A stretch of 64,000 bases of DNA from a virus. Within the stretch, counting starts at the first letter, position 1. The number at the start of each line of letters is the position of its first letter. The position numbers were made by a program, and so were the translations under genes. The stretch lies in the IMG/VR virus record IMGVR_UViG_3300038620_000134, positions 17,725 through 81,724 of that record. One strand, written 5' to 3'. The notes beneath the pieces are model-generated. The model saw nothing but the letters and a program-made list of their open reading frames with translations. It searched no databases and was not told the DNA's origin. This document shows positions 1 to 64,000 of this stretch, piece after piece.

Positions 1-27
1 ATGCTCTGCCAATTGAGCTATGCCAGC
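1..27 (-). tRNA. tRNA 5' portion, truncated by window edge, anticodon not visible
   Basis: Reverse complement reads GCTGGCA-TA-GCTCAATTGGCAGAGC-AT, a canonical acceptor 5' strand plus D-arm. Confidence 0.8.
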
Positions 28-460
28 TATTGGATTTATTCAACCTTTTAATTTTCTTTTTTAAGTTATGATGAATAAACTCACACTTTGAAAAACATAT
101 TGTAAATGGATTGTCATAAACATACCCCATAAATATTTCATTGGTTATGCCTTCAAAATTTAAATCTACTGTTGCTGGTCCATCAAGTCTATGTTTAACT
201 TGATCTAATTTATCTGAATGAAATCCATATCTAATGTTAAAGTAGACACCCACATAAAATCTAAATTTTACAACAAACATTCCTGAATCAGACCCCCTGT
301 GATATTCAGTATTGTACATAATAAGTGAAGGCTTGTAACAAGGAATATCTAAATAATCTTCAATCCGTTTTCCTATGATTACTTTATAGTCTATTCCAAG
401 GATGGTTTTTTTACTTCCAGTATTAAATTTTACAACTGCACCTTTCTTTCTATTTATCAT
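2..460 (-). CDS. DGP-motif paralog 4 (HRLDGPA), runs off window start; absent from ORF track
   Basis: Manual translation from ATG at 460 gives MINRKKGAVV...KHRLDGPATV...HHNLKKKIKRL with no stop before position 2; same DGP motif and K-rich C-terminus as its neighbours. Confidence 0.75.
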   Translation of the reverse strand, partial: MINRKKGAVVKFNTGSKKTILGIDYKVIIGKRIEDYLDIPCYKPSLIMYNTEYHRGSDSGMFVVKFRFYVGVYFNIRYGFHSDKLDQVKHRLDGPATVDLNFEGITNEIFMGYVYDNPFTICFSKCEFIHHNLKKKIKRLNKSNSWHSSIGRA

Positions 461-941
461 AATGACTAGTTTTTAGTAACCTTTTCTTAAGCTTATAGTC
501 GTAAATTAATTTTTTAATTTCAGCAAAATGTTCTTTCATTTTGTTGCTTCCATTTTCTTTCATAAAACTGTAAAAAATTTTAAATGTTTCTTTATCATTT
601 GCATTATCTTTTCTTTCTATATCTAAGTAAGAAATAGTAAACAACTCATACAAGTTGTGATTGTCAGTTTCAATTACAGCAACTTTTGTTGGGCCGTCTA
701 CTTTCAACACATTACAATAATAAATTAAATCGTAATAAAATCGTATTACACCATTAAATTTTTCAAATGTACAGTGTTTATTATTTTTATTATAGTGGAC
801 ATCATAAGAAAACACATTGTATTTATAATAATGACTATAATATGGTAATGTTATAAGCTCTGTAATTTCAGTAATAATATATTTATTCTTACTACTATAA
901 TCCAGTTCTAAAGTTGTTTTTCCTTTTTTGTAATTAATTAT
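450..941 (-). CDS. DGP-motif paralog 3, probable ATA start at 941 (track calls 450-815)
   Basis: The frame is open to 941, and the leader taacaact-ATA-att-aat-tac-aaa aligns with taacaact-ATG-gtt-aat-tac-aaa of the other paralogs. Confidence 0.7.
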   Translation of the reverse strand: MINYKKGKTTLELDYSSKNKYIITEITELITLPYYSHYYKYNVFSYDVHYNKNNKHCTFEKFNGVIRFYYDLIYYCNVLKVDGPTKVAVIETDNHNLYELFTISYLDIERKDNANDKETFKIFYSFMKENGSNKMKEHFAEIKKLIYDYKLKKRLLKTSHYDK

Positions 942-946
942 AGTTG

Positions 947-1423
947 TTACTTCAAATTGTAACTAGCTTTTAGTAATCTTTTTTTAAATTTGTAATTGTA
1001 AATTAATTTTTTAACCTCAGCAAAATGCTCTTTCTTTTTATTGTTTTCAATTCCCCTAAAGTAATCATAAAGATAAATTAAAGGTGTCTCTTTTCTATGC
1101 GTTTCTGTTATATTTAAATAGGAAACACCAAATAATTCATAATTATTGTCTTTTGTTGATTTAGTTATACAAACTCCTGTTGGACCATCTAACTTTAATC
1201 TATTATAGGGATCAATTAAACTATAACTAAACCGTATATTAATAATAAAATTGACATCTCTACTAACCCTTGCAATTCCGTTACCATAGTCAAATAGATT
1301 AAATTTATGATAATGGCTATAGTATGGTAATCTGGCAAGTTCTTCAATAGTATTAATAATATTTCTACTAGTAATGTTGTGATTCTGTTTTAAACTTATT
1401 CTTCTTTTTTTGTAATTAACCAT
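947..1423 (-). CDS. DGP-motif paralog 2, hypothetical protein
   Basis: Shares MVNYKKRR, ELARLPYYSHYHKFNLF and LKLDGPT with 1429-1902. Confidence 0.85.
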   Translation of the reverse strand: MVNYKKRRISLKQNHNITSRNIINTIEELARLPYYSHYHKFNLFDYGNGIARVSRDVNFIINIRFSYSLIDPYNRLKLDGPTGVCITKSTKDNNYELFGVSYLNITETHRKETPLIYLYDYFRGIENNKKKEHFAEVKKLIYNYKFKKRLLKASYNLK

Positions 1424-1428
1424 AGTTG

Positions 1429-1902
1429 TTACTTTAAGTGATTGTTATTTTTTCGTAATCTTTTCTTAAGTTTATAATTGTGAATTGATTTTTTAGCATT
1501 TAACAAATCTTCATTTGTTACGTTGTCTTTAACTCCTGTAAAGTAATCATGAAAAATAACTGTACTTGTATCTTCCCTGCCCGTTCCTGATACTTCTAAG
1601 TAGGAAACACCAAATAATTTATAGTTTTTGTGTTTTTCTGGTTTGACCATACGAACTTTTGTTGGACCATCTAACTTTAATATATTATAAAAATGAACTA
1701 AACTATAAACAAAATTTATAATTGCAAAGTCGTCATTTTCATGAACTTTCTTAATTCTGTCACCATAGTTAAATAGATTAAATTTATGGTAGTGGCTATA
1801 GTATGGTAATCTGGCAAGTTCTTCAATACTATTAACAATGTTTCCATTCTTACTATTGTAATCTTGTTCTGAAGTTACTCTTCTTTTTTTGTAGTTAACC
1901 AT
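1429..1902 (-). CDS. DGP-motif paralog 1, hypothetical protein
   Basis: Tandem paralog with the same motifs. Confidence 0.85.
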   Translation of the reverse strand: MVNYKKRRVTSEQDYNSKNGNIVNSIEELARLPYYSHYHKFNLFNYGDRIKKVHENDDFAIINFVYSLVHFYNILKLDGPTKVRMVKPEKHKNYKLFGVSYLEVSGTGREDTSTVIFHDYFTGVKDNVTNEDLLNAKKSIHNYKLKKRLRKNNNHLK

Positions 1903-1990
1903 AGTTGTTACTTTGATTTGAAGTGGTTTTTAACTATTTATATTTATTGTAACAAGCTGCAAATATAACAAAAATACAACGCAGTAAGTT

Positions 1991-2331
1991 CTCAACTATT
2001 CTTAATTGTCTTTAATTGTTTTTAACTGTTTCAAAACCCTAACTGTTTTAAAACCCTAACCGTTCCAAAACCCCCAAACTGATTTAAAATATTTCCCACC
2101 CAGTTTGAAACTTCGTTCCACTTCGTTTCACCCACCCTATAATAGAACTATTTTCAATGTTTGCTAAGCAACCATAATAGAAGGGAGTTTGAAACCGGTT
2201 TGTTGGTAGCAGTTTGAAGAAATTTTGAAATTTATGTTTGAACAGTTTGAAGTACAATTTGAGTTGCAGTTTGAAAGGTTTGAATTGTTTGAATTTTTTA
2301 GTGGTTGGAAAGATTTGAAAAAATTTTGAAC
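1991..2331. repeat. Short tandem and dispersed repeats in a divergent intergenic region (candidate origin)
   Basis: 10-nt period units at 1991-2030, three 17-nt TAACyGTTyyAAAACCC units at 2023-2073, and about ten (G/T/A)TTTGAA copies at 2103-2330. Confidence 0.7.
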
Positions 2332-2382
2332 TCAAGAGTTTTTGTGTTAGTTTTGCATACTAAATAAAAACCACTTAGTATA

Positions 2383-3372
2383 ATGAATCCAAAGACAAAG
2401 AAGAAATTAGACACAAACATATGGACTGAACTTTTCAGACCTAGCACTGCTGGAAAGGTTTTGTTGCCTGAAAGACTGCAAAATCAACTTTACAAGTTGA
2501 ATGATAATCTTTATCAAAATCTTTTACTCGCAGGGCCTCCCGGAATAGGGAAAACCACCATTGCAAAGATTTTGGCATCAAACTATAAGTATGCTTTTTG
2601 GAACATATCAGATCAATCTTCTGTAGAGGTACTAAGAAGTGAAGTTACTGACTTTTGTAAGTCTTATGCTAAAACGATTGATGATAAAGGCAACAGTTCA
2701 AATATAAAAGTAGTTATATTCGATGAAATTGATGGGGCGTCAAAACAATTTTTAGATGCGCTTAGACCATTTGTTGAACAATATCAAAATGTACGTTTTA
2801 TAGCTACATGCAACTATATTAACAAAATTACTGATCCTATTCGAGATCGTTTTGAACTAATGGATCTTGTTAATATATCAAACGATGAAGAAAAAGAGCT
2901 GAAAAACTTAATGGCAAAAAAAGCGAAAGGTATAATGGATGCTACTGGCATTGGTTATGATAACAAAGAAACTATTTACCATTTAGTTGATAAGAACTAT
3001 CCTTCTTTTAGAAGTGTTGTAAAACGTTTACAAACACTTTATAACAATAACGAAGAGCTTAATTCTAAAAATTTGAGTTCTATTAACTATCAGTTAAAAG
3101 ATGTTTATGAACTAATTTTATCTGGAAAGGGTGATCCACAAAAGAATTTTACAGTGCTATCGGCATATAAAAACAGTGTAGATGAAGTTCTTGAAGGGCT
3201 TGGAACAAATTTTATTGAATATATACGTGAATACCATCAAGATAAACTTACTTATTTACCTATCATAACAATAAAAGTTGCAGAATATCAAGCAAAACGT
3301 TTGCAAGTTATTGATACTTTTGTTAACTTGCTTGCATGCGTTTTCGATATTCAAACATCTATTCATCAGTGA
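2383..3372 (+). CDS. Sliding-clamp loader AAA+ subunit (T4 gp44 / RFC small subunit-like)
   Basis: WTELFRP RFC box, Walker A GPPGIGKT, Walker B DEIDG, TCNY..KI..PIRDRF. Confidence 0.93.
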   Translation: MNPKTKKKLDTNIWTELFRPSTAGKVLLPERLQNQLYKLNDNLYQNLLLAGPPGIGKTTIAKILASNYKYAFWNISDQSSVEVLRSEVTDFCKSYAKTIDDKGNSSNIKVVIFDEIDGASKQFLDALRPFVEQYQNVRFIATCNYINKITDPIRDRFELMDLVNISNDEEKELKNLMAKKAKGIMDATGIGYDNKETIYHLVDKNYPSFRSVVKRLQTLYNNNEELNSKNLSSINYQLKDVYELILSGKGDPQKNFTVLSAYKNSVDEVLEGLGTNFIEYIREYHQDKLTYLPIITIKVAEYQAKRLQVIDTFVNLLACVFDIQTSIHQ

Positions 3373-3443
3373 ATAAAAAAAGAGTAAACCAAATTACAAC
3401 AACTTTGTTTTTTATTTTCTAACTCAAAAACAACATTTCAATT

Positions 3444-3680
3444 ATGCAAAATCAACAACAAGAAAAAAGAGAAAGGGTAGTTGTCTTGCTTAGAGACAGA
3501 ACCAAAGAGTCCACTACAGGAAAATCAATTACTGTTAGTGAAGTTGATTCTTTGGATGGAACCAATAGTCATCCTCACGACCGTTCTAGTTTTTTAATGG
3601 TTTTTAATGAGGAAGACGGTTCGTGGCAAGTTTTCGCCAGGGACCTAGTTGTATATGTTAAAAAATATTACGTTGAATAA
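3444..3680 (+). CDS. Hypothetical protein
   Basis: 78-aa ORF with A-rich leader. Confidence 0.7.
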   Translation: MQNQQQEKRERVVVLLRDRTKESTTGKSITVSEVDSLDGTNSHPHDRSSFLMVFNEEDGSWQVFARDLVVYVKKYYVE

Positions 3681-3682
3681 CT

Positions 3683-4689
3683 ATGAATCGTTATTGCGAT
3701 AACTCCAAAACAAATTTGATTGAAGATTATGTAGACCATCTCTTAGATGGTCTACTCTTCGCTTTTAATCCTGATAATTCTAACGGTGAATGGTCATCTC
3801 ATGTAACACCTTTTTAGGTGTTCATAACGATAATATTGAAATCTACATAACAGTTACTGAAAATGGTAAACTTGTAGTAACTGATGACAAAGTTACAATA
3901 TTTGAAGCGAGTTCACTTCTTGACACAGACAAAGTTTCTGAACTTGTAAAAATTATTACAAACTTTTACTCTATTGAAGAATTTAATACCGAACTTTATA
4001 TTACAACTGACCTGAACAATTTTAAAACTGATTTTACCAGATTTATTCAGGCTTTAATTGCTTCCCACTTTTTAATTAGTAATATGAATAAGTTTAATAA
4101 AACACATAGAACTATTGATACTTATTTATACGAAATTGTTAAAAATTATTACTTAATACATAAGTCAGATGGTGATTGTAAGTCTAACTTTTTTGTGGGC
4201 ATTACAAGTGATAGTGATATGAATTCTAAAGTTAGTGAAATATCAAAAAAACATCCAAATATGTATGGATTCACTTCTTATCGTGTTGATTTAGATAAAA
4301 ATTTTGATGAAGAAACCGCATTTGATTTTTTAGAAAATTTATTAAACCTAGTGATTAAATTAGCTAAGGAAGGATTTCTTATAATAGAAAATGATTATAA
4401 CAAATATTTATTATCAGAGATTAGTAATTATTATAGTAAACTAGAGTTTGAAAATTATTGGAATAACCTTTCACCAGATACTGAACCAGAAGATGTTTTA
4501 AGAAAATTTGTATTTGACTATAAACACATATCAAATCCAAGTATTGATTACAAACCTCTTAAAATATACATGTTTAGAAGAAACTCAAATATATATAAGA
4601 AGGTGAAAACTAAAACAATAAATAAAAATGATAAAAACCTCGTTAGATGGTGGAAACAACTATGTAGTTTATTTGGCAAATTTTTTTAG
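3683..4689 (+). pseudogene. DUF1828-like protein split by a -1 frameshift at 3809-3817
   Basis: 3683-3817 ends ...SHVTPF*; the -1 frame continues LGVHNDNIEIY...VTDD, restoring the TPFLD.HND.I.IY...SDD pattern recalled for DUF1828. Confidence 0.6.
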
Positions 4690-4987
4690 GTTTTTGGAAA
4701 AAGATTTAAGTTCCTTGCCTTTAGACTACCATCCTTATATAGAAAGCAGTGGTCGATTGTATTCTTATATAGCCAACCATTTAACTCTTTCACAATTAAC
4801 AGAAGAAATTGAACATACTGAAGTAAATTATAAACAGGACATAATTTTGTTTTATTCATCTGATTTTAATGCTCAACTTAAATTGGAATCTGTATTAAAC
4901 AGTCTTTTAAAAGATTCCAATTTAGAGTACAAGTTAAACTCTGGTATTTGTTCTACATACTTAAAGTTTGATTTAAGTTCCGCTTAA
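4628..4987 (+). CDS. Hypothetical protein
   Basis: 119-aa ORF in operon context. Confidence 0.65.
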   Translation: MIKTSLDGGNNYVVYLANFFRFLEKDLSSLPLDYHPYIESSGRLYSYIANHLTLSQLTEEIEHTEVNYKQDIILFYSSDFNAQLKLESVLNSLLKDSNLEYKLNSGICSTYLKFDLSSA

Positions 4988-4992
4988 CTACT

Positions 4993-5901
4993 ATGAAATC
5001 ACCTAATAACAGAACTTTAACACTATCAGAAAAAGAAAAAGAGTGTTATTCAAGTAAATTGATTTCTTTGAATAGCTCTAAGATTAATCCTCCATATGTA
5101 AATGTTACAATTAATGGTAATTATGAAAAAGGTGTTAGTTTAATACAGCCCAATTCAATTAATCTTTTAGTTGCTGATCCACCTTACAACTTACCTAAAA
5201 AATACAATTCAAACACTTTTTCAACTTTAAGTTGGAAAGAATATGAAAACTTTACTCAAGATTGGATTGAAAAAGTGTTTCCTTTATTAACTTCAGATGC
5301 CAGTATTTATGTTTGTTGTGATTGGAAAAGTTCTTCAACTATTGAAAAAGTGCTTAATAAATATTTTTATTTACAGAATAGAATAACTTGGCAGCGAGAA
5401 AAAGGAAGGGGTTCTAAATCTAATTGGAAGAACTGTTTAGAAGATATTTGGTTTGCAACAGTATCTAACAATAGTTATTATTTTGATGTAGACGCGGTTA
5501 AAGTGAAAAGACGTGTTAAAGCTCCTTACAAAGAAAACGGTAAACCCAAAGATTGGCAGGAAGAAAGCAATGGAAACTTTCGGCTAACACATCCTTCTAA
5601 CTTTTGGAATGATATTACTATTCCCTTTTGGTCAATGCCTGAAAATACGGAACATCCCACCCAAAAACCAGAAAAACTAATTGCTAAACTTATATTGGCG
5701 AGTTCCAAAGTTGATGATATTGTTTTAGATCCTTTTTTAGGAAGTGGTACTACTTCGGTTGTTGCAAAGAAACTTAAAAGAAATTATATTGGCATTGAAC
5801 TGGATAGTAAATATGCTTGTATCGCTGAAAAACGATTGGAACTAGCTGAAAAAGATTCAACAATACAAGGATATGAAGACGGTGTGTTTTGGAAATATTA
5901 A
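4993..5901 (+). CDS. Orphan beta-class N6A/N4C DNA methyltransferase
   Basis: DPPY motif precedes HPTQKPEKL and DPFLGSGTT (motif I); no restriction gene adjacent. Confidence 0.93.
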   Translation: MKSPNNRTLTLSEKEKECYSSKLISLNSSKINPPYVNVTINGNYEKGVSLIQPNSINLLVADPPYNLPKKYNSNTFSTLSWKEYENFTQDWIEKVFPLLTSDASIYVCCDWKSSSTIEKVLNKYFYLQNRITWQREKGRGSKSNWKNCLEDIWFATVSNNSYYFDVDAVKVKRRVKAPYKENGKPKDWQEESNGNFRLTHPSNFWNDITIPFWSMPENTEHPTQKPEKLIAKLILASSKVDDIVLDPFLGSGTTSVVAKKLKRNYIGIELDSKYACIAEKRLELAEKDSTIQGYEDGVFWKY

Positions 5902-6113
5902 CTAAAATCAAGTTTTACATGAATTTAATAAACAAATTAAAAGCATTTTTTAACGGTAAAAAAACTGAAAAATCAGTTAAATTAAAATCAGCAGCTTTAT
6001 TTGACCATCTAGGTGTTAAACAACTAAATAAACCCGCTGTGCTTTCTGAAATATTTAATGAAAAGCCTATTGGGCATGAAAAATCTAATAATAGTTTACC
6101 AATAGGTTTTTAA
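5889..6113 (+). CDS. Hypothetical protein
   Basis: Short ORF; real start possibly at the internal MNLINK. Confidence 0.5.
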   Translation: MEILTKIKFYMNLINKLKAFFNGKKTEKSVKLKSAALFDHLGVKQLNKPAVLSEIFNEKPIGHEKSNNSLPIGF

Positions 6114-6156
6114 AACATAATAAGTAATGAATCTTCATGTATTAGATGCTTATTGC

Positions 6157-6244
6157 AGGGGGATGGCAGAGCGGTCGATTGCACCGGTCTTGAAAACCGG
6201 CAGCCAGCTACGCTGGTTCGGGGGTTCGAATCCCTCTCCCCCTG
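6157..6244 (+). tRNA. tRNA-Ser(UGA)
   Basis: Acceptor AGGGGGA/TCCCCCT, anticodon arm CCGGT-CT-TGA-AA-ACCGG, long variable arm, GGTTCGAATC; CCA not encoded. Confidence 0.95.
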
Positions 6245-6277
6245 CTTATGGTTTTTAACTAAAAATTAAAGTTTTGC

Positions 6278-6306
6278 TTGACACCTTCAAAAAGATTTAC
6301 TAGCTT
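6278..6306 (+). promoter_or_regulatory. Early promoter TTGACA-N17-TAGCTT
   Basis: Exact 17-nt spacing; same pattern at 10739, 19722, 21279, 21708, 22230 (+) and 31637, 40496 (-). Confidence 0.7.
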
Positions 6307-6342
6307 TACACCATTCCCGAAATTATTAAACTATTATAAGTT

Positions 6343-6963
6343 ATGACTAACACAACTAAATTTCCAATCGAAGAGCTTTACGCTGAGCCGGAAAAGTTTT
6401 TACTAGCAAGTGAAAATTACGATTTAGGTTACCCTGAGCTTTACTATTTAGCATATGGTAGCCTAATGAAGTGGCATTCTTGTGAGGCTCATTTGGTCTT
6501 GGTGAAGTTAAACTCAAATAAATACGGGCTTGGAGAGTCTGATTTAGAAGAATTTGAGCTTCGCCTTAAAATGGTGGCTAGTCTTTATCAGAACTGGCAA
6601 AATGAGCTGCAAGATTATTGGCAGTTATGTGACGAGTTCGGGGCCAGATATTCTATCACTCTAAGTGATGTTTATAAAAATTCGCTTCCGTTAGATGACG
6701 AAGGCGAACACGAAATTGAAAAAGTTAAAAACTTGAGTATTGAAGCTGCTAAAAGAGCTATTAAAGCAGAAAACTTAGCGGCGGTTAGATGGCTAAACCA
6801 GTTCTGGTTGGAGGCTGATATTTGGAAACAATTGAATTCTAAACCAGATTCTAAAAGAGTTGTACAAGCCCGCTGGTTAAAAGAGCTTTTCGTGTTTGAT
6901 CTTGTTGGAGAAGATAAGTATCCTATGTGGAAAAAACCATTATCGTCTTTTTCTGAACTTTAA
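6343..6963 (+). CDS. Hypothetical early protein
   Basis: 206-aa ORF directly behind an early promoter. Confidence 0.8.
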   Translation: MTNTTKFPIEELYAEPEKFLLASENYDLGYPELYYLAYGSLMKWHSCEAHLVLVKLNSNKYGLGESDLEEFELRLKMVASLYQNWQNELQDYWQLCDEFGARYSITLSDVYKNSLPLDDEGEHEIEKVKNLSIEAAKRAIKAENLAAVRWLNQFWLEADIWKQLNSKPDSKRVVQARWLKELFVFDLVGEDKYPMWKKPLSSFSEL

Positions 6964-7015
6964 TTGTTTTAATTATGCCAGACTTTACCAAAAATACGAA
7001 AAAGAAAATCAAAAA

Positions 7016-7043
7016 CTAAAAAAGAATTATAAAGCTTTTTTAG
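7016..7043. other. Hairpin upstream of tnpB (possible IS605 left-end relic)
   Basis: CTAAAAAAG-N10-CTTTTTTAG inverted repeat; low complexity. Confidence 0.35.
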
Positions 7044-7059
7044 TGATTATTGGCCTATT

Positions 7060-8250
7060 ATGAGTGAGCAAAAGACAATTTATAGAGCCTACAAGTTTCG
7101 ATTAAAGCCTACTAAAGAGCAAGCTGAACTGCTCGACAAGACTTTCGGCTGCGTACGGCTTATTTACAACTATATGCTGGCCCAGCGTAAGGAGCATTAT
7201 GAAAAGACTGGTAAATCTCCGAATGTCTACGAGCAATCACGCCAACTCCCAGAATTAAAACGGACTGAAGAATTTGGCTTTTTGAAGGAAATCGACTCAG
7301 CTGCGTTGGTTAGTGCTGTTTGGGATTTGGACGATGCTTATCAAAGATTTTTCAAAAAACATGGTAAGTATCCTAAGTTTAAGTCTAAGCACAAAAGTAA
7401 AAAAAGTTATAGTTCCTTTTCTAACACGTGCAAAATAAAAGGTGATCGTGTATATGCGCCTAAGTTTAAGAAACAGGGTATAAAAGTCATTGCACACCGT
7501 CTTATTGTGGGCAAGACTAAGACCATGACCTTCAGCAAGACACCTAGCGGGAAGTATTACGTTTCTATCTTTGTAGAAGAGCTATATACGCCCCCCGAAC
7601 CTACGGGTGAAGCTGTTGGTATTGACCTAGGTATAAAAGAGCTTGCTGTTACGTCGGACGGTCAGCGTTACGAGAACGCGAAATATTTGCAGAAATACGA
7701 GAAAAAACTGGCAAAAGCTCAAAAAGATTTAGCCCGTAAAAAGGGAAGTAAGAAATGTGAGGAAAAAAGCAATAGCTATATCCGTCAAAAACAGAAAGTC
7801 GCCAAGCTGCATGAGAAGGTAGCAAATTCGAGAAAAAACTTGCTGCACGAAATATCGCGGGAAGTCGTAGATAACTATGATACGATAGCTTTGGAAGACT
7901 TGAATGTTCAAGGTATGAAGCAAAACCGGAAACTGGCCAAAAATATCAGCGACGTTAGTTGGGGTATGTTCAAAGAAATGCTAAAATACAAGGCAGAACG
8001 AGATAATAAACAGGTTGTGGCGATAAACCGATATTATCCAAGCAGTAAAACCTGCCATATTTGCGGGGATGAGAAGGAAAATCTAAGTCTCTCGGAGCGA
8101 GAGTGGACGTGTTCAAACGGCCACGTCTTAGACCGGGACCTGAATGCAGCAATAAATATATTAAATCAAGGATTACTAAAATTAGAATCGGCAGCAGATG
8201 TCGATAACACGGGTGGAGTCGAAGTAAATCCTGTTTCGACAGGTGTTTGA
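7060..8250 (+). CDS. tnpB: IS200/IS605-family RNA-guided nuclease TnpB, array-associated
   Basis: N-terminal YKFRLKPT..Q...L..TFGC.R.IYN; RuvC-I GIDLG, RuvC-II LEDL, zinc ribbon CHIC...CSNGH, RuvC-III DRDLNAAINI; D-E-D triad intact. Confidence 0.96.
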   Translation: MSEQKTIYRAYKFRLKPTKEQAELLDKTFGCVRLIYNYMLAQRKEHYEKTGKSPNVYEQSRQLPELKRTEEFGFLKEIDSAALVSAVWDLDDAYQRFFKKHGKYPKFKSKHKSKKSYSSFSNTCKIKGDRVYAPKFKKQGIKVIAHRLIVGKTKTMTFSKTPSGKYYVSIFVEELYTPPEPTGEAVGIDLGIKELAVTSDGQRYENAKYLQKYEKKLAKAQKDLARKKGSKKCEEKSNSYIRQKQKVAKLHEKVANSRKNLLHEISREVVDNYDTIALEDLNVQGMKQNRKLAKNISDVSWGMFKEMLKYKAERDNKQVVAINRYYPSSKTCHICGDEKENLSLSEREWTCSNGHVLDRDLNAAINILNQGLLKLESAADVDNTGGVEVNPVSTGV

Positions 8251-8319
8251 CTATGAAACTCGAAGCTCTTTCAAATTTGAAGAGGGAATACCTGACGCAA
8301 GGAAGCGAGGAAAAACGGG
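8187..8319 (+). ncRNA. omegaRNA/reRNA scaffold plus native guide (5' end approximate)
   Basis: Stems ATCGGCA/TGTCGAT, CGGGT..AGTC/GACT..ACTCG, CCTGT-TTCG-ACAGG and terminal hairpin CTCTT..AAGAG ending CTGAC at 8296; overlaps the tnpB 3' end as expected. Confidence 0.8.
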
Positions 8320-8579
8320 GTCGGAGTCCCTCTGCAATTTTGAGAGGGTATCTGACTCATAGATAATTTTTATTTTATTTATTCAGTAAAAAGTCGGAGT
8401 CCCTCTGCAATTTTGAGAGGGTATCTGACTTAATCCGCTTATTTATGTTACGAACTGATCACAAAAAAAGGTGAGAGTCCCTCTAACACTTTGAAAGGGT
8501 ATCTGACAAAGAAGTGCTTGAGGCTTGCGATGCCAGAATTAAGTGAGAGTCCCTCTAACACTTTGAAAGGGTATCTAAT
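8259..8579 (+). CRISPR. CRISPR-like mini-array: degenerate first unit 8259-8296 plus four 37-nt repeats (8320-8356, 8393-8429, 8471-8507, 8543-8579)
   Basis: R1=R2 GTCGGAGTCCCTCTGCAATTTTGAGAGGGTATCTGAC; R3 GTGAGAGTCCCTCTAACACTTTGAAAGGGTATCTGAC; R4 as R3 but ending TCTAAT; unique spacers of 23, 36, 41 and 35 nt. Confidence 0.92.
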
Positions 8580-8670
8580 GTTGACAAGGTAAAATGAAAA
8601 ATTGAACATGAAAGAAGAAGAGCGCTATTAGAAATAATAAGATATATTAAACCACCAAAATAAAAGTACT

Positions 8671-9978
8671 ATGAATATGGAATACCCTGAAATTTATGCG
8701 TTTTCTGGAAAAATAGGTTCTGGAAAAAACTTCATGGCAGAAAAAATATTTCCTGAATATCTTTCTTCTAAGTCCACACTTGTAATGGCATTTGCCGATG
8801 TATTTAAAGTTAGGGCTATCATTGAAGAGGGTTTAGATGAAAAGAAAGTATTTGAAGGGCCGAAAGATGAGGAAACACGTAGAATCCTTCAAATTTATGG
8901 CACTGAAGAAGGACGTGATAAAAAAGGAGAAGATATATGGTGCAGGTATTTGGAACAGTATATTAGATTATATTCTCAAAGAAAATCTATTGAAAGGGTT
9001 ATTATAACAGATTTACGTTTTGAAAATGAAGCAAACTATTTAAGATCACTTGGAGCTTATTTGATTCGTGTAGAAGCACCTAATAGAAACAAAAGTGCAC
9101 TTGAACAAGAAGCGTCCAATAAAGATGGCAACGTTCAATATGATGTTTATAATAAAATTTCGCAACACCCTAGTGAAACAGGTTTAGATAACTGGACAGA
9201 TTGGGATTTAGTAATTCATAATGATTACGAAGATTCTCCTTATATCCACATTCGTGATTGGGTAGTAAATCACCGCGAATCTAAACATTTTTATTCGCAT
9301 GTTGTTTTGATAGATCTTGATGATACGGTTGTTAGTTGTGGTCAAAAATATCATGAAAAAATTGACAAAGCATGTGATCTTATTATCAAGGAAAAATCTA
9401 AAAATTTAACTAAAAAACAAGTAAAAAATACTTTTAAAGAGTTGGATTCTGATCGCCTTAATTCTTTTTATGATCGCTATCGGCTTTCTAAAAAATTAAA
9501 AGAGTTGGGAGTTTACTATAACGTATCAAGTTCTACACTAGAAAAATTATATGAGCTGGGTATTCAAGTTTATAAAGATACGTTTGAATATCTTTCAGGG
9601 TCTTATGAAGCACTAAATTTACTTTGGAAAAATTTGGATAATAATGATAAATTGATTATCTTTACACTTGGAAGACGCGAAGATCAAGTTCGAAAAATAC
9701 ACGAACTTGGGCTTTTTGATATTGAGCATGAAATTGTTGAAACAAGAAAATCTGATGATGTTTACCAACAAGTTAAAAAAGATTATCCAGCTAATAAATA
9801 TACTATGATTGGAGATTCTTTGGAAAATGATGTTTATCCTGCATTATCAGCAGACTTTAACAATATTTATTGGGTAAATAGTTATTCTAATCAAAGCTCT
9901 TTGTATGATTATTTTGTTGTGAAAGACTTACAAGAGGCTGTTTATCATTTTTTAAACCTAAAAGATAAAGTAACATGA
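8671..9978 (+). CDS. dNMP-kinase-like P-loop domain fused to HAD phosphatase
   Basis: GKIGSGK, R.ILQ.YGTE, ITDLRFENE, HPSE; then DLDDT and MIGDSLENDV HAD motifs. Confidence 0.88.
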   Translation: MNMEYPEIYAFSGKIGSGKNFMAEKIFPEYLSSKSTLVMAFADVFKVRAIIEEGLDEKKVFEGPKDEETRRILQIYGTEEGRDKKGEDIWCRYLEQYIRLYSQRKSIERVIITDLRFENEANYLRSLGAYLIRVEAPNRNKSALEQEASNKDGNVQYDVYNKISQHPSETGLDNWTDWDLVIHNDYEDSPYIHIRDWVVNHRESKHFYSHVVLIDLDDTVVSCGQKYHEKIDKACDLIIKEKSKNLTKKQVKNTFKELDSDRLNSFYDRYRLSKKLKELGVYYNVSSSTLEKLYELGIQVYKDTFEYLSGSYEALNLLWKNLDNNDKLIIFTLGRREDQVRKIHELGLFDIEHEIVETRKSDDVYQQVKKDYPANKYTMIGDSLENDVYPALSADFNNIYWVNSYSNQSSLYDYFVVKDLQEAVYHFLNLKDKVT

Positions 9979-10160
9979 GCAGAATAGAAAGCATACTTAT
10001 TATATTAATTGCAGGAGCTGTTTTAATTATTTCTTTAATTAAAACATCAGAACAATGTAATACAGAAAAAACTTATGTTTTAAATTGTGATACTACTAAA
10101 GTGTCTAACAATAAAACAGTAGTTAGTTGTGATACAATCACTGTAAACAACATACAATAA
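9975..10160 (+). CDS. Small membrane-anchored protein
   Basis: N-terminal hydrophobic helix and two CDT motifs. Confidence 0.65.
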   Translation: MSRIESILIILIAGAVLIISLIKTSEQCNTEKTYVLNCDTTKVSNNKTVVSCDTITVNNIQ

Positions 10161-10212
10161 GTAAATAGCTTTACATAAGTAAAGAAATTGTTGGATTTAA
10201 CTTTAATTTGAA

Positions 10213-10707
10213 ATGATTGATATTTATAAAAGTTTAACAGAAGAAGAAAAGGCTGCTTGGCGACAAAAAAGTGATCCGCAAATTGAAAAACTTTTTATTA
10301 ATTTTCCATCCGAAATTCAAACTCCAGATGGAAATTGGATGACTTTTTCAAAGCAACGAATAGACTTGGATGTAAATACTTATCTTGGTAAAGTTAGTAT
10401 ATACAGTTCCTATTTGAAAGAATGGTTTGTTCATGAACTTTCTGTAATGGAATCACGGGTTTGGCCTATTGATAGAATTGATTGGCTTTATCAAAATTAT
10501 CCAAACTATAAAGATAAAAATGGATCATGGTTTTTACTTTGTCAAGCTAGTGTTTCAAGGTATGATCCTGAACTTCAATCATATGAGTCTGATGATACCT
10601 TAGATGATTGGGGTAGTCTCCCCCAATATGAAATGATTAAAAAGATTAAAGACTTACCTTTTAGTAGAGGCTGGAATTTGTTAGATCAAAGGAAAGAAGC
10701 GGAATAA
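10213..10707 (+). CDS. Hypothetical protein
   Basis: 164-aa ORF. Confidence 0.75.
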   Translation: MIDIYKSLTEEEKAAWRQKSDPQIEKLFINFPSEIQTPDGNWMTFSKQRIDLDVNTYLGKVSIYSSYLKEWFVHELSVMESRVWPIDRIDWLYQNYPNYKDKNGSWFLLCQASVSRYDPELQSYESDDTLDDWGSLPQYEMIKKIKDLPFSRGWNLLDQRKEAE

Positions 10708-10738
10708 AAAGAAGATTAAAATTTTCTCGTTTCATTCC

Positions 10739-10767
10739 TTGACAACAATTACTTTTGTTCCTATCTT
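10739..10767 (+). promoter_or_regulatory. Early promoter TTGACA-N17-TATCTT
   Basis: 17-nt spacing, about 20 nt before ATG 10788. Confidence 0.7.
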
Positions 10768-10787
10768 AGAGTAAAACTTTTCCAACT

Positions 10788-11201
10788 ATGATTATGATTT
10801 TTCGCGATTTTCAATTCTCCGACCCAGCGGATAATCTTTCCTTCGCTCACGCGGCGCTAGCACTACATCAAAGCGTATCTATACTTTATGATTTCCATTT
10901 AATATGTGAAGAAAATCAAAACCTACTCAATCAAGTCAACCCCCAAATTATTGAAGAAAGCCTTGATTGGAGGTGGAATCAATTATTTGAGTTTGATTTC
11001 AGGGTGCGGGAATTTCTCCAAATCTCCCAGAATGAATTATACGAACTAACGGTACGAAGAAAAGGGTTTGATTTTTTGCTCAAACAAATCGAAAAAGAAA
11101 CGTTAGAAATTTTTGAAAGGCAGCGTATTGAAGGTGATTATCACTTGGATTTACAAGGCACCGTTAAAAAGAAGATGGCCGAGAATTGGCCATCTATTTG
11201 A
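10788..11201 (+). CDS. Hypothetical early protein
   Basis: 137-aa ORF after promoter. Confidence 0.75.
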   Translation: MIMIFRDFQFSDPADNLSFAHAALALHQSVSILYDFHLICEENQNLLNQVNPQIIEESLDWRWNQLFEFDFRVREFLQISQNELYELTVRRKGFDFLLKQIEKETLEIFERQRIEGDYHLDLQGTVKKKMAENWPSI

Positions 11202-11210
11202 AGTATAATT

Positions 11211-11329
11211 TTCTCACCGCATTTCCAAGTGAGAATAAGCATAAGGATTCCGATTTATAACACCCGCCTTGGATCCTGAAGTGGAATTACTTTAAGCGGG
11301 TGGGTAATTCCACAAAGGATCCGTTTTTT
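11211..11329 (+). ncRNA. Candidate structured RNA upstream of tRNA-Asn
   Basis: TTCTCAC/GTGAGAA stem; GTGGAATTAC/GTAATTCCAC stem closed by GGATCC/GGATCC; loop GCGGGTG complementary to upstream CACCCGC. Confidence 0.5.
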
Positions 11330-11402
11330 GGATGTGTAGCTCAATTGGTAGAGCATCTGACTGTTAATCAGAAGGTTGTTGGTTCAATCCCAACCACATC
11401 CG
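11330..11402 (+). tRNA. tRNA-Asn(GUU)
   Basis: GGATGTG/CACATCC acceptor, TCTGA-CT-GTT-AA-TCAGA anticodon arm, GGTTCAATC T-loop. Confidence 0.95.
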
Positions 11403-11587
11403 CTACAGTAACTGACCGATGAAGAACCGGGGATGTGCCGAAGAAGTACTGGAGAAAATCAAACAGTTGGTATTAGCAAGATATGTTCTTTTTTATAAAG
11501 TTAGTATACCCGTTGAAAGTGGATAGCAATGGATAGCAATTTTAGACAAAATTAGAGCTGATTGTGATACACTAAATTTTAACTATA

Positions 11588-12136
11588 ATGAACAATACTT
11601 ATAAAATCCATACCGTTGATGATGCTATAAAATTTCTAAATTTTGCAAAAAAGATGTATGGTGGAAAGGCACCAGTAAAGATGTTTAACGGTGGTGAAGG
11701 ATGTTATCATCTGAATGGTATGATAGAGGATGGAATTGTTCAACTAAACGAAGATGGTCTTTTTATAGATTCAGAAGGTTTTGAACATGAATCAAACATT
11801 CCCTTAAATAACTTTGTATGGAAAAATATTTCAAGTAGTAATAATATTATTTATGCAGAAAGTGATATATCTGGGGGTTTTGCAAAGGTAAAAATACATC
11901 ATTTTAAAGATCATGACTTATATAATATAGTGTTAGAAAACAAGGAAGAAAGTAAATATGTATTTCCATCTCTTGAAAATGAAAATTTTAAGTACATATT
12001 AGATGGTTTTTTTGATTATATAACAAGTTATAAAAAAGAATCAGATTCATCTTTGTTTTTTTCAATTCTCCAAACTGATAAGGTTAATATATTTCTTGAT
12101 CTTATTGATAACATGAACTTAGTACCTAAAGAATAA
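11588..12136 (+). CDS. Hypothetical protein
   Basis: 182-aa ORF. Confidence 0.75.
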   Translation: MNNTYKIHTVDDAIKFLNFAKKMYGGKAPVKMFNGGEGCYHLNGMIEDGIVQLNEDGLFIDSEGFEHESNIPLNNFVWKNISSSNNIIYAESDISGGFAKVKIHHFKDHDLYNIVLENKEESKYVFPSLENENFKYILDGFFDYITSYKKESDSSLFFSILQTDKVNIFLDLIDNMNLVPKE

Positions 12137-12140
12137 ATCA

Positions 12141-12626
12141 ATGAACAACGGGTCTGAATTAAAACAAAATGGGTGGCGTGTCTATTTAGATATAGATGGG
12201 GTTCTAAATAATGACAATACACCTCCATCTGATTCATTCGATCTTCCTAACATAGATTTAGAAAATGCTAGAGTTCTTTCAGAATGGTTAAGTTTTCGTT
12301 ACGTTGAAATTGTTATAATTTCAGATTGGCGATATACAAATACAGATAATGTGTGGTGGGATGAAATACTTAGAGAAGCTGGAATAACGGGGTATATGAG
12401 TCTAGATGTTGCTCCGCTTATTGAACCATCTCCAAATCTTGATAACATAAAAAAACATAAATGCAAAGAGATTAAAAAACACTTATCTGAAAATCCAGTA
12501 TTTCCTTTTGAAGGTGGTTGTTTTATTTTAGATGATTTGGATTTGAGAAAATGTATAAGCGAATTTCAATCTGAACCTGTCAATCCTAGATTTGGTCTTC
12601 AAAAAGAACATTTACCAATTAAATAA
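12141..12626 (+). CDS. HAD-domain protein (Swiss-army-knife RNA-repair HAD-like)
   Basis: YLDIDGVLN, IVIISDWR, FILDD motifs. Confidence 0.8.
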   Translation: MNNGSELKQNGWRVYLDIDGVLNNDNTPPSDSFDLPNIDLENARVLSEWLSFRYVEIVIISDWRYTNTDNVWWDEILREAGITGYMSLDVAPLIEPSPNLDNIKKHKCKEIKKHLSENPVFPFEGGCFILDDLDLRKCISEFQSEPVNPRFGLQKEHLPIK

Positions 12627-12654
12627 TTTTTATAATCCCTAAAAACTTTTAATC

Positions 12655-13179
12655 ATGCAAAACCAACTAAAAACAATTTTAAATATATTAATTACAGTGT
12701 CATTATTGATTATGTTATTTAGCACTAACTTAAGTGCACAAAAAGTCAATTCATGGAAACATAAATATAATCCTGAAAGGCTTGAAAGCTTAGCTATAAT
12801 GGATTATAAAAATAGTCAATACACTGTTAAGATAATGGGGGCTTATGTTTTTGCTAAAGAATTCAATGAACCTCATATCGTGTTCTTTTTTGATGTTATT
12901 GATAAAGATTTTACTTTTAGTAATTTCTACTTAGAAACTGATGACGGTAGAATAGAATTAACTTCTACTGAAAGTATTTCTAACATAGACTTCATCATTA
13001 CTGATACTCAACTTATGCACAAGGATATATTAGATAAAATTATAACTGATAGCTCCTTAAAAATTACCACTTCTTATTATCAAGGAAGTTTAATATTTAA
13101 TTACCCTCCATCGGAAATGGTGAACTTTTCGGAAATGAATATTGTAAGTCCTTTAGATGTTGTTTTAATCTTTGAGTAA
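12655..13179 (+). CDS. Secreted/periplasmic protein
   Basis: Sec-type signal peptide ending LSA|Q, consistent with the Bacteroidota +1 glutamine tendency. Confidence 0.7.
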   Translation: MQNQLKTILNILITVSLLIMLFSTNLSAQKVNSWKHKYNPERLESLAIMDYKNSQYTVKIMGAYVFAKEFNEPHIVFFFDVIDKDFTFSNFYLETDDGRIELTSTESISNIDFIITDTQLMHKDILDKIITDSSLKITTSYYQGSLIFNYPPSEMVNFSEMNIVSPLDVVLIFE

Positions 13180-13219
13180 AAGTAAAGTATTATAAGTAAA
13201 TAATTTTAACTAGTCTAAT

Positions 13220-13678
13220 ATGAGTACACGTTCCATTATTTGTAAAGAAAACCAGGATGGAACCATCGAGGCAATTTATTGCCATTGCGATGGGTATCTT
13301 GAGCATAATGGATATATCCTGCAAAATTATTATAATGATCGTTCAAGTATTGAACAGTTAATAAATATGGGAGATATTTCTTTTTTAGATAAGGAAATAG
13401 GAGAATATCACATAGAGGCATCTATACAAAATGATTTTAGCTCTAAATACGTAGATGCTTACCATAGAGATCATGGTGAAGAATTAAAGATTCACCATTA
13501 TAGTAACCGAGAGGAGCTAAAAAATAAATTTAAGGACGATGTATTTATTGAATACGTTTATTTGTTTAGTAAAGATAACCAGTGGATTCTTTTAAAGGGA
13601 GCAGGATACAATGATGTTTCTCTTAAAGGTGTTTTAGAAGATGAAGAAATAGAAGAGTTAATTGAAAAAGGTTACTAA
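13220..13678 (+). CDS. Conserved phage hypothetical protein
   Basis: MSTRS.I...IYCHxDGY...NG pattern common in large phages. Confidence 0.8.
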   Translation: MSTRSIICKENQDGTIEAIYCHCDGYLEHNGYILQNYYNDRSSIEQLINMGDISFLDKEIGEYHIEASIQNDFSSKYVDAYHRDHGEELKIHHYSNREELKNKFKDDVFIEYVYLFSKDNQWILLKGAGYNDVSLKGVLEDEEIEELIEKGY

Positions 13679-13693
13679 AATACAAAAATTAAT

Positions 13694-14356
13694 ATGTCTT
13701 TTTATCAAACGGAAAACCGTCTTTTAGAGAGCTATCTTCGATATAGTAATGGATATTACATACCATATTTTGAAGCTGAGCTGTTTCCTCTCGAATATGA
13801 TATGGAGCCAACTGAAAAGATATTCGACCTAAACGTTGATACTTCTAGCTATGAAGAAGATATGGATTATTTGAGGTATGATATGGATAAACTTGTTTGG
13901 GAGAAGTCCAATGATGAAAATTATCCATTCGTGCTTATAGGGGAATGTGCTCAGCCTGATCTTATAATGCGTTATCGAATATTTGATAATGTAGAATACT
14001 TAACGGGTAATCCAGACCTAGGGACTGCAATGAAGGTTAAAGACCCAAAAATGAAACTTGAACTATCAAAACTTAATACTTTTATTGATGAAGTTCCATC
14101 CGAATATTATTCAAAAGTTTTAATGACTTTTGGTCAATGTTTTTCGGTTCCAGTTGCAGTACAACCATATTTACCAAACCCTGATGATTTTAATGACTTA
14201 AAATTTTATCAATTTAGTTACTATGTTTTAGGTCTTGATGGATGGTGGTTTGGTTATATTCCAGCAAACAATAATACGGGCCAATTCAAAAATTTGAGCG
14301 ACCTTAGAAAAGCCGTAAATGATATTGTTTCTAGTGAAGAAGTGGATATAACGTAA
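13694..14356 (+). CDS. Hypothetical protein
   Basis: 220-aa acidic ORF. Confidence 0.75.
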   Translation: MSFYQTENRLLESYLRYSNGYYIPYFEAELFPLEYDMEPTEKIFDLNVDTSSYEEDMDYLRYDMDKLVWEKSNDENYPFVLIGECAQPDLIMRYRIFDNVEYLTGNPDLGTAMKVKDPKMKLELSKLNTFIDEVPSEYYSKVLMTFGQCFSVPVAVQPYLPNPDDFNDLKFYQFSYYVLGLDGWWFGYIPANNNTGQFKNLSDLRKAVNDIVSSEEVDIT

Positions 14357-14417
14357 ACCAGTTATTCATTAAAGCCAGTCAAATTTTATTTTTTTTTACT
14401 TTAAATTCAATTAAGCT

Positions 14418-15395
14418 ATGCAAACTATCACAGAACAAAAAGCAACAGTAGAAATTGAAAACATTTCTTATGTATTGGACGGAATGAACAAAATCAGTAA
14501 AGCTAAAAGGGGAGTTCCTGGTTACCGCTTTAACCGTTCCAATTCGAAAAAACTTTCGACTTATGATATGGAAGATGTTTATAAAAACGCTAAAGATATA
14601 CTTAATAGGTACAAGTCAGAACTTATTGAGCATTATTTACTTGCTAGCAGTCCCATTTGTAATTTTAACCTAATTTATTCTGAGAAAGTGGGACATCATT
14701 TTCAAAACTTTACTTTGTCTAATGAAAAAGGTAAAGAAGTAATACATTTGGATTTATTTCATTATTTTAAGGATTATGAAAATCCACATAAATTGTTAAG
14801 AAAGGATTATGCTTGTGTTAATGATGAAATATTTCCTTTTGAAATTGTCTTACTCGAAAGCTTATTTTCAAATTTTTGTAAAGCTTTTGAGTCAATAATA
14901 TTTACTGGATCAAAAGAAACTAATAACCCCATTAATGGATTGTTAGTACAACATAATAATAACTTAGAACCGGCTTCAGCAAAACTTAATGATGCTAACT
15001 TTTTAGAAGATTTTGAAAAGTTGGTTTCTGAAACAATACCTGAAAAAGTAAACAGTGAAAATATTATTTGGTTTTTACCAAATAAACATTATGAAAAATA
15101 CTGTCATAGTTATAAGACAAAATATAGCGAATATCCAAATATGGATGATGATGGAGGTATCTTTTTTGATACCGCAAAGCGGAACATTAAAATTGTTCCA
15201 ACCGAGTTTTTAACAAATAAAGAACATTTTGTTGTATCAAGTAGTAATGTTTATATTGCTTTTTTCTGTTCAATATTACAGCTTGATTATGACTTTTCTA
15301 CTTCTACTGAAAGCCTTCAAAACGTTTTTGAGGGAGTTTTAGGACTTAGTTGTTTTAATATTCAAGATTCCACTCAAAAAGTAAACGTGTATTAA
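14418..15395 (+). CDS. Possible divergent HK97-fold capsid-protein homolog
   Basis: FESIIFTG...INGLL, IPEK...IIWFL...YEKY, IKIVPTEFL...NVYIAF resemble small-phage MCP motifs. Confidence 0.45.
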   Translation: MQTITEQKATVEIENISYVLDGMNKISKAKRGVPGYRFNRSNSKKLSTYDMEDVYKNAKDILNRYKSELIEHYLLASSPICNFNLIYSEKVGHHFQNFTLSNEKGKEVIHLDLFHYFKDYENPHKLLRKDYACVNDEIFPFEIVLLESLFSNFCKAFESIIFTGSKETNNPINGLLVQHNNNLEPASAKLNDANFLEDFEKLVSETIPEKVNSENIIWFLPNKHYEKYCHSYKTKYSEYPNMDDDGGIFFDTAKRNIKIVPTEFLTNKEHFVVSSSNVYIAFFCSILQLDYDFSTSTESLQNVFEGVLGLSCFNIQDSTQKVNVY

Positions 15396-15452
15396 AAATA
15401 TGATTTTTTATCGAAGAACTTTTGGAAAACTTAGAAAAGAAGTTAAACAAAC

Positions 15453-15635
15453 ATGAAACTTTCCGAAAGGGATAAAGAACGAATAATCGATACCATCCGA
15501 AATGGAGGCCAACTGGAAAAGGAGGACATCTACAAACTCTTTAATAATGAAGAAGATGTTTTCCTTTTCTGGAACGGTCGTAACGAAGAAGTTACCAAAA
15601 CTGTTTTACCTTTTGAACATGTAGAAATAAATTAA
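15453..15635 (+). CDS. Stand-alone fragment resembling the N-terminus of Type III R-M Mod methyltransferases
   Basis: MKLS..DK..II..I..G..L...LF....V.L.WNG...EVT..VLPF..VE matches the recalled Mod N-terminal pattern; clean TAA stop. Confidence 0.6.
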   Translation: MKLSERDKERIIDTIRNGGQLEKEDIYKLFNNEEDVFLFWNGRNEEVTKTVLPFEHVEIN

Positions 15636-15655
15636 AAAATAAATAAATCAAAACT

Positions 15656-15928
15656 ATGAAAATCAAAAACGTTGGAGACGCCATAAAACACTTATTAGAT
15701 ATAGCCATTCTTGCGTATCTAATTTATAGCATCGGCTATGCAGGCTGGCAGGTTTTTGCTTTAGCCCCAGAGGGAATTACCGGCCCGTTGTACGCTAGTG
15801 CTAAAGATATTGATCCCGATTTACTTCATTCCCGAAGGCTATATGCCATTGAAACCTACGTCTTGGTAATTGCCTTGGTGATTTACAAGCTTAATCGCCA
15901 ACGGTTCTGGCAATTTAAGGATATTTAA
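15656..15928 (+). CDS. Small two-TM membrane protein
   Basis: Two hydrophobic segments. Confidence 0.7.
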   Translation: MKIKNVGDAIKHLLDIAILAYLIYSIGYAGWQVFALAPEGITGPLYASAKDIDPDLLHSRRLYAIETYVLVIALVIYKLNRQRFWQFKDI

Positions 15929-15973
15929 CTAAAAACTTTTATTTTCTAACTTCAAAATAAAATTTCAACAACT

Positions 15974-16291
15974 ATGAATAAAACAAAACAAATTCAACAA
16001 GTTTTAGAAAAAAATTTTTCTCTTCAAACAACCTTTGGTTTAGAGGAGAAAGTAAACATCCAAGTAGAAGAAAATCCAGCAACTCAGAATTATCAAGTTA
16101 CTTTTTTCAAACCACTTTTTTCCGAGGAGGCAGCACCAGAAATAAAGGGGAGTTTCTTGCTTCCACATCAAACGGCACAAACCTTATTAGAAGATAAAAA
16201 TTGGTCGCGTTTAGCGCTTTCTGCTGTCGCCGATGGTGATCAACATTCTTACCAACTTTCTTTGGTTTATGATTTAAAAGTAGTTATGTAA
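15974..16291 (+). CDS. Hypothetical protein
   Basis: 105-aa ORF with caactATG leader. Confidence 0.7.
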   Translation: MNKTKQIQQVLEKNFSLQTTFGLEEKVNIQVEENPATQNYQVTFFKPLFSEEAAPEIKGSFLLPHQTAQTLLEDKNWSRLALSAVADGDQHSYQLSLVYDLKVVM

Positions 16292-16303
16292 AAAAATAGA
16301 AAT

Positions 16304-16612
16304 ATGCAAAACGTTTCTAACTGGGCGCAAAAAATAATTCAAAAAGATCATTATAACAATCATTATGATGATCTGCTAAATTTTATTGATTTTTATTTCT
16401 TTAAAAGATGCAACCCGGATTTTATAGAGCATGATATCGATGAAGAAAGTATAATATTTTTTATTGAGTTTTATGGCTATGAGTATATAATTGTAGAAAA
16501 GGAAATTGACGAAAATGAGGTGCACTACTCTATATTCTATAAAGAAGAAGAGATAATTAGCGAATATAATACCCTTGGCAAGTTTAAAGAATGGTTTAAG
16601 AGTATAAATTAA
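16304..16612 (+). CDS. Hypothetical protein
   Basis: 102-aa ORF. Confidence 0.7.
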   Translation: MQNVSNWAQKIIQKDHYNNHYDDLLNFIDFYFFKRCNPDFIEHDIDEESIIFFIEFYGYEYIIVEKEIDENEVHYSIFYKEEEIISEYNTLGKFKEWFKSIN

Positions 16613-16715
16613 GTAACCAAGTATTATGACTAATTTTGATAGCTTTAAATGTCCTTCATTGACAACGCTTGTTATCCTATCTTAGCAGCAATAAATACCT
16701 AAAAAATAAAAAGTT

Positions 16716-18797
16716 ATGACTTCATATAATGAAAAAATAGCACAAAAATTAGAAGAATTAGACAACAATTATATTAAAAGTGGTGCTATATATGATAACC
16801 AGGTTGACGCAGCCAAAGAAATAATAAAAAGCTTTACTAAAGTTGATTCAGGAAAGAGTGAAAATGATAGCAGAAATAGACATGTTATTTTATTAGCTCA
16901 AATGCAAAGTGGAAAAACCGGTGTGTGTAATGCCGTATGTAATATGCTTGAATATGTAAATCCCGATAATCAAATTAAATTGTCTAGTTATTTTGGTATA
17001 AAGCGTTACTTTTTTATAACTGGAATGAATGATGTTGCTTTAAGAGATCAAACTGCTAATCGCGTCAAAAATGAAATTATTAATTCATATTCAAAAATTG
17101 ACAATAATGAAGATGACCATTTAGGTAAGTATATTGTAACTGGTGATAATATAGCAAAACCAGAAGCAAAATACTTTATTGAAAAAAATAGTGATTTAAA
17201 AAAGGAAATAAATGCAAACATAGAAGACTGTATAGTATTTATTGATGAATCCCACTATGGTTCTAAAGAAGAAAACGTGTTGACTAAATTTTTAAAAAAT
17301 AATGATATTGATTGGAAAAACGATCCACAAAAATTAAAAAATAACAATATTTATATTGTTTCTATTTCAGCAACTCCTTTTACTGAAAGTTATAGTGATA
17401 AGAATGAAAGTAAACCTAAAATATCACTAGAAACAGATAATAATTATTATGGAGTAAAAGAATTTTTAGATTTGGGATTGATTCATCATGCAGATAAAAA
17501 AAGTGATTTTAAAAGTAAGAGTTTTTTTCCCCAACCTAGTAAAAAAAAACGTTTGGAAAACTTTAGAAACTACATTGCACAAAACTTCTTAGGTTCTAAG
17601 GTAACCGTTGAACAAATGGTCAATATCTTTAACTACTACTTTTCCGATATAATGAGAGAAAAACAAGCCAAGAGCAATCAATTCAAACAAAAAATGAAAA
17701 TGCTTTTTGATATTGAAGATAAGAAAAGTGGAAGAACTCGTTACTATAAAATTAATAGTATAAAAAACTTTGATAATTTTGATGACAAATATTTTATTAA
17801 TAAATTTAAACCTGAAATAAAAAGTACTAAACAAGAACCTAACATTGTTGAGTATCTTAAAGATGCACATTCTAGAATGAAGCAAAATTCACAAAGTTTA
17901 ACACCTATAGGTGTATGTATTGTAAGATGTGATGGTAAAAAAATTCAAAAACTAAAAAATAATGACTTTATTAGCAGTTATTTTAGGATAATAGAGTTTA
18001 ATAATGAAAACTACAAAAAATTAAATTTTGGTACTGAATTAAAAGATAAAATTGAACTAATGATAAAATCCGCTTCAGATTCTAATAAACATGCAAATGA
18101 TAATTCAAACAAACCTCTTTTAATATTGATTAAAGGGGCTTTTCGTGCAGGTATAACTATACCTAATTATTATAAAGATTACATATATATGATATATGAT
18201 ATTGCTAATAAACCCCACACTACAGCTCAAGGTTTACTTGGTAGAATGTGTGGTTATAGAAGTAACGATAGTAACATAGAAAATACTGCTTTTTATGTAA
18301 ATAAAGATCATGCAGAAAAATATGCAGATTGGGTAAAGAATAACTTTAAAAGAAAATACATACCAATAAAAAAGAAAAAAAGAAGCAGTGTAAAATGTGC
18401 AACAGAAAATAAATTATCTTTTGGTCTTGACTTGGATTCTGTTAAAAAATTAAAAAAATCAAACGATCTAAAAAAAACATTAAGTGAATTAAATGTTTCT
18501 ATAGACTTTGATTATATAGGAGAGACATACTTAGCAAATAACTATCGAAATTATACAGAATATAGTCAAAGTGTTAAAGACAAATGGTATGATATAATTA
18601 ACAGTAATGAACGTGGTGTACCAAGTTATAGGCATAAGAAAAAACCTTTAACTGAAGATGATATTGGAAAAACATATATACATTTAGCTTTGAATGACAT
18701 TGATAATGAACTTTATATATATAAAGGAAAAATTGTCAAAAGTAATCCACAACACAAAGAATTATATGAAAAGCATAAAGACACTTCTGAATTTTAA
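16716..18797 (+). CDS. SF2 (DExH-like) helicase/ATPase
   Basis: AQMQSGKT, DESH, SATP, QGLLGRMCGY motifs. Confidence 0.85.
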   Translation: MTSYNEKIAQKLEELDNNYIKSGAIYDNQVDAAKEIIKSFTKVDSGKSENDSRNRHVILLAQMQSGKTGVCNAVCNMLEYVNPDNQIKLSSYFGIKRYFFITGMNDVALRDQTANRVKNEIINSYSKIDNNEDDHLGKYIVTGDNIAKPEAKYFIEKNSDLKKEINANIEDCIVFIDESHYGSKEENVLTKFLKNNDIDWKNDPQKLKNNNIYIVSISATPFTESYSDKNESKPKISLETDNNYYGVKEFLDLGLIHHADKKSDFKSKSFFPQPSKKKRLENFRNYIAQNFLGSKVTVEQMVNIFNYYFSDIMREKQAKSNQFKQKMKMLFDIEDKKSGRTRYYKINSIKNFDNFDDKYFINKFKPEIKSTKQEPNIVEYLKDAHSRMKQNSQSLTPIGVCIVRCDGKKIQKLKNNDFISSYFRIIEFNNENYKKLNFGTELKDKIELMIKSASDSNKHANDNSNKPLLILIKGAFRAGITIPNYYKDYIYMIYDIANKPHTTAQGLLGRMCGYRSNDSNIENTAFYVNKDHAEKYADWVKNNFKRKYIPIKKKKRSSVKCATENKLSFGLDLDSVKKLKKSNDLKKTLSELNVSIDFDYIGETYLANNYRNYTEYSQSVKDKWYDIINSNERGVPSYRHKKKPLTEDDIGKTYIHLALNDIDNELYIYKGKIVKSNPQHKELYEKHKDTSEF

Positions 18798-18817
18798 TTA
18801 AAATAAATAAAGTAAAA

Positions 18818-19147
18818 ATGTCAACATCTTTACACTTTGATATAGGGCTTCCAGTTGAAAGTGAATTATCCAAATACAATTTAAGTGTTTATCAAGATGA
18901 TGTTGATTCAAAGTTTCTTTGTTATAATAATCAAGATATTATTCCTATCTTAAATGAAAATTTAGAAGATTGTTTAATTTTAACTGCAAAAGGAAATAAA
19001 ATACAAGAAGTAATAAAAATATTAGTTGAAGAATTTGGGGGGCGTTTCATAACCGATGATGAACTTGAGCTAATAATTTATGGAGAAATAGAAGAAAGTG
19101 AAGCATTTAATTATTCAATGGATACATATTATTACAAAAGTAAATAA
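18818..19147 (+). CDS. Hypothetical protein
   Basis: 109-aa ORF. Confidence 0.7.
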   Translation: MSTSLHFDIGLPVESELSKYNLSVYQDDVDSKFLCYNNQDIIPILNENLEDCLILTAKGNKIQEVIKILVEEFGGRFITDDELELIIYGEIEESEAFNYSMDTYYYKSK

Positions 19148-19155
19148 CATTTAAA

Positions 19156-19605
19156 ATGTCTTTTAATCTTTTCACTAAACTACTTCCTATTCATTCTCAT
19201 GATTTAATATCTGAACTATCATGGTTAGGTTGGATTGATTACGGTGTTTACTTGCGTCTTAAAGAAAATATAAAACTTCAACAAATTGCTTATATCTACT
19301 ATGGTTTTTACCTTACAATGTATGATAAAGCACCAACCGTAGAACAACCCAAATCAGGTGGTCATTTTGTATATCTTCCATTGTATAAATCTGCTTATTG
19401 TAAGCCATCACCTAAAATAGAAAAAAGAGAAAAAGAATACTTATTAGCTAAAAGAGTTATAGATAAATTGATTTACATAGAGGAAGAACAAATGATTAGT
19501 TGGTGCTTCAAAGAAAAACATCCAGTAACTATTGTACCATCGGTTGGTAACAATTTGATACCTGATTACTTAACTAAAAGTTATTTTAAGCAATTTGAAT
19601 TATAA
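19156..19605 (+). CDS. Hypothetical protein
   Basis: 149-aa ORF. Confidence 0.7.
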   Translation: MSFNLFTKLLPIHSHDLISELSWLGWIDYGVYLRLKENIKLQQIAYIYYGFYLTMYDKAPTVEQPKSGGHFVYLPLYKSAYCKPSPKIEKREKEYLLAKRVIDKLIYIEEEQMISWCFKEKHPVTIVPSVGNNLIPDYLTKSYFKQFEL

Positions 19606-19721
19606 ATAAATACTTAAACAATAGTATTAAAGTGCAACTAATGTTAAGTTGTTAGCTGATAGGTTAGAAAACAATGTCCGATATTGTGAAGTTGATTGTG
19701 CTAAATTACTATAACAAATTC

Positions 19722-19752
19722 TTGACAATGTGGCATTTTATTTTTATATTTG
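19722..19752 (+). promoter_or_regulatory. Early promoter TTGACA-N17-TATATTTG
   Basis: The -10 box also fits the Bacteroidota TAnnTTTG element. Confidence 0.75.
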
Positions 19753-19788
19753 TAGTAGATTGTTAAAAAGTTAAACACCACATCAACT

Positions 19789-20160
19789 ATGCAACTGGTT
19801 AATTTAACACCCCATTCCCTTCATCTTTATTCGGATGAAGGAAACTACATTTCTACCTTTGAAAGTAGAGGCCAAATTCGTCTTGGTAGCTCTTTTCAAG
19901 AAGTAGAACGGCGACATTTCTCTAATGCAGAAGGGAGTATTCCAATCAAAGATATGTTCTTTGATGATAGCGCCTATATTGAAATTGATGGTCAACAGTA
20001 TAATACACTTCCTGAACCTAAGGAAGATACCGTATATGTAGTTTCCAAAATGGTCAAGAACGCGTTTCCAGAGCGCGAAGATTTTTTCGTTGTAAGCGAA
20101 ACCGTAAGAGATGAAAATGGTAAAATCTGCGGTTTTAAAAGTCTTTCAAAGGGAGTTTAA
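19789..20160 (+). CDS. Conserved phage hypothetical protein (NLTPH family)
   Basis: VNLTPH...LPEP....YVVS..V......R.D......VRDENG.I.G pattern. Confidence 0.8.
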   Translation: MQLVNLTPHSLHLYSDEGNYISTFESRGQIRLGSSFQEVERRHFSNAEGSIPIKDMFFDDSAYIEIDGQQYNTLPEPKEDTVYVVSKMVKNAFPEREDFFVVSETVRDENGKICGFKSLSKGV

Positions 20161-20180
20161 TATAGTTTAACTCCCTTTGA
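20146..20180. terminator. Hairpin at gene end
   Basis: TCAAAGGGAGTT/AACTCCCTTTGA 12-bp stem. Confidence 0.55.
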
Positions 20181-20304
20181 TAAATTAAAAAATCTATTTG
20201 ATTAACAGAAACAATTTAGAATAGTTAAACACAAATAGACAGAACATACGACGGCATTAATGAGGCTTCTATTTAGGTGAGTTGTAAGATAACTTACCTG
20301 AATA

Positions 20305-20392
20305 GCCGGAGTGGCGGAAAGGAAGACGCTGCAGACTTAAAATCTGTTGGGATAATAAGCCCGTGGGAGTTCGAATCTCCCCTCCGGCACCA
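20305..20392 (+). tRNA. tRNA-Leu(UAA)
   Basis: GCCGGAG/CTCCGGC acceptor, GCAGA-CT-TAA-AA-TCTGT, long variable arm, ACCA encoded. Confidence 0.96.
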
Positions 20393-20427
20393 TCAGTTCA
20401 ATTGAAAAACTTAAACTCAATCCCAAT

Positions 20428-20781
20428 ATGTCTAAACATGGTGAAGAATTTCATCACCTGTGATATCACCTGTACATTGAATATAAAGGTAAAAAATATG
20501 AATTGGTTATTACTACTTCTTCTGATTCTGGAGAAACTGTAAAGTTTTCCACGAAGAAACATGATATTGAATTTGACCTTGTTACTACGTCTTCTGATTT
20601 TGGGGAGGTTGTAACCGTTAAGTCTATTACAAAAAATATTCCTGATTTTCTTATACCAAAAACCTTATTTATTAATCAAAAAGGCTCTGATTGGGAAGTT
20701 TATCGTGGAGAATCATTCGAAGATTATCAAAAAAGATTGAAAGAAGAAAATTGTTCAATATTTATAAGTAACTTAACTTAA
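20428..20781 (+). pseudogene. Hypothetical gene with an in-frame TGA at 20461 (track calls 20503-20781)
   Basis: ATG 20428 is in frame with the called ORF; the TGA lies within the ATCACCTGT-GA-T-ATCACCTGT duplication. Confidence 0.5.
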
Positions 20782-20801
20782 TAACTTAAACTTTTTTAAC
20801 C

Positions 20802-21152
20802 ATGAACTTGAGCATCAATAAAAGGCAAGAAAAAGGAAAAACCGCCATTTTAATTAGTCCGGCTTTTGGTGGCGGCTGGAGCACCGAAACAAGTAATAAT
20901 AAACTCCGCGAGGCAGCGCTTTTCGATTCCCGCCTGATTGAGGCGGTTGAAAATGGAGATCAACAAGCCTTTGCTTATCGAGTAGCCGAGATCAATGCAG
21001 CCTTCGCAGATAAATCACCGTTGAGAATTGGCTTGTTGGACGAGCGAGAACTTAATAATTTGCAAATAGAATGGGTGGATCAACCTTTCTATGTTCGAGA
21101 ATACGACGGAGCAGAAATGCTTATTTTGGAAGAACAGTTGATTTCCCCCTAA
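20802..21152 (+). CDS. Conserved phage hypothetical protein
   Basis: A.LISP.FG.GWST...I.W....F...EYDG.E pattern. Confidence 0.8.
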   Translation: MNLSINKRQEKGKTAILISPAFGGGWSTETSNNKLREAALFDSRLIEAVENGDQQAFAYRVAEINAAFADKSPLRIGLLDERELNNLQIEWVDQPFYVREYDGAEMLILEEQLISP

Positions 21153-21372
21153 AGATTTATTTATTAAGTAAAACTATGTATCTATTTTTGTTGTTTGTAC
21201 TTCTTAGAAAGCAATTCACCAGATCTCTGAATTAAGATTGAAAAATTTTAAAGATTGCAACTTTTTTGGATGCAACTCTTGACCCGGACTACTCTTTTGC
21301 CTAAATTGGCAATTAGAAAGTTAGCACGGTAAAGAGCTAACTATTAGTTTAACCACTTAAAAACTTTGAATT

Positions 21373-21606
21373 ATGTTTACTATTAACGGAAACCCCAGAG
21401 TAAGTGTTCAAGAGTGTCAAGAAGATGAACTCTACCTCGATGCCATATACTTTCGGAATCGGGGTTCTTTAGGGCACTGGGATGAAATTAAAGTTAACGC
21501 TGCAGAAGGTAACAATTGCCATTTAGGTCACATTTCCTTAAAACAATTCGAAGCAGTAAAAGAAATTGCTCGCCAAATTCACCAGAAAAACGGTTATAAA
21601 TTTTAA
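21373..21606 (+). CDS. Small early protein
   Basis: Own promoter (21279-21307) and terminator. Confidence 0.75.
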   Translation: MFTINGNPRVSVQECQEDELYLDAIYFRNRGSLGHWDEIKVNAAEGNNCHLGHISLKQFEAVKEIARQIHQKNGYKF

Positions 21607-21627
21607 ACAGAACTAACCGTCTTTTAC

Positions 21628-21654
21628 CCAGCTAGCAAACTAGCTGGATTTTTT
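21628..21654 (+). terminator. Intrinsic terminator
   Basis: CCAGCTAG-CAAA-CTAGCTGG followed by a T run. Confidence 0.85.
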
Positions 21655-21764
21655 ACATTTAAAAATTTACTATCAACAAAAAAATTTGAAATTCTTTGTC
21701 TGTAAGCTTGACAATTCCCTGTTTCTTTATTAACTTTAAACTAAATAAAGATTAAAGATTAACT

Positions 21765-22220
21765 ATGGTACTCGTAGCAGTTACAGCAGAAGATTTACGT
21801 TTCGTATCATTAACGGACGAAGAAGGGTTGTGTTTAAGTGAGGATGCTGTTCGAAAAGGGCAGATAACTCAGCAGCGGATTGACGTTAGCTGGGAAAACT
21901 TGGATGCCGTAATTCCACACGGCGACTTTATAGATTACAAAGGAAATTTAGTAACCGTTGAAAAGTTATTTGTAGCTGTTCAACGCACGGCTGTAGGAAC
22001 TATTTTGCGTTCCGAAGGACTTTATAATAGCTTCAAAGATCAGCCGAGGAAGGCTCTACAGGCTGTTTACGAACTAGCCGTAGAAAACTTGGAGGCAAAT
22101 GAGCGTTACCGCAGAGAGTGGAATCGTAAGCATAACAGCGGCGGTCTAATGCCGTCGAAGCGCGTAAAGCTTTCAACAGCTTGGGATAATGACCATGTAG
22201 ACTGGGAAAATAAAAATTAA
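21765..22220 (+). CDS. Hypothetical early protein
   Basis: Behind TTGACA-N17-TAACTT at 21708. Confidence 0.75.
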   Translation: MVLVAVTAEDLRFVSLTDEEGLCLSEDAVRKGQITQQRIDVSWENLDAVIPHGDFIDYKGNLVTVEKLFVAVQRTAVGTILRSEGLYNSFKDQPRKALQAVYELAVENLEANERYRREWNRKHNSGGLMPSKRVKLSTAWDNDHVDWENKN

Positions 22221-22229
22221 AATTATCCC

Positions 22230-22258
22230 TTGACAATACCAAATTTTTGTATTATACT
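22230..22258 (+). promoter_or_regulatory. Early promoter TTGACA-N17-TATACT
   Basis: Near-consensus sigma70-type; places the real start at ATG 22295. Confidence 0.8.
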
Positions 22259-22294
22259 TGTAGTAGATTGTTAAACGATAAACCATTTTCAATT

Positions 22295-23356
22295 ATGAGT
22301 AATCAAGTTAAAAGGACGGATATTTTTAAGGTTGACCTGAGTTTGGTCAACATTGTTCAAGATTTCAATGCCCGTGATTTTTCAGACCCGGAAAATATTG
22401 CGCGGGTAAACGAAATAGCAAAGTCCATTGAGGCTCGCGGGCAGATCCATCCCGTTAATGCTTTCAAAGAAGACGGGAAGTATTGGTTAATCGACGGCGA
22501 AACTCGGTTTCGTGCCATTAAGCAAATTCAGGATAACCTGAATGAAAATGGCAATACCGAGGCTGCTGATAACATTCGAATCCTTCTTCGGGTTGTTCCA
22601 AAATCAGAAACTGGAGAAGAAAATCGGATGTTTATGATGTTGGCGGCAAATGATTCTAAGCCGCTTAATCCAATAGAAACAGCGTTTGCTTACAAGCGCC
22701 TAACTAACATGGGTTATACGGCTAGTGAAATTTCCCGCCAACTGGGGGTTTCTGTTCCCAACGTAACCAATACGCTTTATCTTGCAACTGCTCCAAAATA
22801 TTTGCAAGATGCGGTTAAGGACAAGAAGATTGCCGTAACGACAGTAGTTAAGCTTATTCGGGAATCTGAAAATCCCGATAAAGCCAAGGAGGTTGTTGAA
22901 GACTTGATTGAAAATCAGGGGTATTCGAAAGTCAAAGCAAAAGATTTAAGCCTTGACCAGAACCACTCCAGTTCAAATCAAGAGCCAACCGAAGAACCGA
23001 TCGAGGAATCGACTGAAGAACCAACTCAAAACACCGACAATGGCTTCGATTCCGAAGTTTCTAAAGAGCCTAATAAAAGTTCGGAAAAGAAGCCCGGCTC
23101 AAATAACCCCAAAAAGGAAAAGATTCAAGGTAAAGTTCAAAATATTATTGAAAGTCTTGATTCCGATAATTCCTTTGAATTTTACCTAGAGAAGGTTCTT
23201 CAAATGGTTGGTGATAGCGAAGTAAGTTCCGAAGAAGTTATCAAGTACATTCAAAGTAACCGTACAAGCGAAACGACTGAAATTGATGACTTCTTTGGTG
23301 GAGAAAATAACGTTATTGAATTTGAAAACGCTGAATTCACTAACTTTTATAACTAA
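22295..23356 (+). CDS. ParB/Srx-domain protein with HTH and acidic tail
   Basis: FNAR, SI..RGQIHPV, IDGETRFRA, LNPIE.A..Y.RL...G....EI...LG.S. Confidence 0.88.
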   Translation: MSNQVKRTDIFKVDLSLVNIVQDFNARDFSDPENIARVNEIAKSIEARGQIHPVNAFKEDGKYWLIDGETRFRAIKQIQDNLNENGNTEAADNIRILLRVVPKSETGEENRMFMMLAANDSKPLNPIETAFAYKRLTNMGYTASEISRQLGVSVPNVTNTLYLATAPKYLQDAVKDKKIAVTTVVKLIRESENPDKAKEVVEDLIENQGYSKVKAKDLSLDQNHSSSNQEPTEEPIEESTEEPTQNTDNGFDSEVSKEPNKSSEKKPGSNNPKKEKIQGKVQNIIESLDSDNSFEFYLEKVLQMVGDSEVSSEEVIKYIQSNRTSETTEIDDFFGGENNVIEFENAEFTNFYN

Positions 23357-23376
23357 GTTAAAGGTTAGAATAGTTG

Positions 23377-23461
23377 GATGCACCTGAAGAAGTTGGGGGT
23401 GATTTTAATTGTAACCGTAACAATTTAGCATCCCTTGAAGATACAACCTAAAAAGGTTGGG
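23377..23461 (+). repeat. Orphan non-coding copy (about 1.3 units) of the 63-nt LRR-like repeat
   Basis: Encodes DAPEEVGGDFNCNRNNLASLED; shares AACAATTTAGCATCCCTTGAAGAT with 45465-45488; has a 1-nt insertion and no start codon. Confidence 0.85.
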
Positions 23462-23468
23462 AAAGTTT

Positions 23469-23499
23469 ACAGGATGGTTTACAACCATCCTGTTTTTTT
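23469..23499. terminator. Intrinsic terminator between convergent genes
   Basis: ACAGGATGGTT-TAC-AACCATCCTGT plus T run. Confidence 0.85.
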
Positions 23500-26400
23500 A
23501 TATATTAGACTGTAGTATATTGTAAACCAGTTTTCCTGATATATTAACCTTTTTGTTTGTTTTAATACTTTCGTTTACTTCACCCGAAAACATAAACCAA
23601 ACATCTTCATTATTTGTGGGGTATGGTACAAATTCTACGCGTTCATTATCTACAAGTGCTTCTATAATAACGGGGCAAGACTTTACAAATTCGGAATAAC
23701 TCATTTCCTTTAGATTTGCAGACGCCTTGTTTTTATATTTCAACTTTTTAATTTCAATGCCAGAATTGTTTAGTTGCTCCATATTTTCAACCATTTGAAC
23801 ATTGTTATATTCTTTCGTTGAATTCGCTTTGTCTTTTACATATTTTTCACGACTTGACATTAGCATTGCTGCCATATCCGATCCATACATTTTAGATAAG
23901 CTTTCAAAAGACGATTCGTTCTTTTTGTCATCACTACCAACCATTGAACCTTGTTCTAATGAATCGTGTGTTTGCTGTTTTCTATCAGATTTACGAACCG
24001 CGTCACTTAATCCAGCAAGATTCATTCTTTGGGCATATGTACTTTTTATGTTATCTACCTGATCCTGTGTATCTGTTAATTCCGAAGGGTATGATGCGTT
24101 TGCATCTCCAGTATCACTAACTGTAAAATAACGGTTTGCACCAGAATGGTATCCACTTACATATGCGTCTTCTTGTTCATCTTTCAGTCTTACATTATCA
24201 CCTGGATGAAAGCGTTTTGTTGCTCCTGTTTTTTGGATTGCCTCATCGACCTGTTGATATTTATCTTTAAGCTCTTGTAGTTGTTTTTCTAATTTTGAAC
24301 GCATTACTTTTACTTGACTTGATTCTTGAACACTACTACTAGATTTAGCAATTTTATCAAGATTTTCATTAACTTTGTTAATTTTTTTCATAATTTTTTC
24401 GCGCTCAATTTCATATTGTTTTACAGCAGATTCGCGCTCATTAAGAATATCGTGGAAAAGATAACTTGCATCCACATCATGGTTTTCTTGAATAAGCTGT
24501 AAAGCATTATTTGCATTAGTTTTTTCAAACTTATTTTCATATGTTATGGGATCAATATGATGAATGTAAACTTGATTTGCAATTTTATAAACATTTGTTA
24601 CCATACCTTCATAAAGCTTGGATTCAAAGGTTTTTGCAAAGTCCAACCAAACCATATTGTCAATTATATCCAATCCATTTTCAATTACTTGGGTAATATT
24701 GTCTCTACCCATAACAAGTCCAAGATAGCTAATTCGATTTAGCATTGATTCCTTGTTACTCGCCTCAAATACTTTATTGTTAATGTTTACTGTTTTGTAT
24801 TCAAAGGGATACATTTCATTAATGTTCTTCTTAAAGTATATGCAGCCGTCTTCTCTATCGTAGTCAACATTATAGATTTCTTCAAATATACCTTGAATTG
24901 TGTCAGCCAAATTTTCTGATTGCTCATGTGTTATAGATGGGCATTCATATATTCCAGTTTCTTTTTCATTGCCATATCCACTTAGTATATCTCTTTTATC
25001 TTTTTCTAACAAATTATCAATACTTGTTACAGGTGGATATTCACTCTTATTGTTTTGTATTTCAACGCGATTTTGAGAACCCTCAAATATTAACGTATCG
25101 TTTTTGTAATAAAATTCTTTAAGCGAACTAACTTTTTCAGTTAAAGAGTTTGGTGCGGTATTTTCATTTATTCTAAAAATTTGATTTCCATTTTTAATTA
25201 AGAAGTAATCACCGCTGTTAAAAAAGTATTGGTGTCTGGAATCGCCATATTCAAAAAGAGCATAAACATTTTTTACACTCACTGAATTTGTTTCGCTTTC
25301 TGAAGTAAAATCATATTGGCGAAGCTTAGTGCTATAATTGACTTTATCTTGTGCTTTTGAAGCCTTAAATGAATTGTTTGTTGCAATTTTTTGAAGATTG
25401 TCAAGTAAAGTATCCACAAATTCATAAAGTCCTCTAAACTTATTAAGTTCAGTGGTAACATAGCTAGTTGCTTGATATTCTGGGAGTGAAAATGCACGTT
25501 CTAATATATCTATAATTTTACTATATTGTTCTGGATACTGTGAGTTCTCCAGTATATCTTTTGTTTGTGCAATTGCAACGTAAGGTCTTAAATTAGTAAG
25601 ATTTCGTTTAAGTGTTGAAATGCTGTTAGAAACAGCATTATCGTACTGCCAATTAGCCAACCCATTCATTACATTTTCAATAAGCATGTAATCACGGGGT
25701 TCATTATTCTTTTGTTCATATACTTGATCTACAAAGTATTGAAGTTGAATATTGGTAGCATAAGCATCTGTTTGTTGAAGATCATTAAGAACTTGTTTAA
25801 CTCCAAGATCCCTCACATCATTTTTACGTTTTTCGCTTTCTAAAAAGCTACGGATGTATTCATCTTTACGATCACTGTTAATTTCTAAATCTGCGAGTTC
25901 TCTTTCTAGAAGTTTACGGAGTTCTGCTTCATTTAATCCGTAGTTCAGTACATTCTTAAATTCTTGTAGTTTTTCTTTTATTCTGTAATCTGATGTATTT
26001 CTTTCACATTTTTCAATATCATTATTTAGTTTTTCAGCTTGTTTGCGGTTTACTTCTTTTTGACTTTCCGAAAGTTGATAATTTGCAAACTTGTTTAAAA
26101 CTAAATCTACTATACTGCTTCTATGATCACAGTTTTTAATATTTTCAATTAGTATTCTAATTTTGTCTTCATTCTTTTCAAGAACTTTTTGCATTTGAAT
26201 TGCGTGTTGAACACGTTCTATAACTTGTGGGGACTTTACTGTTTTTAGTATAAAGTCCGTAAGCTCATTAAAGTTTTCGGGAATAAGTTCATAAGATACT
26301 TTTTCTACAAGTTTATTGGCTGTTTTGTTTTGCTTAAATTCTTTAAGATTTACTACAATTGAATTTTGTAGTTTACGCTCATCAAAATTCTTTTCAAGTA

Positions 26401-26938
26401 TTTTAGTAGCAACTTCATAAAGATTTTGGTCTTTGTTAAAGTAAGCTACTCTAGCCACTTCATCAAGTTTAATATAATTTTCTAATCTATTAAAGTTTTC
26501 AGAAATATTATTTAATTTTCTTGAATAATAATCTGAACTTCTACCAAGTTCTTGAAATTCACTCATAAACTGGGTGTAAACTTCACATTCTTTATTATCT
26601 GCTAAATACCGATTTAGTTCAATTACGGATTCCTGTATTCCATGAGATTCACCAAAGTCATCTTCTACATTGTTAATAAAGTTTCTTATACCTAGATTAT
26701 CAATGTTGTGTTTTGAGCGTTCCAGTTCTAGAAGTTTTTGAATACTGGAATTTTCAATTAGCTTTTGGCTTAATACATTCACGTTATCAAACCTTGCAAA
26801 TAATTCACGTCTCACATTGATTTCATTAAGTTGATTTTGCTTACAATAACTGATAAAGTCATTGAAGGCTTCTCTAACCTGTTCGTTTTTCAGGCTGTTA
26901 GATACTTTTTTGATTCTTTTGAAAATGCTTATACTCAT
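23498..26938 (-). CDS. Large helical/coiled-coil late protein, probably virion-associated
   Basis: 1146 aa, AATAAATA motif upstream, no recognised catalytic motif. Confidence 0.8.
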   Translation of the reverse strand: MSISIFKRIKKVSNSLKNEQVREAFNDFISYCKQNQLNEINVRRELFARFDNVNVLSQKLIENSSIQKLLELERSKHNIDNLGIRNFINNVEDDFGESHGIQESVIELNRYLADNKECEVYTQFMSEFQELGRSSDYYSRKLNNISENFNRLENYIKLDEVARVAYFNKDQNLYEVATKILEKNFDERKLQNSIVVNLKEFKQNKTANKLVEKVSYELIPENFNELTDFILKTVKSPQVIERVQHAIQMQKVLEKNEDKIRILIENIKNCDHRSSIVDLVLNKFANYQLSESQKEVNRKQAEKLNNDIEKCERNTSDYRIKEKLQEFKNVLNYGLNEAELRKLLERELADLEINSDRKDEYIRSFLESEKRKNDVRDLGVKQVLNDLQQTDAYATNIQLQYFVDQVYEQKNNEPRDYMLIENVMNGLANWQYDNAVSNSISTLKRNLTNLRPYVAIAQTKDILENSQYPEQYSKIIDILERAFSLPEYQATSYVTTELNKFRGLYEFVDTLLDNLQKIATNNSFKASKAQDKVNYSTKLRQYDFTSESETNSVSVKNVYALFEYGDSRHQYFFNSGDYFLIKNGNQIFRINENTAPNSLTEKVSSLKEFYYKNDTLIFEGSQNRVEIQNNKSEYPPVTSIDNLLEKDKRDILSGYGNEKETGIYECPSITHEQSENLADTIQGIFEEIYNVDYDREDGCIYFKKNINEMYPFEYKTVNINNKVFEASNKESMLNRISYLGLVMGRDNITQVIENGLDIIDNMVWLDFAKTFESKLYEGMVTNVYKIANQVYIHHIDPITYENKFEKTNANNALQLIQENHDVDASYLFHDILNERESAVKQYEIEREKIMKKINKVNENLDKIAKSSSSVQESSQVKVMRSKLEKQLQELKDKYQQVDEAIQKTGATKRFHPGDNVRLKDEQEDAYVSGYHSGANRYFTVSDTGDANASYPSELTDTQDQVDNIKSTYAQRMNLAGLSDAVRKSDRKQQTHDSLEQGSMVGSDDKKNESSFESLSKMYGSDMAAMLMSSREKYVKDKANSTKEYNNVQMVENMEQLNNSGIEIKKLKYKNKASANLKEMSYSEFVKSCPVIIEALVDNERVEFVPYPTNNEDVWFMFSGEVNESIKTNKKVNISGKLVYNILQSNI

Positions 26939-27013
26939 GGAATAAGAGTTTTTTTGGTTTGTTTTATTTATTTATTGTTTACAAAAAAAGCTTTGTTATT
27001 TATTATTAGTTTT

Positions 27014-27021
27014 AATAAATA
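27014..27021 (+). promoter_or_regulatory. T4-like late promoter motif AATAAATA (representative site)
   Basis: Recurs shortly upstream of starts at 31671, 32359, 36215, 38303, 40541, 44194, 46041, 51884, 53334, 54924, 59027, 60022 (+) and 26965, 32346, 49752, 51852, 63013 (-); T4 consensus is TATAAATA. Confidence 0.75.
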
Positions 27022-27032
27022 GTAAAAAAAGT

Positions 27033-28118
27033 ATGAATCACTTTCAAATATTATATAATTCAGGTATTTTAACAGAAGATGAAGACCTAGAATTAGAATA
27101 TGTAGATGATGACATAAACGAAGATATAGTTGAAATTGAATTTGATGAAGGTATATATGAACGCGGGCTTGGTTTCAGTATGAGAGATGTTCCCGGTTCG
27201 GAAAATGTAAGTAAAGCTATTAGTAGTGCTGGCGAACAAGTTGTAGGATACTTTAAGAAAGTTTTAAGATACAAAAAAGCAAAAAAACGCCTTAAAAAGT
27301 ATTTAAAAAAGTATAACAAAATAATGAATAATTCTGTTGATGAATATGTTAAAATATACAAAGACTGGTTAGATGAATATAACAAAATTGAAGATGATGA
27401 TAAACTTAGTAAAGAAGATAAAAAACAAAAAGAAGAAGAGTTAAAAGAAGATGTAAAAAAACAAAAAGAAGAAGTAGAAGCAGATGTTGAAGGAAAAATA
27501 GAAGAAGCATCTGCAAAACTTGATGATATAATTGAAAAACTTGAAGGTCACCACAAAAAAGTTATTGAAGCTAGAAAGAAAGCTGGTGAAACAAAAGCTA
27601 ACTTAGAAGCAGAAAGAAAAATAACTAAAGAAAAAATTAAACTTACCGATAACAGTAAACATAAAAAAGAAATCAAAAGTAATTTTAAAGAGGTTGAGAA
27701 AGAAAAGAAAGAAAAAATAGAAAGTTATAAAGAAACTGCTGATAATGCCGAAGAAGAAGCTAAAGAAAAAAGAAAAGAAAAGGAACAGGAAATGGAAGAA
27801 AGGGCTGGGGAGCATAGAAAAGAAATGGAAAAATTACAAAAAGAGTATAAAGAAATATATGATAAGTTAAATAAAGTAGTTAATAAAAAAGGAAGTAAAG
27901 ACAAGGCTGAAGAACTTTTAGATGATCTTTTTGTAAAAGATAAAGAAATTAAAAAAGTTTTTGATAAGTATTTAAAAGCTATGGGCAAAAAACCTAAAGA
28001 AGGAAGTTACTACAACCTTAAAGGCGAAGATAAAAAGGAAATAAGAAATAATGTTAGACAAATGGTGGCTAAACCAGAGGATAAAAATGAATCGATTTTA
28101 ATTCTTGACTTTGACTAA
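27033..28118 (+). CDS. K/E-rich coiled-coil late protein
   Basis: 361 aa, highly charged. Confidence 0.8.
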   Translation: MNHFQILYNSGILTEDEDLELEYVDDDINEDIVEIEFDEGIYERGLGFSMRDVPGSENVSKAISSAGEQVVGYFKKVLRYKKAKKRLKKYLKKYNKIMNNSVDEYVKIYKDWLDEYNKIEDDDKLSKEDKKQKEEELKEDVKKQKEEVEADVEGKIEEASAKLDDIIEKLEGHHKKVIEARKKAGETKANLEAERKITKEKIKLTDNSKHKKEIKSNFKEVEKEKKEKIESYKETADNAEEEAKEKRKEKEQEMEERAGEHRKEMEKLQKEYKEIYDKLNKVVNKKGSKDKAEELLDDLFVKDKEIKKVFDKYLKAMGKKPKEGSYYNLKGEDKKEIRNNVRQMVAKPEDKNESILILDFD

Positions 28119-29689
28119 ATTTTTACTTTATGTATTTCATAAGGGTGTTGTTTTTTGTCGTACACTTTTTTTCTTTCATTCATGTGTTTAAGTGAATAAT
28201 TTACATAGTTGTACTTATAGCCATCTGCAAAAGTGTAAGACGTTTTGAAATTGTCTGCTATATCGTAAAAGTTAATCTCATTTTTGTTTTCATGGGTTCT
28301 TAACCCCCTACCAAGCGTTTGCATGATAGTTATTTGAGATTTGTAGTTTTGAGCAAGAATTATGTTATGTAAATTATGTATGTTAATTCCTGTAGAAACA
28401 CATCCAAAAGATGCTATTAAAATTTTATTTGTTCCTTCTTCCATCTTTTCTACAAATTCCCGTCTTTGCTCTTTATCGGTGTGACCATCAATGTAATAAA
28501 TTTCTTTTCCTTTTGTTTCGCTTTTTAATCTTTGATAAATTCGTTTTCCATACTCCCACTTAACATCATTAAAAAGAACCATTGAATTATTTTCGAATTC
28601 TTTAACAAAATTTACAAGCCAAGTAAGTCTTTTGTTATTTTGTATAATTTTTAACTGTTCTTTTGAATATAGATCTGTGGATTCTATTTTTTTAGAACCT
28701 GCTAAATAAGCCAATTCTTTTCTTTCATCTTTGCTTAAGTAGTTTAGTTCATATATTTGTATATTAACGGGTGATGAATAACCTTTATCTATAAGTTCTT
28801 TAGCAGGAACATCAACGACAATTGGGCCTATTGAACTCTGTAAAGTGAAAAAGTCAGCGGTTCCTTCAATATCTAATGTTTTTATAGTTCCTGAAACACC
28901 ATACTTATAATTAACATTTGTACAACGTTTTTGAAGAATGTTTTTAATTGTTGTGGTTTTTGCTTTATGTGATTCATCACAAACCACCATATCAAAGTCT
29001 TTGAAAAAATCTTTATCTTGATTATTAAGTGTTTGATAAGTAGAAATCAAAATTTCGGAATCATTAGTAAACGTGTCTATACCCGAATACTTTTGAGCTA
29101 CGTTTAAATTACCTTTAGTCCAATCGTGGTAAGTACAGAAATCACCATAACCCTGTGCAACTAGTCCTACAGTAGGAACAATAACAAGCATTTTTCCATT
29201 AAGTTTACCCATTTCTTTAAGATAGGAGTAAAGAACATAAATAATAAAGGTTTTTCCTCCAGATGTTCCAATTTGTGCTTGTCCAAATCTATACTTAGCT
29301 AGTTTATATATAGTATCAATTTGATAATCCCTTTTATCAAAACCTAATCTGTCAGTAAATTTTGATTGAACATAGCTGTCAATATAATCTTTGGTTACGT
29401 CTAAATTAAATGTTTCTTTAAGCCCGTCTATTTTAAGATCTGATTTAACTTGTTTTGAAAAGTTGTACAATTCATACCATAACCCAATTGGTATTCTTTG
29501 TGCTTTTGTAAAGAATTTTATTTCACCGTCAAAACCACGGAAACTCCTACCTTTCTTTTCTGCTACCTTCTTTTTAATCCAAAAATCTTTAACTTTTCTT
29601 GTAAAATAAGTTTCTAAATTTTTAACATCAGTTTCTGTTCCATCTACTAAGCGAAGGTATTTTTCATTTGATTCTACTTCAAATCTCAT
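28115..29689 (-). CDS. uvsW: UvsW-like SF2 DNA helicase
   Basis: RDYQ, TSGGKT, IVPT..LV.Q, DESH, SGT, STGINI.NLHNII, QTLGRGLR, YDIAD. Confidence 0.9.
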   Translation of the reverse strand: MRFEVESNEKYLRLVDGTETDVKNLETYFTRKVKDFWIKKKVAEKKGRSFRGFDGEIKFFTKAQRIPIGLWYELYNFSKQVKSDLKIDGLKETFNLDVTKDYIDSYVQSKFTDRLGFDKRDYQIDTIYKLAKYRFGQAQIGTSGGKTFIIYVLYSYLKEMGKLNGKMLVIVPTVGLVAQGYGDFCTYHDWTKGNLNVAQKYSGIDTFTNDSEILISTYQTLNNQDKDFFKDFDMVVCDESHKAKTTTIKNILQKRCTNVNYKYGVSGTIKTLDIEGTADFFTLQSSIGPIVVDVPAKELIDKGYSSPVNIQIYELNYLSKDERKELAYLAGSKKIESTDLYSKEQLKIIQNNKRLTWLVNFVKEFENNSMVLFNDVKWEYGKRIYQRLKSETKGKEIYYIDGHTDKEQRREFVEKMEEGTNKILIASFGCVSTGINIHNLHNIILAQNYKSQITIMQTLGRGLRTHENKNEINFYDIADNFKTSYTFADGYKYNYVNYSLKHMNERKKVYDKKQHPYEIHKVKI

Positions 29690-29781
29690 TTTTCTAATTT
29701 TATATTACTTATTAAATATACTGACTTTATGTATGTTTATTTATTATTTAAAGTATGGTTATATTATTAACGGTTGTATTT

Positions 29782-30522
29782 TTAGTTTTTTAGCTGATTT
29801 TTAATTTTTTTACGCGTAAATTCTCTTTTAAGATATTGTTTATATTTTTTTATACTTGTTATATCACCGCTATGCTCTCCAGATAGTAATAAAAATCCGA
29901 ACATAGTTATGTTAACACGTTGTGTGTTTTTGTCATAAGAAACGTAAGATGGCCCATCTTTTCTATTTCTATAGCTACGGGGGAACAACCCTATTCTTGT
30001 GCTTTCTTTCATTACTTTTTTTATGTATTGGACGTTTTTAATTTGACCATCACTATAATATGTAAATTTTGAAGGTTTTTCACTTCTTCTCATTTTTTTC
30101 TTTTTTTCATTCGATTGCTGTTCATATACAAAACACTTTATTTTATATTCCATTTCACTTTTAAACCCCCTAATAAACGCTGGTTTGTTTTTTCTATAAT
30201 AAAAATATTTAAAAAATGGGTCATCAAAACTTATTTTATCAAGTGAGCACCTGCGATTATCACTTATATTATAACGTACAACATGTTCGGCTGGAAAATC
30301 ACCAAGTGGTTTATTTTTTATTGTGTCATTTTTAAGGTTGTAAACATGAGAAAAAGAACCCACTGAACTTATTTTATTCATTACATCTTCTATAGCAAAA
30401 TTTGTGTTTGTATCCACTAAAAAAGTAGAATGAACCATGAGCATTTCTGACGCTGTTCTTTTTATTAGTTTTCTATAATATACACTTGTGTTTAAGTATT
30501 TTTTTATTAGTTCAATTTTCAT
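29782..30522 (-). CDS. Hypothetical protein with RKDGP motif
   Basis: May be a distant relative of the DGP cluster at 1-1902. Confidence 0.7.
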   Translation of the reverse strand: MKIELIKKYLNTSVYYRKLIKRTASEMLMVHSTFLVDTNTNFAIEDVMNKISSVGSFSHVYNLKNDTIKNKPLGDFPAEHVVRYNISDNRRCSLDKISFDDPFFKYFYYRKNKPAFIRGFKSEMEYKIKCFVYEQQSNEKKKKMRRSEKPSKFTYYSDGQIKNVQYIKKVMKESTRIGLFPRSYRNRKDGPSYVSYDKNTQRVNITMFGFLLLSGEHSGDITSIKKYKQYLKREFTRKKIKNQLKN

Positions 30523-30651
30523 TTTTTTATTTAGTTTATGTTTATACAGTTAGTTGGTTTGCTGCCGGTATTGGCCTATAATATAACAAACTATCCATTT
30601 AAAAAGTGGATAGTTCTAAAGGTTGGAAAAATAAAAAGTAATACGATGTAA

Positions 30652-31038
30652 TTACTTTAAATCTTTGTTTTGGTCGTATATCATAGTTTGTACATAGTCA
30701 ATATCTTTATGGCCATATTTTGTTATTTGACCTGGATATATTAAACGGATATGATTTCCATTGTTTACTCCTTCTGCGTGTAAAAGCAAATCAGTTAATG
30801 CCACATTACGTTCATGGTAAGAGCCATTAACTATAATGTGAACCTGCTTTCTATTGTAAGTTGTGTATAAATTGCTAACTTCATCATAGTGTTTAGACCT
30901 TACTGGATTAAAGTTTTTCACACTATCATAAACATAACCGTCAACATCCCTATCTGAAAATGCATATTCTGATACATTTTCAGGATTTATTAAAAGGTAT
31001 GTTCCCTCTGGACTTGTTGATTCTATGTGTTCGCTCAT
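30652..31038 (-). CDS. Hypothetical protein
   Basis: 128-aa ORF. Confidence 0.75.
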   Translation of the reverse strand: MSEHIESTSPEGTYLLINPENVSEYAFSDRDVDGYVYDSVKNFNPVRSKHYDEVSNLYTTYNRKQVHIIVNGSYHERNVALTDLLLHAEGVNNGNHIRLIYPGQITKYGHKDIDYVQTMIYDQNKDLK

Positions 31039-31061
31039 ATTAAGAGATAGTTAATAGTTAA

Positions 31062-31565
31062 TTACCAATCAATTTCTACTTCATGTGCAGTATCGTCAAC
31101 CTCATTGTATCTTGGAAGATATTGCGGAACCCACTGTTTGTTATTAGAATCATAGTGCATAATCTTAACACGAAAAGGCATACATGTTTCTAATATTTCA
31201 AACAGAAATTCTGTTAAGTTTTCTGTTCCACCATTCATATATATAACAATAAGCCCGCCGTCAATAACATGATTGAGGGCTTTTGCGTTCGATTCTGTCT
31301 CTTCCCCTTTAAATTCGGATGGTGGATATTCATCACTTCGGTCATATATAAAGTAATCAGTAAACATTCTACCGTTTTGGTATTGATTTACTCTTCTTAC
31401 TTTAGTTGTTCCATCTTCAAATTCTTCGGTTTCTCGTCGAAAACCCTTTTGGATTTCATCATGTGGTATCGGAAAGTGTCTTGGATTTACATGGTCTGAA
31501 TTTTCAAAGTCTTCTTTGCGATAAGTGCAATAGTCACCCTCGCCCTGCAACTGAAATTTTTTCAT
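31062..31565 (-). CDS. Hypothetical early protein
   Basis: TTGACA-N17-TAATTT on the minus strand at 31609-31637. Confidence 0.75.
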   Translation of the reverse strand: MKKFQLQGEGDYCTYRKEDFENSDHVNPRHFPIPHDEIQKGFRRETEEFEDGTTKVRRVNQYQNGRMFTDYFIYDRSDEYPPSEFKGEETESNAKALNHVIDGGLIVIYMNGGTENLTEFLFEILETCMPFRVKIMHYDSNNKQWVPQYLPRYNEVDDTAHEVEIDW

Positions 31566-31686
31566 AAGCCAAAGTTTCGGTTAAGTGATACAAAATTAAA
31601 GTTTTGCTAAATTAATACTTTTTTTTGTCTTTGTCAAGTGTTATTGCAGTTGTGTTAAAAATTCCAATGCAATAAATAAAACAAAA

Positions 31687-31884
31687 ATGCTTAAAATCAG
31701 CTTAACACCAATAATTATACTTTTTGGTTTGCTGCTGTTTGCTTTTTTAGGCATCACTTTTATTAACTATTTTTCAAAAAAGAGTTGGTGGAATGAACTA
31801 TATTCACTTATTTTTCTTTTAACTTATGCTATAATTCTTTTTATTTTGTTAGTAAACGGATTTTACTGGATGCATCATATCTAA
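31687..31884 (+). CDS. Small two-TM membrane protein
   Basis: Hydrophobic, late motif upstream. Confidence 0.65.
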   Translation: MLKISLTPIIILFGLLLFAFLGITFINYFSKKSWWNELYSLIFLLTYAIILFILLVNGFYWMHHI

Positions 31885-31888
31885 TACA

Positions 31889-32335
31889 TTACTTTAACTC
31901 AACGGATTCAATCATAGTTTCAAGACTTTTAATATCGTTTGGATACTTCATTATAGCTTTGTGCATTTCTAAATTAAATTCAGTATCATCATAAAGTTTA
32001 ATAAATTCTCTTATTACGTTAGCTTTTTGAATTTCATTTTTATTCCATGATGTATTTAACTTATCATGTATAGCTTCAAGTTTTCGTGATTTAAAAACCA
32101 ATCTTTTTAGGTCTTCTAATTCTTTATCGGATACTTTACTTGATTCTGTTTTTCTTTTAAAATCTTTAAGGTGTTGATTGTATTTTTTATCTAAATATAA
32201 ATCAACATCTTGTAACAAACTTTTCCAATTTTCTTCAGCTTTATTTGGATTTTTTGGAATGTTCCACATTCTTTTTTTAATGTCATAAACTTTGTTATCA
32301 CTTCCTCCAATATATTCACTAAAAGTTCGTATCAC
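31889..32335 (-). CDS. Putative internal head protein
   Basis: N-terminus IRTFSEYI, late promoter upstream. Confidence 0.65.
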   Translation of the reverse strand: MIRTFSEYIGGSDNKVYDIKKRMWNIPKNPNKAEENWKSLLQDVDLYLDKKYNQHLKDFKRKTESSKVSDKELEDLKRLVFKSRKLEAIHDKLNTSWNKNEIQKANVIREFIKLYDDTEFNLEMHKAIMKYPNDIKSLETMIESVELK

Positions 32336-32382
32336 TTTTTTTTGTTATTTATTAAAATAATAAATAGTAAAAAAGCAAAACT

Positions 32383-32583
32383 ATGAATTTTATAAAAAGA
32401 ACACTTTTTGGATACAATAAAATTATATGGTTTTTTTGGGTATTGTTTAACGGATTAGGAATATACCACTTTATTAATAATGAGCCAGTTATTGGCTGGA
32501 CGTTAGTTGGTGTTATTAACACAATTTTTATAGTATTTTTGTTAATAGAACATAGAAGATGGAAGAAAAATCAAAATAACTAA
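32383..32583 (+). CDS. Small two-TM membrane protein
   Basis: Hydrophobic with basic C-terminus. Confidence 0.65.
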   Translation: MNFIKRTLFGYNKIIWFFWVLFNGLGIYHFINNEPVIGWTLVGVINTIFIVFLLIEHRRWKKNQNN

Positions 32584-32587
32584 TAAT

Positions 32588-33175
32588 TTGAAAATTAAAA
32601 GTTCATGGGATTACATTAATGAGGGTCTAAAAAAGGGAAATGTTTATATAGATATTACCCGCCGCAATCCTGTATCATTTGACAGGACACCTACAATTAT
32701 TGTTCGAATGACAGTGGGCAGCAAGTATTTAAATTATTTGTTCACTTTAAGAGAAGAAGTACCCGGAAAGTTTAATCTCGAAATAGGTATGGATTTCGAT
32801 GTTTATAAACGGAAAATCGGTGGTAAAGCCAGAAGTCTTATTGCTTATAGGCCAAATCGAACCTCTGTTGATCACATACATGAAGCATGGGGATATGCAA
32901 AAGAATGGCTAAAAGATCCGAATAATTGGGATATGTATTTTGGAAAGCGTGGAATAGATATTCCAACAAAACGAGTAAAAATTTATAAAGTAATTGTACA
33001 TCTTACTAAAGAAATGAATGATAATAAAAGAGCTTGGCTTTGGTATTATCGTTTTCTAAGAGAATTTATAGATGGCAATGGCACAGTATCAAAACATTTT
33101 TTAAGAAAACGTCTTAGTAGAGATATAGAAGCATTTTTTAATAATCCACTAACCGTAAAAAAGAATAAGAAATGA
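32588..33175 (+). CDS. Hypothetical basic late protein
   Basis: KIKSSWDYINE N-terminus, TTG start. Confidence 0.7.
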   Translation: MKIKSSWDYINEGLKKGNVYIDITRRNPVSFDRTPTIIVRMTVGSKYLNYLFTLREEVPGKFNLEIGMDFDVYKRKIGGKARSLIAYRPNRTSVDHIHEAWGYAKEWLKDPNNWDMYFGKRGIDIPTKRVKIYKVIVHLTKEMNDNKRAWLWYYRFLREFIDGNGTVSKHFLRKRLSRDIEAFFNNPLTVKKNKK

Positions 33176-33963
33176 GAACAACAGGTATAACACCATCAGA
33201 AAAAGAAGACTTTGCATCTGAAAACAGAAAAACCGATACTTATGTGGGTGAAATTGTAGATGCATCCGACCCCGAACAAAAATATAGGGCGAGAGTTAGG
33301 GTTCATGGTTTATTTGATGACTTAGATTCAGATGCTATTCCGTGGGCAATTCCGGGTAATGCAACAAATTTTTCGGGTGGTGGTGCTGGAAACGTTAGTT
33401 ATCCAAAAGAGGGTAGCAGAGTTATGGTAAGATTTTTTAACGGGGATATTTACCATCCAATTTACTATTTTAATATGCACTTAGATGATAATATGGCTAA
33501 TGAAATTGCAAATCCCTATGAAAATTCACATTCGATACTTTATGATAGTGATGAAGAACTTAAAATATATTACAACAATAATCAAGGACTATATTTTGAA
33601 TTAAAAGGTGCAACTGCTGTTATTAATAATGATGGTAATATAACTTTGAATCATTCAGATTCTCAATCTACCATAGAACTTGTTGGTGGTGATATAAGAA
33701 TTACCAGTAATGCAACAGTTGATGTATCAACACAAAGACAAGCCACTATAACAGCGCAAACTGTTCATGTAAATGGAACACAAACAGATATAGGTGCAAG
33801 TCCAATATTTTCAGCAGTCAATGGAGAAACCCTTATGGGAACACTTAAAGCAATTGCGAGTGCAGTTGATGCTAAGTTTCCGCCTACGCCGGGAGTAACT
33901 GCAAGCTCTGTAAATGCGGCTGAACAAACAATTCTTTCACAAACTGTTTCTACATCTCCTTAA
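33172..33963 (+). CDS. Baseplate hub/spike protein (gp5/VgrG-like OB fold plus beta-helix)
   Basis: G.IVD..DP....R.RVRV.G...IPWA.P, P..GSRV.V.F.NGD...P.Y. Confidence 0.88.
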   Translation: MRTTGITPSEKEDFASENRKTDTYVGEIVDASDPEQKYRARVRVHGLFDDLDSDAIPWAIPGNATNFSGGGAGNVSYPKEGSRVMVRFFNGDIYHPIYYFNMHLDDNMANEIANPYENSHSILYDSDEELKIYYNNNQGLYFELKGATAVINNDGNITLNHSDSQSTIELVGGDIRITSNATVDVSTQRQATITAQTVHVNGTQTDIGASPIFSAVNGETLMGTLKAIASAVDAKFPPTPGVTASSVNAAEQTILSQTVSTSP

Positions 33964-33977
33964 AAAATATAAAAAAA

Positions 33978-36197
33978 ATGGCTATAAAGTTTATACAAGG
34001 AACACCATATTGTGAATCAGATTCTAATCCAAGTGGAGAAGAACTTAGAAATATTTTTAATAATAATCTTCCAACCTTTGATTTTAATGCTAATGTACCC
34101 ATATCACCACAAAAAGCAGCATCTGAATTAGTAAAACAAAACCCCGATCATTTTGAAAATAATGAAACAGATGTTTCTAAATTAGATACAAATAAAAAAA
34201 TAGAAGATTATAAAAATAAAAATAATTTAAAACTTAATGTTAAACCAGATCTTGGTGAAAGTTTTGATGCTGCAACCAGAAAAGATGAACTTGTTGAAGA
34301 ATACTTTAATCAAGTTGCGAATCAACAACCAGATGAAGATGAACCTTTTAGACCGAGTAAACAAGAGGTTCTTAACGCGTGTAAAAAAAGAGACAGTTCA
34401 GATTCAGAATCGAATGAAAGTGAAGCAAACCAAGAAAATTCAAATAATGACTTTTCCCCAACAATAAATGAAATTCTTGAAACCTGCAAACAATTACCAA
34501 GTGAAGTTCCAGTTGAGTATCCACAACCAAACCTTCCAGTACCAACAGATTTTTCACAAAGAGAACAAGATCAAATTAATGATCTTATGAACAAAATGAA
34601 TTTACCTAATGAAGAAGATGAAAAACAGGCAGAAAAATGCAAAAACGAAATTGAAAAAATATCAAAAGATATTCGCCAGAAAGTAGACCAATACCAAAAA
34701 GACTTGGAAAGATTTCCAAATCTTGAACACGAATATTTTGTAAAGGAACTTAATTATCAAATACTTAAAGGAAAAGCAGATGTTATTCAAAATTATCTTG
34801 ATAGTCAAAGTGGAAACAATAAATCTTTTAATATAAGTTATGTCCCCTATATTAATGATCCAAATAATATTGAAGCCGATGAAGCAAATGATCCATCGGA
34901 ATCAGTTGATTTTGACCGTTTAGTGAGTCAAGAAAACCAGTATTTACAAAACGAAGTAGATAAATTTGCGGGTAGGTTTATAGAGTTTGGTCTTAGACCC
35001 GAAAGTACAGATTTTCGCAAATTCAAACTTTTTGAAAAACGTACAATCGGAGGAAACATTGCTGAATTCTATGATAACATAGATGCAGGAACCGAAGAAG
35101 AACGCAAAGAAAAAGATTACAATGAAAAACGTAAAAAACGCGAAAACGAAAGAAAACAAAAATTAATATATGATCCTTTTGAAAAATTAAAAACACAAGC
35201 TAATAATTATGGTGCGCTTTTTGGAATTCGATTTATTGTATTTTCACAGGTTTTTGGTAGTTCTGGACTAAGTGATGCAATTACTGAATTTAATGAATTT
35301 GAACAATCATATACCTCCAAAAAACAGGAATATGAAAAACTAAAAAAGAAAATAGAAAATTTTGAACAAACTATAAAAAATGATGTTAATCTTCAAATAG
35401 AACAGGTAAAGTGTAGACAGAACCAAAAAAACAAAACAGGCGATGAAGAACCATCTGAAGATGAACTAAATAAAAGTTTTGATCTCGAAGATGCTTCTTT
35501 TCCATCTCCCGAAGATTCACCACCGACGGAACTTAAATACTGGCAAAAATTTGCACTAAGCGCAACAGTAGGGTCTTTAATTGTTCCACTTACATGGACA
35601 ACTGGTGTTCTTATACCATCACCTTCGGGGGTGATTAAAGTTCCCGTGCCTGTAATATGGACTGCTTTATTTGTTCAACCTACACCTAATAGACTACTAG
35701 TGTTTTTTCTGGGTATAAATGGTATAATACCATGTCCATTTCTTTTTGAAATTAGTTTTAGTGGTGGAAGTGCACCTATTTTTCGAGTAGGTCTTAGGGG
35801 AAACAACCAAAGTATAAAATCAAAAGCACCTATAGGTGCGGGGGGTGAAGTTCAAACTATTCCGGCTCAATTTCCACCATTTGTTGCATATACTCCTCCA
35901 GTGTTATGTACTGGATTTTCTTTTACAAAACTTCAAAATATAGATTTAAGGCCGGTGGTTTTTGCATTAGCATCCAGTCCATTTTTAACACCAGCAAAAC
36001 TTGCAAAGTTTGCTACTAATAAGGCGGCAATAAAAACAAATATTTTTGCAAGAGATGATTTACCATCTTATAAACGTTTACCAGGTTCCAACCCGCTAAA
36101 AAATCCAGTTTTTTACTTTTTTGTAGCTGGTTTTAATGAAGCATCTAAGGAATTGAGTGGTGTTGAAAAACCACCCAGTCCTGCACCCTATCAATAA
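33978..36197 (+). CDS. Hypothetical structural protein downstream of the gp5-like gene
   Basis: 739 aa, coiled coil plus Pro-rich hydrophobic C-terminus. Confidence 0.75.
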   Translation: MAIKFIQGTPYCESDSNPSGEELRNIFNNNLPTFDFNANVPISPQKAASELVKQNPDHFENNETDVSKLDTNKKIEDYKNKNNLKLNVKPDLGESFDAATRKDELVEEYFNQVANQQPDEDEPFRPSKQEVLNACKKRDSSDSESNESEANQENSNNDFSPTINEILETCKQLPSEVPVEYPQPNLPVPTDFSQREQDQINDLMNKMNLPNEEDEKQAEKCKNEIEKISKDIRQKVDQYQKDLERFPNLEHEYFVKELNYQILKGKADVIQNYLDSQSGNNKSFNISYVPYINDPNNIEADEANDPSESVDFDRLVSQENQYLQNEVDKFAGRFIEFGLRPESTDFRKFKLFEKRTIGGNIAEFYDNIDAGTEEERKEKDYNEKRKKRENERKQKLIYDPFEKLKTQANNYGALFGIRFIVFSQVFGSSGLSDAITEFNEFEQSYTSKKQEYEKLKKKIENFEQTIKNDVNLQIEQVKCRQNQKNKTGDEEPSEDELNKSFDLEDASFPSPEDSPPTELKYWQKFALSATVGSLIVPLTWTTGVLIPSPSGVIKVPVPVIWTALFVQPTPNRLLVFFLGINGIIPCPFLFEISFSGGSAPIFRVGLRGNNQSIKSKAPIGAGGEVQTIPAQFPPFVAYTPPVLCTGFSFTKLQNIDLRPVVFALASSPFLTPAKLAKFATNKAAIKTNIFARDDLPSYKRLPGSNPLKNPVFYFFVAGFNEASKELSGVEKPPSPAPYQ

Positions 36198-36238
36198 CCA
36201 TTAAATTTGTTAATAATAAATACAAAAAATAATAAAAG

Positions 36239-37621
36239 TTGCAAATTGATTTATTAAATTCTAACCATATTTTTCTTATTCAAAATAGTTACATAGGTTT
36301 TGAATTTGAATTTTTTAGTGATAAAGGCAGAAATGATGTTGCAAGTGAATTATCAAAAACTTTGAAAAAGAAAGTAGTTGTTGCGAATAAATATCATTCA
36401 GATGTTGATATATCCTATAAGCAGTTTAAGATTGAACCAGATTTTTCTGGGGGAAAGAGAATGTTTGAACTGGTAACTTATCCTCTTAATTATTTTGAAG
36501 CAAAAACAATTTTAATTAATACATTAAGCTATATTAAAAAAAATGGATATACTACAGAAAGGTGTGCTCTTCATGTTAACATATCGTTTAATCATTCAAA
36601 ATTTGAAAATAGGGTAGAACTTAAAAACATAAATCCATTAAATTTAATACTTGACATTGATGAAGACTATATATATAATAAGTTTCCAACACGCAAAAAT
36701 TCTGTTTATGCAAGAAGCGTTAAGTGGGTTAGCCCCGTTCAAAAGTTTAATTTTCATAAATCACCATTAGTATTAAAAAACCATAGTAATGTATCATATC
36801 CAAAATCTAAATATTATGGAATAAACTTTTCTAAATTAAAAGACAATTATTTAGAGTTTCGTTACTTGGGAGGTAAAAATTATGAAAATAAAATTAAACA
36901 AGTATTAGAATTAACAGAATACTTTATTTTACTCACAGGAAAAGAACTACTCAATAATAATTCAATAGTTATAAAAGGTGAAAATGATAGAAAAGAAGAA
37001 TTAGAAAAAATCGTTAACCGCCATCAAAAAATTGTTAATTCAATAAGAACTTTTGATTACTTTTTAGAAAACTATAATAACAGAATTAAACTTAGTGTTG
37101 ACTTAAAGTTCAACCCCAAACTTATTGAAACATACTATTATAAACTAAGAGAAAAAATTTATGAAATTCTAATATTTTCAAATTTAAAACAGGGGTGGAT
37201 TAATTATGATTCTGATAAAGGTAAAGTTCAGCTTAAAAGTGCTCATGCCGTAAACATTTATTTAATGAAAGACTGGCAAATAGTCGATTGTAAATTTGAT
37301 AACGCAATTTTTGAATCATGTGAAATGTATAGTACGAATGTTGATAATTCTAAAATTCAAGATTCTTTGGTACAAAACTCTAACACCATTGAAAATTCTA
37401 AAATTATTAATTCAATGGTAGCACAAGGAACAAAGTGTAAAGATTGTTATATAGATATAAAGAAAAATACATTTAATGGAAAAACCGAAGGTGGAATTAT
37501 TAGATCAGCCAAAATTGGAAGTCTTGCTAAAATAGATGATAAAACAGAAATAATAAGTTCACAAAGTGAAGATAAGGACAAAATAGAAAACACATATAAC
37601 AAACTATTTCCAAAATTATAA
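36239..37621 (+). CDS. Putative amidoligase (COOH-NH2 ligase type) with C-terminal beta-helix
   Basis: GFEFEF, EPDFSG, ELVT, CALHVNIS, KYYGINF, LEFRYLGG. Confidence 0.8.
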   Translation: MQIDLLNSNHIFLIQNSYIGFEFEFFSDKGRNDVASELSKTLKKKVVVANKYHSDVDISYKQFKIEPDFSGGKRMFELVTYPLNYFEAKTILINTLSYIKKNGYTTERCALHVNISFNHSKFENRVELKNINPLNLILDIDEDYIYNKFPTRKNSVYARSVKWVSPVQKFNFHKSPLVLKNHSNVSYPKSKYYGINFSKLKDNYLEFRYLGGKNYENKIKQVLELTEYFILLTGKELLNNNSIVIKGENDRKEELEKIVNRHQKIVNSIRTFDYFLENYNNRIKLSVDLKFNPKLIETYYYKLREKIYEILIFSNLKQGWINYDSDKGKVQLKSAHAVNIYLMKDWQIVDCKFDNAIFESCEMYSTNVDNSKIQDSLVQNSNTIENSKIINSMVAQGTKCKDCYIDIKKNTFNGKTEGGIIRSAKIGSLAKIDDKTEIISSQSEDKDKIENTYNKLFPKL

Positions 37622-37626
37622 ACTTT

Positions 37627-38295
37627 ATGAAAACACTAACTAAGCAATTAAAGGAAGACTGGTTTTTAAAAGACCACATAGACTTTGAATACCAACAATA
37701 TAGGTTATTAGCATATTTACAAAAAGTTGAAAATGAGTTTTTTTACACAAGAATTTATCCACACTTAGATGTTTTAAAGAAGTTAAAAAAGAATATTGAT
37801 AGTTTTATGTACTCATCAAAAAGATGGGAAAAAGCAATTTCAGATTATAACATATCAACAGAAAAAAGCAATGAACTCCAAAACCTGCTGTTCTGGGCAC
37901 AATCTGAAATATATTCAAAAATTAAAAAGGGTGAAGAAATACTGACCACAGTGTCAAATTATACGCATATGAAAGTTTTGCAACGGGGTTCCGATAACAA
38001 ACCAGATCATGGTTATATCGCAATTCAACATGAGAATGGATGTTCAATCTACTATTATAGATACGATAGTTCTAAAGTATATGATAAAGCTATAAAAATT
38101 CAAAACAAAGAACTTAAAAGATTATCACAAAGTGCAACAGAAGATGAATTAATAAACATTATGGAAGATTTAGAAAATAGAGATGACCACCATAGATTCC
38201 ATTGGATATATTTTAATAATGAAGCCAGACCACCACTGCGCGAAACATTACTTCCTGCAATAAAAATTAAAATTTATAAAACTTTTTACTTTTAG
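37627..38295 (+). CDS. Host-like conserved hypothetical protein
   Basis: WF....IDFEY.QY.LLAYLQ.V...F....IYP N-terminus recalled from Bacteroidota chromosomal proteins. Confidence 0.6.
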   Translation: MKTLTKQLKEDWFLKDHIDFEYQQYRLLAYLQKVENEFFYTRIYPHLDVLKKLKKNIDSFMYSSKRWEKAISDYNISTEKSNELQNLLFWAQSEIYSKIKKGEEILTTVSNYTHMKVLQRGSDNKPDHGYIAIQHENGCSIYYYRYDSSKVYDKAIKIQNKELKRLSQSATEDELINIMEDLENRDDHHRFHWIYFNNEARPPLRETLLPAIKIKIYKTFYF

Positions 38296-38328
38296 GTTAC
38301 TATATAAATAAATAAAAAAAAAATAACA

Positions 38329-39849
38329 ATGCGAATAAAATCTTTCCAAGAATACATTAATTCGACTTCCATTGATGAAGCACTCCATCCAAGTCAAGCA
38401 AAACCATATATTAAAGCATGGAAAGAAGCTGGAGGTGAAAAATTTTATCGTGACATCTTTGGAAAGAAAGAAAATGGAAAACCCAAATATAGACTTTACT
38501 TGGAGCTTAAAGAATCCAAAGAGCAGAAACAAAAGATAAGCAAAGATGTTAGGGATAGAATCAATAAAGCTTTAGAATATACAAATTATGAAGTTGAAGA
38601 TTTTAATCAAAATTTAGCAATTTCAAAAGATGGTGAAAATACTAAAAAAGTAACAAGTGAACTTTCAAAAAATAAAAAATTAAAAAAACAAGATGAAATT
38701 AATATAGATAAACTCCTTCAAGATTACAGTGAGGAACTAAGTAAAAAGTCAACCCAAAGAGAACAAGACGATTATCTTGTAGTAATTTCACGGCATCCAT
38801 ACGATATTGCGGGGATGAGCACCGATAGAGGTTGGACTAGTTGTATGGACTTAGATACTGGAAGTCAAAAATTCTATGTAATGGAAGATGTTAAAAAGGG
38901 AACAATTATAGCTTATTTAATTAAAAAAGATGACTTGAATATTAATAATCCTGTTGCACGGATTTTAATAAAACCTTATGTTAGTGGGGACGGTGAAGAA
39001 ATTGCACTGTTTAGAGATAAAGAAGTAGATGAATTTAAAGGAGAACCAGTTAAGGGATTTAAAGAAACAATTGATGCTTGGCTAGAAAAGAATCAAAAGT
39101 TAAGTAAAACCAAGTATTATCAACTTCAAGGATTGTATAAAGATGGAAAGTGTGAATATAATCCAGATGCTCCAGTTAAAGCTATACTAAATGATTTTGT
39201 TAAAGGAACTTTTGAAGTAGATGGAAACACAATTAGTGTTAATGGGAATGTAAATTTACGTAGAAAACCTAAAGTTTTTAAAAAAATTACAAAAAACTAT
39301 AAGTTTGGATATGTTAGTGGTAATTTTAATTGTTCTAATAATAATTTAACATCCCTTGAAGGTGCACCTGAAGAAGTTGGGGGTTATTTTATTTGTGAGT
39401 ATAACAAATTAACATCCCTTGAAGGTGCCCCTGAAAAAGTTGGGGGTAGTTTTATGTGTTCTCGTAATGGATTAACATCCTTGGAAGGTGCACCTGAAGA
39501 AGTTGTAAGTGGTTTTATTTGTGATGATAATAATTTAACATCCCTTAAAGGTGCCCCTGAAAAAGTTGGGGGTAGTTTTATTTGTTATAGGAATGGTTTA
39601 ACATCCCTTGAAGGTGCACCCGAAAAAGTTGGAGGTGAATTTGATTGTAGATTTAATCAATTAACATCCCTTGAAGGTGCACCTGAAAAAGTTGGAGGTG
39701 ATTTTTATTGTAGATTTAATCAATTAACATCCCTTGAAGGTGCACCTGAAAAAGTTGGAGGTGATTTTTATTGTGGTAAGAATAAAAAAGATTTTACAAA
39801 AGAAGATGTTAAAGCTGTTTCTGATGTTGAAGGTGAAATAAAAGTTTAA
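38329..39849 (+). CDS. LRR-like repeat protein A (7 full 21-aa repeats)
   Basis: GxFxCxxNxLTSLEGAPEKVG units at 39319-39759; N-domain SRHPYDIAGMSTDRGWTSCM. Confidence 0.9.
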   Translation: MRIKSFQEYINSTSIDEALHPSQAKPYIKAWKEAGGEKFYRDIFGKKENGKPKYRLYLELKESKEQKQKISKDVRDRINKALEYTNYEVEDFNQNLAISKDGENTKKVTSELSKNKKLKKQDEINIDKLLQDYSEELSKKSTQREQDDYLVVISRHPYDIAGMSTDRGWTSCMDLDTGSQKFYVMEDVKKGTIIAYLIKKDDLNINNPVARILIKPYVSGDGEEIALFRDKEVDEFKGEPVKGFKETIDAWLEKNQKLSKTKYYQLQGLYKDGKCEYNPDAPVKAILNDFVKGTFEVDGNTISVNGNVNLRRKPKVFKKITKNYKFGYVSGNFNCSNNNLTSLEGAPEEVGGYFICEYNKLTSLEGAPEKVGGSFMCSRNGLTSLEGAPEEVVSGFICDDNNLTSLKGAPEKVGGSFICYRNGLTSLEGAPEKVGGEFDCRFNQLTSLEGAPEKVGGDFYCRFNQLTSLEGAPEKVGGDFYCGKNKKDFTKEDVKAVSDVEGEIKV

Positions 39850-40215
39850 TAAAAACTTAATAAAACTATATACTAACAAAAGCAATATCATGAGCTTTTT
39901 TGCTTACTTTAGATTTATAAGTATTTTCTAATCGATAGCGATACTCCCTTAAAAATTTTGATTAACTCTCCCATTCATTTTTTAAAGGATTTCAAAATAG
40001 TAACGTTACTTTATCAGTATTTTGTAAAACCTTTTTTCTGTTTTCATACAACGCTTTATCCATGTTACATCTATCTGGAAAATAAAACAGCCTAGCATCA
40101 GTTGTTCCAATATAAATATAGGTATAAAACTCACGTTTTAATTCATAGTAGGCAGGATCTAACTTATTAAGCACCTCTTCAAGTGTACAAACATTAATTG
40201 TAACTTTTAAATTTG

Positions 40216-40428
40216 TTACTGTTTTATAAGTTCATACAGCACTGCTACTAATGGTATATTAAAAATAAAAATACCTATTAAACTAAAGACTTTTTCAAAA
40301 GTAGTTGATTCGTCTTTAAATAAGAGTATATAAAATTTAACATATCCAATTAAATAAGCTGTAAAGTATACTGAAAGTATGATAACTGTTAAATAATCCA
40401 TAATTAAAAAAATTTGAACTTTAGCCAA
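40216..40428 (-). CDS. Small two-TM membrane protein
   Basis: Hydrophobic; promoter TTGACA-N17-TATATT at 40468-40496 (-). Confidence 0.6.
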   Translation of the reverse strand: MAKVQIFLIMDYLTVIILSVYFTAYLIGYVKFYILLFKDESTTFEKVFSLIGIFIFNIPLVAVLYELIKQ

Positions 40429-40570
40429 GTTTTCTTTAGAAGAAAATTCTTTTCCACTTCAATCTTAAATATAATACATTTAAGACCCTCTGTCAAGCTT
40501 CAATTAAAAAATATTAAAAGTGTTACACTTTTTTAAGTAAAATAAATAAATAAATAAAAAAAATCAAAGC

Positions 40571-43500
40571 ATGGCAGAAGTCGCAACTAATTTTAACGTT
40601 AATCTTGATAGATACAAAGCATCTGGCGTATATTTAGCTGAAATAGATCGTTCAGCCGAACAACAACAAACTGCAAGCCCAACAACTCGTGTTGTAATTG
40701 GTTTTTCCCGTAAAGGCCCCGTTATGACACCTGTTTATTTGGAACGCAAAGAAACAGCACGTGATGTTTTTGGTGAAATTGATGAATCACTTGAAAGAAA
40801 AGGGTCATTTTTTCACAGAACTATTGATACTTGCCTGAATGAAGGACCTGTTTTTGCAATTAACATGATTCCATTTGTTAATGAAGTTGATGACTTAGGC
40901 AATCCAACTGCCGATGCTGATGTTGCTCCATATAGGTCTTTTTCAACTGATGTTACTGGTGATAACGGACGCGGTGAATGGGACACACCCACACCATCTC
41001 CAGATGTTTTTCCATTCAATCATCCTCGGTTTTCGGGTTACAATCTAAGACTTTATACAAGTTACTATAACAAAGAACGTTTTTGGTTTCCAAGTGTAGA
41101 TAATCTTTTAGCAACTCGCGTTGATGAAGATAAAGTTACAAATCTAAATGGTAGAGTAATTGGTGGAAAAATTCTTAACTTTGTTAATCTGGGCAAAACA
41201 CCTATAACTGTTTTTGTAAGAAAAGCACCATCAAATAAAACTGATGGTTTTAGATTAACTGCTCGTGAATGGTATGAAGATAACGAAGATATTCCACCTT
41301 TTGTTAAAGAGTCTGATTATATATCAGATTACTTTTTAGAAGTAATATTAGTAAAAGGTAATTTTGGAAAGTCTTCATATGAAGATTTAAGTAATGATCA
41401 GTTTTTAAATCCCTATTTTACAGAAAATGGAATAATTGCTGATAAGTTTGATGAACTACTTGATAGCAATTTAATTCCTGTAATTTCTCGATTTGTTGGA
41501 ACCATTATTCCAAACTTCCGAGATAAGCAAGATATTGACTGGTTTATAGAAGATATAATTAACCGCCAATTTGCAAGAACTGGATTATTTTGTGCTGTTG
41601 ACACAAATGAACTTGATCGCTATGAAACAGGGCAAAATGATTACTATGTAGATTTTGTAGGTCACAGACTTTTAGACACAAGTAACTTTACTGAAAATAA
41701 TCCAGACTGGAATGGTAACATTGACTTCTTAAGCTACAGAACTCCATTCAAAGAGAATCTTAAATATGAACAAGTTTCTTTGCCTATTAATATGGCCAAT
41801 CCGAATTCTATTTTTGCTGGTGATGCTAATTTTACCAGTGATAGTGTTTCTGAATTAAGTAATGATGATTTAATTTCTAATAATGTTATTGAATTTTTAG
41901 AAAATCAAAATTCCGATAGCAGATTTTCATTTTACATTTATGATACAATAGATCAAGCAACAGGTAGTTATTACGCCAATTCACTTTTTGATAAGCTTAG
42001 TAATTTAACTCCTAATGATTCTTATATTGTTTTAGATATTGTTTTAGATGACAATAATGTAAATACACCACCTGTAACAACTAAGCTTTACACTCAAGTT
42101 AAAAAGCTACTTCAACAAAATGTTGGAAATCAAACTGCCATTAAAGTTGAAGTTGAAAACTTGACTGATGTTAGTGGAAGCACTAACATGGAACCATATA
42201 CAAATATAAGTTTAGAAAGTGGTGCCTTTACCCATCTGGTTTTTGAAAGAGATGGTTTTAATGCTGGTATTGGATCATCTCCCACCTTCTTATATGCGAA
42301 TAAAAATTCAAAATTATATCAAGATTGGAAAAATGGTGTTATTGCCGATGGTGATAAAGTGTTCCATGATATTGGCTCCACCAATGATACATATTTTGAT
42401 GAATTTTACACCATTGAGTTTGAACAAACAAAAGACCCAAACTTTAAGGATCTTGTTTTGAAAGTTAACTTCTTTAACCCGAATGGAAGTTCCTTTAACA
42501 TTTCTAATCTTATTTTCCAAGCTGGTGAAAACTATGTTAAAAATTCAAATAATCCTGATGCAACAAGTCCAGCAGCTTTAACACCAAATCAAGCTGGTTA
42601 CTTAAATGTTGTTTCTAATAGTGGAAGTCTTAATACTTATGTTGATTATCAAGCATTTCCCGATACCAGTGTTAAAAATCGAGTGTTAATACCTGATATA
42701 CCAGCATGGAGAGATGATGCACGACCTGGTAACTTTATTCGGGCTAAGGATCGTAATGATAATCCCATCCTTGCCCGTATTACTAGAGTTCGTGGTGGTT
42801 ATGAATACAATGGAATGAAATGGTTAAATGTAGAAAGTGTTGCAAGAATTGAACCATTTGAAGTTTTTGGAACACCCGAAACTACACCACAGGGATATAC
42901 AATAAAAGGAACTGTAGAAATTTGGCGCCCTATTGAAAATAGTATCAAGTATATTGATGGTACTTATTTGAATGGACTTCAACTAAATGATAATCACATA
43001 CCAAAACCGAATGAAAGTTATGTTAGAGAATTTTATAAGCTGTTAGAAGATACGAATCTTAAAGAAGCTCTTTCAGATAAAAATCAAATTACATGGAGGT
43101 ATGTAGTAGATACATTTAACCAAGGACTTGATGAAATGTCTGGCGGTAAACAATATCTTACACGTCTTGCTAAAAGCCGTTGGAAAGCATTGGCATTTGT
43201 TAATGCTCCATCCATTCAAGAATTTATTGATAGTACTGACCCAATTTTTACTGAACTGCCAACGCCTAGAAGCCCACGCCCAACGCTAAAAACTGAATAC
43301 ATAGCAACGGGTGGTAACTTAGATCAAAATCCAAACAGGATTTATTCGTTGCCAGATTTTGATAATGGTGCGAGTCATTCTGGTTTCTTTATTCCAAATA
43401 TTATAATTCGAGATGGTAACAAAACAGTTTCTGTTCCACCTGCTGCATACATTTCAAATCTTTATGTAAGAAAGTTCAAAAATGGTAATCCATTTCAAGC

Positions 43501-44020
43501 AATTGGTGGTAATAGAAAGGGTAGAATTACTGGTGCTAACATATCTGGATTAGAGTATGACTTTACCAAATCAGATAGGGCCAATATAGAACCCTTTGGA
43601 CTAAATCCAATGGTTAAACGACCAGATGGGTCTATTGTTGTAATGGGTGAAAGAACAGCGTATCAACGCGTTAATTCTCAACTAAACGGATTGCATGTTC
43701 GGGATGTTCTTATTTCAATTGAAATTCAAATTGAGAATATATTGGAAACTTATCTTTTTGAACCCAATGATGATGCAACAAGAAACGCAATTGAAAATGA
43801 AATTAGTTCATATCTTGAAACTGTTTTTGTAAATGATGGCATTCGACAAAATTATGAGGTGAAAATGGATTCTTCAAACAATGGGCCGGATGTTATTTCA
43901 GAAAACTTTGGCATTGTTGATGTTAAAGTTGAACCCGTTGGTGCTATTTACAAATATCTTAACAGGGTTTCTATTTTACCAAGTGGTGGACTAAATTCAT
44001 CTGGATTTCAACCCGCTTAA
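40571..44020 (+). CDS. Contractile tail sheath protein (gp18-like) with large insertions
   Basis: SGVY..EIDRS, GFSRKGP..TPV; C-terminal VPPAAY, GLNP, GERT, LHVRDVL, LFEPND..TR, MDSSNN. Confidence 0.93.
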   Translation: MAEVATNFNVNLDRYKASGVYLAEIDRSAEQQQTASPTTRVVIGFSRKGPVMTPVYLERKETARDVFGEIDESLERKGSFFHRTIDTCLNEGPVFAINMIPFVNEVDDLGNPTADADVAPYRSFSTDVTGDNGRGEWDTPTPSPDVFPFNHPRFSGYNLRLYTSYYNKERFWFPSVDNLLATRVDEDKVTNLNGRVIGGKILNFVNLGKTPITVFVRKAPSNKTDGFRLTAREWYEDNEDIPPFVKESDYISDYFLEVILVKGNFGKSSYEDLSNDQFLNPYFTENGIIADKFDELLDSNLIPVISRFVGTIIPNFRDKQDIDWFIEDIINRQFARTGLFCAVDTNELDRYETGQNDYYVDFVGHRLLDTSNFTENNPDWNGNIDFLSYRTPFKENLKYEQVSLPINMANPNSIFAGDANFTSDSVSELSNDDLISNNVIEFLENQNSDSRFSFYIYDTIDQATGSYYANSLFDKLSNLTPNDSYIVLDIVLDDNNVNTPPVTTKLYTQVKKLLQQNVGNQTAIKVEVENLTDVSGSTNMEPYTNISLESGAFTHLVFERDGFNAGIGSSPTFLYANKNSKLYQDWKNGVIADGDKVFHDIGSTNDTYFDEFYTIEFEQTKDPNFKDLVLKVNFFNPNGSSFNISNLIFQAGENYVKNSNNPDATSPAALTPNQAGYLNVVSNSGSLNTYVDYQAFPDTSVKNRVLIPDIPAWRDDARPGNFIRAKDRNDNPILARITRVRGGYEYNGMKWLNVESVARIEPFEVFGTPETTPQGYTIKGTVEIWRPIENSIKYIDGTYLNGLQLNDNHIPKPNESYVREFYKLLEDTNLKEALSDKNQITWRYVVDTFNQGLDEMSGGKQYLTRLAKSRWKALAFVNAPSIQEFIDSTDPIFTELPTPRSPRPTLKTEYIATGGNLDQNPNRIYSLPDFDNGASHSGFFIPNIIIRDGNKTVSVPPAAYISNLYVRKFKNGNPFQAIGGNRKGRITGANISGLEYDFTKSDRANIEPFGLNPMVKRPDGSIVVMGERTAYQRVNSQLNGLHVRDVLISIEIQIENILETYLFEPNDDATRNAIENEISSYLETVFVNDGIRQNYEVKMDSSNNGPDVISENFGIVDVKVEPVGAIYKYLNRVSILPSGGLNSSGFQPA

Positions 44021-44041
44021 ACTTTTTACCTAGGATCGTTG

Positions 44042-44076
44042 AAGGGAAGAAATAATATTATTTTCTTCCCTTTTTT
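44042..44076 (+). terminator. Intrinsic terminator after tail sheath
   Basis: AAGGGAAGAAA/TTTCTTCCCTT plus T run. Confidence 0.8.
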
Positions 44077-44090
44077 ATATAAATAAAATA

Positions 44091-44195
44091 TCAGAAAGTA
44101 TTAACTGTAATTTTAATTGTATTAACAATAAAAAAAAAGAATTTACAGAAGAAGTTAAGGATGTTATAAATGTTGAAGGAGAAATAGGGGTTTAA
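44091..44195 (+). pseudogene. Relic C-terminus of a third LRR-like paralog
   Basis: Translates NFNCINNKKKEFTEEVKDVINVEGEIGV* versus DFYCGKNKKDFTKEDVKAVSDVEGEIKV*. Confidence 0.75.
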
Positions 44196-44213
44196 TAAAT
44201 AAAAAAAATAATA

Positions 44214-46037
44214 ATGCGAATAAAATCTTTCCAAGAATACATTAATTCGAGTTCCATTGATGAAGCACTCCATCCAAGTCAAGCTAAATCTTATATTAAA
44301 GCATGGAAAGAAGCTGGAGGTGAAAAATTTTATCGTGACATCTTTGGAAAGAAAGAAAATGGAAAACCCAAATATAGACTTTACTTAGAACTCGAAGAGT
44401 CTGAAGAACAAAAACAAAAGATAAGTAAAGATGTTAGAGATAGAATCAATAAAGCTTTAGAATATACAAACTATGAAGTTGAAAATTTTAATAAGAATAT
44501 AGCGGTTTCGGATAAAAGAACAACCAGTATTATAAAAGTTTTAATGAAAGATAGTGGTCTTAAAAAGAGTGATATAAATGTTCAAAAGTTAAAAAGTGAT
44601 TACGAAAAAGAACTTAATAAGAAATCAACTCAGAGAAAACAAGATAACTATCTTGTAGTGATTTCGCGTCATCCATACGATATTGCTGGAATGAGCACGG
44701 ATAGAGGTTGGACTAGTTGTATGGACTTAGATACTGGAGGTCAAACATTTCATATAATGGAAGATGTTAAAAAGGGAACTATAATTGCATATCTTATTAA
44801 AAAAGATGACTTGAATATAAACAACCCTGTTGCACGGGTTTTAATAAAACCTTATGTTAGTGAAGATAGTGAAGAAATTGCTTTATTTAGAGATAATTAT
44901 AAAGAAATTAAAGGAGAACCAGTAAAGGGATTTAAAGAAACAATTGATGCTTGGCTAGAAAAGAATCAAAAGTTGAGTAAAAGTAAGTACAAACAACTTA
45001 AAGGACTATATGACGAGGGAAGATGTGCTTATAATCCAGATGCTTCAATTGAAGCTATATTAAATGATTTTGTTAAAGGAACTTTTGAAGTAGATGGAAA
45101 CACAATTAGTGTTAATGGGGATGTAAATTTACGTAGAAAACTTGAAGTTTTTAAAAAAATTACAAAAAACTATAAGTTTGGATATGTTAGTGGTGATTTT
45201 TACTGTTCTAATAACGACTTAACTTCTCTTGAGGGTGCTCCTGAAGAAGTAGGTGGTAATTTTAATTGTGAGTATAACAAATTAACATCCCTTGAAGGTG
45301 CACCTGGAGAAGTTGGGGGTGATTTTGATTGTAAATTTAATAATTTACGAACACTTGAAGGTTCACCTGAAAAAGTTGGGAGTAATTTTAGTTGTATATT
45401 TAATAAATTAACAACTCTTGAAGGTGCACCTGGAGAAGTTGGGGGTGATTTTGATTGTTCCCATAACAATTTAGCATCCCTTGAAGATGCACCTAAAAAG
45501 GTTGGGGGTGAATTTAATTGTCTTGGTAATAGTTTAACATCCCTTAAAGGTGCCCCTGAAAAAGTTGGGGGTAAATTTAACTGTAGTGGAAACCAATTAA
45601 CATCACTCGAAGGTGCTCCTGAAAAGGTTGGGGATAATTTTATTTGTAGATCTAATAAATTAACTTCCCTTGAGGGTGCTCCTGAAAAGGTTGGGGGTAG
45701 TTTTATTTGTTATAGGAATGATTTAACATCCCTTAAGGGCACACCTAAAAAGGTTGGGGATGATTTTTATTGTATGAATAATAAATTAACATCCCTTGAT
45801 GGAGGACCTGAAGAAGTTGGGGGTCGTTTTGATTGCTCTCATAATAAATTAACTTCCCTTGATGGTGCTCCTAAAAAAATTGGAAGTGATTTTAGTTGTA
45901 CGTTTAACAAATTAACATCTCTTCAAAGTGCACCCGAAAAAGTTGGAGGTGATTTTGATTGTAGATTTAATAGAGAAAATTTTACAAAAGAAGATGTAAA
46001 AGCTGTTTCTGATGTTGAAGGTGAAATAAAAGTTTAA
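44214..46037 (+). CDS. LRR-like repeat protein B (12 full 21-aa repeats)
   Basis: N- and C-termini nearly identical to 38329-39849; repeats at 45192-45947. Confidence 0.9.
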   Translation: MRIKSFQEYINSSSIDEALHPSQAKSYIKAWKEAGGEKFYRDIFGKKENGKPKYRLYLELEESEEQKQKISKDVRDRINKALEYTNYEVENFNKNIAVSDKRTTSIIKVLMKDSGLKKSDINVQKLKSDYEKELNKKSTQRKQDNYLVVISRHPYDIAGMSTDRGWTSCMDLDTGGQTFHIMEDVKKGTIIAYLIKKDDLNINNPVARVLIKPYVSEDSEEIALFRDNYKEIKGEPVKGFKETIDAWLEKNQKLSKSKYKQLKGLYDEGRCAYNPDASIEAILNDFVKGTFEVDGNTISVNGDVNLRRKLEVFKKITKNYKFGYVSGDFYCSNNDLTSLEGAPEEVGGNFNCEYNKLTSLEGAPGEVGGDFDCKFNNLRTLEGSPEKVGSNFSCIFNKLTTLEGAPGEVGGDFDCSHNNLASLEDAPKKVGGEFNCLGNSLTSLKGAPEKVGGKFNCSGNQLTSLEGAPEKVGDNFICRSNKLTSLEGAPEKVGGSFICYRNDLTSLKGTPKKVGDDFYCMNNKLTSLDGGPEEVGGRFDCSHNKLTSLDGAPKKIGSDFSCTFNKLTSLQSAPEKVGGDFDCRFNRENFTKEDVKAVSDVEGEIKV

Positions 46038-46060
46038 CAGAATAAATAAAGAAAACTAAA

Positions 46061-46390
46061 ATGATTAATAATAATATATTTCGTTTTTTAACACAAGGGA
46101 GGGGTCCAAACTATTATGAAAGAAACTACTCAAATTCTTATAATAAATTTGGTAAACGGTTATATAATGTATATCGAAAAAGAAATGACAATTTATTAAA
46201 TACTGGCTTTGAATATAAAGGCAAAATATTTCAAAAAACAATTTCACCTATTATTTACAATGATCCAGTAAGAAAACCTATAATTCTAAAATTTGAACAA
46301 GTATTTTATGCATTAATTGAAAAAGTAAAATATATAAAAATATATTATAACTTTACTGAAGACAAAAATGCTGATCATATTAATCACTAA
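46061..46390 (+). CDS. Hypothetical late protein
   Basis: 109 aa, late motif upstream. Confidence 0.7.
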   Translation: MINNNIFRFLTQGRGPNYYERNYSNSYNKFGKRLYNVYRKRNDNLLNTGFEYKGKIFQKTISPIIYNDPVRKPIILKFEQVFYALIEKVKYIKIYYNFTEDKNADHINH

Positions 46391-46411
46391 AACAAAATAA
46401 TCACATTAAAA

Positions 46412-46924
46412 ATGAAATTTATAGAAAAAACAAACAAAGTAAACCCATTTAGAAAATCCAACTCTATATTTTTAACTTTTGTTCCAAACAATATGAAAAA
46501 TGAAATTTGGGAATTGGAAACTGGCAATAAGGTTGAAGAACCATTTGTTGAATTGGTTAATAACATAAAAGCAAATTATCACCAAAAGCAAGTATCTTAC
46601 ACATTAAAAAAGTTTGAAGGTTTTGAAATTAACTTTACTGGAATAAAATATGTTTCTAAAGAAGGTTATGATGAACTCCACTATAAAATTGAAAGTGATA
46701 AATTAATCGAACTTCAAAACTATATAACTTGTGATATCCCAAACAAAAACACAATAAATGGTTTTTCATGTTGTTTTGGTTATGTAAAGGAAGGCATGGG
46801 GCCAAAATATGTAGAACGTTTAGCAAGTAACTTTAATGAATTTTGCCAATCCCCTAAGGCTTTAGTTTATCAACGGTTTAGTTCAGATATGAATATTTAC
46901 ATTAATTATCGGTTCGGTGTTTAA
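46412..46924 (+). CDS. Possible degenerate 2H-phosphoesterase (T4 gp57B/Acb1-like) lacking HxT motifs
   Basis: EEPFVEL and FSCCFGYVKEGMGPKY occupy the positions of PHVTL and PHxT(I)AY.K.G.G.KY; central YD.L...IES..L..L. Confidence 0.45.
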   Translation: MKFIEKTNKVNPFRKSNSIFLTFVPNNMKNEIWELETGNKVEEPFVELVNNIKANYHQKQVSYTLKKFEGFEINFTGIKYVSKEGYDELHYKIESDKLIELQNYITCDIPNKNTINGFSCCFGYVKEGMGPKYVERLASNFNEFCQSPKALVYQRFSSDMNIYINYRFGV

Positions 46925-47294
46925 AGACTTTATTTAACACTAATGCTATAACAAACATACCAACAGCAATTAATATATAAGTAGTTTTACTGAACCATAA
47001 ATCAAAATGGTCTGTAAGGAAACCAATAATAAATGTTGGAACTGAACATAATAATGGTAAACCGACAACCCATTCATACCATTTATTTAAAAAAATTGTT
47101 AAAGGCACTATGAATACTAAATACAACAAAACTATTCCAGTTAGCATATAAGTTTTTGAAGAGAAGTATAAATTTAAATCATTATTTTTATTTTCAATTA
47201 TTAAAGCGGCGCATATAGCAAGCATTGATACTATAAACATTGTGCCGTTTAATGTTTGTAAAAATTTAGATGGTTTTTTGTCTTCATTTTTCAT
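46902..47294 (-). CDS. Four-TM membrane protein
   Basis: Four hydrophobic segments. Confidence 0.75.
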   Translation of the reverse strand: MKNEDKKPSKFLQTLNGTMFIVSMLAICAALIIENKNNDLNLYFSSKTYMLTGIVLLYLVFIVPLTIFLNKWYEWVVGLPLLCSVPTFIIGFLTDHFDLWFSKTTYILIAVGMFVIALVLNKVFKHRTDN

Positions 47295-47316
47295 ATTTGC
47301 TGGTTATTTTAACAAA

Positions 47317-47354
47317 TATTCCCGCAATCATGTAAGACTGCGGGAATACTTTTT
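47317..47354. terminator. Hairpin/terminator
   Basis: TATTCCCGCA/TGCGGGAATA stem with adjacent T run. Confidence 0.65.
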
Positions 47355-47364
47355 GATTCTTAAG

Positions 47365-47679
47365 TTATTTCCAGAGTTTTCCTCTAAGACTATCAATTTT
47401 ATTTGAATAGTGTTTCATTCGGTCATCTGGCCGCTTTACAGTTCTGACAATTGCATTATTGTCATAAACGGTATTCATGGTACTACGATAATTTTCAATA
47501 GCTAAACGCACCTGAAAGTTGTGGTTTAGTGTGTCTATTTTGTTTTGTAGTGATTTGATTTCTGCGGTCTGCTTTGATACATTCTTTTGTGTGTGATTAA
47601 GATTTGAGCACAGACTCAAATTAAAAACGCAAAGAATTCCCAAAATAATTTTTGTGATGTGTTTTTTTACAAATTCCAT
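47365..47679 (-). CDS. Membrane-anchored coiled-coil protein (spanin-like architecture)
   Basis: N-terminal TM followed by coiled coil. Confidence 0.55.
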   Translation of the reverse strand: MEFVKKHITKIILGILCVFNLSLCSNLNHTQKNVSKQTAEIKSLQNKIDTLNHNFQVRLAIENYRSTMNTVYDNNAIVRTVKRPDDRMKHYSNKIDSLRGKLWK

Positions 47680-47705
47680 AGTTTTTAGTTTTTTTAGTTA
47701 GTTAT

Positions 47706-49739
47706 TTATTGTTCGTAATTGACTGCATTATATTGCTTAAAAAAGTATTGTCCCGTGTCTATCACTTCAACTTCAAGTTCAACGAAGTCTAACCCATTGG
47801 GAAATAGTTCGTAACTTGACGTGGCCTCAACTGTAAATTGTCCACTGTCAGTTGTATTTGATCCATTCTTAATATTCTTTATTATACTCAAATTATCATC
47901 AAATAAAATACCACCATAATTAAATGATTGACCAAAATTTGGATAATCATAAAGAAAACTTACAAATCTAATTTTAAAGTTAGATTTGTGTGGTTCTGTG
48001 TTGTTTACATATTCTATTTTAACAATTGAATCAAGTTTTTCATCTCCGGGTGTTGATGGATTTACGTCTAAGTAATTTATACCCCAAATACCAACAAACT
48101 TAAAGTCTTCTCGAATTTCAATTGGAGACGTTTCCAAACGCCCCAACTCATAAACGGCACTTCCTTGGTTAATAGTGTATTCATTAAAGTCTTTTAAGTA
48201 AGGAAGGAAAAATGTTGATCCAAAATTTTCATCATAGTATGAATTTTTGAATCCTGCTTCTCTATCGTAGTAGTTTAAGAATCTTTGATTGTATAAACGG
48301 CCAGCAAACACTTTGTTTCGTATGAATTTTCCAAAAATAAAACAATTCAATAAATTAGCATCTATTATGTTGTTTTCAAAAGTATCAAAAGAAATTAAAC
48401 AATTTTCAATTTGTTGGAAACTGTTATTAATCATACCTACTGTCGAATTTTTAAATTTACCAGAAAGATAACTACTAACAAGTCTTTTGATTTGAAGAAA
48501 TTGAATATCACCTCCTTCTATTATCCAATTTTTACCACTTTTTATTTCAACATTTTCAAGTCTAAAATATGTTGGGAAACAAATTTGGGGGATTTCTACA
48601 TCGTCAGTAAAAATACTAATATTCCGTTCAATTGATCCTGTTGAACTAGCATCAAATCTATCTTGGGTTCCAAACACAGTATAAAATTCAAATGTATTAA
48701 AATCTGGATTTACTTCAATTGGTTTTCCATTATATTCTGATGTATTAATATCAGAACCAGAATTTATTATTGTTAAGGTATTAGTAGAGTAATAGTGCCT
48801 AACAAAATCATCAGCTACTTGATCTGCATCTAATGTTCCTGTTGCGGAGCTTTCTCCTTGATTATTAAACCATATCGGAAATGCCATTCCACGAAAATCA
48901 AAATCTGCTTCAATGTTGTATTGAGTATCTTTTCTATAAGTTATTTTTCCTTTACCTGCTGAAGCAAATGCATAGTTATTTAATGTATAATGTATTATAT
49001 CGGTTGGAAATAATTCGGAGTAAGCTGTTTTGGAAATTGAATTTTCGGATGTTGCATATACATACAAAGGTTCTGGAACTCCAGCAAAGTTCATTTGGCT
49101 TGCAGAATTAACTTGTTGTCCAGTTTCATCTTTGTATGAAGTTATAAAATCTGCAATTCGATATAAAATTCCCGGTATTAGGTTTGCGTTATCTTTAAGA
49201 TTTTTTACAACGCTATAATTTGCATTTACAACATTAGCACTTTCTGGAGGAAACACCACAAAATTACTACCATCAAAAACAAGTTGACAAACTTCACCAT
49301 CTTGTATATCATAAACATTTTTACCAGAATTATAAACTAAGTTAAATATGTTAGAACCCCAAACAAGTGTTACAGGATTATTAGTATCATTTTTAGGATT
49401 TACACCTTTATTAAATGTTACAAAAAGTTGAAGACCCTTTTCACCACTTCCTAGTGTTTGGGGTGGTGTCGAAAAATTAGTTACATTTGTAAGTGTGTAT
49501 TCATTGTTAGATTGATTATAACTACCCGCTTCTCCATAGTTAGAATAAAAGAAGAAACTACCCTCTAGTGGAAATTCTTGATAGTTTCCATTTATAGATT
49601 TTGCAACGTGTAAAACTGGGGGTATATTCATTCCCTGCTCTTTGAGAAACAGGCTTGTTTTTGTTCCGCTGGCTGGCTGCAGAAATGTTTTAACATTGTT
49701 ATCGTTAGAATCGACTTGATCGAATGTGACTTTTGCCAT
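47706..49739 (-). CDS. Tail fiber/spike-like protein
   Basis: LIPG..YRI.DF.T, EPL.V.A.S...IS..AYS..FP.D.IHY, KGKITYR.D...NI..DFDFR module followed by a beta-helix-like region. Confidence 0.65.
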   Translation of the reverse strand: MAKVTFDQVDSNDNNVKTFLQPASGTKTSLFLKEQGMNIPPVLHVAKSINGNYQEFPLEGSFFFYSNYGEAGSYNQSNNEYTLTNVTNFSTPPQTLGSGEKGLQLFVTFNKGVNPKNDTNNPVTLVWGSNIFNLVYNSGKNVYDIQDGEVCQLVFDGSNFVVFPPESANVVNANYSVVKNLKDNANLIPGILYRIADFITSYKDETGQQVNSASQMNFAGVPEPLYVYATSENSISKTAYSELFPTDIIHYTLNNYAFASAGKGKITYRKDTQYNIEADFDFRGMAFPIWFNNQGESSATGTLDADQVADDFVRHYYSTNTLTIINSGSDINTSEYNGKPIEVNPDFNTFEFYTVFGTQDRFDASSTGSIERNISIFTDDVEIPQICFPTYFRLENVEIKSGKNWIIEGGDIQFLQIKRLVSSYLSGKFKNSTVGMINNSFQQIENCLISFDTFENNIIDANLLNCFIFGKFIRNKVFAGRLYNQRFLNYYDREAGFKNSYYDENFGSTFFLPYLKDFNEYTINQGSAVYELGRLETSPIEIREDFKFVGIWGINYLDVNPSTPGDEKLDSIVKIEYVNNTEPHKSNFKIRFVSFLYDYPNFGQSFNYGGILFDDNLSIIKNIKNGSNTTDSGQFTVEATSSYELFPNGLDFVELEVEVIDTGQYFFKQYNAVNYEQ

Positions 49740-49816
49740 TTTCTTTTTTGTTATTTATTTTAGTTTACAAAAGAGTTTTTAACATTACTTGCTACGTCGT
49801 TTGATTTTTATTATAT

Positions 49817-51517
49817 TTGAATTTACAGTTTACTAAAAGACAAGTACCTATGACCTATAATATAAAAGAAAAGTATGATGCGTTTTGCGACTTCGACTTA
49901 AAGGGATTAACATACGATTTAATTACTTTTTCAAATAAAATAAAAGAAGAGCATGATGGCTATAAAAAAATTAACAGTACTTTTTATAATTTCCTAGAAA
50001 GTGAATACTTTGATTATGAAGTGTTGATAAACTTTTTTAATGAAATTCATAAAAACATTGATACTTCAAAAAAAGTTTCTTTCTTTTACTATATAAATAA
50101 AAAACTACATCAAGAATTATGTAAAGGTTTAGAAAAAACTACAGACGAACCTTTTTCTTATGCCTTTTTTGATTACCTTATAGAAAATAAAAAAAGCAAG
50201 TTACTTTCTCAATTCATGAGAGGAAATGTTGTGAATACTTATGATTACCCAGTGGCTTTTTATAAAATCAATTTTCTTACTAAACTTTATGTAAAACATG
50301 GATATAACGATTTAGTAAAGTTAAAAAAACTAATAATGAGTCCTTATGAAACCGATATAAGAAATCGTTTTATTTACATAAAAGATTTAGAAAACCTTAA
50401 AGTTTTTGAAAATAGCTTAAAAAAGTTAAATGTTAAAAACCTAACTGAAGTTTTGGATTTTGTTCAATTTGATAGTAAAGAAGCTTTTGAACATGGATTT
50501 GATTTAATTGGGCCTGTACTAACAGAACTTACTAAAAGTGATTCAGTAAATTACCATGATATACGTGAGTTACTCATCGACTTTTTTGAATTTCACATGC
50601 ACTTAATTGATGAAAACTTTATTTACAATAACTTGAACATATTAAATGAAATTAAAAACAGATTCAATGTTGATATGGCATCTAATTATTCTAATTTTTT
50701 CTTTCCTAGTTTAGAATTTGTGGAACTTTGCCTTGAATCAGAAAAAGATAGCTACCCACTAAATCATATTAAAAATACAATATATAAAACAACTTCAAAA
50801 AGTTTTATTCAAAACTTTAATAATTTAAAAAGAATTGAATCCTATGTTTTGGATGATATTGTAAGCGGTGCTTGGGCAGATGAAACAGGAGTAGAGGGTT
50901 TATTAAAATTAAACAATGGTTTTTACAAAATACACCAAAAATACAGACTTTTAAAATTTGAAATAACTAGAGATTTGTTAAAATGCTTTGAAATGGAAAA
51001 AGATATTGATGTGCGGCGTAAACTTAGGTATATGTTTCACTTGTCTTTTATGGATATAACAGCTATAAAGCATTTATTTAACAGTAGTTTAGATTCAACA
51101 CTTTCTGTACATGATAAAATACAATGCATGGGTAAAACATTATATTTTATAGTTGATTACTACGGGGTTACTGGTAAATTGCTAATAAGAAATTACAGTG
51201 AAGCAAACACTCTTTTTTATGCTTTGGAAAAAAAGTATTGTTTTTCTGATTTAATAATACCAATACTAAAATTAATAAGAATTTGGGATACAGAAAAAAA
51301 CAACTTAAAAAGTTCTAATAATTTTGAAGGCCTCGTAAACTTGTCCGATAAGTTTAATAAAGTGAGTTTACTTAATTGGAAGATAGAAGAAACAAGTAGA
51401 AGATACGAATTAATGGATAGTTATAATTGTTACGGCCTTGATCAATTAAAAAATTTAATTGAAAATAGAAGAAAAGAAATCACATATAAGCTTGCATCAA
51501 AATTCAAGTCCACATGA
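49817..51517 (+). CDS. Hypothetical alpha-helical protein
   Basis: 566 aa; real start possibly the internal MTYN. Confidence 0.75.
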   Translation: MNLQFTKRQVPMTYNIKEKYDAFCDFDLKGLTYDLITFSNKIKEEHDGYKKINSTFYNFLESEYFDYEVLINFFNEIHKNIDTSKKVSFFYYINKKLHQELCKGLEKTTDEPFSYAFFDYLIENKKSKLLSQFMRGNVVNTYDYPVAFYKINFLTKLYVKHGYNDLVKLKKLIMSPYETDIRNRFIYIKDLENLKVFENSLKKLNVKNLTEVLDFVQFDSKEAFEHGFDLIGPVLTELTKSDSVNYHDIRELLIDFFEFHMHLIDENFIYNNLNILNEIKNRFNVDMASNYSNFFFPSLEFVELCLESEKDSYPLNHIKNTIYKTTSKSFIQNFNNLKRIESYVLDDIVSGAWADETGVEGLLKLNNGFYKIHQKYRLLKFEITRDLLKCFEMEKDIDVRRKLRYMFHLSFMDITAIKHLFNSSLDSTLSVHDKIQCMGKTLYFIVDYYGVTGKLLIRNYSEANTLFYALEKKYCFSDLIIPILKLIRIWDTEKNNLKSSNNFEGLVNLSDKFNKVSLLNWKIEETSRRYELMDSYNCYGLDQLKNLIENRRKEITYKLASKFKST

Positions 51518-51836
51518 TAAACCCAACTAAAATTATAATTAGTAAAAAAACTACATAAATTTTAGAATAAAATACTAAACTTTGGTGTTCATAATATTCA
51601 AAAATAATTTGTTCTATCTCTTCATCAAAATTATTTGAATATTGCATAAATTCAACAAATGATTTAGGAATTTTTAATCCATTATTAAAAGCTTTTATAA
51701 GATCTTCTTTATTGTTATTTTTGCAAAGAGTATTAATTACCTTAAAAGAAGTATCCTTTGAAAGCTTTTTTAATGTAGATTGAAGTTCTGAACTATTTTT
51801 TTCAATAAGTACACAAATGTTATTAATGTCTTCCAA
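51504..51836 (-). CDS. Hypothetical protein with C-terminal TM anchor
   Basis: TTG start, late motif upstream. Confidence 0.65.
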   Translation of the reverse strand: MEDINNICVLIEKNSSELQSTLKKLSKDTSFKVINTLCKNNNKEDLIKAFNNGLKIPKSFVEFMQYSNNFDEEIEQIIFEYYEHQSLVFYSKIYVVFLLIIILVGFIMWT

Positions 51837-51905
51837 TTTGCTTTTTTTTATTATTTATTAGGTTTTTATTTTTAACACTATCTAATAAATAACAAAAAAC
51901 ACACT

Positions 51906-52928
51906 TTGTACTTAAAACACCGCTTTCCAAATAGTTTTTATATAGATCAGTGTGATTCATTTGAGGATGATTACAAAGTAATGCGGTTTTCAAGCAACTG
52001 CATTAAAATTTTAGAAACAGAAAAGGAAATGGGATCACTATGTTTAGATGACACTAAACAGGTGGTTCAACTTTTTGATATATCTGAATATGAATTAAAA
52101 CCATATGAAAAATTAACAATTAATCATTTTTCAGATCCAAATCCTAAAGGGATTGCTTTTGTGGTAGATTACAGCAAACAACAACTTGAAAATGATATTA
52201 ACAAGAGTTGGATTAATTTGCGTTATGAAAGAAACGATGAAAACGAAAGACACACTGGAATTTTTGATTTATCGGGTGATGGAAACTTAAATGTTATTGA
52301 TTATAAAAACTTTGATAAATTTGAACTTAAATTAAATTTTGATTTTGTGTTAGATACTTATAGCGATAAAAACCAAATAGAAGTATATCAAAATGATAGT
52401 CCTATAAACTTTAGTAAAGAAGTTTATTCTTCTAATATAAAAATGCTTGATTTTAGCACAGGCAATTTAGAAAGAGAAACACTTGTTAATGATGAAAAAG
52501 TAGAGTTCTTAGATACAAACTATAACAAGCTTATATTTACTTACAACATAGAACTAAGCCCTCTTTCATATATTAACTATACATTAAACCCCGAAGACCT
52601 TATGCAGGGGATTTTATACTTTAATATTAGTGGTAATTTTACTTATGGAAATCTAATTAATGGAGATTTTGATAAACAGATAGAAGTTCTGGTAGATGAT
52701 CAGATAGGTCAAGACTATACAAATTATTATGGATATAGTGGATATGGAACGCCTATATCAGGAAACATTACTTTTAATGATAAACTTATTGGAAAATCCA
52801 TAGAAAAGTATTCAAGTTTATTTAACTTTTATTTTCAAAACACAATAGGAATGCAACGTTTACCAAATGTTATTTTACATAATCCACATAATTATAAAGT
52901 TGAAGTAAAAAAACTAGAATTTAAATGA
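51906..52928 (+). CDS. Hypothetical late protein
   Basis: 340 aa, TTG start behind AATAAATA. Confidence 0.75.
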   Translation: MYLKHRFPNSFYIDQCDSFEDDYKVMRFSSNCIKILETEKEMGSLCLDDTKQVVQLFDISEYELKPYEKLTINHFSDPNPKGIAFVVDYSKQQLENDINKSWINLRYERNDENERHTGIFDLSGDGNLNVIDYKNFDKFELKLNFDFVLDTYSDKNQIEVYQNDSPINFSKEVYSSNIKMLDFSTGNLERETLVNDEKVEFLDTNYNKLIFTYNIELSPLSYINYTLNPEDLMQGILYFNISGNFTYGNLINGDFDKQIEVLVDDQIGQDYTNYYGYSGYGTPISGNITFNDKLIGKSIEKYSSLFNFYFQNTIGMQRLPNVILHNPHNYKVEVKKLEFK

Positions 52929-53299
52929 AATTAAGATCATTTCAAAAATTTTTAGAAGATAAACAAGTAGATGAAGAATCTATACATACAACAGCCAGTT
53001 TCGCTTATGGAACATTAGGTTATGATTCACCTTTTTATACAGTAAAGTTTTTACCTTACCAAACCTTTAGACCCATATCACCAAAAGAAGATCCCGAACC
53101 AGAACAGAATGATTATACGGATAATTTTCAAATAGGTGATACTGTAAAATTTGAAAGGAATAATGATCTACTTAAAGGAAAACTAATAAAAATAATAGTA
53201 TCTAAATCTACAGGTGAAGGAACGTTTCTTATTGTTTTTGTACCGGAACGTCAAAAACGTTATAAAGTTGATCCAACCAAAGCAGAAAAAATAAATTAA
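52925..53299 (+). CDS. Putative internal head protein with SH3-like C-terminus
   Basis: MKLRSFQKFLE; FQIGDTVKF...GKL pattern. Confidence 0.65.
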   Translation: MKLRSFQKFLEDKQVDEESIHTTASFAYGTLGYDSPFYTVKFLPYQTFRPISPKEDPEPEQNDYTDNFQIGDTVKFERNNDLLKGKLIKIIVSKSTGEGTFLIVFVPERQKRYKVDPTKAEKIN

Positions 53300-53356
53300 T
53301 GGTTCTAAAACGGCATTTTTCAATTATACAAAAAATAAATACAAAAAACAATTAAT

Positions 53357-54127
53357 TTGTCAAAGAAAAAGAATACTACGAAAAACCAAAACGGCCAAAG
53401 TGACCATGAAAGTAATTATTTTGATGCTCGTGAAAATATAGTTGATGTTAAAGTTCTTAACAAAGTTAACTTCTTAAATGAAAACCAAAAAAAGCTTTAT
53501 TCAAACATAGATTCAAAAGATATTGTTTTTGCTATTGGACCAGCAGGAACAGCTAAAACTTTTATTAGTGTTTTTTCAGCACTTAAACTTTTTCTTAGAA
53601 AAAATAATAAGAAAAACTATAATTATGATAAAATAATTTTAATAAGACCTGCTGTAGAAGCAGAAGAAAATCTTGGTTATTTGCCCGGAGATATTAATGA
53701 AAAAATAGATCCATTTTTAAACGTTTATTATATGATAATAGATGAAATATTACAAAACGGTAATGGATATTATACATCACCCAAACCATCGCAAAGTTTA
53801 ATTGACCATGATTTAGCTAATTATGAAACCTTTAGCTATTTAAGAGGAAAAACATTTAAAAATTCACTTATATTAGTTGATGAAGCTCAAAACATAACTG
53901 ATTCTCAAATGAAACTTTTAGTAACTAGGGTTGGAATAAATTCAAAGTTAATATTAACGGGAGATACAAAACAGTCTGACATTGGAAAAAATGTGGCACT
54001 TGAGCATTGGGCAAAAAAGTTAAATAATCTTTCAGAAGTAGGGTTAGTAGAATTTTCTGATGAAGATATTGTTCGTAATCCATTAATTACAAAAGTCCTT
54101 AAAACTATGGAAAATAAAAGCGAATAA
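53357..54127 (+). CDS. phoH: PhoH-family ATPase
   Basis: GPAGTAKT, RPAVEA.E.LGYLPGD..EK..P, YLRGKT, DEAQN, TRVG, TGD..QSD, DIVRNPL. Confidence 0.96.
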   Translation: MSKKKNTTKNQNGQSDHESNYFDARENIVDVKVLNKVNFLNENQKKLYSNIDSKDIVFAIGPAGTAKTFISVFSALKLFLRKNNKKNYNYDKIILIRPAVEAEENLGYLPGDINEKIDPFLNVYYMIIDEILQNGNGYYTSPKPSQSLIDHDLANYETFSYLRGKTFKNSLILVDEAQNITDSQMKLLVTRVGINSKLILTGDTKQSDIGKNVALEHWAKKLNNLSEVGLVEFSDEDIVRNPLITKVLKTMENKSE

Positions 54128-54150
54128 AAAAAAAATATTACTAGTATAAA

Positions 54151-54846
54151 ATGGAATTTTTTGATAAAGTAAAAATATTGTCTCCCCTTCTTACTGAAAT
54201 TGGAATAGTTGCAGCGGTAATACTTGTTGGTATTTTAACGGGCATAATTAAAGTTTTTATAATGCCTAAGTTAAAAACATGGATTGAAAAATTAAAAAAA
54301 GATAAATTTAACAAAGATTTTCGTAAAAATTTTGAACAAGTTCATATTGTTAATGAAAGACTAAAAGAACTTAGAATAAAAACAAATGCAGATAGAGCTT
54401 TTATCGCTAGATTTCATAACGGAGTTCAGTTCACGCGAGAAAACATGCACAGTTACTTTCTTACTATAACACATGAAACTGTTTCACCGGGAACTTATCC
54501 TAATTGGAACAGTATGCAAAGAATTCCAATAACAAAGTATTCAAATATTTTTAATGAAATTTTTAACAAAGAAGATAAAGTAATTTTTACAAACAATATT
54601 AAAAATAATGATGTAGATTCTTTGGGGCATCAAGACTTTCAATTACTTAAATTCGAGTATGGAATAGAATCTATAATAATAGGGCTTCTTAGAAACAAAA
54701 AAAATGAATACATTGGAATATATGCACTGGGTTGGAATCATAGCCTAATAGAAGAAAATGCTATTACAAGAAGTGAAGGTAATGAAGGCAATCAAGTATA
54801 TAAAAGGTTTTGTTCATTTGGACAAAATGTAAAAAACTTTTTTTAA
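54151..54846 (+). CDS. Holin-like protein (N-terminal TM plus GAF-like domain, T4 T architecture)
   Basis: Single TM, then ADR.FI..FHNG..F......THE.V.PG. Confidence 0.55.
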   Translation: MEFFDKVKILSPLLTEIGIVAAVILVGILTGIIKVFIMPKLKTWIEKLKKDKFNKDFRKNFEQVHIVNERLKELRIKTNADRAFIARFHNGVQFTRENMHSYFLTITHETVSPGTYPNWNSMQRIPITKYSNIFNEIFNKEDKVIFTNNIKNNDVDSLGHQDFQLLKFEYGIESIIIGLLRNKKNEYIGIYALGWNHSLIEENAITRSEGNEGNQVYKRFCSFGQNVKNFF

Positions 54847-54877
54847 TTACTAAAAACCATTTTAAATTACTTTAATT

Positions 54878-54912
54878 AAAAACCCAATGTTTTCATTAGG
54901 GTTTTTTTTTTT
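54878..54912. terminator. Intrinsic terminator
   Basis: AAAAACCCAATG-TTTT-CATT-A-GGGTTTTT. Confidence 0.7.
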
Positions 54913-54948
54913 AGCTAGAATAAAATAAATAAAAAAACCCCTAGTAGC

Positions 54949-57900
54949 TTGGAACAATACCTACAACAACAAGTTTCAATATTTAGCAGAATAGAGCAGA
55001 TTCAAAATCAACAACTAAAAACACTTCAATCTGTAAACACGGGTATTAATGAACTAATAAACGTATTTAAAGAAGAAGCTGGTGGTGGTATGATGTCTAG
55101 TATGGCGGGCACTATGGCTGCTAGCAAAGTAATGGGTGGTCTTGGTGGAGGAAAAGCTGAACCTGCACAAGGTGGTGTTAGTCCCAACTTAGCTAGCATG
55201 TTAGGACTTAAAAATCTTACTAAGCTTTCTAATAGATTAAAGGGTCTTTCTGGTTCTTTAAGAGAACTTGATGAAGCAGCTAGGGGTGCTGATGGCAAAA
55301 TAACGATAGCAGAAATACTAGATAGAATTAATAAGGAAGCAGATGAAGGACAAGGAAAAGGATTAAAGTTTGTAAAAACCATAACAAACAGTATAGAAGA
55401 CTTTGCTAAAGCAATACAAAAAGCGGGCACCAGATTAGAAAAACGTGGTAAACGGGCGGTTGATGCTATATTTGATATAATACGAAGATTTGATAGGGAA
55501 TTCAGGGAAATGAATACAGCAAGACTTTATCGTGGTGCACAGGCTATTGAAAAGTTTAGAAATGTACTTATTGGCTTTTCATTTGCACTTGCTGTTTCAA
55601 CTCCTTTACTGTTGGCGGGGCTTCCAGCAGCTATTATGTTTCCAATTATAGCACGAAGTATTTACAAAGGATTTAATACTGTAAGTGATAAAGAAAAAAC
55701 AAGTAATGCAACGGAATCAATGCGAAATTTAGCCATTGGAATGTTTGTTTTAGCATTTGCAGTTTATTTCTTTGGTAACTTTATAAGTATCGCAGATGTT
55801 TTATTCTTTTCTTTATCTGTTATGTTAATTGTGCTTCCGTTAAAATTATTAAACAGGGGAATGCAACGTAGAGATGGTGAATATGGAGTTGGTCAAGATT
55901 TCATTTATTTAGCCTTAGGTATAACTGTTTTAACGCTGGCAGTATATTCATTTTCAAACTTTATAACATTTGCTGGGATATTAAAGTTTAACTTCTTCTT
56001 ACTATCAATAGTAGCTTTTAATTATCTTATGAGTAAAGTAACACGTTTTAATCCTGGTTGGACTTTTGTTCAACTAGCAGCAGGAATTTTTGCATTGGGT
56101 CTTTCTATATACTTTTTTGACGTGTTTGTTGGTGGTATAGAAGGGGGGCGGCTCTTAAAGCTTGCAGTTATTCTTGGTGCTATAATTGGTATTGGAATAT
56201 TGGCAGGTAACTTTTCCAGCTTGATAGCGTTGGGTGCTCTGTCATTAACTATAATGGGTGTTGCATTTATTACACTTGGTATAGGGTTAATGATATTTAC
56301 TGCAGCAAGTACAATATTTTTTAATAATCCTGCTAATATTGTTAGGTCCACTTTAATACTAGGTGGTTTGGTAGCTGTGTTTAGTGCAGCAGGTGGTGTT
56401 GCACCGCTTATGATGGCTGGTGGAGCTGCATTTTTAATTGTAGGTGTTGCATTAATATCACTAGGAATAGGATTAATGTTATTTAGTTTAGCATTGTCTT
56501 TGTTTGAAGATAATATGATAGATCAGTCTAAAAAGATTATAATGGGTCTTAGTTTTGCCTTTATGAAAGCAGGTACAATGGCAGCACTTGTTATACCTGG
56601 TGCTATTGCTATGACAATGGTTGGTGTGTCTTTAATCATATTAAGTGTGGGTTTGATGCTTTTAAGTTTATCTCTTAATATGTTTTCAACTGAAATGATA
56701 CCAACGATGAAAAACGTAATGAATGGTATTATTGATCAATTTAAAACAGCAGGACTATATTCTCCTCTAATAATAACAGGTTCTATAGCTATGATACTAG
56801 CGGGAACCGCACTTATTACTATTAGTATAGGGTTAATGATATTTCAAGCAACAAACTTTACACAAAGCGACTCTAAAAAATTAAAAATGGCCGTTGGAAC
56901 CGTAAAGGAAACTGTAGGAGGTGTTCCATCTGGCGGTGGTTTCTTATCACAATTAGGTGGTTCTGTTGCTGCGGGTGCTCAAGCGGGAATAATTATTGCA
57001 CATGCTGGCGCAATGGTTATAGCAGGTACAGCTTTAATCACTATTGCAACTGGTCTGGCTGCTTTTAAAGCTACTGGTTTTACTCAGGAAGATGCCAATA
57101 CAATGAAAAGTGCTATTACAAAAATAGCTGAAGTATTTTCCTATCCTATGAGTGAAGAAGCAAAAGAAAAAGGTATTAATCCGGCCAAAATGATGGCGGG
57201 TATTGCGGCACTTTCTGATGCTGGTAATGTTTTATCAGATTTAGCAAGGGGTGTTCAAGAATTTGCAAACCTTACATTCACAAAATACGAATATAGAGAT
57301 GGTGAACTCCGACCTGTTAAAAAAGTACAACTAACCGAAGATCACTTTAACAGAGTTGGTAAAGGTATGGCAAAAATTATTACTTCTATATCTGGACCAC
57401 TTGCAGAAGTTGGTAGATTAGAAATGGGAATGGGTCCTAAAACATCAATGGGTCAACAACTTGTTGGTCTTATAGGTGGTGGTAAAGGTGGTTTTGTATC
57501 AAAAGGTGTTGCAAGTTTACAAGGTATTGGTAACGTACTTACTGGTTTAGCAAGGGGTGTTCAAGAATTTGCAAATCTTACATTTACTGAATATGAAGTT
57601 GTAAATGCAGGAACAAAGGATGCAAAGGTTGTTCCGAAAAAGAAAACGCAACTTACTCCTGAAAAAATGAGAAAAGCTCAAATGAATATTATAACTACAA
57701 TATCAACAGTTGCGTCGGCTTTCGCGGCTGTTGGTAGAAATGTTGTTGAAAAGGGTGGTATATTAGGTGATGATAAAAATTACGCAAAAGAAGGTAAGAA
57801 AAGTCTTGAAGGAACTGGTAAAATTTTAGTGGGACTTGCAGAAGCAATTCCTAAATATGCTAACATGACTTTTATACAACATGAAATAAAGGATGGTAAA

Positions 57901-59025
57901 GTTGTTCCTAAGAAAAAAGTTCAACTTACAACTGGAAAGGGTGGAGATATAGATAGAGCTAAAACTAATATGATAAAGGTTCTTACTGCCGTGGGCGAGG
58001 CATTTGCTGAAGTTGGTAAGGCTGCAAAAGGTGAATCAGATGATGGTATGCTCTCATCTTTATTTAGTGGTGATACAAATTATATTAAAATAGGAATGCA
58101 AAGTATTAAAGGAACAGGCAAAATACTTAGTAATCTTGCATCTGCTATTGCATCCTATGCAAAATTAGAATTTCCTGTAATTAATAACAAGGGAGAAGTT
58201 GTTGAATATAGAAAAATTAAAGAGGGTCAAATATCAAAAGCTGGTGATAATGCAAATAGAATTTTAATTGCATTTGGCAACGCATTTTATCATTTTGGAA
58301 AACAATATAAACAAAATAAAGAAAATGTTGATACTGGTTTAAAAATAACCAAAAAAGTAATGGATAAAATAAGCACAGTAACTGACACGATTAAACAAGT
58401 AACAGAATTAAAACCCACTAAAATTACAAGCTCAGCACAAAATTTACAAAAGTTCCTTACATCGGTTTTAAGTGTTTTTAATCCCCAACAAGATGCTATG
58501 CTTCAGAAAAAACAAGAAGAACTTAGTAAATTTACTGCAAATATTAAAACGCTCTCGGACCAAGTTCAAACTTTTGGAACTGTAGCTAAACATTTTGAAA
58601 GAATAGAAAAAGCTGTTAGTAATATGGCTAAATCTATTAATTCAATTGAAATGGAAAGACTTAAAAAAACGGCTGAAATATTTGGTGGTGGCTATGAAGT
58701 AATTCAAAATATGCAACAGCAAAGTCTTAATATGTACATTGGAAGTGATGTACAACAAGGAGTTGCTACTAATACTGCTGAAGGAGGTGGCAATGAATCC
58801 ATTTTAGGGGGTATGTTTGGTGGAGGCAATGAAAATCAGGGTGGGGGTGAAGAAGAACAACGACAAATTAAAGAAGAAACAAGACGGGTTCGTGAACAAG
58901 TTCGGGAAGGAAGCAACGTGCAATCACAGGCTGCCATGTCTCAAACTACTGAACTGCAAGAACTTAAATCACTTCTTCAGGAAATGAATGATAATCTTAG
59001 AGATATAAAAGGTAACTTAGCTTAA
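54949..59025 (+). CDS. Tape measure protein
   Basis: 1358 aa, Ala/Gly-rich, long hydrophobic repeat region, internal LARGVQEFANLTF repeats. Confidence 0.8.
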   Translation: MEQYLQQQVSIFSRIEQIQNQQLKTLQSVNTGINELINVFKEEAGGGMMSSMAGTMAASKVMGGLGGGKAEPAQGGVSPNLASMLGLKNLTKLSNRLKGLSGSLRELDEAARGADGKITIAEILDRINKEADEGQGKGLKFVKTITNSIEDFAKAIQKAGTRLEKRGKRAVDAIFDIIRRFDREFREMNTARLYRGAQAIEKFRNVLIGFSFALAVSTPLLLAGLPAAIMFPIIARSIYKGFNTVSDKEKTSNATESMRNLAIGMFVLAFAVYFFGNFISIADVLFFSLSVMLIVLPLKLLNRGMQRRDGEYGVGQDFIYLALGITVLTLAVYSFSNFITFAGILKFNFFLLSIVAFNYLMSKVTRFNPGWTFVQLAAGIFALGLSIYFFDVFVGGIEGGRLLKLAVILGAIIGIGILAGNFSSLIALGALSLTIMGVAFITLGIGLMIFTAASTIFFNNPANIVRSTLILGGLVAVFSAAGGVAPLMMAGGAAFLIVGVALISLGIGLMLFSLALSLFEDNMIDQSKKIIMGLSFAFMKAGTMAALVIPGAIAMTMVGVSLIILSVGLMLLSLSLNMFSTEMIPTMKNVMNGIIDQFKTAGLYSPLIITGSIAMILAGTALITISIGLMIFQATNFTQSDSKKLKMAVGTVKETVGGVPSGGGFLSQLGGSVAAGAQAGIIIAHAGAMVIAGTALITIATGLAAFKATGFTQEDANTMKSAITKIAEVFSYPMSEEAKEKGINPAKMMAGIAALSDAGNVLSDLARGVQEFANLTFTKYEYRDGELRPVKKVQLTEDHFNRVGKGMAKIITSISGPLAEVGRLEMGMGPKTSMGQQLVGLIGGGKGGFVSKGVASLQGIGNVLTGLARGVQEFANLTFTEYEVVNAGTKDAKVVPKKKTQLTPEKMRKAQMNIITTISTVASAFAAVGRNVVEKGGILGDDKNYAKEGKKSLEGTGKILVGLAEAIPKYANMTFIQHEIKDGKVVPKKKVQLTTGKGGDIDRAKTNMIKVLTAVGEAFAEVGKAAKGESDDGMLSSLFSGDTNYIKIGMQSIKGTGKILSNLASAIASYAKLEFPVINNKGEVVEYRKIKEGQISKAGDNANRILIAFGNAFYHFGKQYKQNKENVDTGLKITKKVMDKISTVTDTIKQVTELKPTKITSSAQNLQKFLTSVLSVFNPQQDAMLQKKQEELSKFTANIKTLSDQVQTFGTVAKHFERIEKAVSNMAKSINSIEMERLKKTAEIFGGGYEVIQNMQQQSLNMYIGSDVQQGVATNTAEGGGNESILGGMFGGGNENQGGGEEEQRQIKEETRRVREQVREGSNVQSQAAMSQTTELQELKSLLQEMNDNLRDIKGNLA

Positions 59026-59046
59026 TAATAAATAAGTAAAAAATAT

Positions 59047-59427
59047 ATGAAAAACAAACTTCCAACCTTTAACGAATTTATAAAAGAACAATGGAATTCA
59101 AATTTTCGGATTAATGAAAAAGAATCTCAATATACCAAAAAGTTTCATGATAAATATGGTGAACTTGATGGTGAAGGCAGTGGAAAAGATGCCTTTATAG
59201 AAGAAGTTGCGGAAAAAACACACGATAACCTAGGCGTTAATAAATCCGAACTTAAAGATGCTCTATCTGAAGTTTATGATAGGGGGCTGGCAGCCTATCA
59301 AACAAGCCATAGAAAAGGAACACAAGCAAATCAATGGGCAATAGCTCGCGTATATTCATTTATAGTAGATGGAAAAACCAGACAAAGAGCGGATTCTGAT
59401 TTGGCAGAAGAAATTGGTCTTGAGTAA
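59047..59427 (+). CDS. DUF5824-like protein with capsid-targeting N-terminus
   Basis: VYDRGLAAY.TSHR.G....QWA.ARVYSF; LPTFNEFIKE. Confidence 0.7.
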   Translation: MKNKLPTFNEFIKEQWNSNFRINEKESQYTKKFHDKYGELDGEGSGKDAFIEEVAEKTHDNLGVNKSELKDALSEVYDRGLAAYQTSHRKGTQANQWAIARVYSFIVDGKTRQRADSDLAEEIGLE

Positions 59428-59447
59428 TCACATAAAAAAATAGTCAA

Positions 59448-59996
59448 ATGGGTAATAGTAAAGGAAAAAAACACTACACTGTTTATCAAACTATCAATTT
59501 GTTAAACGGCAAAAAGTATATTGGAACCCATGTAACCGATAATCCATATGACGGTTATCTTGGATCGGGAAAACATCTTAAAAATGCCATAAAAAAATAT
59601 GGAAAAGAAAACTTCAAAAAAGAAGTGCTTTACGATTGTAAAGGTGAAGAAGAAATGTATGAAAAGGAAGCAAAATTAATAACAGAAGAAGTTGTCAAAG
59701 ATAAAATGTACTACAATAAACTTATAGGAGGAGATGCTCGCCACAAAATTGGATTTATAGCAAATTTGGGTTATTGGGGACTTAGAAATAAGTTTGATAG
59801 TGAATATGAGTATTCCGAACATATGAAAAAAATAGGACAGAATAGAAAAGTACAAAGTTCAAAAATAACAAAAGTTTGTTCAAACTGTAAAAAAGAATTT
59901 GAAACGGTAGATAACAAAAAGCAAAGAAACAAAAGGTTTTGTACGTTAAGTTGTTCATCTAAACATAGAGAAAAAACTAAAAAACAATCCAGTTAA
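59448..59996 (+). CDS. Free-standing GIY-YIG (Seg-like) homing endonuclease with C-terminal zinc finger
   Basis: VYQT.NL.NGKKYIG.H, YLGSG..LK.AIKKYG.ENF.KE, YYN; CxxC...FCxxSC. Confidence 0.9.
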   Translation: MGNSKGKKHYTVYQTINLLNGKKYIGTHVTDNPYDGYLGSGKHLKNAIKKYGKENFKKEVLYDCKGEEEMYEKEAKLITEEVVKDKMYYNKLIGGDARHKIGFIANLGYWGLRNKFDSEYEYSEHMKKIGQNRKVQSSKITKVCSNCKKEFETVDNKKQRNKRFCTLSCSSKHREKTKKQSS

Positions 59997-60043
59997 ACTA
60001 GAAGTTATATTTTTTAATTAAAATAAATAATAAAAAATATACA

Positions 60044-60733
60044 ATGGAAAAAAATATTAAAACATTTGACCAATTTATTAGTGAAAAACTTTATGGTTAT
60101 GATATTGATCTTAGTGAGTTACATGAAGGAATAAATGAGGCTCGCAAAGATAGTACAATGGTTGAATATACGATAAAAACTGTTAAGAAACAGGCAGATT
60201 CAATTATTGCTTTTATGAAAGGTGGAAAAGCTGGAAAAGTCAACAAATTAGCAAATAGATATGATAGAGTTAAAACACAACTTGACAAGTTAAAGAAAGA
60301 AAAGAAAGAACTGGAAGCAGAAATACGCGAATATGCAGATGAAAATTTTGATGAAGAAGATAAAGTTTTAACACGGGTAATGGAAACGAATGAAGTTGTT
60401 TTAAAAGTTTCCAAACAAAGTAAATCCAGAAAAGAAGATGTTGATTATGAAGCTATACTGGATAAACTTATAGAAATGCTTCCAGAACAAGAAGAAATGA
60501 TTGAGCAACTTCGAGAAGACTACACAACAATTAAAGAAACAACTAGAAAATCTCGAATCACTTATAAAACTGATAAAACCAAAGAAAGTTTATCAATTAA
60601 TGAAAAGAAAATAAAAGATTACATTAAAGATGCTATTAAAGGTCTTATTAACCAATTCAAAAAATGGTATAATAAAATGTTTAAAAAATATGATAAGCAT
60701 CTTGAAGAACTTAAAAACATTGTAAATAAATAA
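60044..60733 (+). CDS. Putative internal head coiled-coil protein
   Basis: IKTFDQFISE N-terminus, INE motifs. Confidence 0.75.
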   Translation: MEKNIKTFDQFISEKLYGYDIDLSELHEGINEARKDSTMVEYTIKTVKKQADSIIAFMKGGKAGKVNKLANRYDRVKTQLDKLKKEKKELEAEIREYADENFDEEDKVLTRVMETNEVVLKVSKQSKSRKEDVDYEAILDKLIEMLPEQEEMIEQLREDYTTIKETTRKSRITYKTDKTKESLSINEKKIKDYIKDAIKGLINQFKKWYNKMFKKYDKHLEELKNIVNK

Positions 60734-60743
60734 CTAAAAAACT

Positions 60744-61007
60744 ATGCCAAAGAATTACAAAGAGTGGTTAAAAGAAAACCACAACTCCAAAAACAGAGAA
60801 TTAGAAAGCAAACAAAGTTACGATAATTTGTTTAAAGAAATTTGTGAAGAGTTTTCAGTTAAACACCCTTCACAACTTACTATAAGTGATCATGAAAAGT
60901 TTTTGAAGAATTTATCTGATAGATGGCAAACCGAAAAAAATAGAATCTTTACTAAAAGCTATATAAAAAGAACGGATTCCATGACAGATGAAGTTATGGA
61001 TGACTAG
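60744..61007 (+). CDS. Hypothetical late protein
   Basis: KNYKEWLKE N-terminus. Confidence 0.7.
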   Translation: MPKNYKEWLKENHNSKNRELESKQSYDNLFKEICEEFSVKHPSQLTISDHEKFLKNLSDRWQTEKNRIFTKSYIKRTDSMTDEVMDD

Positions 61008-61386
61008 TTTTATATTAGTTAAAAATATAAACCAAAAAATGAAAAAAACAAGAAAAATAAGGAATAAACATTTACTAAAAGAAAATTCAACATCTAGCGG
61101 CGAACCTACTGGATTTAAAATTAAAATAACTTATAACCATAGTAAAGCTGAAGAAATGAATGCAAATATTTATGAAAAAATAAAAAGGGTTGTAAGTAAC
61201 ATTTCAAGTAAGCATGATGGATCATTTAGAGTTGAAAGTTATGAAAACGGTCAAATTATTTTTGACTTAAATTTTAGTAGTATTCAAGATTTTAGTTCAG
61301 CTATAATTAATGGTTGTTCACTTTTGGAAGAACAGGAAGTTAACTTTCAAGAAGTTGAAATGAAAAAAGGTTTTTGGATTTACTAA
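60988..61386 (+). CDS. Hypothetical protein
   Basis: FKI.ITY domain resembling the next gene; start possibly at MKKTRK. Confidence 0.65.
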   Translation: MKLWMTSFILVKNINQKMKKTRKIRNKHLLKENSTSSGEPTGFKIKITYNHSKAEEMNANIYEKIKRVVSNISSKHDGSFRVESYENGQIIFDLNFSSIQDFSSAIINGCSLLEEQEVNFQEVEMKKGFWIY

Positions 61387-61399
61387 AAAAAATACAATT

Positions 61400-61768
61400 A
61401 TGAATAAACACACTAAACTACAAGAAGGCAAAATTCCATCATTTACTGAATTTACTAAAATGAATGAAAATAAAGTTAGTGAAATGGATGAGGAAGAATC
61501 TGTAGTCTTTAAAATTACATTTGATGCAGATAACCATGATGAAATTGACGCTAGTGATATTGAAGATCAAGTAGAACGAATAGTTAACAAATACAAATCA
61601 GGTAATATAGATGTAAGTCTTGAGGCTGGTGGAAATAGTATAAAAATTATCCTTAATGGAAATGCGGATGATGTTTTAGACGCCCATGACGAAATTTCTG
61701 ATGAATTAACAGAATTAGAAAACGATTACGATGAAGTTGATTTTCAGTTTACAAATCCTAGCAACTAA
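61400..61768 (+). CDS. Acidic putative internal head protein
   Basis: IPSFTEF...NE near N-terminus. Confidence 0.7.
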   Translation: MNKHTKLQEGKIPSFTEFTKMNENKVSEMDEEESVVFKITFDADNHDEIDASDIEDQVERIVNKYKSGNIDVSLEAGGNSIKIILNGNADDVLDAHDEISDELTELENDYDEVDFQFTNPSN

Positions 61769-62604
61769 TTACTACTCCTGTTAATCCTAACACCACCAGT
61801 ATTTGACTTTTTAGTGGGTTGTTTCTTAACAACCCTTTTCTTATTTTTAGGATTCTCTTTTAAGGATTTGAAAAGATTACTTTTAACGGTTTCAAAAACT
61901 TTTGAATCTACGTAATCAATGACATGTTTAGAAGGTTGTTCTTGAACTAAATTAGAACTGATTTTATCAGGTTCTATTTTTTCAGGTTTTTTCGGTTCTG
62001 TATTGTTATCTGATCTGGCTTCACTTTCAATTTTTTCTTTTTCTTCATTAGAAGCACTTTCAATAGATACATCATTCGAGGATTCACTTGAATTATCCAA
62101 GTATTGGGTTAAAGACTTAAAGAAAGAAATACTGATAATTGGTATAGGAAGTCCAATTATTAAAGACAATATTGTTTGTATTTTTTCCTTTTCTAAATCT
62201 TTTACTAAAACCCCAAACATTTCTAAAATATTTTTATAAAGTGAATTAAAAGACTTTAACCACTCAGGATTTTCTTCAAGCATAACATCCATAAATCGAT
62301 AACTATCGTAAACATTACCGATTATCTGCATTAAAAAGATAACTATAAATATAAACCAAACTAGGTTCCTGTTTAGCTTATTTAATACAGCAAGTGCAAG
62401 CATTATTGAAAGTGAACCTATTTCAAAAGCAAGTGCAAGCATCAATGCAATCCAAACAGGATTACCCAGTTGAAATAAATGGTAAATGTGAAATGTTGAT
62501 ACAAAAGATGCAATTATAGGCACTGATAAAAAAGCAAAGACAATCAGTCCTTTACTCGTTTTTATAGAAAATAGATTTTTAAAGAAATTTGTTATTGTAT
62601 TCAT
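61765..62604 (-). CDS. Four-TM membrane protein with charged tail
   Basis: VSTFH...F...NP.W.A..LA.AFEIG...Q..GNVY. Confidence 0.8.
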   Translation of the reverse strand: MNTITNFFKNLFSIKTSKGLIVFAFLSVPIIASFVSTFHIYHLFQLGNPVWIALMLALAFEIGSLSIMLALAVLNKLNRNLVWFIFIVIFLMQIIGNVYDSYRFMDVMLEENPEWLKSFNSLYKNILEMFGVLVKDLEKEKIQTILSLIIGLPIPIISISFFKSLTQYLDNSSESSNDVSIESASNEEKEKIESEARSDNNTEPKKPEKIEPDKISSNLVQEQPSKHVIDYVDSKVFETVKSNLFKSLKENPKNKKRVVKKQPTKKSNTGGVRINRSSN

Positions 62605-62612
62605 ATGAAATT

Positions 62613-63002
62613 TTATTTAAGGGTTAGCAAATAGCTTACTTTACTAAGTAAATTTTGGGCTTCAAAAACAATATGCTCAATATCAGCGTCTTGCTTTTTG
62701 TCTAATATTCCCATATTCCAAATGTCTTCATTTAGAAACTTTATAGATGAATGTATAAAGTTTTGAAGGTTAGTATCATCATAATTTATGAGTTCAATTT
62801 TTCCAGTTCCTTGAAAATAAATTCTACCATATTTTCCTTGATAGGTTTCAATCAATCTATCAAAAATATCAACGAGACCCTCATACATTACTTGGAGTGC
62901 ATTGTGTTCAGCATAAGAATTTGTCTGTAAATGTAAAATATGTGCTTGATCTCGCATCCTAAGAATTTCTGTTAAAAGCATTTGGGAGTTATAGTTTTTC
63001 AT
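62613..63002 (-). CDS. Ferritin/Dps-like four-helix protein (DUF5856-like)
   Basis: HLQT.SYAEH.AL...YE.L....D.L.E.YQGKYGR, YLLTL. Confidence 0.85.
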   Translation of the reverse strand: MKNYNSQMLLTEILRMRDQAHILHLQTNSYAEHNALQVMYEGLVDIFDRLIETYQGKYGRIYFQGTGKIELINYDDTNLQNFIHSSIKFLNEDIWNMGILDKKQDADIEHIVFEAQNLLSKVSYLLTLK

Positions 63003-63357
63003 ATTTTTATTTTATTTATTTGGATTTATTAACTTTTTAATGTATTCTACAAGTTCATTTTGTGTTGATGTTTGATGAAAAAATCTAAAAGCTAAACCAG
63101 AATCTCCATGTTGGTTATATTGGTTAATATATCCTTGTAAAAATCCTGTCATAGACTGGCTTTTATAAAATTCTTTGTTTTCTTTTATTTTATTACTCGT
63201 TGTTTGAAAAAAATATTTTAATACAGCATCACTTTCATCATAGATTAGATTGGGTGTAAGAAATTTGTCTAAAGAAAGTTATTTTTTAAAAAAATCAACA
63301 AAGCCACATATTGAGTATATATTAAATTATAATGATTATAAAAACTATATAGACAAT

Positions 63358-63999
63358 CTAAAACTCTAAAGTTTTACTATTTTGTTTAATATAATCTAAA
63401 AAATTATTTTTATCTATTTCTAAACAAGTTGAATTAATATCTCCCTCACCAAAAAATAAGTAAAGTGATTTATTAACTTGTTCTACACCTGACAAATAAA
63501 GAATGTTTTTGCGTGAACCAGCTATAAAATCACTTCCACCACTAAACACAGGATAATTTGTATAATAAATTGGTGTTAAAGTTTCTAAATTTATAACAAT
63601 AAATCCGTGTTTATAATTACTATAAATATCACGCTTATGAAAAGGAAGTAATAGTTTGTTGTTTTCTAGTTTAATAGGAGAAGCAGAATTTGATACAATA
63701 CAATCCGTACTTGGTTCAAAATTAAAATTGGATAGTTCTATATTTTTAATTTGCTTCCAATCTTTTTTTATGTTATTAATGTTATTTACTTTTTTGTATA
63801 AAACAAATGGACTAACAGAATATATACAATACAATTCTTCATCATGTTGAAAAAATACCCAATTTTTTTCTGGAGTATTTTTACCATTTTTTCCTATAGA
63901 CGGAGTTCCCAAAAATTCTAATGTATAATCTTCTAGGTTAAATTTACTTAACCCCACATCTATAATAGTTTCATTATCTTTTTCATAAACAACTGTATG
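63358..63999 (-). CDS. Five-bladed beta-propeller glycosidase-like protein (GH130-like), 5' end beyond window
   Basis: EKNWVFF, YS..P, FH......Y..G, FGEGD; frame open to window end. Confidence 0.7.
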   Translation of the reverse strand, partial: HTVVYEKDNETIIDVGLSKFNLEDYTLEFLGTPSIGKNGKNTPEKNWVFFQHDEELYCIYSVSPFVLYKKVNNINNIKKDWKQIKNIELSNFNFEPSTDCIVSNSASPIKLENNKLLLPFHKRDIYSNYKHGFIVINLETLTPIYYTNYPVFSGGSDFIAGSRKNILYLSGVEQVNKSLYLFFGEGDINSTCLEIDKNNFLDYIKQNSKTLEF

Positions 64000-64000
64000 A

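Follow-up and report, generated by a model that had tools for sequence, protein, structure and literature searches.

Tidal-flat sediment harbours a large tailed phage with a locus in which, as our sequence comparisons support, a TnpB-sized nuclease with intact catalytic residues and without a TnpA lies directly upstream of a short CRISPR-like array. The same comparisons support the view that the four repeats of this array (R1 to R4) are diverged copies of R0, the last hairpin of the omegaRNA encoded at the locus. We regard the arrangement as a probable nascent TranC-like system. In the reading that we prefer, and to which we give an even chance, an ISDra2-like TnpB was captured and immobilised, and its omegaRNA and the repeat-spacer copies would serve together as a multi-guide system. 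Positions given below are those of the window, the 64-kb stretch of phage DNA that was analysed.

The phage and the surroundings of the locus

The carrier of the locus is an IMG/VR virus record of 81,724 bases with a GC content of 30%. The phage encodes tail sheath, helicase and ParB-like genes, and from the CheckV completeness of 31 for the 81.7-kb record a whole genome of about 260 kb can be inferred. The preliminary description had spoken of a jumbo phage; the size that this term implies is an extrapolation.

The tnpB locus is located in a variable region, adjoining a tRNA gene and a methylase, and the array region leads into a dNMP kinase-HAD gene (8671-9978). A neighbouring 206-aa protein gave no lead in Pfam, PHROG or Atlas and, used as a query, retrieved no sister-phage locus. 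With the dNMP kinase as the query one distant locus was found (L136, 41% identity; other genes intervene there), which was discarded as a sister phage. The methylase of L136 resembles that of the window at the motif level only. Contigs from four tidal-flat metagenome runs carry the locus, some parts having no cover in some of the runs, and showed neither joints nor an empty form; the array was identical across the four runs, spacer turnover being absent.

An intact TnpB of foreign composition

The nuclease gene is the following:

7060-8250, + strand: tnpB, ISDra2-like RNA-guided nuclease of 396 aa (ORF, Pfam, 24-sequence alignment, PDB)

Three Pfam domains are present in this ORF, HTH_OrfB_IS605 (3.7e-21), OrfB_IS605 (4.5e-27) and Cas12f1-like_TNB (5.9e-23), and a match to TnpB was also obtained with PHROG 506 (5.3e-130). 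Among the structures of the PDB, the protein matched ISDra2 TnpB (8h1j/8bf8) over residues 9-395 with an E value of 3e-65, and LaTranC (9jfo) with an E value of 9e-33. Residues D189, E279 and D360 are invariant in an alignment of 24 sequences, as are C332, C335 and C351; together with the Pfam domains, the acidic residues bear out the earlier claim of a 396-aa TnpB with an intact RuvC D-E-D triad. We take them to be the equivalents of D191, E278 and D361 of ISDra2. The gene is compositionally foreign to the phage, since its GC content of 41%, against 30% for the record, places it in the top 0.6% of segments of equal size.

The omegaRNA and its cis guide

The 3' end of tnpB overlaps a putative omegaRNA, followed by a guide of its own:

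8188-8296, + strand: omegaRNA (reRNA) scaffold (covariance model from relatives; alignment)
8254-8296, + strand: R0, terminal hairpin module of the omegaRNA, degenerate and weakly folded (terminal-hairpin model, MFE)
8297-8319, + strand: g0, cis guide of the omegaRNA, 23 nt, 57% GC (scaffold boundary from model plus alignment)

The scaffold, which ends 46 nt past the stop codon, was matched over the full length (1-107) of an omegaRNA covariance model (model R1) built on 13 relatives with the window left out, at 51.5 bits and an E value of 1.7e-10; the model also matched the loci of 62 of 80 relatives (E<=0.001). R0 is homologous to the transposon right-end hairpin and, with 18.6 bits and an E value of 0.026, was the best match that the terminal-hairpin model (model R2) gave in the 64-kb window. 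Its fold is poor (MFE -4.5): 54 of the 56 modules compared in the family are stronger, and equally weak ones amount to 2 of 56. This degeneracy could equally mean decay of the whole RNA module. From tnpB to the last repeat of the array the + strand contained no terminator-like site, and the promoter scan gave one promoter-like site against 4.7 expected and therefore provides no evidence.

The composition of g0 (57% GC in a phage of 30% GC) makes it unlike phage DNA, and hence unlike a native phage flank. This bears on RNA-guided homing or marker exclusion by the cis guide alone, in which TnpB, acting like a free-standing phage homing endonuclease, would cut co-infecting relatives at their empty site, with no involvement of the array. 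A further point against it is that no phage relative with an empty site was found, either with the neighbour-protein queries or in the four metagenome runs. The position of the locus, in a variable region beside a tRNA gene and a methylase, would suit homing, and T4-like phages hold homing-endonuclease islands in similar variable settings. TnpB-driven non-restorative homing is also discussed in the accessible part of PMC13565253. Taking these points together, we consider homing by g0 quite improbable.

The repeats as probable copies of the terminal hairpin

The array begins at the end of g0 and comprises these units:

8320-8356, + strand: repeat R1, strong hairpin, identical to R2 (repeat search, folding)
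8357-8392, + strand: spacer s1, 36 nt, 11% GC, low complexity
8393-8429, + strand: repeat R2, 37 nt (repeat search, folding)
8430-8470, + strand: spacer s2, 41 nt
8471-8507, + strand: repeat R3, second subtype, own hairpin weak (repeat search, folding)
8508-8542, + strand: spacer s3, 35 nt
8543-8579, + strand: repeat R4, terminal, last bases degenerate (CTAAT for CTGAC)
8580-8615, + strand: s4, possible last guide or mere flank before the dNMP kinase-HAD gene

The lengths reported earlier for the unique spacers (23, 36, 41 and 35 nt) were confirmed. The four 37-nt hairpin repeats of the preliminary description held as to their number: the 30-nt consensus pattern has four matches in the window, and any match at all occurred in 0 of 100 shuffles. 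As to the hairpin, it is strong in R1 and R2 only (-19.4 kcal/mol, z -5.5), whereas R3 (-9.6 kcal/mol, z -1.3) and R4 (-7.3 kcal/mol, z -0.6) fold weakly. The repeats start 73, 78 and 72 nt apart and form two subtypes, R1 and R2 being identical (37/37) and R3 and R4 agreeing at 35/37 positions, while R1 and R3 agree at 30/37. Differences between the subtypes number six in the 5' 19 nt of the repeat and one in the 3' 18 nt; by this count (Fisher p 0.09) the 3' half is better kept than the 5' half. The sequences after the identical R1 and R2 have nothing in common.

The likeness of R1/R2 to R0 was reached by 0 of 2000 shuffles, that of R3 by 2 of 2000 and that of R4 by 58 of 2000; R0, ahead of the 23-nt guide, is in effect a fifth, more diverged copy of the module. 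The family-level terminal-hairpin model matched none of R1 to R4 at E<=10, and it is through R0 that their homology is drawn. All the copies in the array are direct, each corresponds to exactly the last 37 nt, and there are no left-end remnants between them.

These features point in both directions with respect to an inert by-product, that is, repeats that are unused leftovers of a duplication of the omegaRNA or right end, or of recombination, with g0 alone, or nothing, as the functional part. Leftovers of this kind are suggested by the existence of two subtypes, the poor hairpins of R3 and R4, the degenerate end of R4, the failure of the family model to detect R1 to R4 and the degeneracy of R0 itself. 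On the other hand, R1 equals R2 over 37 nt while what follows them differs wholly, the boundaries are clean, the spacing is regular (72-78 nt), the 3' half of the repeat is the better kept, and the tnpB ORF is intact with invariant catalytic residues.

Phage mini-arrays with host-type repeats exist, and a host CRISPR repeat copied by the phage, with host Cas proteins loading the phage spacers and TnpB as an unrelated neighbour, would be another source of such an array. The repeat pattern, in a search that required 18 exact bases, had 0 matches in IMG/VR, and in 51 metagenome and 24 genome loci it gave one chance-like match each, none of them multi-copy and none near a TnpB. A match to a host CRISPR repeat, named in the preliminary description as evidence against its reading, was thus absent from the viral, metagenome and genome collections. 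The repeats resemble instead the end of the locus's own omegaRNA, and we hold a host-hijacking mini-array to be extremely unlikely.

Pairing of R0 with the repeats

In energies calculated without a shuffle control and partly expected from the homology of the two hairpins, the 5' half of R0 pairs with the 3' halves of the repeats at -13.7 to -13.9 kcal/mol, compared with -6.9 for its own 3' half. For R3 and R4 this pairing in trans beats that of their own arms (-12.3 and -10.0), whereas the arms of R1/R2 (-20.4) pair better with each other than in trans (-13.9). The sole subtype change in the 3' part of the repeat breaks the repeat's own stem and retains the pairing with the R0 5' arm. Co-folding, again without a shuffle control and with the same expectation from homology, predicted dimers that form via the terminal module; for the full omegaRNA the gain was 5.5-12.6 kcal/mol. 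These calculations make the 5' arm of R0 (8266-8275) a candidate anti-repeat, and its pairing with the repeats would be in keeping with a tracr-like role of the scaffold. A search for an anti-repeat in the upstream scaffold (8100-8253) gave nothing beyond shuffles; the whole-region duplexes that it produced only re-found the R0/R1 arm pairing and were set aside.

Mobility of the element

Upstream of tnpB lies one further feature:

6964-7059, no strand: upstream intergenic region with an AT-rich palindrome at 7015-7044 (inverted repeat I1)

Neither the Y1 TnpA family nor the Cas1 family had a match in the whole 81,724-base record, which is about 31% complete; the earlier statement that tnpA and cas genes are absent is upheld to this extent, the cas search being one for Cas1. 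The record contains a single copy of TnpB and no second copy of the omegaRNA. The terminal-hairpin model detected no left-end hairpin upstream of tnpB at E<=10, and from the alignment of upstream regions neither a left end nor a TAM could be reliably assigned in the window. In relatives, partial matches of the terminal hairpin occur about 470-560 nt upstream of tnpB. Because TnpA, a left-end hairpin and Cas1 are all missing from the 81.7-kb record, the element looks immobilised.

The same data are relevant to a still-mobile IS200/IS605 element, whose hairpins would be TnpA-binding copies of the right end (a REP/PATE-like cluster or nested insertions), with TnpA supplied from the rest of the phage or from the host. 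The terminal hairpin of the omegaRNA is indeed the transposon right-end hairpin, the partial matches in relatives place a similar hairpin far enough upstream of tnpB for a tnpA to fit between them, and 69% of the phage is unsequenced. Nevertheless, a Y1 TnpA, a second TnpB or omegaRNA copy and a left-end hairpin were all lacking from what was searched, the direct, exact 37-nt copies have no left-end remnants between them, and an excised or empty form appeared in no contig of the four runs. We therefore see only a small chance that the element still moves.

Relatives of the nuclease

The 80 viral relatives of the TnpB share 39-55% identity with it, and its nearest relatives (50-56%) are ordinary TnpBs without arrays; a single-protein query with the TnpB in IMG/VR retrieved no close relatives. 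A short-repeat array was found downstream of the gene in 0 of the 80, a few of whose loci (for example L045) end early downstream. The orthologs with arrays that had been proposed as a check were thus not encountered, and the association of nuclease and array shows no evolutionary conservation. In one relative (L069) the whole 121-nt scaffold occurs twice in tandem, the two copies being 38 nt apart, and the family therefore shows a propensity to multiply guides.

Search for spacer targets

Targets were sought in IMG/VR with exact 18-20-mers of g0, s2 and s3, or by BLAST against sets of cultured phages and plasmids. BLAST of 8297-8625 against 50,697 records of phages and 72,556 of plasmids returned AT-rich matches only (E>=0.3), and the exact 20-mers of s2 and s3 had 0 matches in IMG/VR. 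The 18-mer of g0 had one match there, in coding DNA of a high-GC phage (L162). It was rejected as a target: the match stops at these 18 nt and does not exceed chance, with one to two chance matches expected by a rough estimate on an assumed collection size.

With respect to self-targeting, no spacer matched the 81.7-kb record above shuffled controls. The spacer s1 resembles the reverse complement of a phage late-gene leader at 62999-63020 (4 + 18 nt, with a 5-nt insertion), a match that scores at the shuffle median, for which reason s1 was discarded as a self-targeting spacer. Of 108 ORFs, 24 have the motif [AT]ATAAATA within the 50 nt that precede them. Given this frequency and the shuffle-median score, the resemblance of s1 to the leader may merely reflect a common late-leader consensus. 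The comparison of the spacers with viral databases called for earlier gave nothing above chance in these searches.

The lack of targets for the spacers and of the arrangement in all 80 relatives would also be in line with an inert by-product; weighed against the features of the repeats and of tnpB described above, we judge this explanation rather unlikely, although a serious one. The TnpB-to-Cas12 intermediate of the preliminary description retains its structural part, a TnpA-free nuclease beside an array that appears to derive from its own omegaRNA, whereas a target and conservation among relatives (0/80) are missing from it.

A proposed origin and mode of action

According to the preferred reading, a captured and immobilised TnpB with several guides, an ISDra2-like TnpB would have been captured by a large tailed phage and then immobilised. 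The last 37-45 nt or so of its scaffold, consisting of the right-end hairpin and a tail, would have been copied four times, each copy being then followed by a different sequence of 35-41 nt. We infer that tnpB, the omegaRNA and the array form one transcript. The scaffold might have a double role, as an ordinary omegaRNA and, if the RNA is split, as a tracr-like partner; in the latter case a repeat would pair, through its conserved 3' arm, with the 5' arm of the weak R0 hairpin (8266-8275), which would put the first 16-20 nt or so of the next spacer in the guide position. With up to five or six guides available, TnpB could then cut any matching DNA that is flanked by a TAM; such DNA would probably belong to competing phages or to other mobile elements.

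A more detailed joint reading is advanced only tentatively, and we consider it doubtful as a whole. It would see here a CRISPR-like array at its birth in a phage, with a domain-unexpanded TnpB that is exchanging its one-piece omegaRNA for a split guide and the weakened R0 5' arm as the anti-repeat for four units. These units would have been acquired without Cas1-Cas2, s1 and s2 at least coming from late-promoter or leader regions of related AT-rich phages, and rivals would be cut during co-infection.

If active, the system would rank among the natural multi-guide nucleases that are smallest and least derived, with an unmodified 396-aa ISDra2-like TnpB, an intact omegaRNA and an array at one place, and would represent a further case of a large phage armed with an RNA-guided nuclease.

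Comparison with known systems

In domain architecture, length and catalytic residues the protein is like the ISDra2-type TnpB-omegaRNA systems (OMEGA; PDB 8h1j, 8bf8/8exa), and so are the overlap of the omegaRNA with the 3' end of the gene and the guide directly after the right end. It differs from them in being a single copy for which no TnpA or left end was found in the 81.7-kb record, in its weakened terminal hairpin, and in four extra copies of this hairpin with their own spacers.

TnpB-to-Cas12 intermediates with arrays are already published, some of them phage-borne, as the accessible parts of the sources describe for TranC, CauTranC9 and Cas12r. TranC systems are transposon-CRISPR intermediates (Jin et al., Cell 2025;188:6283, doi 10.1016/j.cell.2025.09.004; as cited in PMC13565253, PMC13639567 and bioRxiv 10.64898/2026.03.27.714800). 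As far as described there, they share with the present locus a TnpB-like, IS605-descended nuclease, a short downstream CRISPR array, the absence of adaptation genes, and an array repeat whose counterpart is the 3' portion of the ancestral reRNA. In contrast to that description, the omegaRNA here is still complete and unsplit, has its own guide and directly abuts the array; the protein, with an E value of 3e-65 for ISDra2 TnpB and of 9e-33 for LaTranC, is far nearer to the former. Since the nearest relatives (50-56%) are ordinary TnpBs without arrays, the array probably arose independently and very recently.

CauTranC9 is described in the available text of bioRxiv 10.64898/2026.03.27.714800 as a TnpB-sized protein without expanded REC/WED domains, from a Caudoviricetes genome, with five repeats of 38 bp, a determined PAM and spacers that match phages. 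By this description the present locus resembles it in having a TnpB-sized, phage-borne nuclease with a few repeats, here four of 37 nt, and differs in having spacers without a found target. The Cas12r-CRISPR system of the Thermus Lalka phages has, in the accessible part of bioRxiv 10.64898/2026.04.20.719267, a nuclease of 564 aa, 29-bp repeats and crRNA only, and is experimentally active; most of its spacers match Thermus integrative elements, and a role in conflicts between mobile elements was proposed. The locus studied here has, by comparison, a protein of 396 aa, a whole omegaRNA, 37-nt repeats and no spacer target found.

Arrays have been proposed to arise 'by serial duplication of omegaRNA segments' (Altae-Tran et al., PNAS 2023, PMC10691335), a source on omegaRNA arrays and type V-U variants whose accessible part also gives about 50 independent origins of Cas12 and an array downstream of the nuclease gene in nearly all conserved Cas12-array associations. 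The array of our phage is likewise directly downstream of the nuclease gene and on the same strand. In the omegaRNA arrays of that account the repeat units are long (>60 bp), whereas here they comprise the last 37 nt only and are CRISPR-repeat-like; L069 is a two-unit, whole-scaffold example of an omegaRNA array. The V-U groups of PMC10691335 and the TranC clades may already contain the present lineage. What our analysis adds would be the full omegaRNA scaffold at the locus and the apparent origin of the repeats as copies of its terminal hairpin. The locus thus appears to be a young example of an already described transposon-to-CRISPR step and, because the general idea has been published and demonstrated in other lineages, its value is that of an early-stage specimen rather than of a new principle.

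Results

The arrangement reported in the preliminary description, a 396-aa TnpB with an intact RuvC D-E-D triad followed by four 37-nt direct repeats and unique stretches of 23, 36, 41 and 35 nt, was reproduced exactly in coordinates and lengths. The protein carries the three Pfam domains of TnpB, and D189, E279 and D360 were invariant in an alignment with 23 homologs.

Features of the locus (window positions)
7060-8250, + strand: tnpB ORF, 396 aa
8188-8296: omegaRNA scaffold
8254-8296: R0, terminal hairpin module of the scaffold
8297-8319: g0, cis guide, the 23-nt stretch preceding the first repeat
8320-8356: repeat R1
8357-8392: spacer s1, 36 nt
8393-8429: repeat R2, identical to R1
8430-8470: spacer s2, 41 nt
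8471-8507: repeat R3
8508-8542: spacer s3, 35 nt
8543-8579: repeat R4

The best homologs among 5.8 billion proteins were 359-428 aa long and 49-56% identical, and the 434 matching phage records were all below 60% identity; the closest homologs are ordinary TnpBs. Among PDB matches, ISDra2 TnpB scored E 3e-65 vs only 9e-33 for LaTranC, a member of the TranC group (transposon-CRISPR intermediates).

An omegaRNA covariance model built from the aligned 3' ends of 13 viral relatives, with the window left out, matched 8188-8296 over the full model length (51.5 bits, E 1.7e-10) and gave 65 hits among the relatives, in 62 of 80 loci. The relatives share a conserved hairpin and tail at the scaffold end, beyond which the sequences diverge; therefore the scaffold of the window ends at 8296 and 8297-8319 is the cis guide. 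With a second model restricted to the terminal hairpin module (56 sequences), R0 was the top match (18.6 bits, E 0.026) across the 64-kb window, and R1-R4 were not reported at E<=10. By direct alignment, shuffled sequences resembled R0 as well as R1/R2 did in 0 of 2000 cases, as R3 in 2 and as R4 in 58 of 2000. Furthermore, R0 and the repeats jointly depart from the family consensus in the loop and at the tail end (CTGAC instead of TTCAC). Because of this likeness beyond shuffles and these common departures, we take the repeats to have been copied from the terminal hairpin module of the element itself.

The two repeat subtypes differ at 6 of 19 5' positions vs 1 of 18 3' positions (Fisher p 0.09). 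An A-rich run closes each stretch preceding a repeat between 8297 and 8542 (GGAAAAACGGG, GTAAAAA, CAAAAAAAG and AGAATTAA); these runs align loosely with the family's invariant GAA..C segment 5' of the terminal hairpin, and the actual unit of repetition may span about 45 nt, with correspondingly shorter guides. In one metagenome run (X1), a minor 89-nt contig covering 8261-8349 (depth 4 vs 11.4) carried 4 differences, including 8291 C>T, which gives R0 the same tail as the repeats, and 8307 G>T and 8315 A>C, which fall in g0; the remainder of the surrounding 4 kb, the tRNA gene excepted, showed zero differences. This contig reflects either strain variation of the guide or an assembly effect caused by the repeats.

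Several features, the uneven spread of differences between the repeat subtypes among them, would suit a split guide. The R0 hairpin is unusually weak (MFE -4.5 kcal/mol; family mean -14.8), as weak a value being found in only 2 of 56 family modules. Predicted pairing energies of its 5' half were -13.7 to -13.9 kcal/mol with the R1-R4 3' halves, vs -6.9 with its own 3' half; the trans pairing exceeds that between the own arms of R3 and R4 (-12.3 and -10.0) and falls short of the R1/R2 cis hairpin (-20.4). The sole 3' difference between repeat subtypes breaks the repeat's own stem and keeps the pair with the R0 5' arm. Co-folding predicted scaffold-repeat dimers via the terminal module; these, like the trans pairing, are thermodynamic predictions, and homologous hairpins would be expected to cross-pair to some degree. 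No anti-repeat was found elsewhere in the scaffold.

The array repeat did not recur elsewhere in the viral, metagenome or genome collections searched, which removes the alternative, raised in the preliminary description, of a host-type repeat. Orthologs with arrays were likewise sought, and 0 of 80 viral relatives had a short-repeat array. The exact 12-mer screen of these 80 loci flagged four: three held coding or unrelated repeats, and the fourth (L040) one 12-mer pair. The terminal-module model found two tandem modules in one viral relative only, L069, whose TnpB is 43% identical to that of the window and which has high GC; there the whole 121-nt scaffold is tandemly duplicated (3562-3841, 87% identity, 38 nt between copies), a two-guide 'omegaRNA array'.

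No spacer targets were found within the 81,724-base record, in cultured phages or plasmids, or, as exact 18-20-mers of s2, s3 and g0, in IMG/VR, except one g0 match at chance level. Reversed, s1 resembles a late-gene leader of the same phage (AATAAATA motif, A-rich leader, ATG): it has 4 + 18 nt in common with 62999-63020, separated by a 5-nt insertion, which is chance level by shuffles. The 8-nt motif AATAAATA also occurs in s2.

The reported lack of tnpA and, as far as Cas1 goes, of cas genes extended to the entire record, where neither the Y1 TnpA family nor Cas1 had a match. TnpB is single copy, and the terminal-module model found no left-end hairpin upstream of it. Many relatives showed partial, hairpin-only matches about 470-560 nt upstream of tnpB, which are probably left-end hairpins, far enough from tnpB to accommodate a tnpA gene.

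Upstream hairpin-only matches in relatives (terminal-module model; others were also found)
L005: 1961-1983
L006: 1956-1978
L007: 1938-1960
L019: 1973-1995
L024: 2012-2034
L030: 1979-2001

The TnpB block is foreign, and g0 looks unlike native flanking sequence of the phage, since GC is 41% in tnpB (top 0.6% of windows) and 57% in g0, vs 30% in the genome. The contigs carrying the locus, from four tidal-flat metagenome runs, included no empty site. Directly upstream of tnpB, a 206-aa orphan ORF (6343-6963; GC 37.7% vs 30%) without relatives in Pfam, PHROG or Atlas may have arrived with the block. Just upstream of the island, tRNA-Ser(TGA) (6157-6245) reached depths of 27-162 vs 1-12 nearby in the metagenome runs; it attracts many contigs from other organisms, and thus depth there is uninformative on the phage.

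The record (CheckV completeness 31) encodes a tail sheath, a DNA helicase, a ParB-like protein and, in the window, three tRNAs; its virus is therefore a large tailed phage, for which the completeness value would imply a size of about 260 kb. Large ORFs (38329-39849 and 44214-46037) flank the gene of the 1149-aa tail sheath (40571-44020). They contain long 63-nt (21-aa) tandem repeats, 7 copies at 39319-39775 and 12 at 45219-45972, and resemble structural or host-binding proteins of a repeat-rich, leucine-rich-repeat-like type.

Discussion

The proposal that this is a TnpB-to-Cas12 intermediate found partial support: the observation itself stood and was extended by the probable origin of the repeats in the element's own omegaRNA end; neither targets nor a conserved association with arrays came to light. 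We see an even chance that the array is in use. TranCs are reported to be guided by both CRISPR RNA and reRNA; if so, the coexistence of omegaRNA and array at this locus was already anticipated.

According to a published proposal, type V arrays arise via serial duplication of omegaRNA segments (PMC10691335), and our reading of the repeats as copies of the terminal module agrees with it. TranCs (Jin et al. 2025) are described in outline as nucleases of TnpB-like type that have arrays and whose reRNA is split (PMC13565253, PMC13639567, bioRxiv 10.64898/2026.03.27.714800); CauTranC9 is given as TnpB-sized, in a Caudoviricetes genome, with 38-bp repeats in 5 copies (bioRxiv 10.64898/2026.03.27.714800). 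Cas12r, a TnpB-like nuclease of Thermus Lalka phages, is described as active in experiments and as accompanied by a short degenerate array. Alongside these systems, the best reading of the locus is that of a young TranC-like system, probably of independent origin.

Follow-up and report, generated by a model that had tools for sequence, protein, structure and literature searches.

Transposon-CRISPR intermediates (TranC), reportedly described by Jin et al. in 2025 (Cell 188:6283), are said to mark the step from TnpB to CRISPR-Cas12. That type V CRISPR arose from TnpB through splitting or condensing of the omegaRNA was put forward as a hypothesis in Nakagawa 2023 (PMC10097598), where positions -5 to -3 of ISDra2 are described as pairing with positions -103 to -105. 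For TranC clade 9, a preprint (bioRxiv 10.64898/2026.03.27.714800) gives a mean length of 414 aa, no expanded REC/WED and a predicted fold like that of ISDra2 TnpB, and its authors describe no consistent tracrRNA structure. CauTranC9, of the same clade, lies in a Caudoviricetes genome and has 38-bp repeats in an array of five, and its native array is reported there to target phages. Cas12r of the Thermus Lalka phages is described in a second preprint (bioRxiv 10.64898/2026.04.20.719267) as using only the repeat-proximal 18 nt of the spacer.

In the present study, a comparable locus was analysed in a 64,000-nt stretch of viral DNA (the window; positions 17,725 to 81,724 of IMG/VR record IMGVR_UViG_3300038620_000134). 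With a probability of about 0.6, we read it as a domesticated, phage-borne ISDra2-type TnpB that has turned into a transposon-CRISPR intermediate of the TranC type. Its nuclease gene is the following.

7060 to 8250, plus strand: tnpB-like gene, 396 aa, ISDra2-type RNA-guided nuclease (Pfam and NCBIfam profiles)

The protein contains the Pfam domains HTH_OrfB_IS605, OrfB_IS605 and Cas12f1-like_TNB, and it matches the NCBIfam models guided_TnpB with 355 bits (cut-off 100) and IS200_TnpB with 405 bits, just below the cut-off of 425. It thus has the composition of a TnpB, with an N-terminal HTH/WED region, the RuvC D-E-D triad and a zinc-finger TNB domain. The nearest natural protein of solved structure is ISDra2 TnpB (8h1j; 224 bits over residues 9-395), which is outscored by the AI-designed nuclease 9yyg with 250 bits; LaTranC (PDB 9jfo, 9jfq) reached 117 bits in the C-terminal part only. 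Residues D189, E279 and D360 stand in invariant columns of a 31-sequence alignment and align with GVDVG, TEHL and DRDENAA of 8h1j, and the catalytic D/E/D residues are intact. None of the Cas12 subtype models of NCBIfam was passed (Cas12f2 77.5 bits against a cut-off of 450, C2c8 119 bits against 350) and neither Cas1 nor Cas2 was found within the 81.7-kb record, so the locus falls in no named type V subtype. TnpA (Y1_Tnp) and a second tnpB were likewise missing from this record, which covers only about 31% of the genome. No LE-type hairpin was found in the 170 nt upstream of tnpB, and many relatives carry one (GTAAAACCC...GGGATGTAAG) in the region upstream of the gene; within the sequence covered, the element lacks the LE hairpin and TnpA of a mobile unit, although a TnpA acting in trans may lie in the rest of the genome. 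The absence of LE hairpin, TnpA, Cas1 and Cas2 fits domestication of tnpB. A query with the single protein found no viral relatives, and an alignment query was needed to recover them.

The 3' end of the gene overlaps a guide RNA with these parts.

8176 to 8258, plus strand: omegaRNA scaffold, overlapping the tnpB 3' end (covariance model R2, fold, alignment A2)
8187 to 8193 with 8199 to 8205, plus strand: scaffold stem 1, with loop GCAGA at 8194 to 8198
8195 to 8199, plus strand: scaffold pseudoknot strand CAGAT
8211 to 8214, plus strand: scaffold helix-2 strand GGGT
8217 to 8223 with 8246 to 8252, plus strand: scaffold stem 2
8230 to 8234 with 8239 to 8243, plus strand: scaffold stem 3
8259 to 8296, plus strand: R0, terminal module of the omegaRNA, hairpin and tail ...ACCTGAC, former transposon right end (the match of model R2 ends at 8296)
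8297 to 8319, plus strand: sp0, 23-nt segment at the native omegaRNA guide position, directly 3' of the right-end boundary

The first-pass annotation held that the scaffold is still present and ends in the module at 8259-8296, and this was borne out by the full covariance model R2, which was built from 42 viral relatives with the window left out. It matched the window at 8176-8296 over the full model length, with 63.7 bits, an E value of 2.1e-15 and its 3' end at 8296, and it also detected omegaRNAs in 65 of the loci of 80 bacterial relatives. A search of Rfam matched no omegaRNA-like family and found tRNA alone. R0 (CTCGAAG...CCTGAC, 38 nt) aligns with the ...GAAGCCC-hairpin-GGGTAGTTCAC of relatives. 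Helix 2 is formed by ACTC (8258-8261) and GGGT (8211-8214) and covaries among relatives (alignment A4). The arrangement is that of an OMEGA system: an omegaRNA at the tnpB 3' end that stops at the right end, with a guide adjoining. No match to sp0 was found elsewhere in the 81.7-kb record.

The array follows directly.

8320 to 8356, plus strand: repeat R1, 37 nt, identical to R2 (self-fold -19.4 kcal/mol, z -5.5)
8357 to 8392, plus strand: spacer 1, 36 nt, AT-rich
8393 to 8429, plus strand: repeat R2, 37 nt
8430 to 8470, plus strand: spacer 2, 41 nt
8471 to 8507, plus strand: repeat R3, 37 nt, variant with 7 differences from R1
8508 to 8542, plus strand: spacer 3, 35 nt
8543 to 8579, plus strand: repeat R4, 37 nt, R3-like, with the degenerate ending CTAAT

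A TnpB-lineage nuclease is thus directly adjoined, as in TranC, by a CRISPR-like array, which starts 70 nt past the tnpB stop codon and has four 37-nt repeats and unique spacers of 35-41 nt (in order 36, 41 and 35 nt, after the 23 nt of sp0) at a period of 72-78 nt. The entire 8-nt tail is retained in R1-R3. A comparable array was present in none of 80 viral relatives and in one of 80 bacterial relatives, from Segatella copri. Tandem Repeats Finder did not list the array (all 25 rows were short-period repeats elsewhere), and an exact-pattern search found no other copies of the repeat in IMG/VR or in 241 million metagenome records. The scan for promoters and terminators gave one promoter-like site inside R1/spacer 1, below the shuffle count, and no plus-strand terminator. 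The A-rich 3' ends of the spacers were considered as a degenerate omegaRNA linker (ATGAAA) and rejected; 8 of 14 letters agreed between the stretches ahead of R3 and of R4, which is too weak at 30% G+C.

The central claim of the first-pass annotation was that the array repeats are copies of the omegaRNA 3' end, and it stood up well. Global alignment of R0 with R1 scored 14. With the array region masked, all other 38-mers on the two strands of the window, 127,086 in number, scored at most 7 (mean -9.1, sd 3.4), and the 17.8 kb of the record outside the window scored no higher than 10. The strings TCG.AG, CAA.TTTG, AGAGGG and TA.CTGAC, said to be shared, were all present in R0 and the repeats. 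The ending CTGAC is common to R0 and R1-R3 and occurs in none of 70 relatives. Both kinds of module have the same layout and nearly the same length (37 nt in the repeats, 38 nt in R0 and in 27 of 48 unique modules of relatives), and a strain variant of R0 in metagenome run X1 (8291 C>T) gives exactly the ATCTGAC of the repeat. Sequence comparison therefore supports a common origin of R0 and the repeats, the latter having been copied from the module at the omegaRNA 3' end with its hairpin and its pseudoknot strand.

The repeat accordingly corresponds to the guide-proximal part of the omegaRNA, as in TranC, although the repeats are not recognised by the models made from relatives. The check proposed for the claim, a covariance model of the 3' ends of relatives, came out negative for the terminal modules. 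The 38-position model made from these modules alone (model R1) returned 26 matches in the whole window at E values up to 10, with R0 and the repeats absent among them, and its best result in 8150-8650 was a partial match of 4.8 bits. Because R0, the positive control, was also missed, we treat this model as insensitive. The full model placed repeat R2 in the right register, but with 1.5 bits and an E value of 0.79. When plain alignment was applied to the loci of 66 relatives, R1 was the best match in 3 and among the top 20 in 19; R3 and R0 were never the best match and were among the top 20 in 4 and 7 loci, respectively.

The complementarity noted earlier between CAGAT in the scaffold and ATCTG in the repeat tail is present, and it proved stronger than a chance 5-mer. 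Read in reverse complement, CAGAT at 8195-8199 is ATCTG, which gives five Watson-Crick pairs, and the two strands occupy the conserved pseudoknot of the TnpB family, the loop of stem 1 against positions -7 to -3. Among viral relatives, hairpin loop and 3' tail covary, with eight tail classes each matched best or equal-best by their own loop; GAAC:GTTC, CAAC:GTTG, GAGC:GCTC, GAAT:ATTC, GACAC:GTGTC and GATG:CATC are examples. An automated count in bacterial relatives, which is crude and depends on imperfect hairpin detection, gave at least 4 Watson-Crick pairs (the only pairs counted) in 10 of 37 unique loop/tail pairs, as against 10% of 1,100 mismatched ones. In the TnpB and array of S. copri, the scaffold loop TGTAC is complementary to the repeat tail GTACA.

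It had further been proposed that the right-end module was duplicated and that the scaffold acts as a tracr-like partner of the repeat-spacer RNAs; the duplication holds, and the tracr role does not follow from the pairing. The omegaRNA in cis, from which the repeats inherit the complementarity of loop and tail, accounts for it in full, and the pairing is thus neither evidence nor proof that the scaffold acts in trans as a tracrRNA. For the duplex of loop and repeat tail, an energy of -5.6 kcal/mol was calculated, the same as in a canonical relative. R1 and R2, however, sequester their own tail in a 6-bp outer helix that takes 9.9 kcal/mol to open (a canonical module takes 2.4 kcal/mol and R0 takes 0), and this predicted self-folding argues against simple pairing in trans. 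Of helix 2 (GGGT:ACTC), two of the four pairs are kept in R1/R2 and none in R3/R4.

The same folding bears on a reading that we consider possible, if rather unlikely: each repeat would be a condensed omegaRNA in which the flank GUCGGA pairs with the tail UCUGAC, the crRNAs would be self-contained and tracr-free like those of Cas12a or Cas12r, and the scaffold would serve only the guide of R0. The closed hairpin of R1/R2 (-19.4 kcal/mol, z -5.5) was equalled in stability by none of 200 shuffles. All 6 flank:tail pairs form in R1 and 5 of 6 in R3/R4; R0 has 3 of 6, and no module among those of 48 relatives exceeds 4 of 6. Two changes from R0 that all repeats have, C1>G and A5>G, create tail pairs, and the cost of freeing the tail exceeds the gain from a trans pseudoknot (9.9 vs -5.6 kcal/mol). 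Published work points the same way: Nakagawa et al. proposed a "condensed and duplicated" omegaRNA as the source of palindromic tracr-free repeats (PMC10097598), and the phage-encoded Cas12r is stated to need the crRNA only (bioRxiv 10.64898/2026.04.20.719267). However, the protein of this locus is an unexpanded ISDra2-like TnpB, and the ISDra2 protein is described as binding its scaffold extensively (PMC10097598). Flank:tail pairing was once predicted from sequence for ISDra2 itself, and the structure, in the account given there, showed a loop:tail pseudoknot instead (PMC10097598). Furthermore, the outer helix of R3/R4 is mismatched and their inner stem is weak, and the scaffold loop is still perfectly complementary to the repeat tail. 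In a variant that we hold to be unlikely, the two published routes that lead from omegaRNA to crRNA would be visible together at this locus, with an intact R0 omegaRNA next to repeats whose own closing helix, GUCGGA:UCUGAC, replaces the scaffold strand; an unexpanded 396-aa TnpB would then use tracr-free, Cas12a-style crRNAs with a guide of about 25 nt.

The spacers gave little indication of their source. No full-length protospacer was found for any of them in GenBank phages, the virus's own record, IMG/VR or the genome contigs. The search of GenBank phages returned 24 records, all with E values of 1 or more, and in the virus's own 81.7-kb record nothing rose above shuffled controls. Exact 24-mers of spacers 2 and 3 had no match in IMG/VR, and that of spacer 3 had none in the genome contigs. 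By a rough, uncomputed estimate, about 0.004 to 0.01 chance matches are expected for a 24-mer. The first 25 of the 35 nt of spacer 3 match a GDSL-like hydrolase gene on a metagenome contig, with complete divergence after that point; this may be a genuine but partial protospacer, a flank that was captured, or a chance match.

Strain variation was compared in the DNA contigs of four tidal-flat metagenome runs; no RNA sequencing runs containing the locus were listed. In run X1, two differences fell in sp0, at 8307 and 8315, and one contig had different letters ahead of 8392, before repeat R2. The array units therefore vary in the population, by variants of R0 and its guide and by the contig with other letters before the repeat.

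That spacer 3 matches a bacterial gene and then diverges resembles a captured flank or a recombination joint, and it suits the quite improbable reading of the array as a relic devoid of guide function, in which leftovers of right-end/flank junctions, produced by recombination or slippage between element copies, would be neither processed nor used. The lack of adaptation genes, the irregular first "spacer" of 23 nt, the presence of four units only, the degenerate tail of R4 and the weak hairpins of R3/R4 agree with such decay. But R1 and R2 are identical, the 8-nt tail is kept in full in R1-R3, the period is regular (72-78 nt), and the repeats have gained structure relative to R0 rather than lost it. 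The record, moreover, holds no second tnpB, further repeat copy or TnpA to drive such events, and comparable phage loci are active at the bench according to two preprints (bioRxiv 10.64898/2026.03.27.714800; 10.64898/2026.04.20.719267). That the repeats were instead borrowed from a host CRISPR-Cas system, with R0 and the scaffold loop adapted later and the descent reversed, is highly improbable. A host adaptation module would account for spacer gain without cas1/cas2, but no exact repeat match was found in IMG/VR or the 241 million metagenome records, the repeat length, layout and tail spacing are those of this TnpB family's own terminal module, and R0 lies in its canonical place within a full-length omegaRNA match.

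Returning to the domesticated TnpB of TranC type, we infer the transcription, processing, assembly in trans, targets and activity of the locus as follows. The gene would still yield an ordinary one-piece omegaRNA, made of the scaffold (8176-8258), R0 (8259-8296) and a 23-nt guide. Downstream, the last 37 nt of the omegaRNA recur in four more copies, each with a different sequence of 35-41 nt after it, and each such unit would read hairpin, pseudoknot strand and guide, the crRNA-like portion of the omegaRNA. The array is probably co-transcribed with tnpB, and TnpB could be loaded with the omegaRNA in cis or with a repeat-spacer RNA. In the second case, the hairpin beside the guide and the tail UCUG would be those of the repeat, and the stem-1 loop CAGA(U) of the scaffold would form the other strand of the pseudoknot. 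The 20-25 nt or so adjoining the repeat would guide RuvC to cut DNA that matches them; the likeliest setting is conflict with other phages or with mobile DNA.

The transition from omegaRNA to CRISPR is already published as TranC, and the present locus is a further natural example; "snapshot of omegaRNA splitting", as the first-pass annotation called it, is a fair description of a phenomenon known from that work. The locus is unusually legible: within 400 nt one can read the ancestral omegaRNA, the copies made of it and the partner strand of the pseudoknot, and the protein beside the array is unexpanded and ISDra2-like, with the structure of a homologue solved. As a simple bench system, it lends itself to two questions: can TnpB accept its guide module in trans, and does the scaffold become dispensable once the repeat closes on itself? 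For phage TranC clade 9, whose preprint (bioRxiv 10.64898/2026.03.27.714800) describes no consistent tracrRNA, the locus may in addition provide the guide-RNA architecture that is missing. On the practical side, the 396-aa protein is a candidate for a multiplexable nuclease.

Compared with the known systems as they are described, the locus resembles TranC in having a TnpB-derived nuclease beside an array, a crRNA equivalent to the 3' portion of the right-end (omega) RNA, a retained reRNA/omegaRNA architecture and no associated adaptation genes. It differs from TranC in that the repeat is the whole terminal hairpin plus tail and not one strand of a repeat:anti-repeat, and in that an omegaRNA still in one piece, guide included, is kept in cis. 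The protein is far nearer to ISDra2 TnpB than to LaTranC (224 vs 117 bits) and therefore represents a separate lineage. With CauTranC9 it shares, by description only, the phage origin, the size of the TnpB and, counting R0, five units of 37-38 nt; the array of CauTranC9 is reported to target phages, whereas no target was found for the spacers in the window. Cas12r (bioRxiv 10.64898/2026.04.20.719267) is likewise a TnpB-derived nuclease of phages followed by a short array without adaptation genes, but it has 564 aa, 29-bp repeats of type I-E-like form and a place on another TnpB branch, and it is stated to be tracr-free and active. With ISDra2 (PDB 8h1j, 8exa; PMC10097598) the locus shares stem 1, the loop pseudoknot with positions -6 to -3, the long-range helix 5' of the last hairpin and the guide; ISDra2 is a mobile insertion sequence with TnpA, LE and a single guide, whereas the element in the window has neither LE nor TnpA and carries four extra units of module and guide.

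The array repeats behind the tnpB-like gene appear to have been copied from the omegaRNA of the same locus, of which they reproduce the final 37-38 nt. This reading is well supported by the sequence comparisons, and the likeness pointed out in the first-pass annotation is right and non-random. The elements concerned are as follows.

7060-8250, plus strand: tnpB-like open reading frame, 396 aa, with all three TnpB domains
8259-8296: R0, the last 38 nt of the omegaRNA
8297-8319: 23 nt after R0, in the expected position of the native guide
8320-8356 and 8393-8429: repeats R1 and R2, identical
8471-8507 and 8543-8579: repeats R3 and R4, a variant form
8357-8392, 8430-8470 and 8508-8542: spacers 1, 2 and 3

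All repeats are 37 nt long, with periods of 73, 78 and 72 nt. The 10-14 nt ahead of each of them (8306-8319, 8379-8392, 8457-8470, 8529-8542) are A-rich and loosely alike, and resemble the ATGAAA linker ahead of R0; the stretches ahead of R3 and R4 agree at 8/14 nt.

The right end was assigned in 70/80 viral relatives from their 3' ends, which usually run ...GTGAAACCCGAAGCCC-hairpin-GGGTAGTTCAC and then pass into unrelated flank. A full-length omegaRNA covariance model was built from 42 viral relatives, with the window left out, and gave a single strong match in the 64-kb window, at 8176-8296 (63.7 bits, E 2.1e-15), in which the whole model was covered and the end fell at 8296. The model generalises, since it also detected an omegaRNA 3' of the gene in 65 of the 80 loci of bacterial relatives. 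The scaffold, which had been said to be still present and to end at 8296, was thus confirmed, and because the match is full-length, it is a complete one-piece omegaRNA.

Within the locus, R0 aligned to R1 with a score of 14, whereas the other 38-mers of the window (n=127,086) reached at most 7; the remainder of the virus record outside the window reached at most 10 against the repeat. Terminal modules of the relatives, when cut at the same column of the alignment, measure 38 nt in 27/48 unique sequences. They follow the same plan as the repeats, and in the relatives this is a flank of 7 nt that ends in GAAG, then a hairpin, then a tail of 8 nt. In addition, the ending CTGAC is common to R0 and R1-R3 and is carried by 0/70 of the relatives' ends. 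The proposed check, in which a model of the relatives' 3' ends is set against the repeats, failed: a 38-position model of the terminal modules gave no score to R0 or any repeat, and the full omegaRNA model put R2 in the correct register, but with only 1.5 bits. By plain alignment in 66 relatives' loci, R1 was the top hit in 3 and within the top 20 in 19, R3 in 0 and 4, and R0, which is homologous by position, in 0 and 7. The family-level test is too weak for even a true right end; the case for the origin of the repeats is carried by the evidence from within the locus. In view of the A-rich stretches ahead of the repeats, the unit that was copied may have exceeded 37 nt, in which case roughly 25 nt would be left as genuinely variable.

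Across the relatives, tail positions -6 to -3 (TA-GTTC-AC) are the complement of the first hairpin's loop (...CAG-GAAC-TG...), and both covary.

Loop:tail classes in TnpB relatives (L-numbers are loci)
GAAC:GTTC
CAAC:GTTG, L059 and L063
GAGC:GCTC, L071
GAAT:ATTC, L055 and L078
GACAC:GTGTC, L066 group
GGCTT:AAGTC, L027, with one G-U pair
GATG:CATC, L067

When the loop of every class was set against the tail of every class, the own tail was the best or equal-best fit for each loop. An automated, Watson-Crick-only and much noisier count in the bacterial set gave at least 4 pairs in 10/37 unique loop/tail pairs; among 1,100 mismatched pairings, 10% did so. In the ISDra2 cryo-EM structure (PMC10097598), a pseudoknot of -5 to -3 with -103 to -105 lies at the same spots as in the relatives, and the last hairpin is immediately preceded by a second long-range helix. 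The window loop CAGA(T) makes five Watson-Crick pairs with the repeat tail (A)TCTG and three with the reference R0 tail ACCTG; the duplex energy is -5.6 kcal/mol for the repeats, -2.9 for R0 and -5.6 for a canonical relative. The CAGAT/ATCTG pairing noticed in the first-pass annotation is, as judged from this covariation, the pseudoknot of this TnpB family. It is real at the level of the family, but whether it is used in trans is called into question by the helix with which the repeats close on themselves.

The loop-tail fit is no proof that the scaffold acts in trans, in a tracr-like role. Because the scaffold and R0 form one RNA, the fit is explained by selection on the cis omegaRNA, the tail being merely inherited by the repeats. 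The second long-range helix is formed in the window by GGGT 8211-8214 with ACTC 8258-8261, and it covaries strongly in the relatives as read from the alignment (e.g. GGGT:ACCC, TGAT:GTCA, CGAT:GTCG, TCGG:CCGA, GGCT:AGCC); 2/4 of its pairs are kept in R1/R2 and none in R3/R4. Folded by themselves, R1/R2 give a hairpin that is closed by pairing of GUCGGA, the 5' flank, to UCUGAC, the tail (-19.4 kcal/mol, z -5.5), and freeing the tail would cost 9.9 kcal/mol in R1, 6.2 in R3, 2.4 in the canonical module and 0 in R0. Furthermore, two substitutions common to all repeats make new pairs with the tail, while flank:tail pairs in the relatives' modules reach at most 4/6. The self-closing fold, the cost of freeing the tail and the new pairs point to a self-contained crRNA, with no need of scaffold pairing, as a rival sub-mechanism. 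This equals the "condensed and duplicated" route proposed by Nakagawa et al. (PMC10097598), and the Cas12r of Thermus phages, tracr-free at the bench, is a precedent (bioRxiv 10.64898/2026.04.20.719267). We consider this sub-mechanism unlikely overall.

No full-length protospacer was found for any spacer in GenBank phages and the virus's own 81.7-kb record, or with exact 24-mers of spacers 2 and 3 in IMG/VR and of spacer 3 in genome contigs. Over its repeat-adjacent 25 nt (8508-8532), spacer 3 matches L082:178-202 exactly on the minus strand, and its last 10 nt are unrelated to L082, a 1,348-nt bacterial-looking metagenome contig (JAEIGA010963303.1). The matched gene is GDSL/SGNH-like hydrolase, and the contig also has an alpha/beta-hydrolase-like gene. 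The partial match could be due to chance or to captured flank, or the repeat-proximal part alone could be the guide, by analogy with Cas12r (18 nt) and TnpB. A late-promoter-like motif, ATAAATAA, is present on the minus strand of both spacer 1 and spacer 2 (8357-8470); at 0.55 per kb in this genome, about 0.06 would be expected in 112 nt of spacers.

The stretch is present, wholly or in part, in contigs of four runs, all of them tidal-flat metagenomes (96%, 73%, 50% and 9% of sampled words). In one of them, run X1, a variant contig (window 8261-8349) carries 8307 G>T, 8315 A>C and 8291 C>T, the last of which restores ATCTG in R0 and turns its tail into the exact repeat ATCTGAC. One further contig has about 52 differing letters ahead of the repeat starting at 8393, and the depth of this run is raised across 8291-8432. 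These single contigs give a hint of variation in array content within the population.

Against NCBIfam guided_TnpB, with a cut-off of 100, the window TnpB scored 355 bits, and against IS200_TnpB 405 bits, slightly below the cut-off of 425. Of the natural relatives with a solved structure, the nearest is ISDra2 TnpB (8h1j; 224 bits, collinear, residues 9-395), which is outscored by the AI-designed nuclease 9yyg (250 bits); LaTranC, a TranC member, reached 117 bits in the C-terminal part only. In an alignment of 31 sequences, the columns of D189, E279 and D360 are invariant, and these residues align with the RuvC motifs of 8h1j. The closest homologues in a set of 5.8 billion clustered proteins are just 55-56% identical and of ordinary TnpB length.

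The window belongs to an 81.7-kb IMG/VR virus record of about 31% completeness (CheckV), has 30% G+C and contains a tRNA and phage-type genes. The tRNA (6157-6244, long variable arm, Rfam 55.7 bits) is 78-83% identical to tRNA-Ser-annotated sequences in most listed T4-like coliphage records, and is the sole part of 6000-10000 matching GenBank phages. About 1.2 kb upstream of tnpB lies a 302-aa N6/N4 DNA methyltransferase (4993-5901; Pfam N6_N4_Mtase, E 3e-43), and directly after the array a 435-aa protein (8671-9978) with a weak dNMP-kinase/phosphomevalonate-kinase-like N-terminal part and a HAD-hydrolase-like C-terminal part (Pfam E 2e-8, 7e-5). The hairpin of the transposon left-end type, which many relatives have, is absent upstream of the window tnpB. 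Y1 transposase, Cas1 and Cas2 were not found in the record, and since it is incomplete, their absence is not final. Together with the missing left-end hairpin, it would fit a domesticated TnpB.

An array 3' of the gene was found in 0/80 viral relatives and, with the window as positive control for the array detector, in 1/80 bacterial relatives; three flagged cases among the viral relatives were rejected as coding or low-complexity tandem repeats. The bacterial case, L128 (Segatella copri iAP1412, NZ_VZBE01000030.1), has a TnpB-like gene 40% identical to that of the window and, about 165 nt further, a four-repeat array (L128:2600-3000) with repeats of 36-38 nt spaced 64-66 nt. Read from the sequence, GTACA at -7 to -3 of its repeat tail has its complement in TGTAC, the loop of its first scaffold hairpin. 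The pseudoknot logic is alike in both loci. The L128 repeats are without a self-closing fold.

TranCs, the transposon-CRISPR intermediates of Jin et al. 2025, reportedly use both CRISPR RNAs and reRNAs. A 2026 preprint (bioRxiv 10.64898/2026.03.27.714800) describes CauTranC9 as a TnpB-sized member without expanded domains, from a Caudoviricetes genome, with an array of five 38-bp repeats and native spacers that match phages; for TranC clade 9, the authors there report no consistent tracrRNA structure. Compared by description alone, the window locus is close to CauTranC9; it may be another member of that clade, or even CauTranC9 itself. Beside such systems, the present locus, in which the passage from omegaRNA 3' module to array repeats is well supported, adds a clean example in which the omegaRNA persists unsplit beside the array, and offers a concrete guide-RNA architecture, open to test, for a phage TnpB-sized system.

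Follow-up and report, generated by a model that had tools for sequence, protein, structure and literature searches.

Canonical TnpB elements take as their guide the DNA flanking their right end. In ISDra2-type TnpB systems (IS200/IS605 OMEGA), the 3' end of the gene also encodes part of the omega-RNA scaffold, and the guide directly follows a conserved terminal hairpin, hairpin and guide being present once. It has been proposed that arrays arise by serial duplication of omega-RNA segments, and the definition of type V-U* given in the same source requires at least two associated clusters (PMC10691335). TranC has been presented as an intermediate whose omega-RNA is divided into a tracrRNA and a crRNA, and TldR, Cas12m and Cas12c as RNA-guided repressors from the TnpB/Cas12 lineage that do not cleave DNA, the guides of TldR targeting promoter regions (PMC13565253). 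Viruses can also carry CRISPR mini-arrays; those known, according to PMC11656645, borrow host repeats and host Cas proteins, and most of their spacers target related viruses.

Here we analysed a tnpB locus in a stretch of 64,000 nt of viral DNA (the window; positions 17,725 to 81,724 of IMG/VR record IMGVR_UViG_3300038620_000134), in which terminal hairpin and guide occur five times. The protein has the size, domain order and intact catalytic triad of ISDra2-type TnpB, and here too the 3' end of tnpB forms part of the predicted scaffold, with a guide directly after the conserved hairpin. The locus differs from ISDra2-type elements by having no TnpA, no recognisable left end and a single copy. 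With type V-U* and TranC it shares an array downstream of a TnpB-like effector, repeats apparently derived from the omega-RNA 3' end, and the absence of cas1 from the contig. Compared by these groups' descriptions, the phage effector is an ordinary TnpB of 396 aa with no additional domains, and the association with an array is absent from 80 relatives, in contrast to the two or more clusters of the V-U* definition. Like viral mini-arrays, the array is short and viral, and one spacer (S1) has hallmarks of regulatory DNA of a close relative; unlike them, it comes with its own effector and with repeats that appear to stem from the effector's own RNA, and no matching virus was found. S1 lies over a promoter/leader region, as TldR guides do. 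However, cleavage is lost in TldR, Cas12m and Cas12c, whereas the phage TnpB retains its triad and no perfect target was found in its own sequenced contig.

Results

The contig comprises 81,724 bp (81.7 kb), with a genome completeness of 31% (CheckV), leaving 69% unseen, and represents about one third of a jumbo-type myophage; 12.5% of the phage genome is non-coding. A megablast search of GenBank phages yielded zero matches, and relatives of the tail sheath protein in the collections reach at most 46% identity. Because of these two results, a close relative of the phage appears to be absent from the collections.

The tnpB gene (7060..8250, +) was identified by its open reading frame, by Pfam and PDB matches and by triad alignment, and encodes a predicted RNA-guided nuclease of the ISDra2-TnpB type (396 aa). 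The Pfam domains HTH_OrfB_IS605 (3.7e-21), OrfB_IS605 (4.5e-27) and Cas12f1-like_TNB (5.9e-23) were all found above their curated cut-offs. The ISDra2 TnpB structures (PDB 8H1J/8EXA) matched at an E value of 3e-65 over residues 9-395, that is, over the full length, and LaTranC (PDB 9JFO) aligned to residues 231-369 only. The RuvC triad D189/E279/D360 occupies invariant columns among 25 aligned sequences and stands opposite the D, E and D of 8H1J that we take to be the catalytic residues of ISDra2 TnpB. The catalytic residues are thus intact, and the protein is predicted to be nuclease-competent. A protein search for a close relative of this TnpB found none.

The contig holds one copy of TnpB. 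We found neither a Y1 TnpA (in the 31% of the genome that the contig covers) nor Cas1 in it, and upstream of tnpB there is no recognisable similarity to the left ends of relatives, so that a TAM was not derivable from left-end homology. This TnpB has apparently been immobilised.

Nucleotide conservation with 12 relatives crosses the tnpB stop codon and ends sharply at ...TGAC/...TTCAC, where the first guide, S0, starts (8297..8319, +; 23 nt, 57% GC). The predicted omega-RNA scaffold (8185..8296, +; start approximate) is conserved with the same 12 relatives and overlaps the tnpB 3' end. Its terminal hairpin, R0 (8258..8296, +), corresponds in the alignment to the final hairpin conserved in the relatives and constitutes a diverged first repeat, with S0 as the guide on the full scaffold. 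Four 37-nt repeats with start-to-start distances of 73, 78 and 72 nt complete an array of five units directly 3' of tnpB. These are R1 (8320..8356, +), followed by spacer S1 (8357..8392, +; 36 nt, 11% GC); R2 (8393..8429, +), of the same sequence as R1, followed by S2 (8430..8470, +; 41 nt, 29% GC); R3 (8471..8507, +), a variant with seven differences from R1, followed by S3 (8508..8542, +; 35 nt, 43% GC, motif-free); and the final repeat R4 (8543..8579, +), whose degenerate 3' end reads ...TCTAAT, not ...TCTGAC.

R1 and R2 form a strong hairpin (-19.4 kcal/mol, z -4.0) that none of 200 shuffles equalled in stability; the hairpins of R3 and R4 are weak. By eye, R0 and R1-R4 are akin in a CGAAG/CGGAG box, a hairpin and a ...CTGAC tail, and R1-R4 appear to have been copied from the hairpin that ends the TnpB omega-RNA. 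The homology of R0 with the 3' hairpin of the omega-RNA in the 12 relatives fixes the orientation of the predicted guides. Inspection of the predicted folds by eye gave four to five possible base pairs between scaffold and repeat 5' box and no anti-repeat in the scaffold that would pair convincingly with R1-R4. The R1-R4 units would presumably be processed and loaded onto TnpB.

No further copies of the repeat are present within the contig, and the repeat pattern had 0 matches in IMG/VR and 0 in JGI metagenomes. Among 80 relatives of this TnpB encoded on viral contigs (39-55% identity), no comparable array was detected next to the gene; the screen flagged three, of which two were inspected and carry other repeats, and L032 was left uninspected. 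The association of TnpB and array is therefore not conserved and could be a recent accident. The phage occurs in four tidal-flat metagenome runs, and the array was unchanged, with 0 differences, in runs from separate studies (S0-S3 in run X1; 8401-8553 in run X3). An Rfam scan returned two sub-threshold matches, both due to chance, and a sigma-70/terminator scan was not informative.

A motif [A]ATAAATA, followed by an A-rich leader and ATG, precedes 23 of the 89 predicted genes of the phage, including that of the tail sheath, at motif-to-ATG distances of 8-32 nt. Counting both strands, the 81,724-bp genome contains 45 copies of the 8-mer ATAAATAA; 26 of them precede a predicted ATG by 0-60 nt in sense orientation. 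The motif constitutes a genuine, recurrent and oriented signal upstream of genes of this phage. As [A/T]ATAAATA in sense orientation upstream of genes, it is similar to the gp55-dependent T4-type late promoter (TATAAATA). The T4 consensus is short and its first T is variable, often A in T4-like phages (PMC1524935). Distant relatives of the phage bear GATATATA instead, which was found upstream of the sheath gene in all 39 examined, ATAAATA being present in just four of the 39. PHROG scans of the motif-bearing genes returned mostly unknown functions, the tail sheath being the only clearly late function among the genes scanned. For this reason 'late' is not confirmed gene by gene, and we use it as a probable label.

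An earlier note on this DNA had claimed that S1 and S2 are antisense to the late motif, and the motif sequences quoted there for both reverse complements were reproduced. In S1, the reverse complement consists of the late-type motif, a 15-nt A-rich leader, ATG and a further A, and the distance of 15 nt falls within the observed 8-32 nt. The best match to S1 in the phage's own genome is the leader and start (62999..63020, -) of a Dps/ferritin-like gene (62613-63002, -; phrog_858 at 6.5e-16). The two sequences had been described as equal apart from a 5-nt insertion, and this is accurate: S1 positions 1-4 and 10-27 recover all 22 bases, with the one insertion in the first 9 nt of the guide. Outside this core, S1 and the leader agree at only about two of the nine next bases (by eye). 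S1 is therefore not a copy of that locus.

We built a 25-nt profile from the 23 real leaders, which themselves score 12.8-23.0. The S1 reverse complement scored 14.9, inside this range, and a score at least as high was reached at 34 of 162,700 genome positions (P ~0.005 per random 36-nt window). Among the phage's own leaders, S1 matches one exactly over 18 nt, a length reached by 0.25% of 2000 shuffles (P = 0.0025), and three others at 17/18; similarity is inflated here by low complexity, S1 being 89% A+T. The 8-mer ATAAATAA itself is expected in 1.4% of random genome windows of 36 nt and 1.7% of those of 41 nt, and it arose in 7.1% of composition-matched shuffles of S1 and 0.98% of those of S2. 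For its presence in at least two of four spacers, a calculation proposed in the note, we obtained a chance of ~1e-3. We conclude that S1 is a convincing match to motif, leader and ATG, antisense to the guide.

S2, which sits between the repeats at 8393-8429 and 8471-8507, contains ATAAATAA in its reverse complement, but the extended leader signal is missing: it scored -2.8 on the profile, as high as or lower than 3,507 genome positions (P ~0.7). The proposed antisense relationship thus holds for S1 with the full signal and for S2 with the 8-mer alone, at marginal significance. S2 may share the origin of S1, but the evidence for this is weak.

The spacers were searched for protospacers with a shared 5' TAM, as the note had suggested. 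In the phage's own 81.7-kb contig, blastn-short and seed-anchored Hamming scans found no protospacer for any spacer, and S0 had zero matches. A blastn search of GenBank phages with 8250-8600 returned just A+T-rich chance matches to S1 (E >=1), and exact patterns in IMG/VR (a 20-mer of S0, 28-mer of S1, 24-mer of S2 and 22-mer of S3) had 0 matches each. Among the 160 loci examined, matches to S1 were never above 18 nt. Several candidates were rejected. One match to an S2 20-mer in JGI metagenomes (L161) was identical over 22 nt and then unrelated, in a locus of 51% GC, and was attributed to chance. An S3 20-mer gave five matches in GTDB genomes, in five unrelated taxa, none of which extended beyond 27/35. 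A recurrent 12-13-nt match of S0 to one conserved coding site near the sheath gene amounted to 12-14/23 overall, and a 12-nt seed match of S3 in the phage's own gene at 59619-59638 to 21/35 overall (shuffle P = 0.89).

With no protospacer found, no TAM can be read and no target gene named; proof is lacking for target and TAM alike, and even for the spacers being foreign. A target may lie in the 69% of the phage genome outside the contig. The suggestion that the guides aim at late promoters of related jumbo phages therefore keeps the signal match of S1 in its favour and lacks a protospacer. Such related phages must be very close kin, since all 39 distant relatives carry GATATATA and only four carry ATAAATA.

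The note had alternatively suggested that the guides regulate the phage's own late genes. In TnpB and Cas12 guides, the first 9 nt form the TAM-proximal seed. The matches of S1 to own leaders occupy guide positions 10-27, and the first 9 nt differ by the 5-nt indel. Over the first 20 nt, the best own-genome sites have at least four mismatches to S1 and at least five to S2 (in the sequenced contig, 31% of the genome). Self-repression is unlikely, because D189/E279/D360 are intact and the phage's own leaders mismatch the guide seed.

Discussion

Our best reading, which we put forward tentatively, is that S1 is a guide taken from the start of a late gene of a sibling phage and that it would direct cleavage of that phage in co-infection. 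A small array would have arisen by copying of the 3' module of the omega-RNA (terminal hairpin plus guide), so that R0-S0 is now succeeded by three spacers and four 37-nt repeats. S1 would have been captured from the promoter, leader and start codon of a late-type gene. The donor phage would share the [A]ATAAATA signal and would most likely be a close relative or a sibling strain. We know of no mechanism for spacer capture here. The S1 guide would pair with the coding strand of its target, with the TAM-proximal seed on start codon and leader, and TnpB would cleave rather than repress competitor DNA, leading to exclusion or homing. Seed mismatches would spare the phage's own leaders, which have only the TAM-distal core in common with the guide. 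Exclusion or marker homing by a phage TnpB would resemble the T-even homing endonucleases. We are doubtful of the wider proposal that the whole array is a Cas1-independent phage weapon, in which several guides represent sibling late-gene starts, TnpB cuts rivals and own alleles escape by seed indels.

The array might instead be a functionless relic, in which slippage or unequal recombination duplicated the omega-RNA 3' hairpin and trapped A+T-rich intergenic phage DNA, so that its units would not be guides. We consider this unlikely, if still a serious alternative. It would account for the absence of arrays in all 80 relatives, the degraded R3 and R4 (the latter without the ...TGAC tail), the irregular spacer lengths of 23, 36, 41 and 35 nt, and the lack of Cas1 in the contig and of protospacers in the searched collections. 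A trapped intergenic piece would often look like a leader, because late-type leaders abound between the genes of this phage: although non-coding DNA makes up only 12.5% of the genome, 26 of the 45 copies of the motif are found immediately upstream of genes, and sampling of intergenic DNA would therefore by itself enrich the motif. However, the spacers are not copies of any sequence in the 81.7-kb contig, S0 (57% GC) and S3 (43% GC) are unlike phage intergenic DNA, R1 and R2 are identical with very stable folds, and separate samples hold an identical array. Recombination could also have joined former IS right ends, each with the flank of an old insertion site, into repeat-spacer units, an origin that we regard as improbable. 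S1 would then record an insertion at a late-gene start and, in an extension to which we give no higher probability, would guide the cutting of the uninterrupted sibling allele and so spread the element. The variable spacer lengths suit arbitrary recombination junctions, and conservation in the 12 relatives stops precisely at the boundary of right end and guide. TnpB homing, moreover, is described in work cited by PMC11656645. On the other hand, the contig has no TnpA, no recognisable left end upstream of tnpB, a single TnpB copy and no repeat outside the array; the late gene would not survive an insertion at codon 2, and no empty-site or alternative-site contig was seen across four runs.

That an A/T 8-mer arose accidentally in A+T-rich, low-complexity spacers has, in our view, a slim probability. 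The 8-mer appears in 7.1% of composition-matched shuffles of S1, the profile score of S2 is matched by 3,507 random genome positions, and the GenBank phage matches to S1 are all A+T-rich with E >=1. Chance accounts poorly, however, for the fit of S1 to the entire 25-nt profile (P ~0.005), its 18-nt exact match (P = 0.0025), the ATG at the right distance from the motif, and the 8-mer in two or more of four spacers (~1e-3). Regulation of the phage by itself, in which guides would bind late promoters or leaders of the phage and adjust late transcription in the manner of nuclease-dead TnpB/Cas12 relatives, seems very improbable. The S1 core equals four own leaders at 17-18/18 nt, TldR, Cas12m and Cas12c provide precedents (PMC13565253), and 69% of the phage genome is unseen. 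The matches nevertheless lie in guide positions 10-27 and the presumed seed differs by the 5-nt indel; every own-genome site has four or more mismatches in the first 20 nt; and with the RuvC triad intact, a perfect own-genome target would be cut. It would be hardly more plausible for S1, and perhaps S2, to act in place as a late promoter that fires leftwards, its RNA being antisense to the array and tnpB and shutting the system off. Both motifs face tnpB, and the S1 reverse complement is a complete motif, leader and ATG that opens a 29-aa frame (8271-8360, -). The T4 late consensus is short (PMC1524935), and T4-type late promoters need little beyond the 8-mer. Against such a promoter, there is no gene downstream on the minus strand, where the unsupported 29-aa frame crosses repeat and guide sequence, two of two motifs share an orientation with P = 0.5, and the extended signal is missing from S2.

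Should S1 function as a guide, as in our preferred reading of a sibling-derived guide, the locus would show the use of an incipient, adaptation-free CRISPR-like array at its birth and would indicate that phages use TnpB in conflict with their own kin. It would also mean that gene starts bearing a common late signal can serve as targets without cutting of the phage's own DNA, and that a compact 396-aa nuclease naturally accepts several guides. If the whole array is a weapon, a natural transition from TnpB to CRISPR would have been caught on a virus. If the array is a relic, what remains is a domesticated TnpB with one spacer-like piece of a late leader trapped behind it.

In run X1, a minor variant of S0 carried two substitutions. 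This R0/S0 variant, together with one contig in the same run that fuses other DNA to the R1/R2 repeat, suggests diversity at the locus.

A tnpB gene followed by a CRISPR-like array

The gene at 7060–8250 (+ strand) encodes a protein of 396 aa in which all three TnpB Pfam domains are present. Residues 9–395 align with the solved ISDra2 TnpB (8H1J, 8EXA; E 3e-65), and D189, E279 and D360, invariant in an alignment with 24 homologues, stand opposite acidic residues in 8H1J; we take them to be the RuvC triad by ISDra2 numbering. The nearest homologues are just 55–56% identical. By all sequence tests the protein is a TnpB, and a transposon context is absent. Cas1, Y1 TnpA, a second TnpB and extra repeat copies were absent from the 81.7-kb contig, and no left-end similarity to relatives was visible upstream of tnpB. 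The G+C content of the tnpB region (window 6001–8000) was 38%, versus 26–34% around it, in keeping with a recent acquisition. The upstream neighbour encodes an N6/N4 DNA methylase (4993–5901; 2.9e-43), and the downstream one (8671–9978) a dNMP-kinase-like domain fused to a HAD hydrolase domain. The IMG/VR record of 81,724 bp was judged 31% complete and encodes a tail sheath of 1149 aa, relatives of which (31–46% identical) lie on contigs of up to 434 kb. Because of the sheath and the size of these contigs, we regard the record as a fragment of a large myophage.

Four 37-nt direct repeats lie 3' of the tnpB stop codon, starting at 8320 (R1), 8393 (R2), 8471 (R3) and 8543 (R4), that is, 73, 78 and 72 nt from start to start. 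They enclose three spacers, S1 (8357–8392, 36 nt), S2 (8430–8470, 41 nt) and S3 (8508–8542, 35 nt). R1 and R2 are identical, R3 differs from R1 at seven positions and R4 from R3 at two. When the tnpB 3' end and adjoining flank were aligned with those of 12 relatives on viral contigs, nucleotide conservation continued beyond the stop codon, took in a CGAAG box and a hairpin whose arms show compensatory changes, and ended at ...GGGTAGTTCAC, corresponding to 8296. Therefore R0 (8258–8296, + strand; tail ...GGGAATACCTGAC), the equivalent of the conserved hairpin of the relatives, is the omega-RNA's terminal hairpin, with S0 (8297–8319, + strand) as its native guide, and R1–R4 are copies of the hairpin. 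From the homology of R0 it also follows that each guide is on the + strand and lies 3' of its repeat. The R1/R2 hairpin is very stable (−19.4 kcal/mol; 0 of 200 shuffles were equally stable), folding of R3 and R4 is weak, and no convincing anti-repeat between scaffold and R1–R4 was seen in the folds.

By structural definition this is a CRISPR-like array. Relatives were screened for 24-mers with ≤4 mismatches at a spacing of 45–110 nt, and no such array was found behind tnpB in the best 80 viral-contig relatives, with three loci flagged (L032, L039 and L063). The two inspected were rejected: L063 is a 21-nt coding tandem and L039 holds coding repeats plus one 57-nt pair. This direct-repeat pair (L039 3750–3877; 82% alike, spacing 71 nt) lies ~107 nt past the TnpB protein match and is not CRISPR-like. 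Since conservation across relatives failed and spacer matches were zero, we do not file the array under an established type V subtype. In its way of working, it would come closest to an incipient system of TranC/V-U type, here carried by a virus. The array fits a proposed origin of type V arrays in which segments of the omega-RNA are duplicated serially (PMC10691335), and also the TranC idea of a split omega-RNA, as outlined in a review passage (PMC13565253) referring to Jin et al. 2025.

Likeness of spacers to a late-type leader motif

A simple ATG-ORF gene call on the contig gave 89 genes, 23 of which are preceded by ATAAATA and an A-rich leader of 8–32 nt. The motif ATAAATAA has 45 copies on both strands, 26 of them sense-oriented and 0–60 nt (mostly 7–22 nt) upstream of a start codon; aligned leader instances share a further conserved A before the motif and A's 4–7 nt after it. 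It is similar to the late consensus of T4, TATAAATA, in which T4-like phages often have A in place of the first T (PMC1524935). We infer its 'late' character; when genes bearing the motif were compared with PHROGs, the tail sheath was the only one with an evident late function. In 39 sheath loci of distant relatives, hand-picked for upstream sequence from 80 fetched, GATATATA was present upstream of the sheath gene in all and ATAAATA in four only. The ATAAATA signal is thus lineage-specific. GATATATA, a late-type signal distinct from ATAAATA, lies ~35 nt upstream of the sheath genes (L082–L160) inside a conserved leader ...GATATATAGTCTAGAAGCAAAAATATCTT.... By eye, several predicted genes in the small-gene block (starting at 10788, 16716 and 21765) have TTGACA-type boxes upstream (e.g. 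TTGACAAC...N...TATCTTAG), which resemble a distinct early promoter class of sigma-70-like type.

The reverse complements of S1 and S2 quoted in the earlier note are correct, and S1 indeed equals 62999–63020, the leader and start of the phage's Dps/ferritin-like gene (62613–63002, minus strand), except for a 5-nt insertion after the fourth base. The 18-nt core of S1 is matched at 17 of 18 positions by three more of the phage's own leaders (genes at 18818, 31687 and 38329), and past this shared core the resemblance of S1 to the 63020 site ends at once. The identity is that of a leader family consensus rather than a locus-specific copy.

That the motif occurs in two of the four spacers beyond chance was convincing for S1 and marginal for S2. 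On a 25-nt profile, the S1 reverse complement scored 14.9 (real instances: 12.8–23.0), a value reached at only 34 of 162,700 genome positions, or ~0.5% for a random 36-nt window. Its longest exact genome match, 18 nt, was equalled in 0.25% of 2000 composition-matched shuffles, and its ATG follows the motif by 15 nt, within the observed range (8–32 nt). The 8-mer of S2 occurred in 0.98% of shuffles and 1.7% of genome windows, and its flanks misfit (profile score −2.8, equalled by 3,507 positions). As a piece of a late leader, S1 is suggestive and S2 weak, and the target of either would be putative.

Search for protospacers

The earlier note had looked to protospacers with a shared TAM. The 81.7-kb contig held no second or near copy of any spacer, GenBank phages, among which this phage is without a close relative, gave chance matches only, and exact seed patterns of S0–S3 retrieved nothing from IMG/VR. 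With protospacers absent from all collections searched, no TAM could be read. A JGI metagenome contig (L161, 11463–11484) was rejected as S2 target: the first 22 nt are exact, the remaining 19 nt unrelated, and we judged the match to be chance. L161 was the sole JGI contig with the S2 20-mer; the site falls within an open frame, the DNA there has a GC content of 51%, and by our estimate ~1 such match is expected by chance. A TnpB guide of 20 nt would nevertheless fall wholly within the matching stretch. The S3 20-mer was found in five unrelated genomes, none of which extends, and these were likewise discarded.

Possible role of the guides

In TnpB and Cas12 systems the guide follows the scaffold or repeat on its 3' side, with the TAM-proximal first nucleotides acting as seed. 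The seed of S1 would cover the start codon and leader of a target, with the 8-mer at guide positions 19–26; in S2 the 8-mer would occupy positions 10–17. As the nuclease is intact, it would cleave a perfectly matching target rather than only bind it. Leaders of the phage itself have only the distal core in common with S1; with a 5-nt indel or at least four mismatches in the first 20 nt, they should escape cleavage. On the simplest reading of these sequences, S1 would derive from a sibling phage that shares this late signal, and would serve inter-phage conflict. Viral mini-arrays are known in inter-virus conflict (PMC11656645); the role would be alike, but here, unlike there, the phage supplies both effector and repeats.

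Regulation of the phage's own late genes, which the earlier note had offered beside the targeting of related phages, would draw on the leader likeness of S1; we consider it very improbable, as the intact triad and seed mismatches count against it more than against any other reading. Plain chance behind the likeness is improbable, less for S2 with its misfitting flanks than for S1 with its profile score. A functionless relic, in which the array trapped intergenic DNA, is unlikely but deserves some weight, given the empty protospacer searches, and we are somewhat more doubtful that the spacers are fossil flanks of earlier insertions, that is, homing guides. There is only a slender chance that S1 acts as an antisense promoter in situ, where it could fire from its present location. 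The ATG in its reverse complement opens a 29-aa frame (8271–8360, − strand) across R1, S0 and R0, which is probably meaningless.

Array variants in metagenomes

Four tidal-flat metagenome runs from four studies contain the stretch, and the best-matching run may itself be the sample from which the record came. Logan contigs of one run (X1) cover S0–S3 with 0 differences, and those of another (X3) cover 8401–8553, also with 0 differences. A minor 89-nt contig of X1 (window 8261–8349; depth 4 versus 11.4) carries 8291 C>T, which turns the R0 tail into TATCTGAC, as in R1–R3, together with 8307 G>T and 8315 A>C, both within S0; these are the sole differences listed across 6300–9700 in this run. This contig may derive from a variant strain or from a second locus. 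In another X1 contig, 52 nt that do not resemble the window stand before the R1/R2 repeat (from 8393). The last 30 nt of this stretch include a CTCGAAGCT box similar to the one in R0; this 30-mer is absent from the 81.7-kb contig. The repeat thus exists in another context in the X1 sample, and the two contigs together may reflect diversity among strains or the presence of a second locus.
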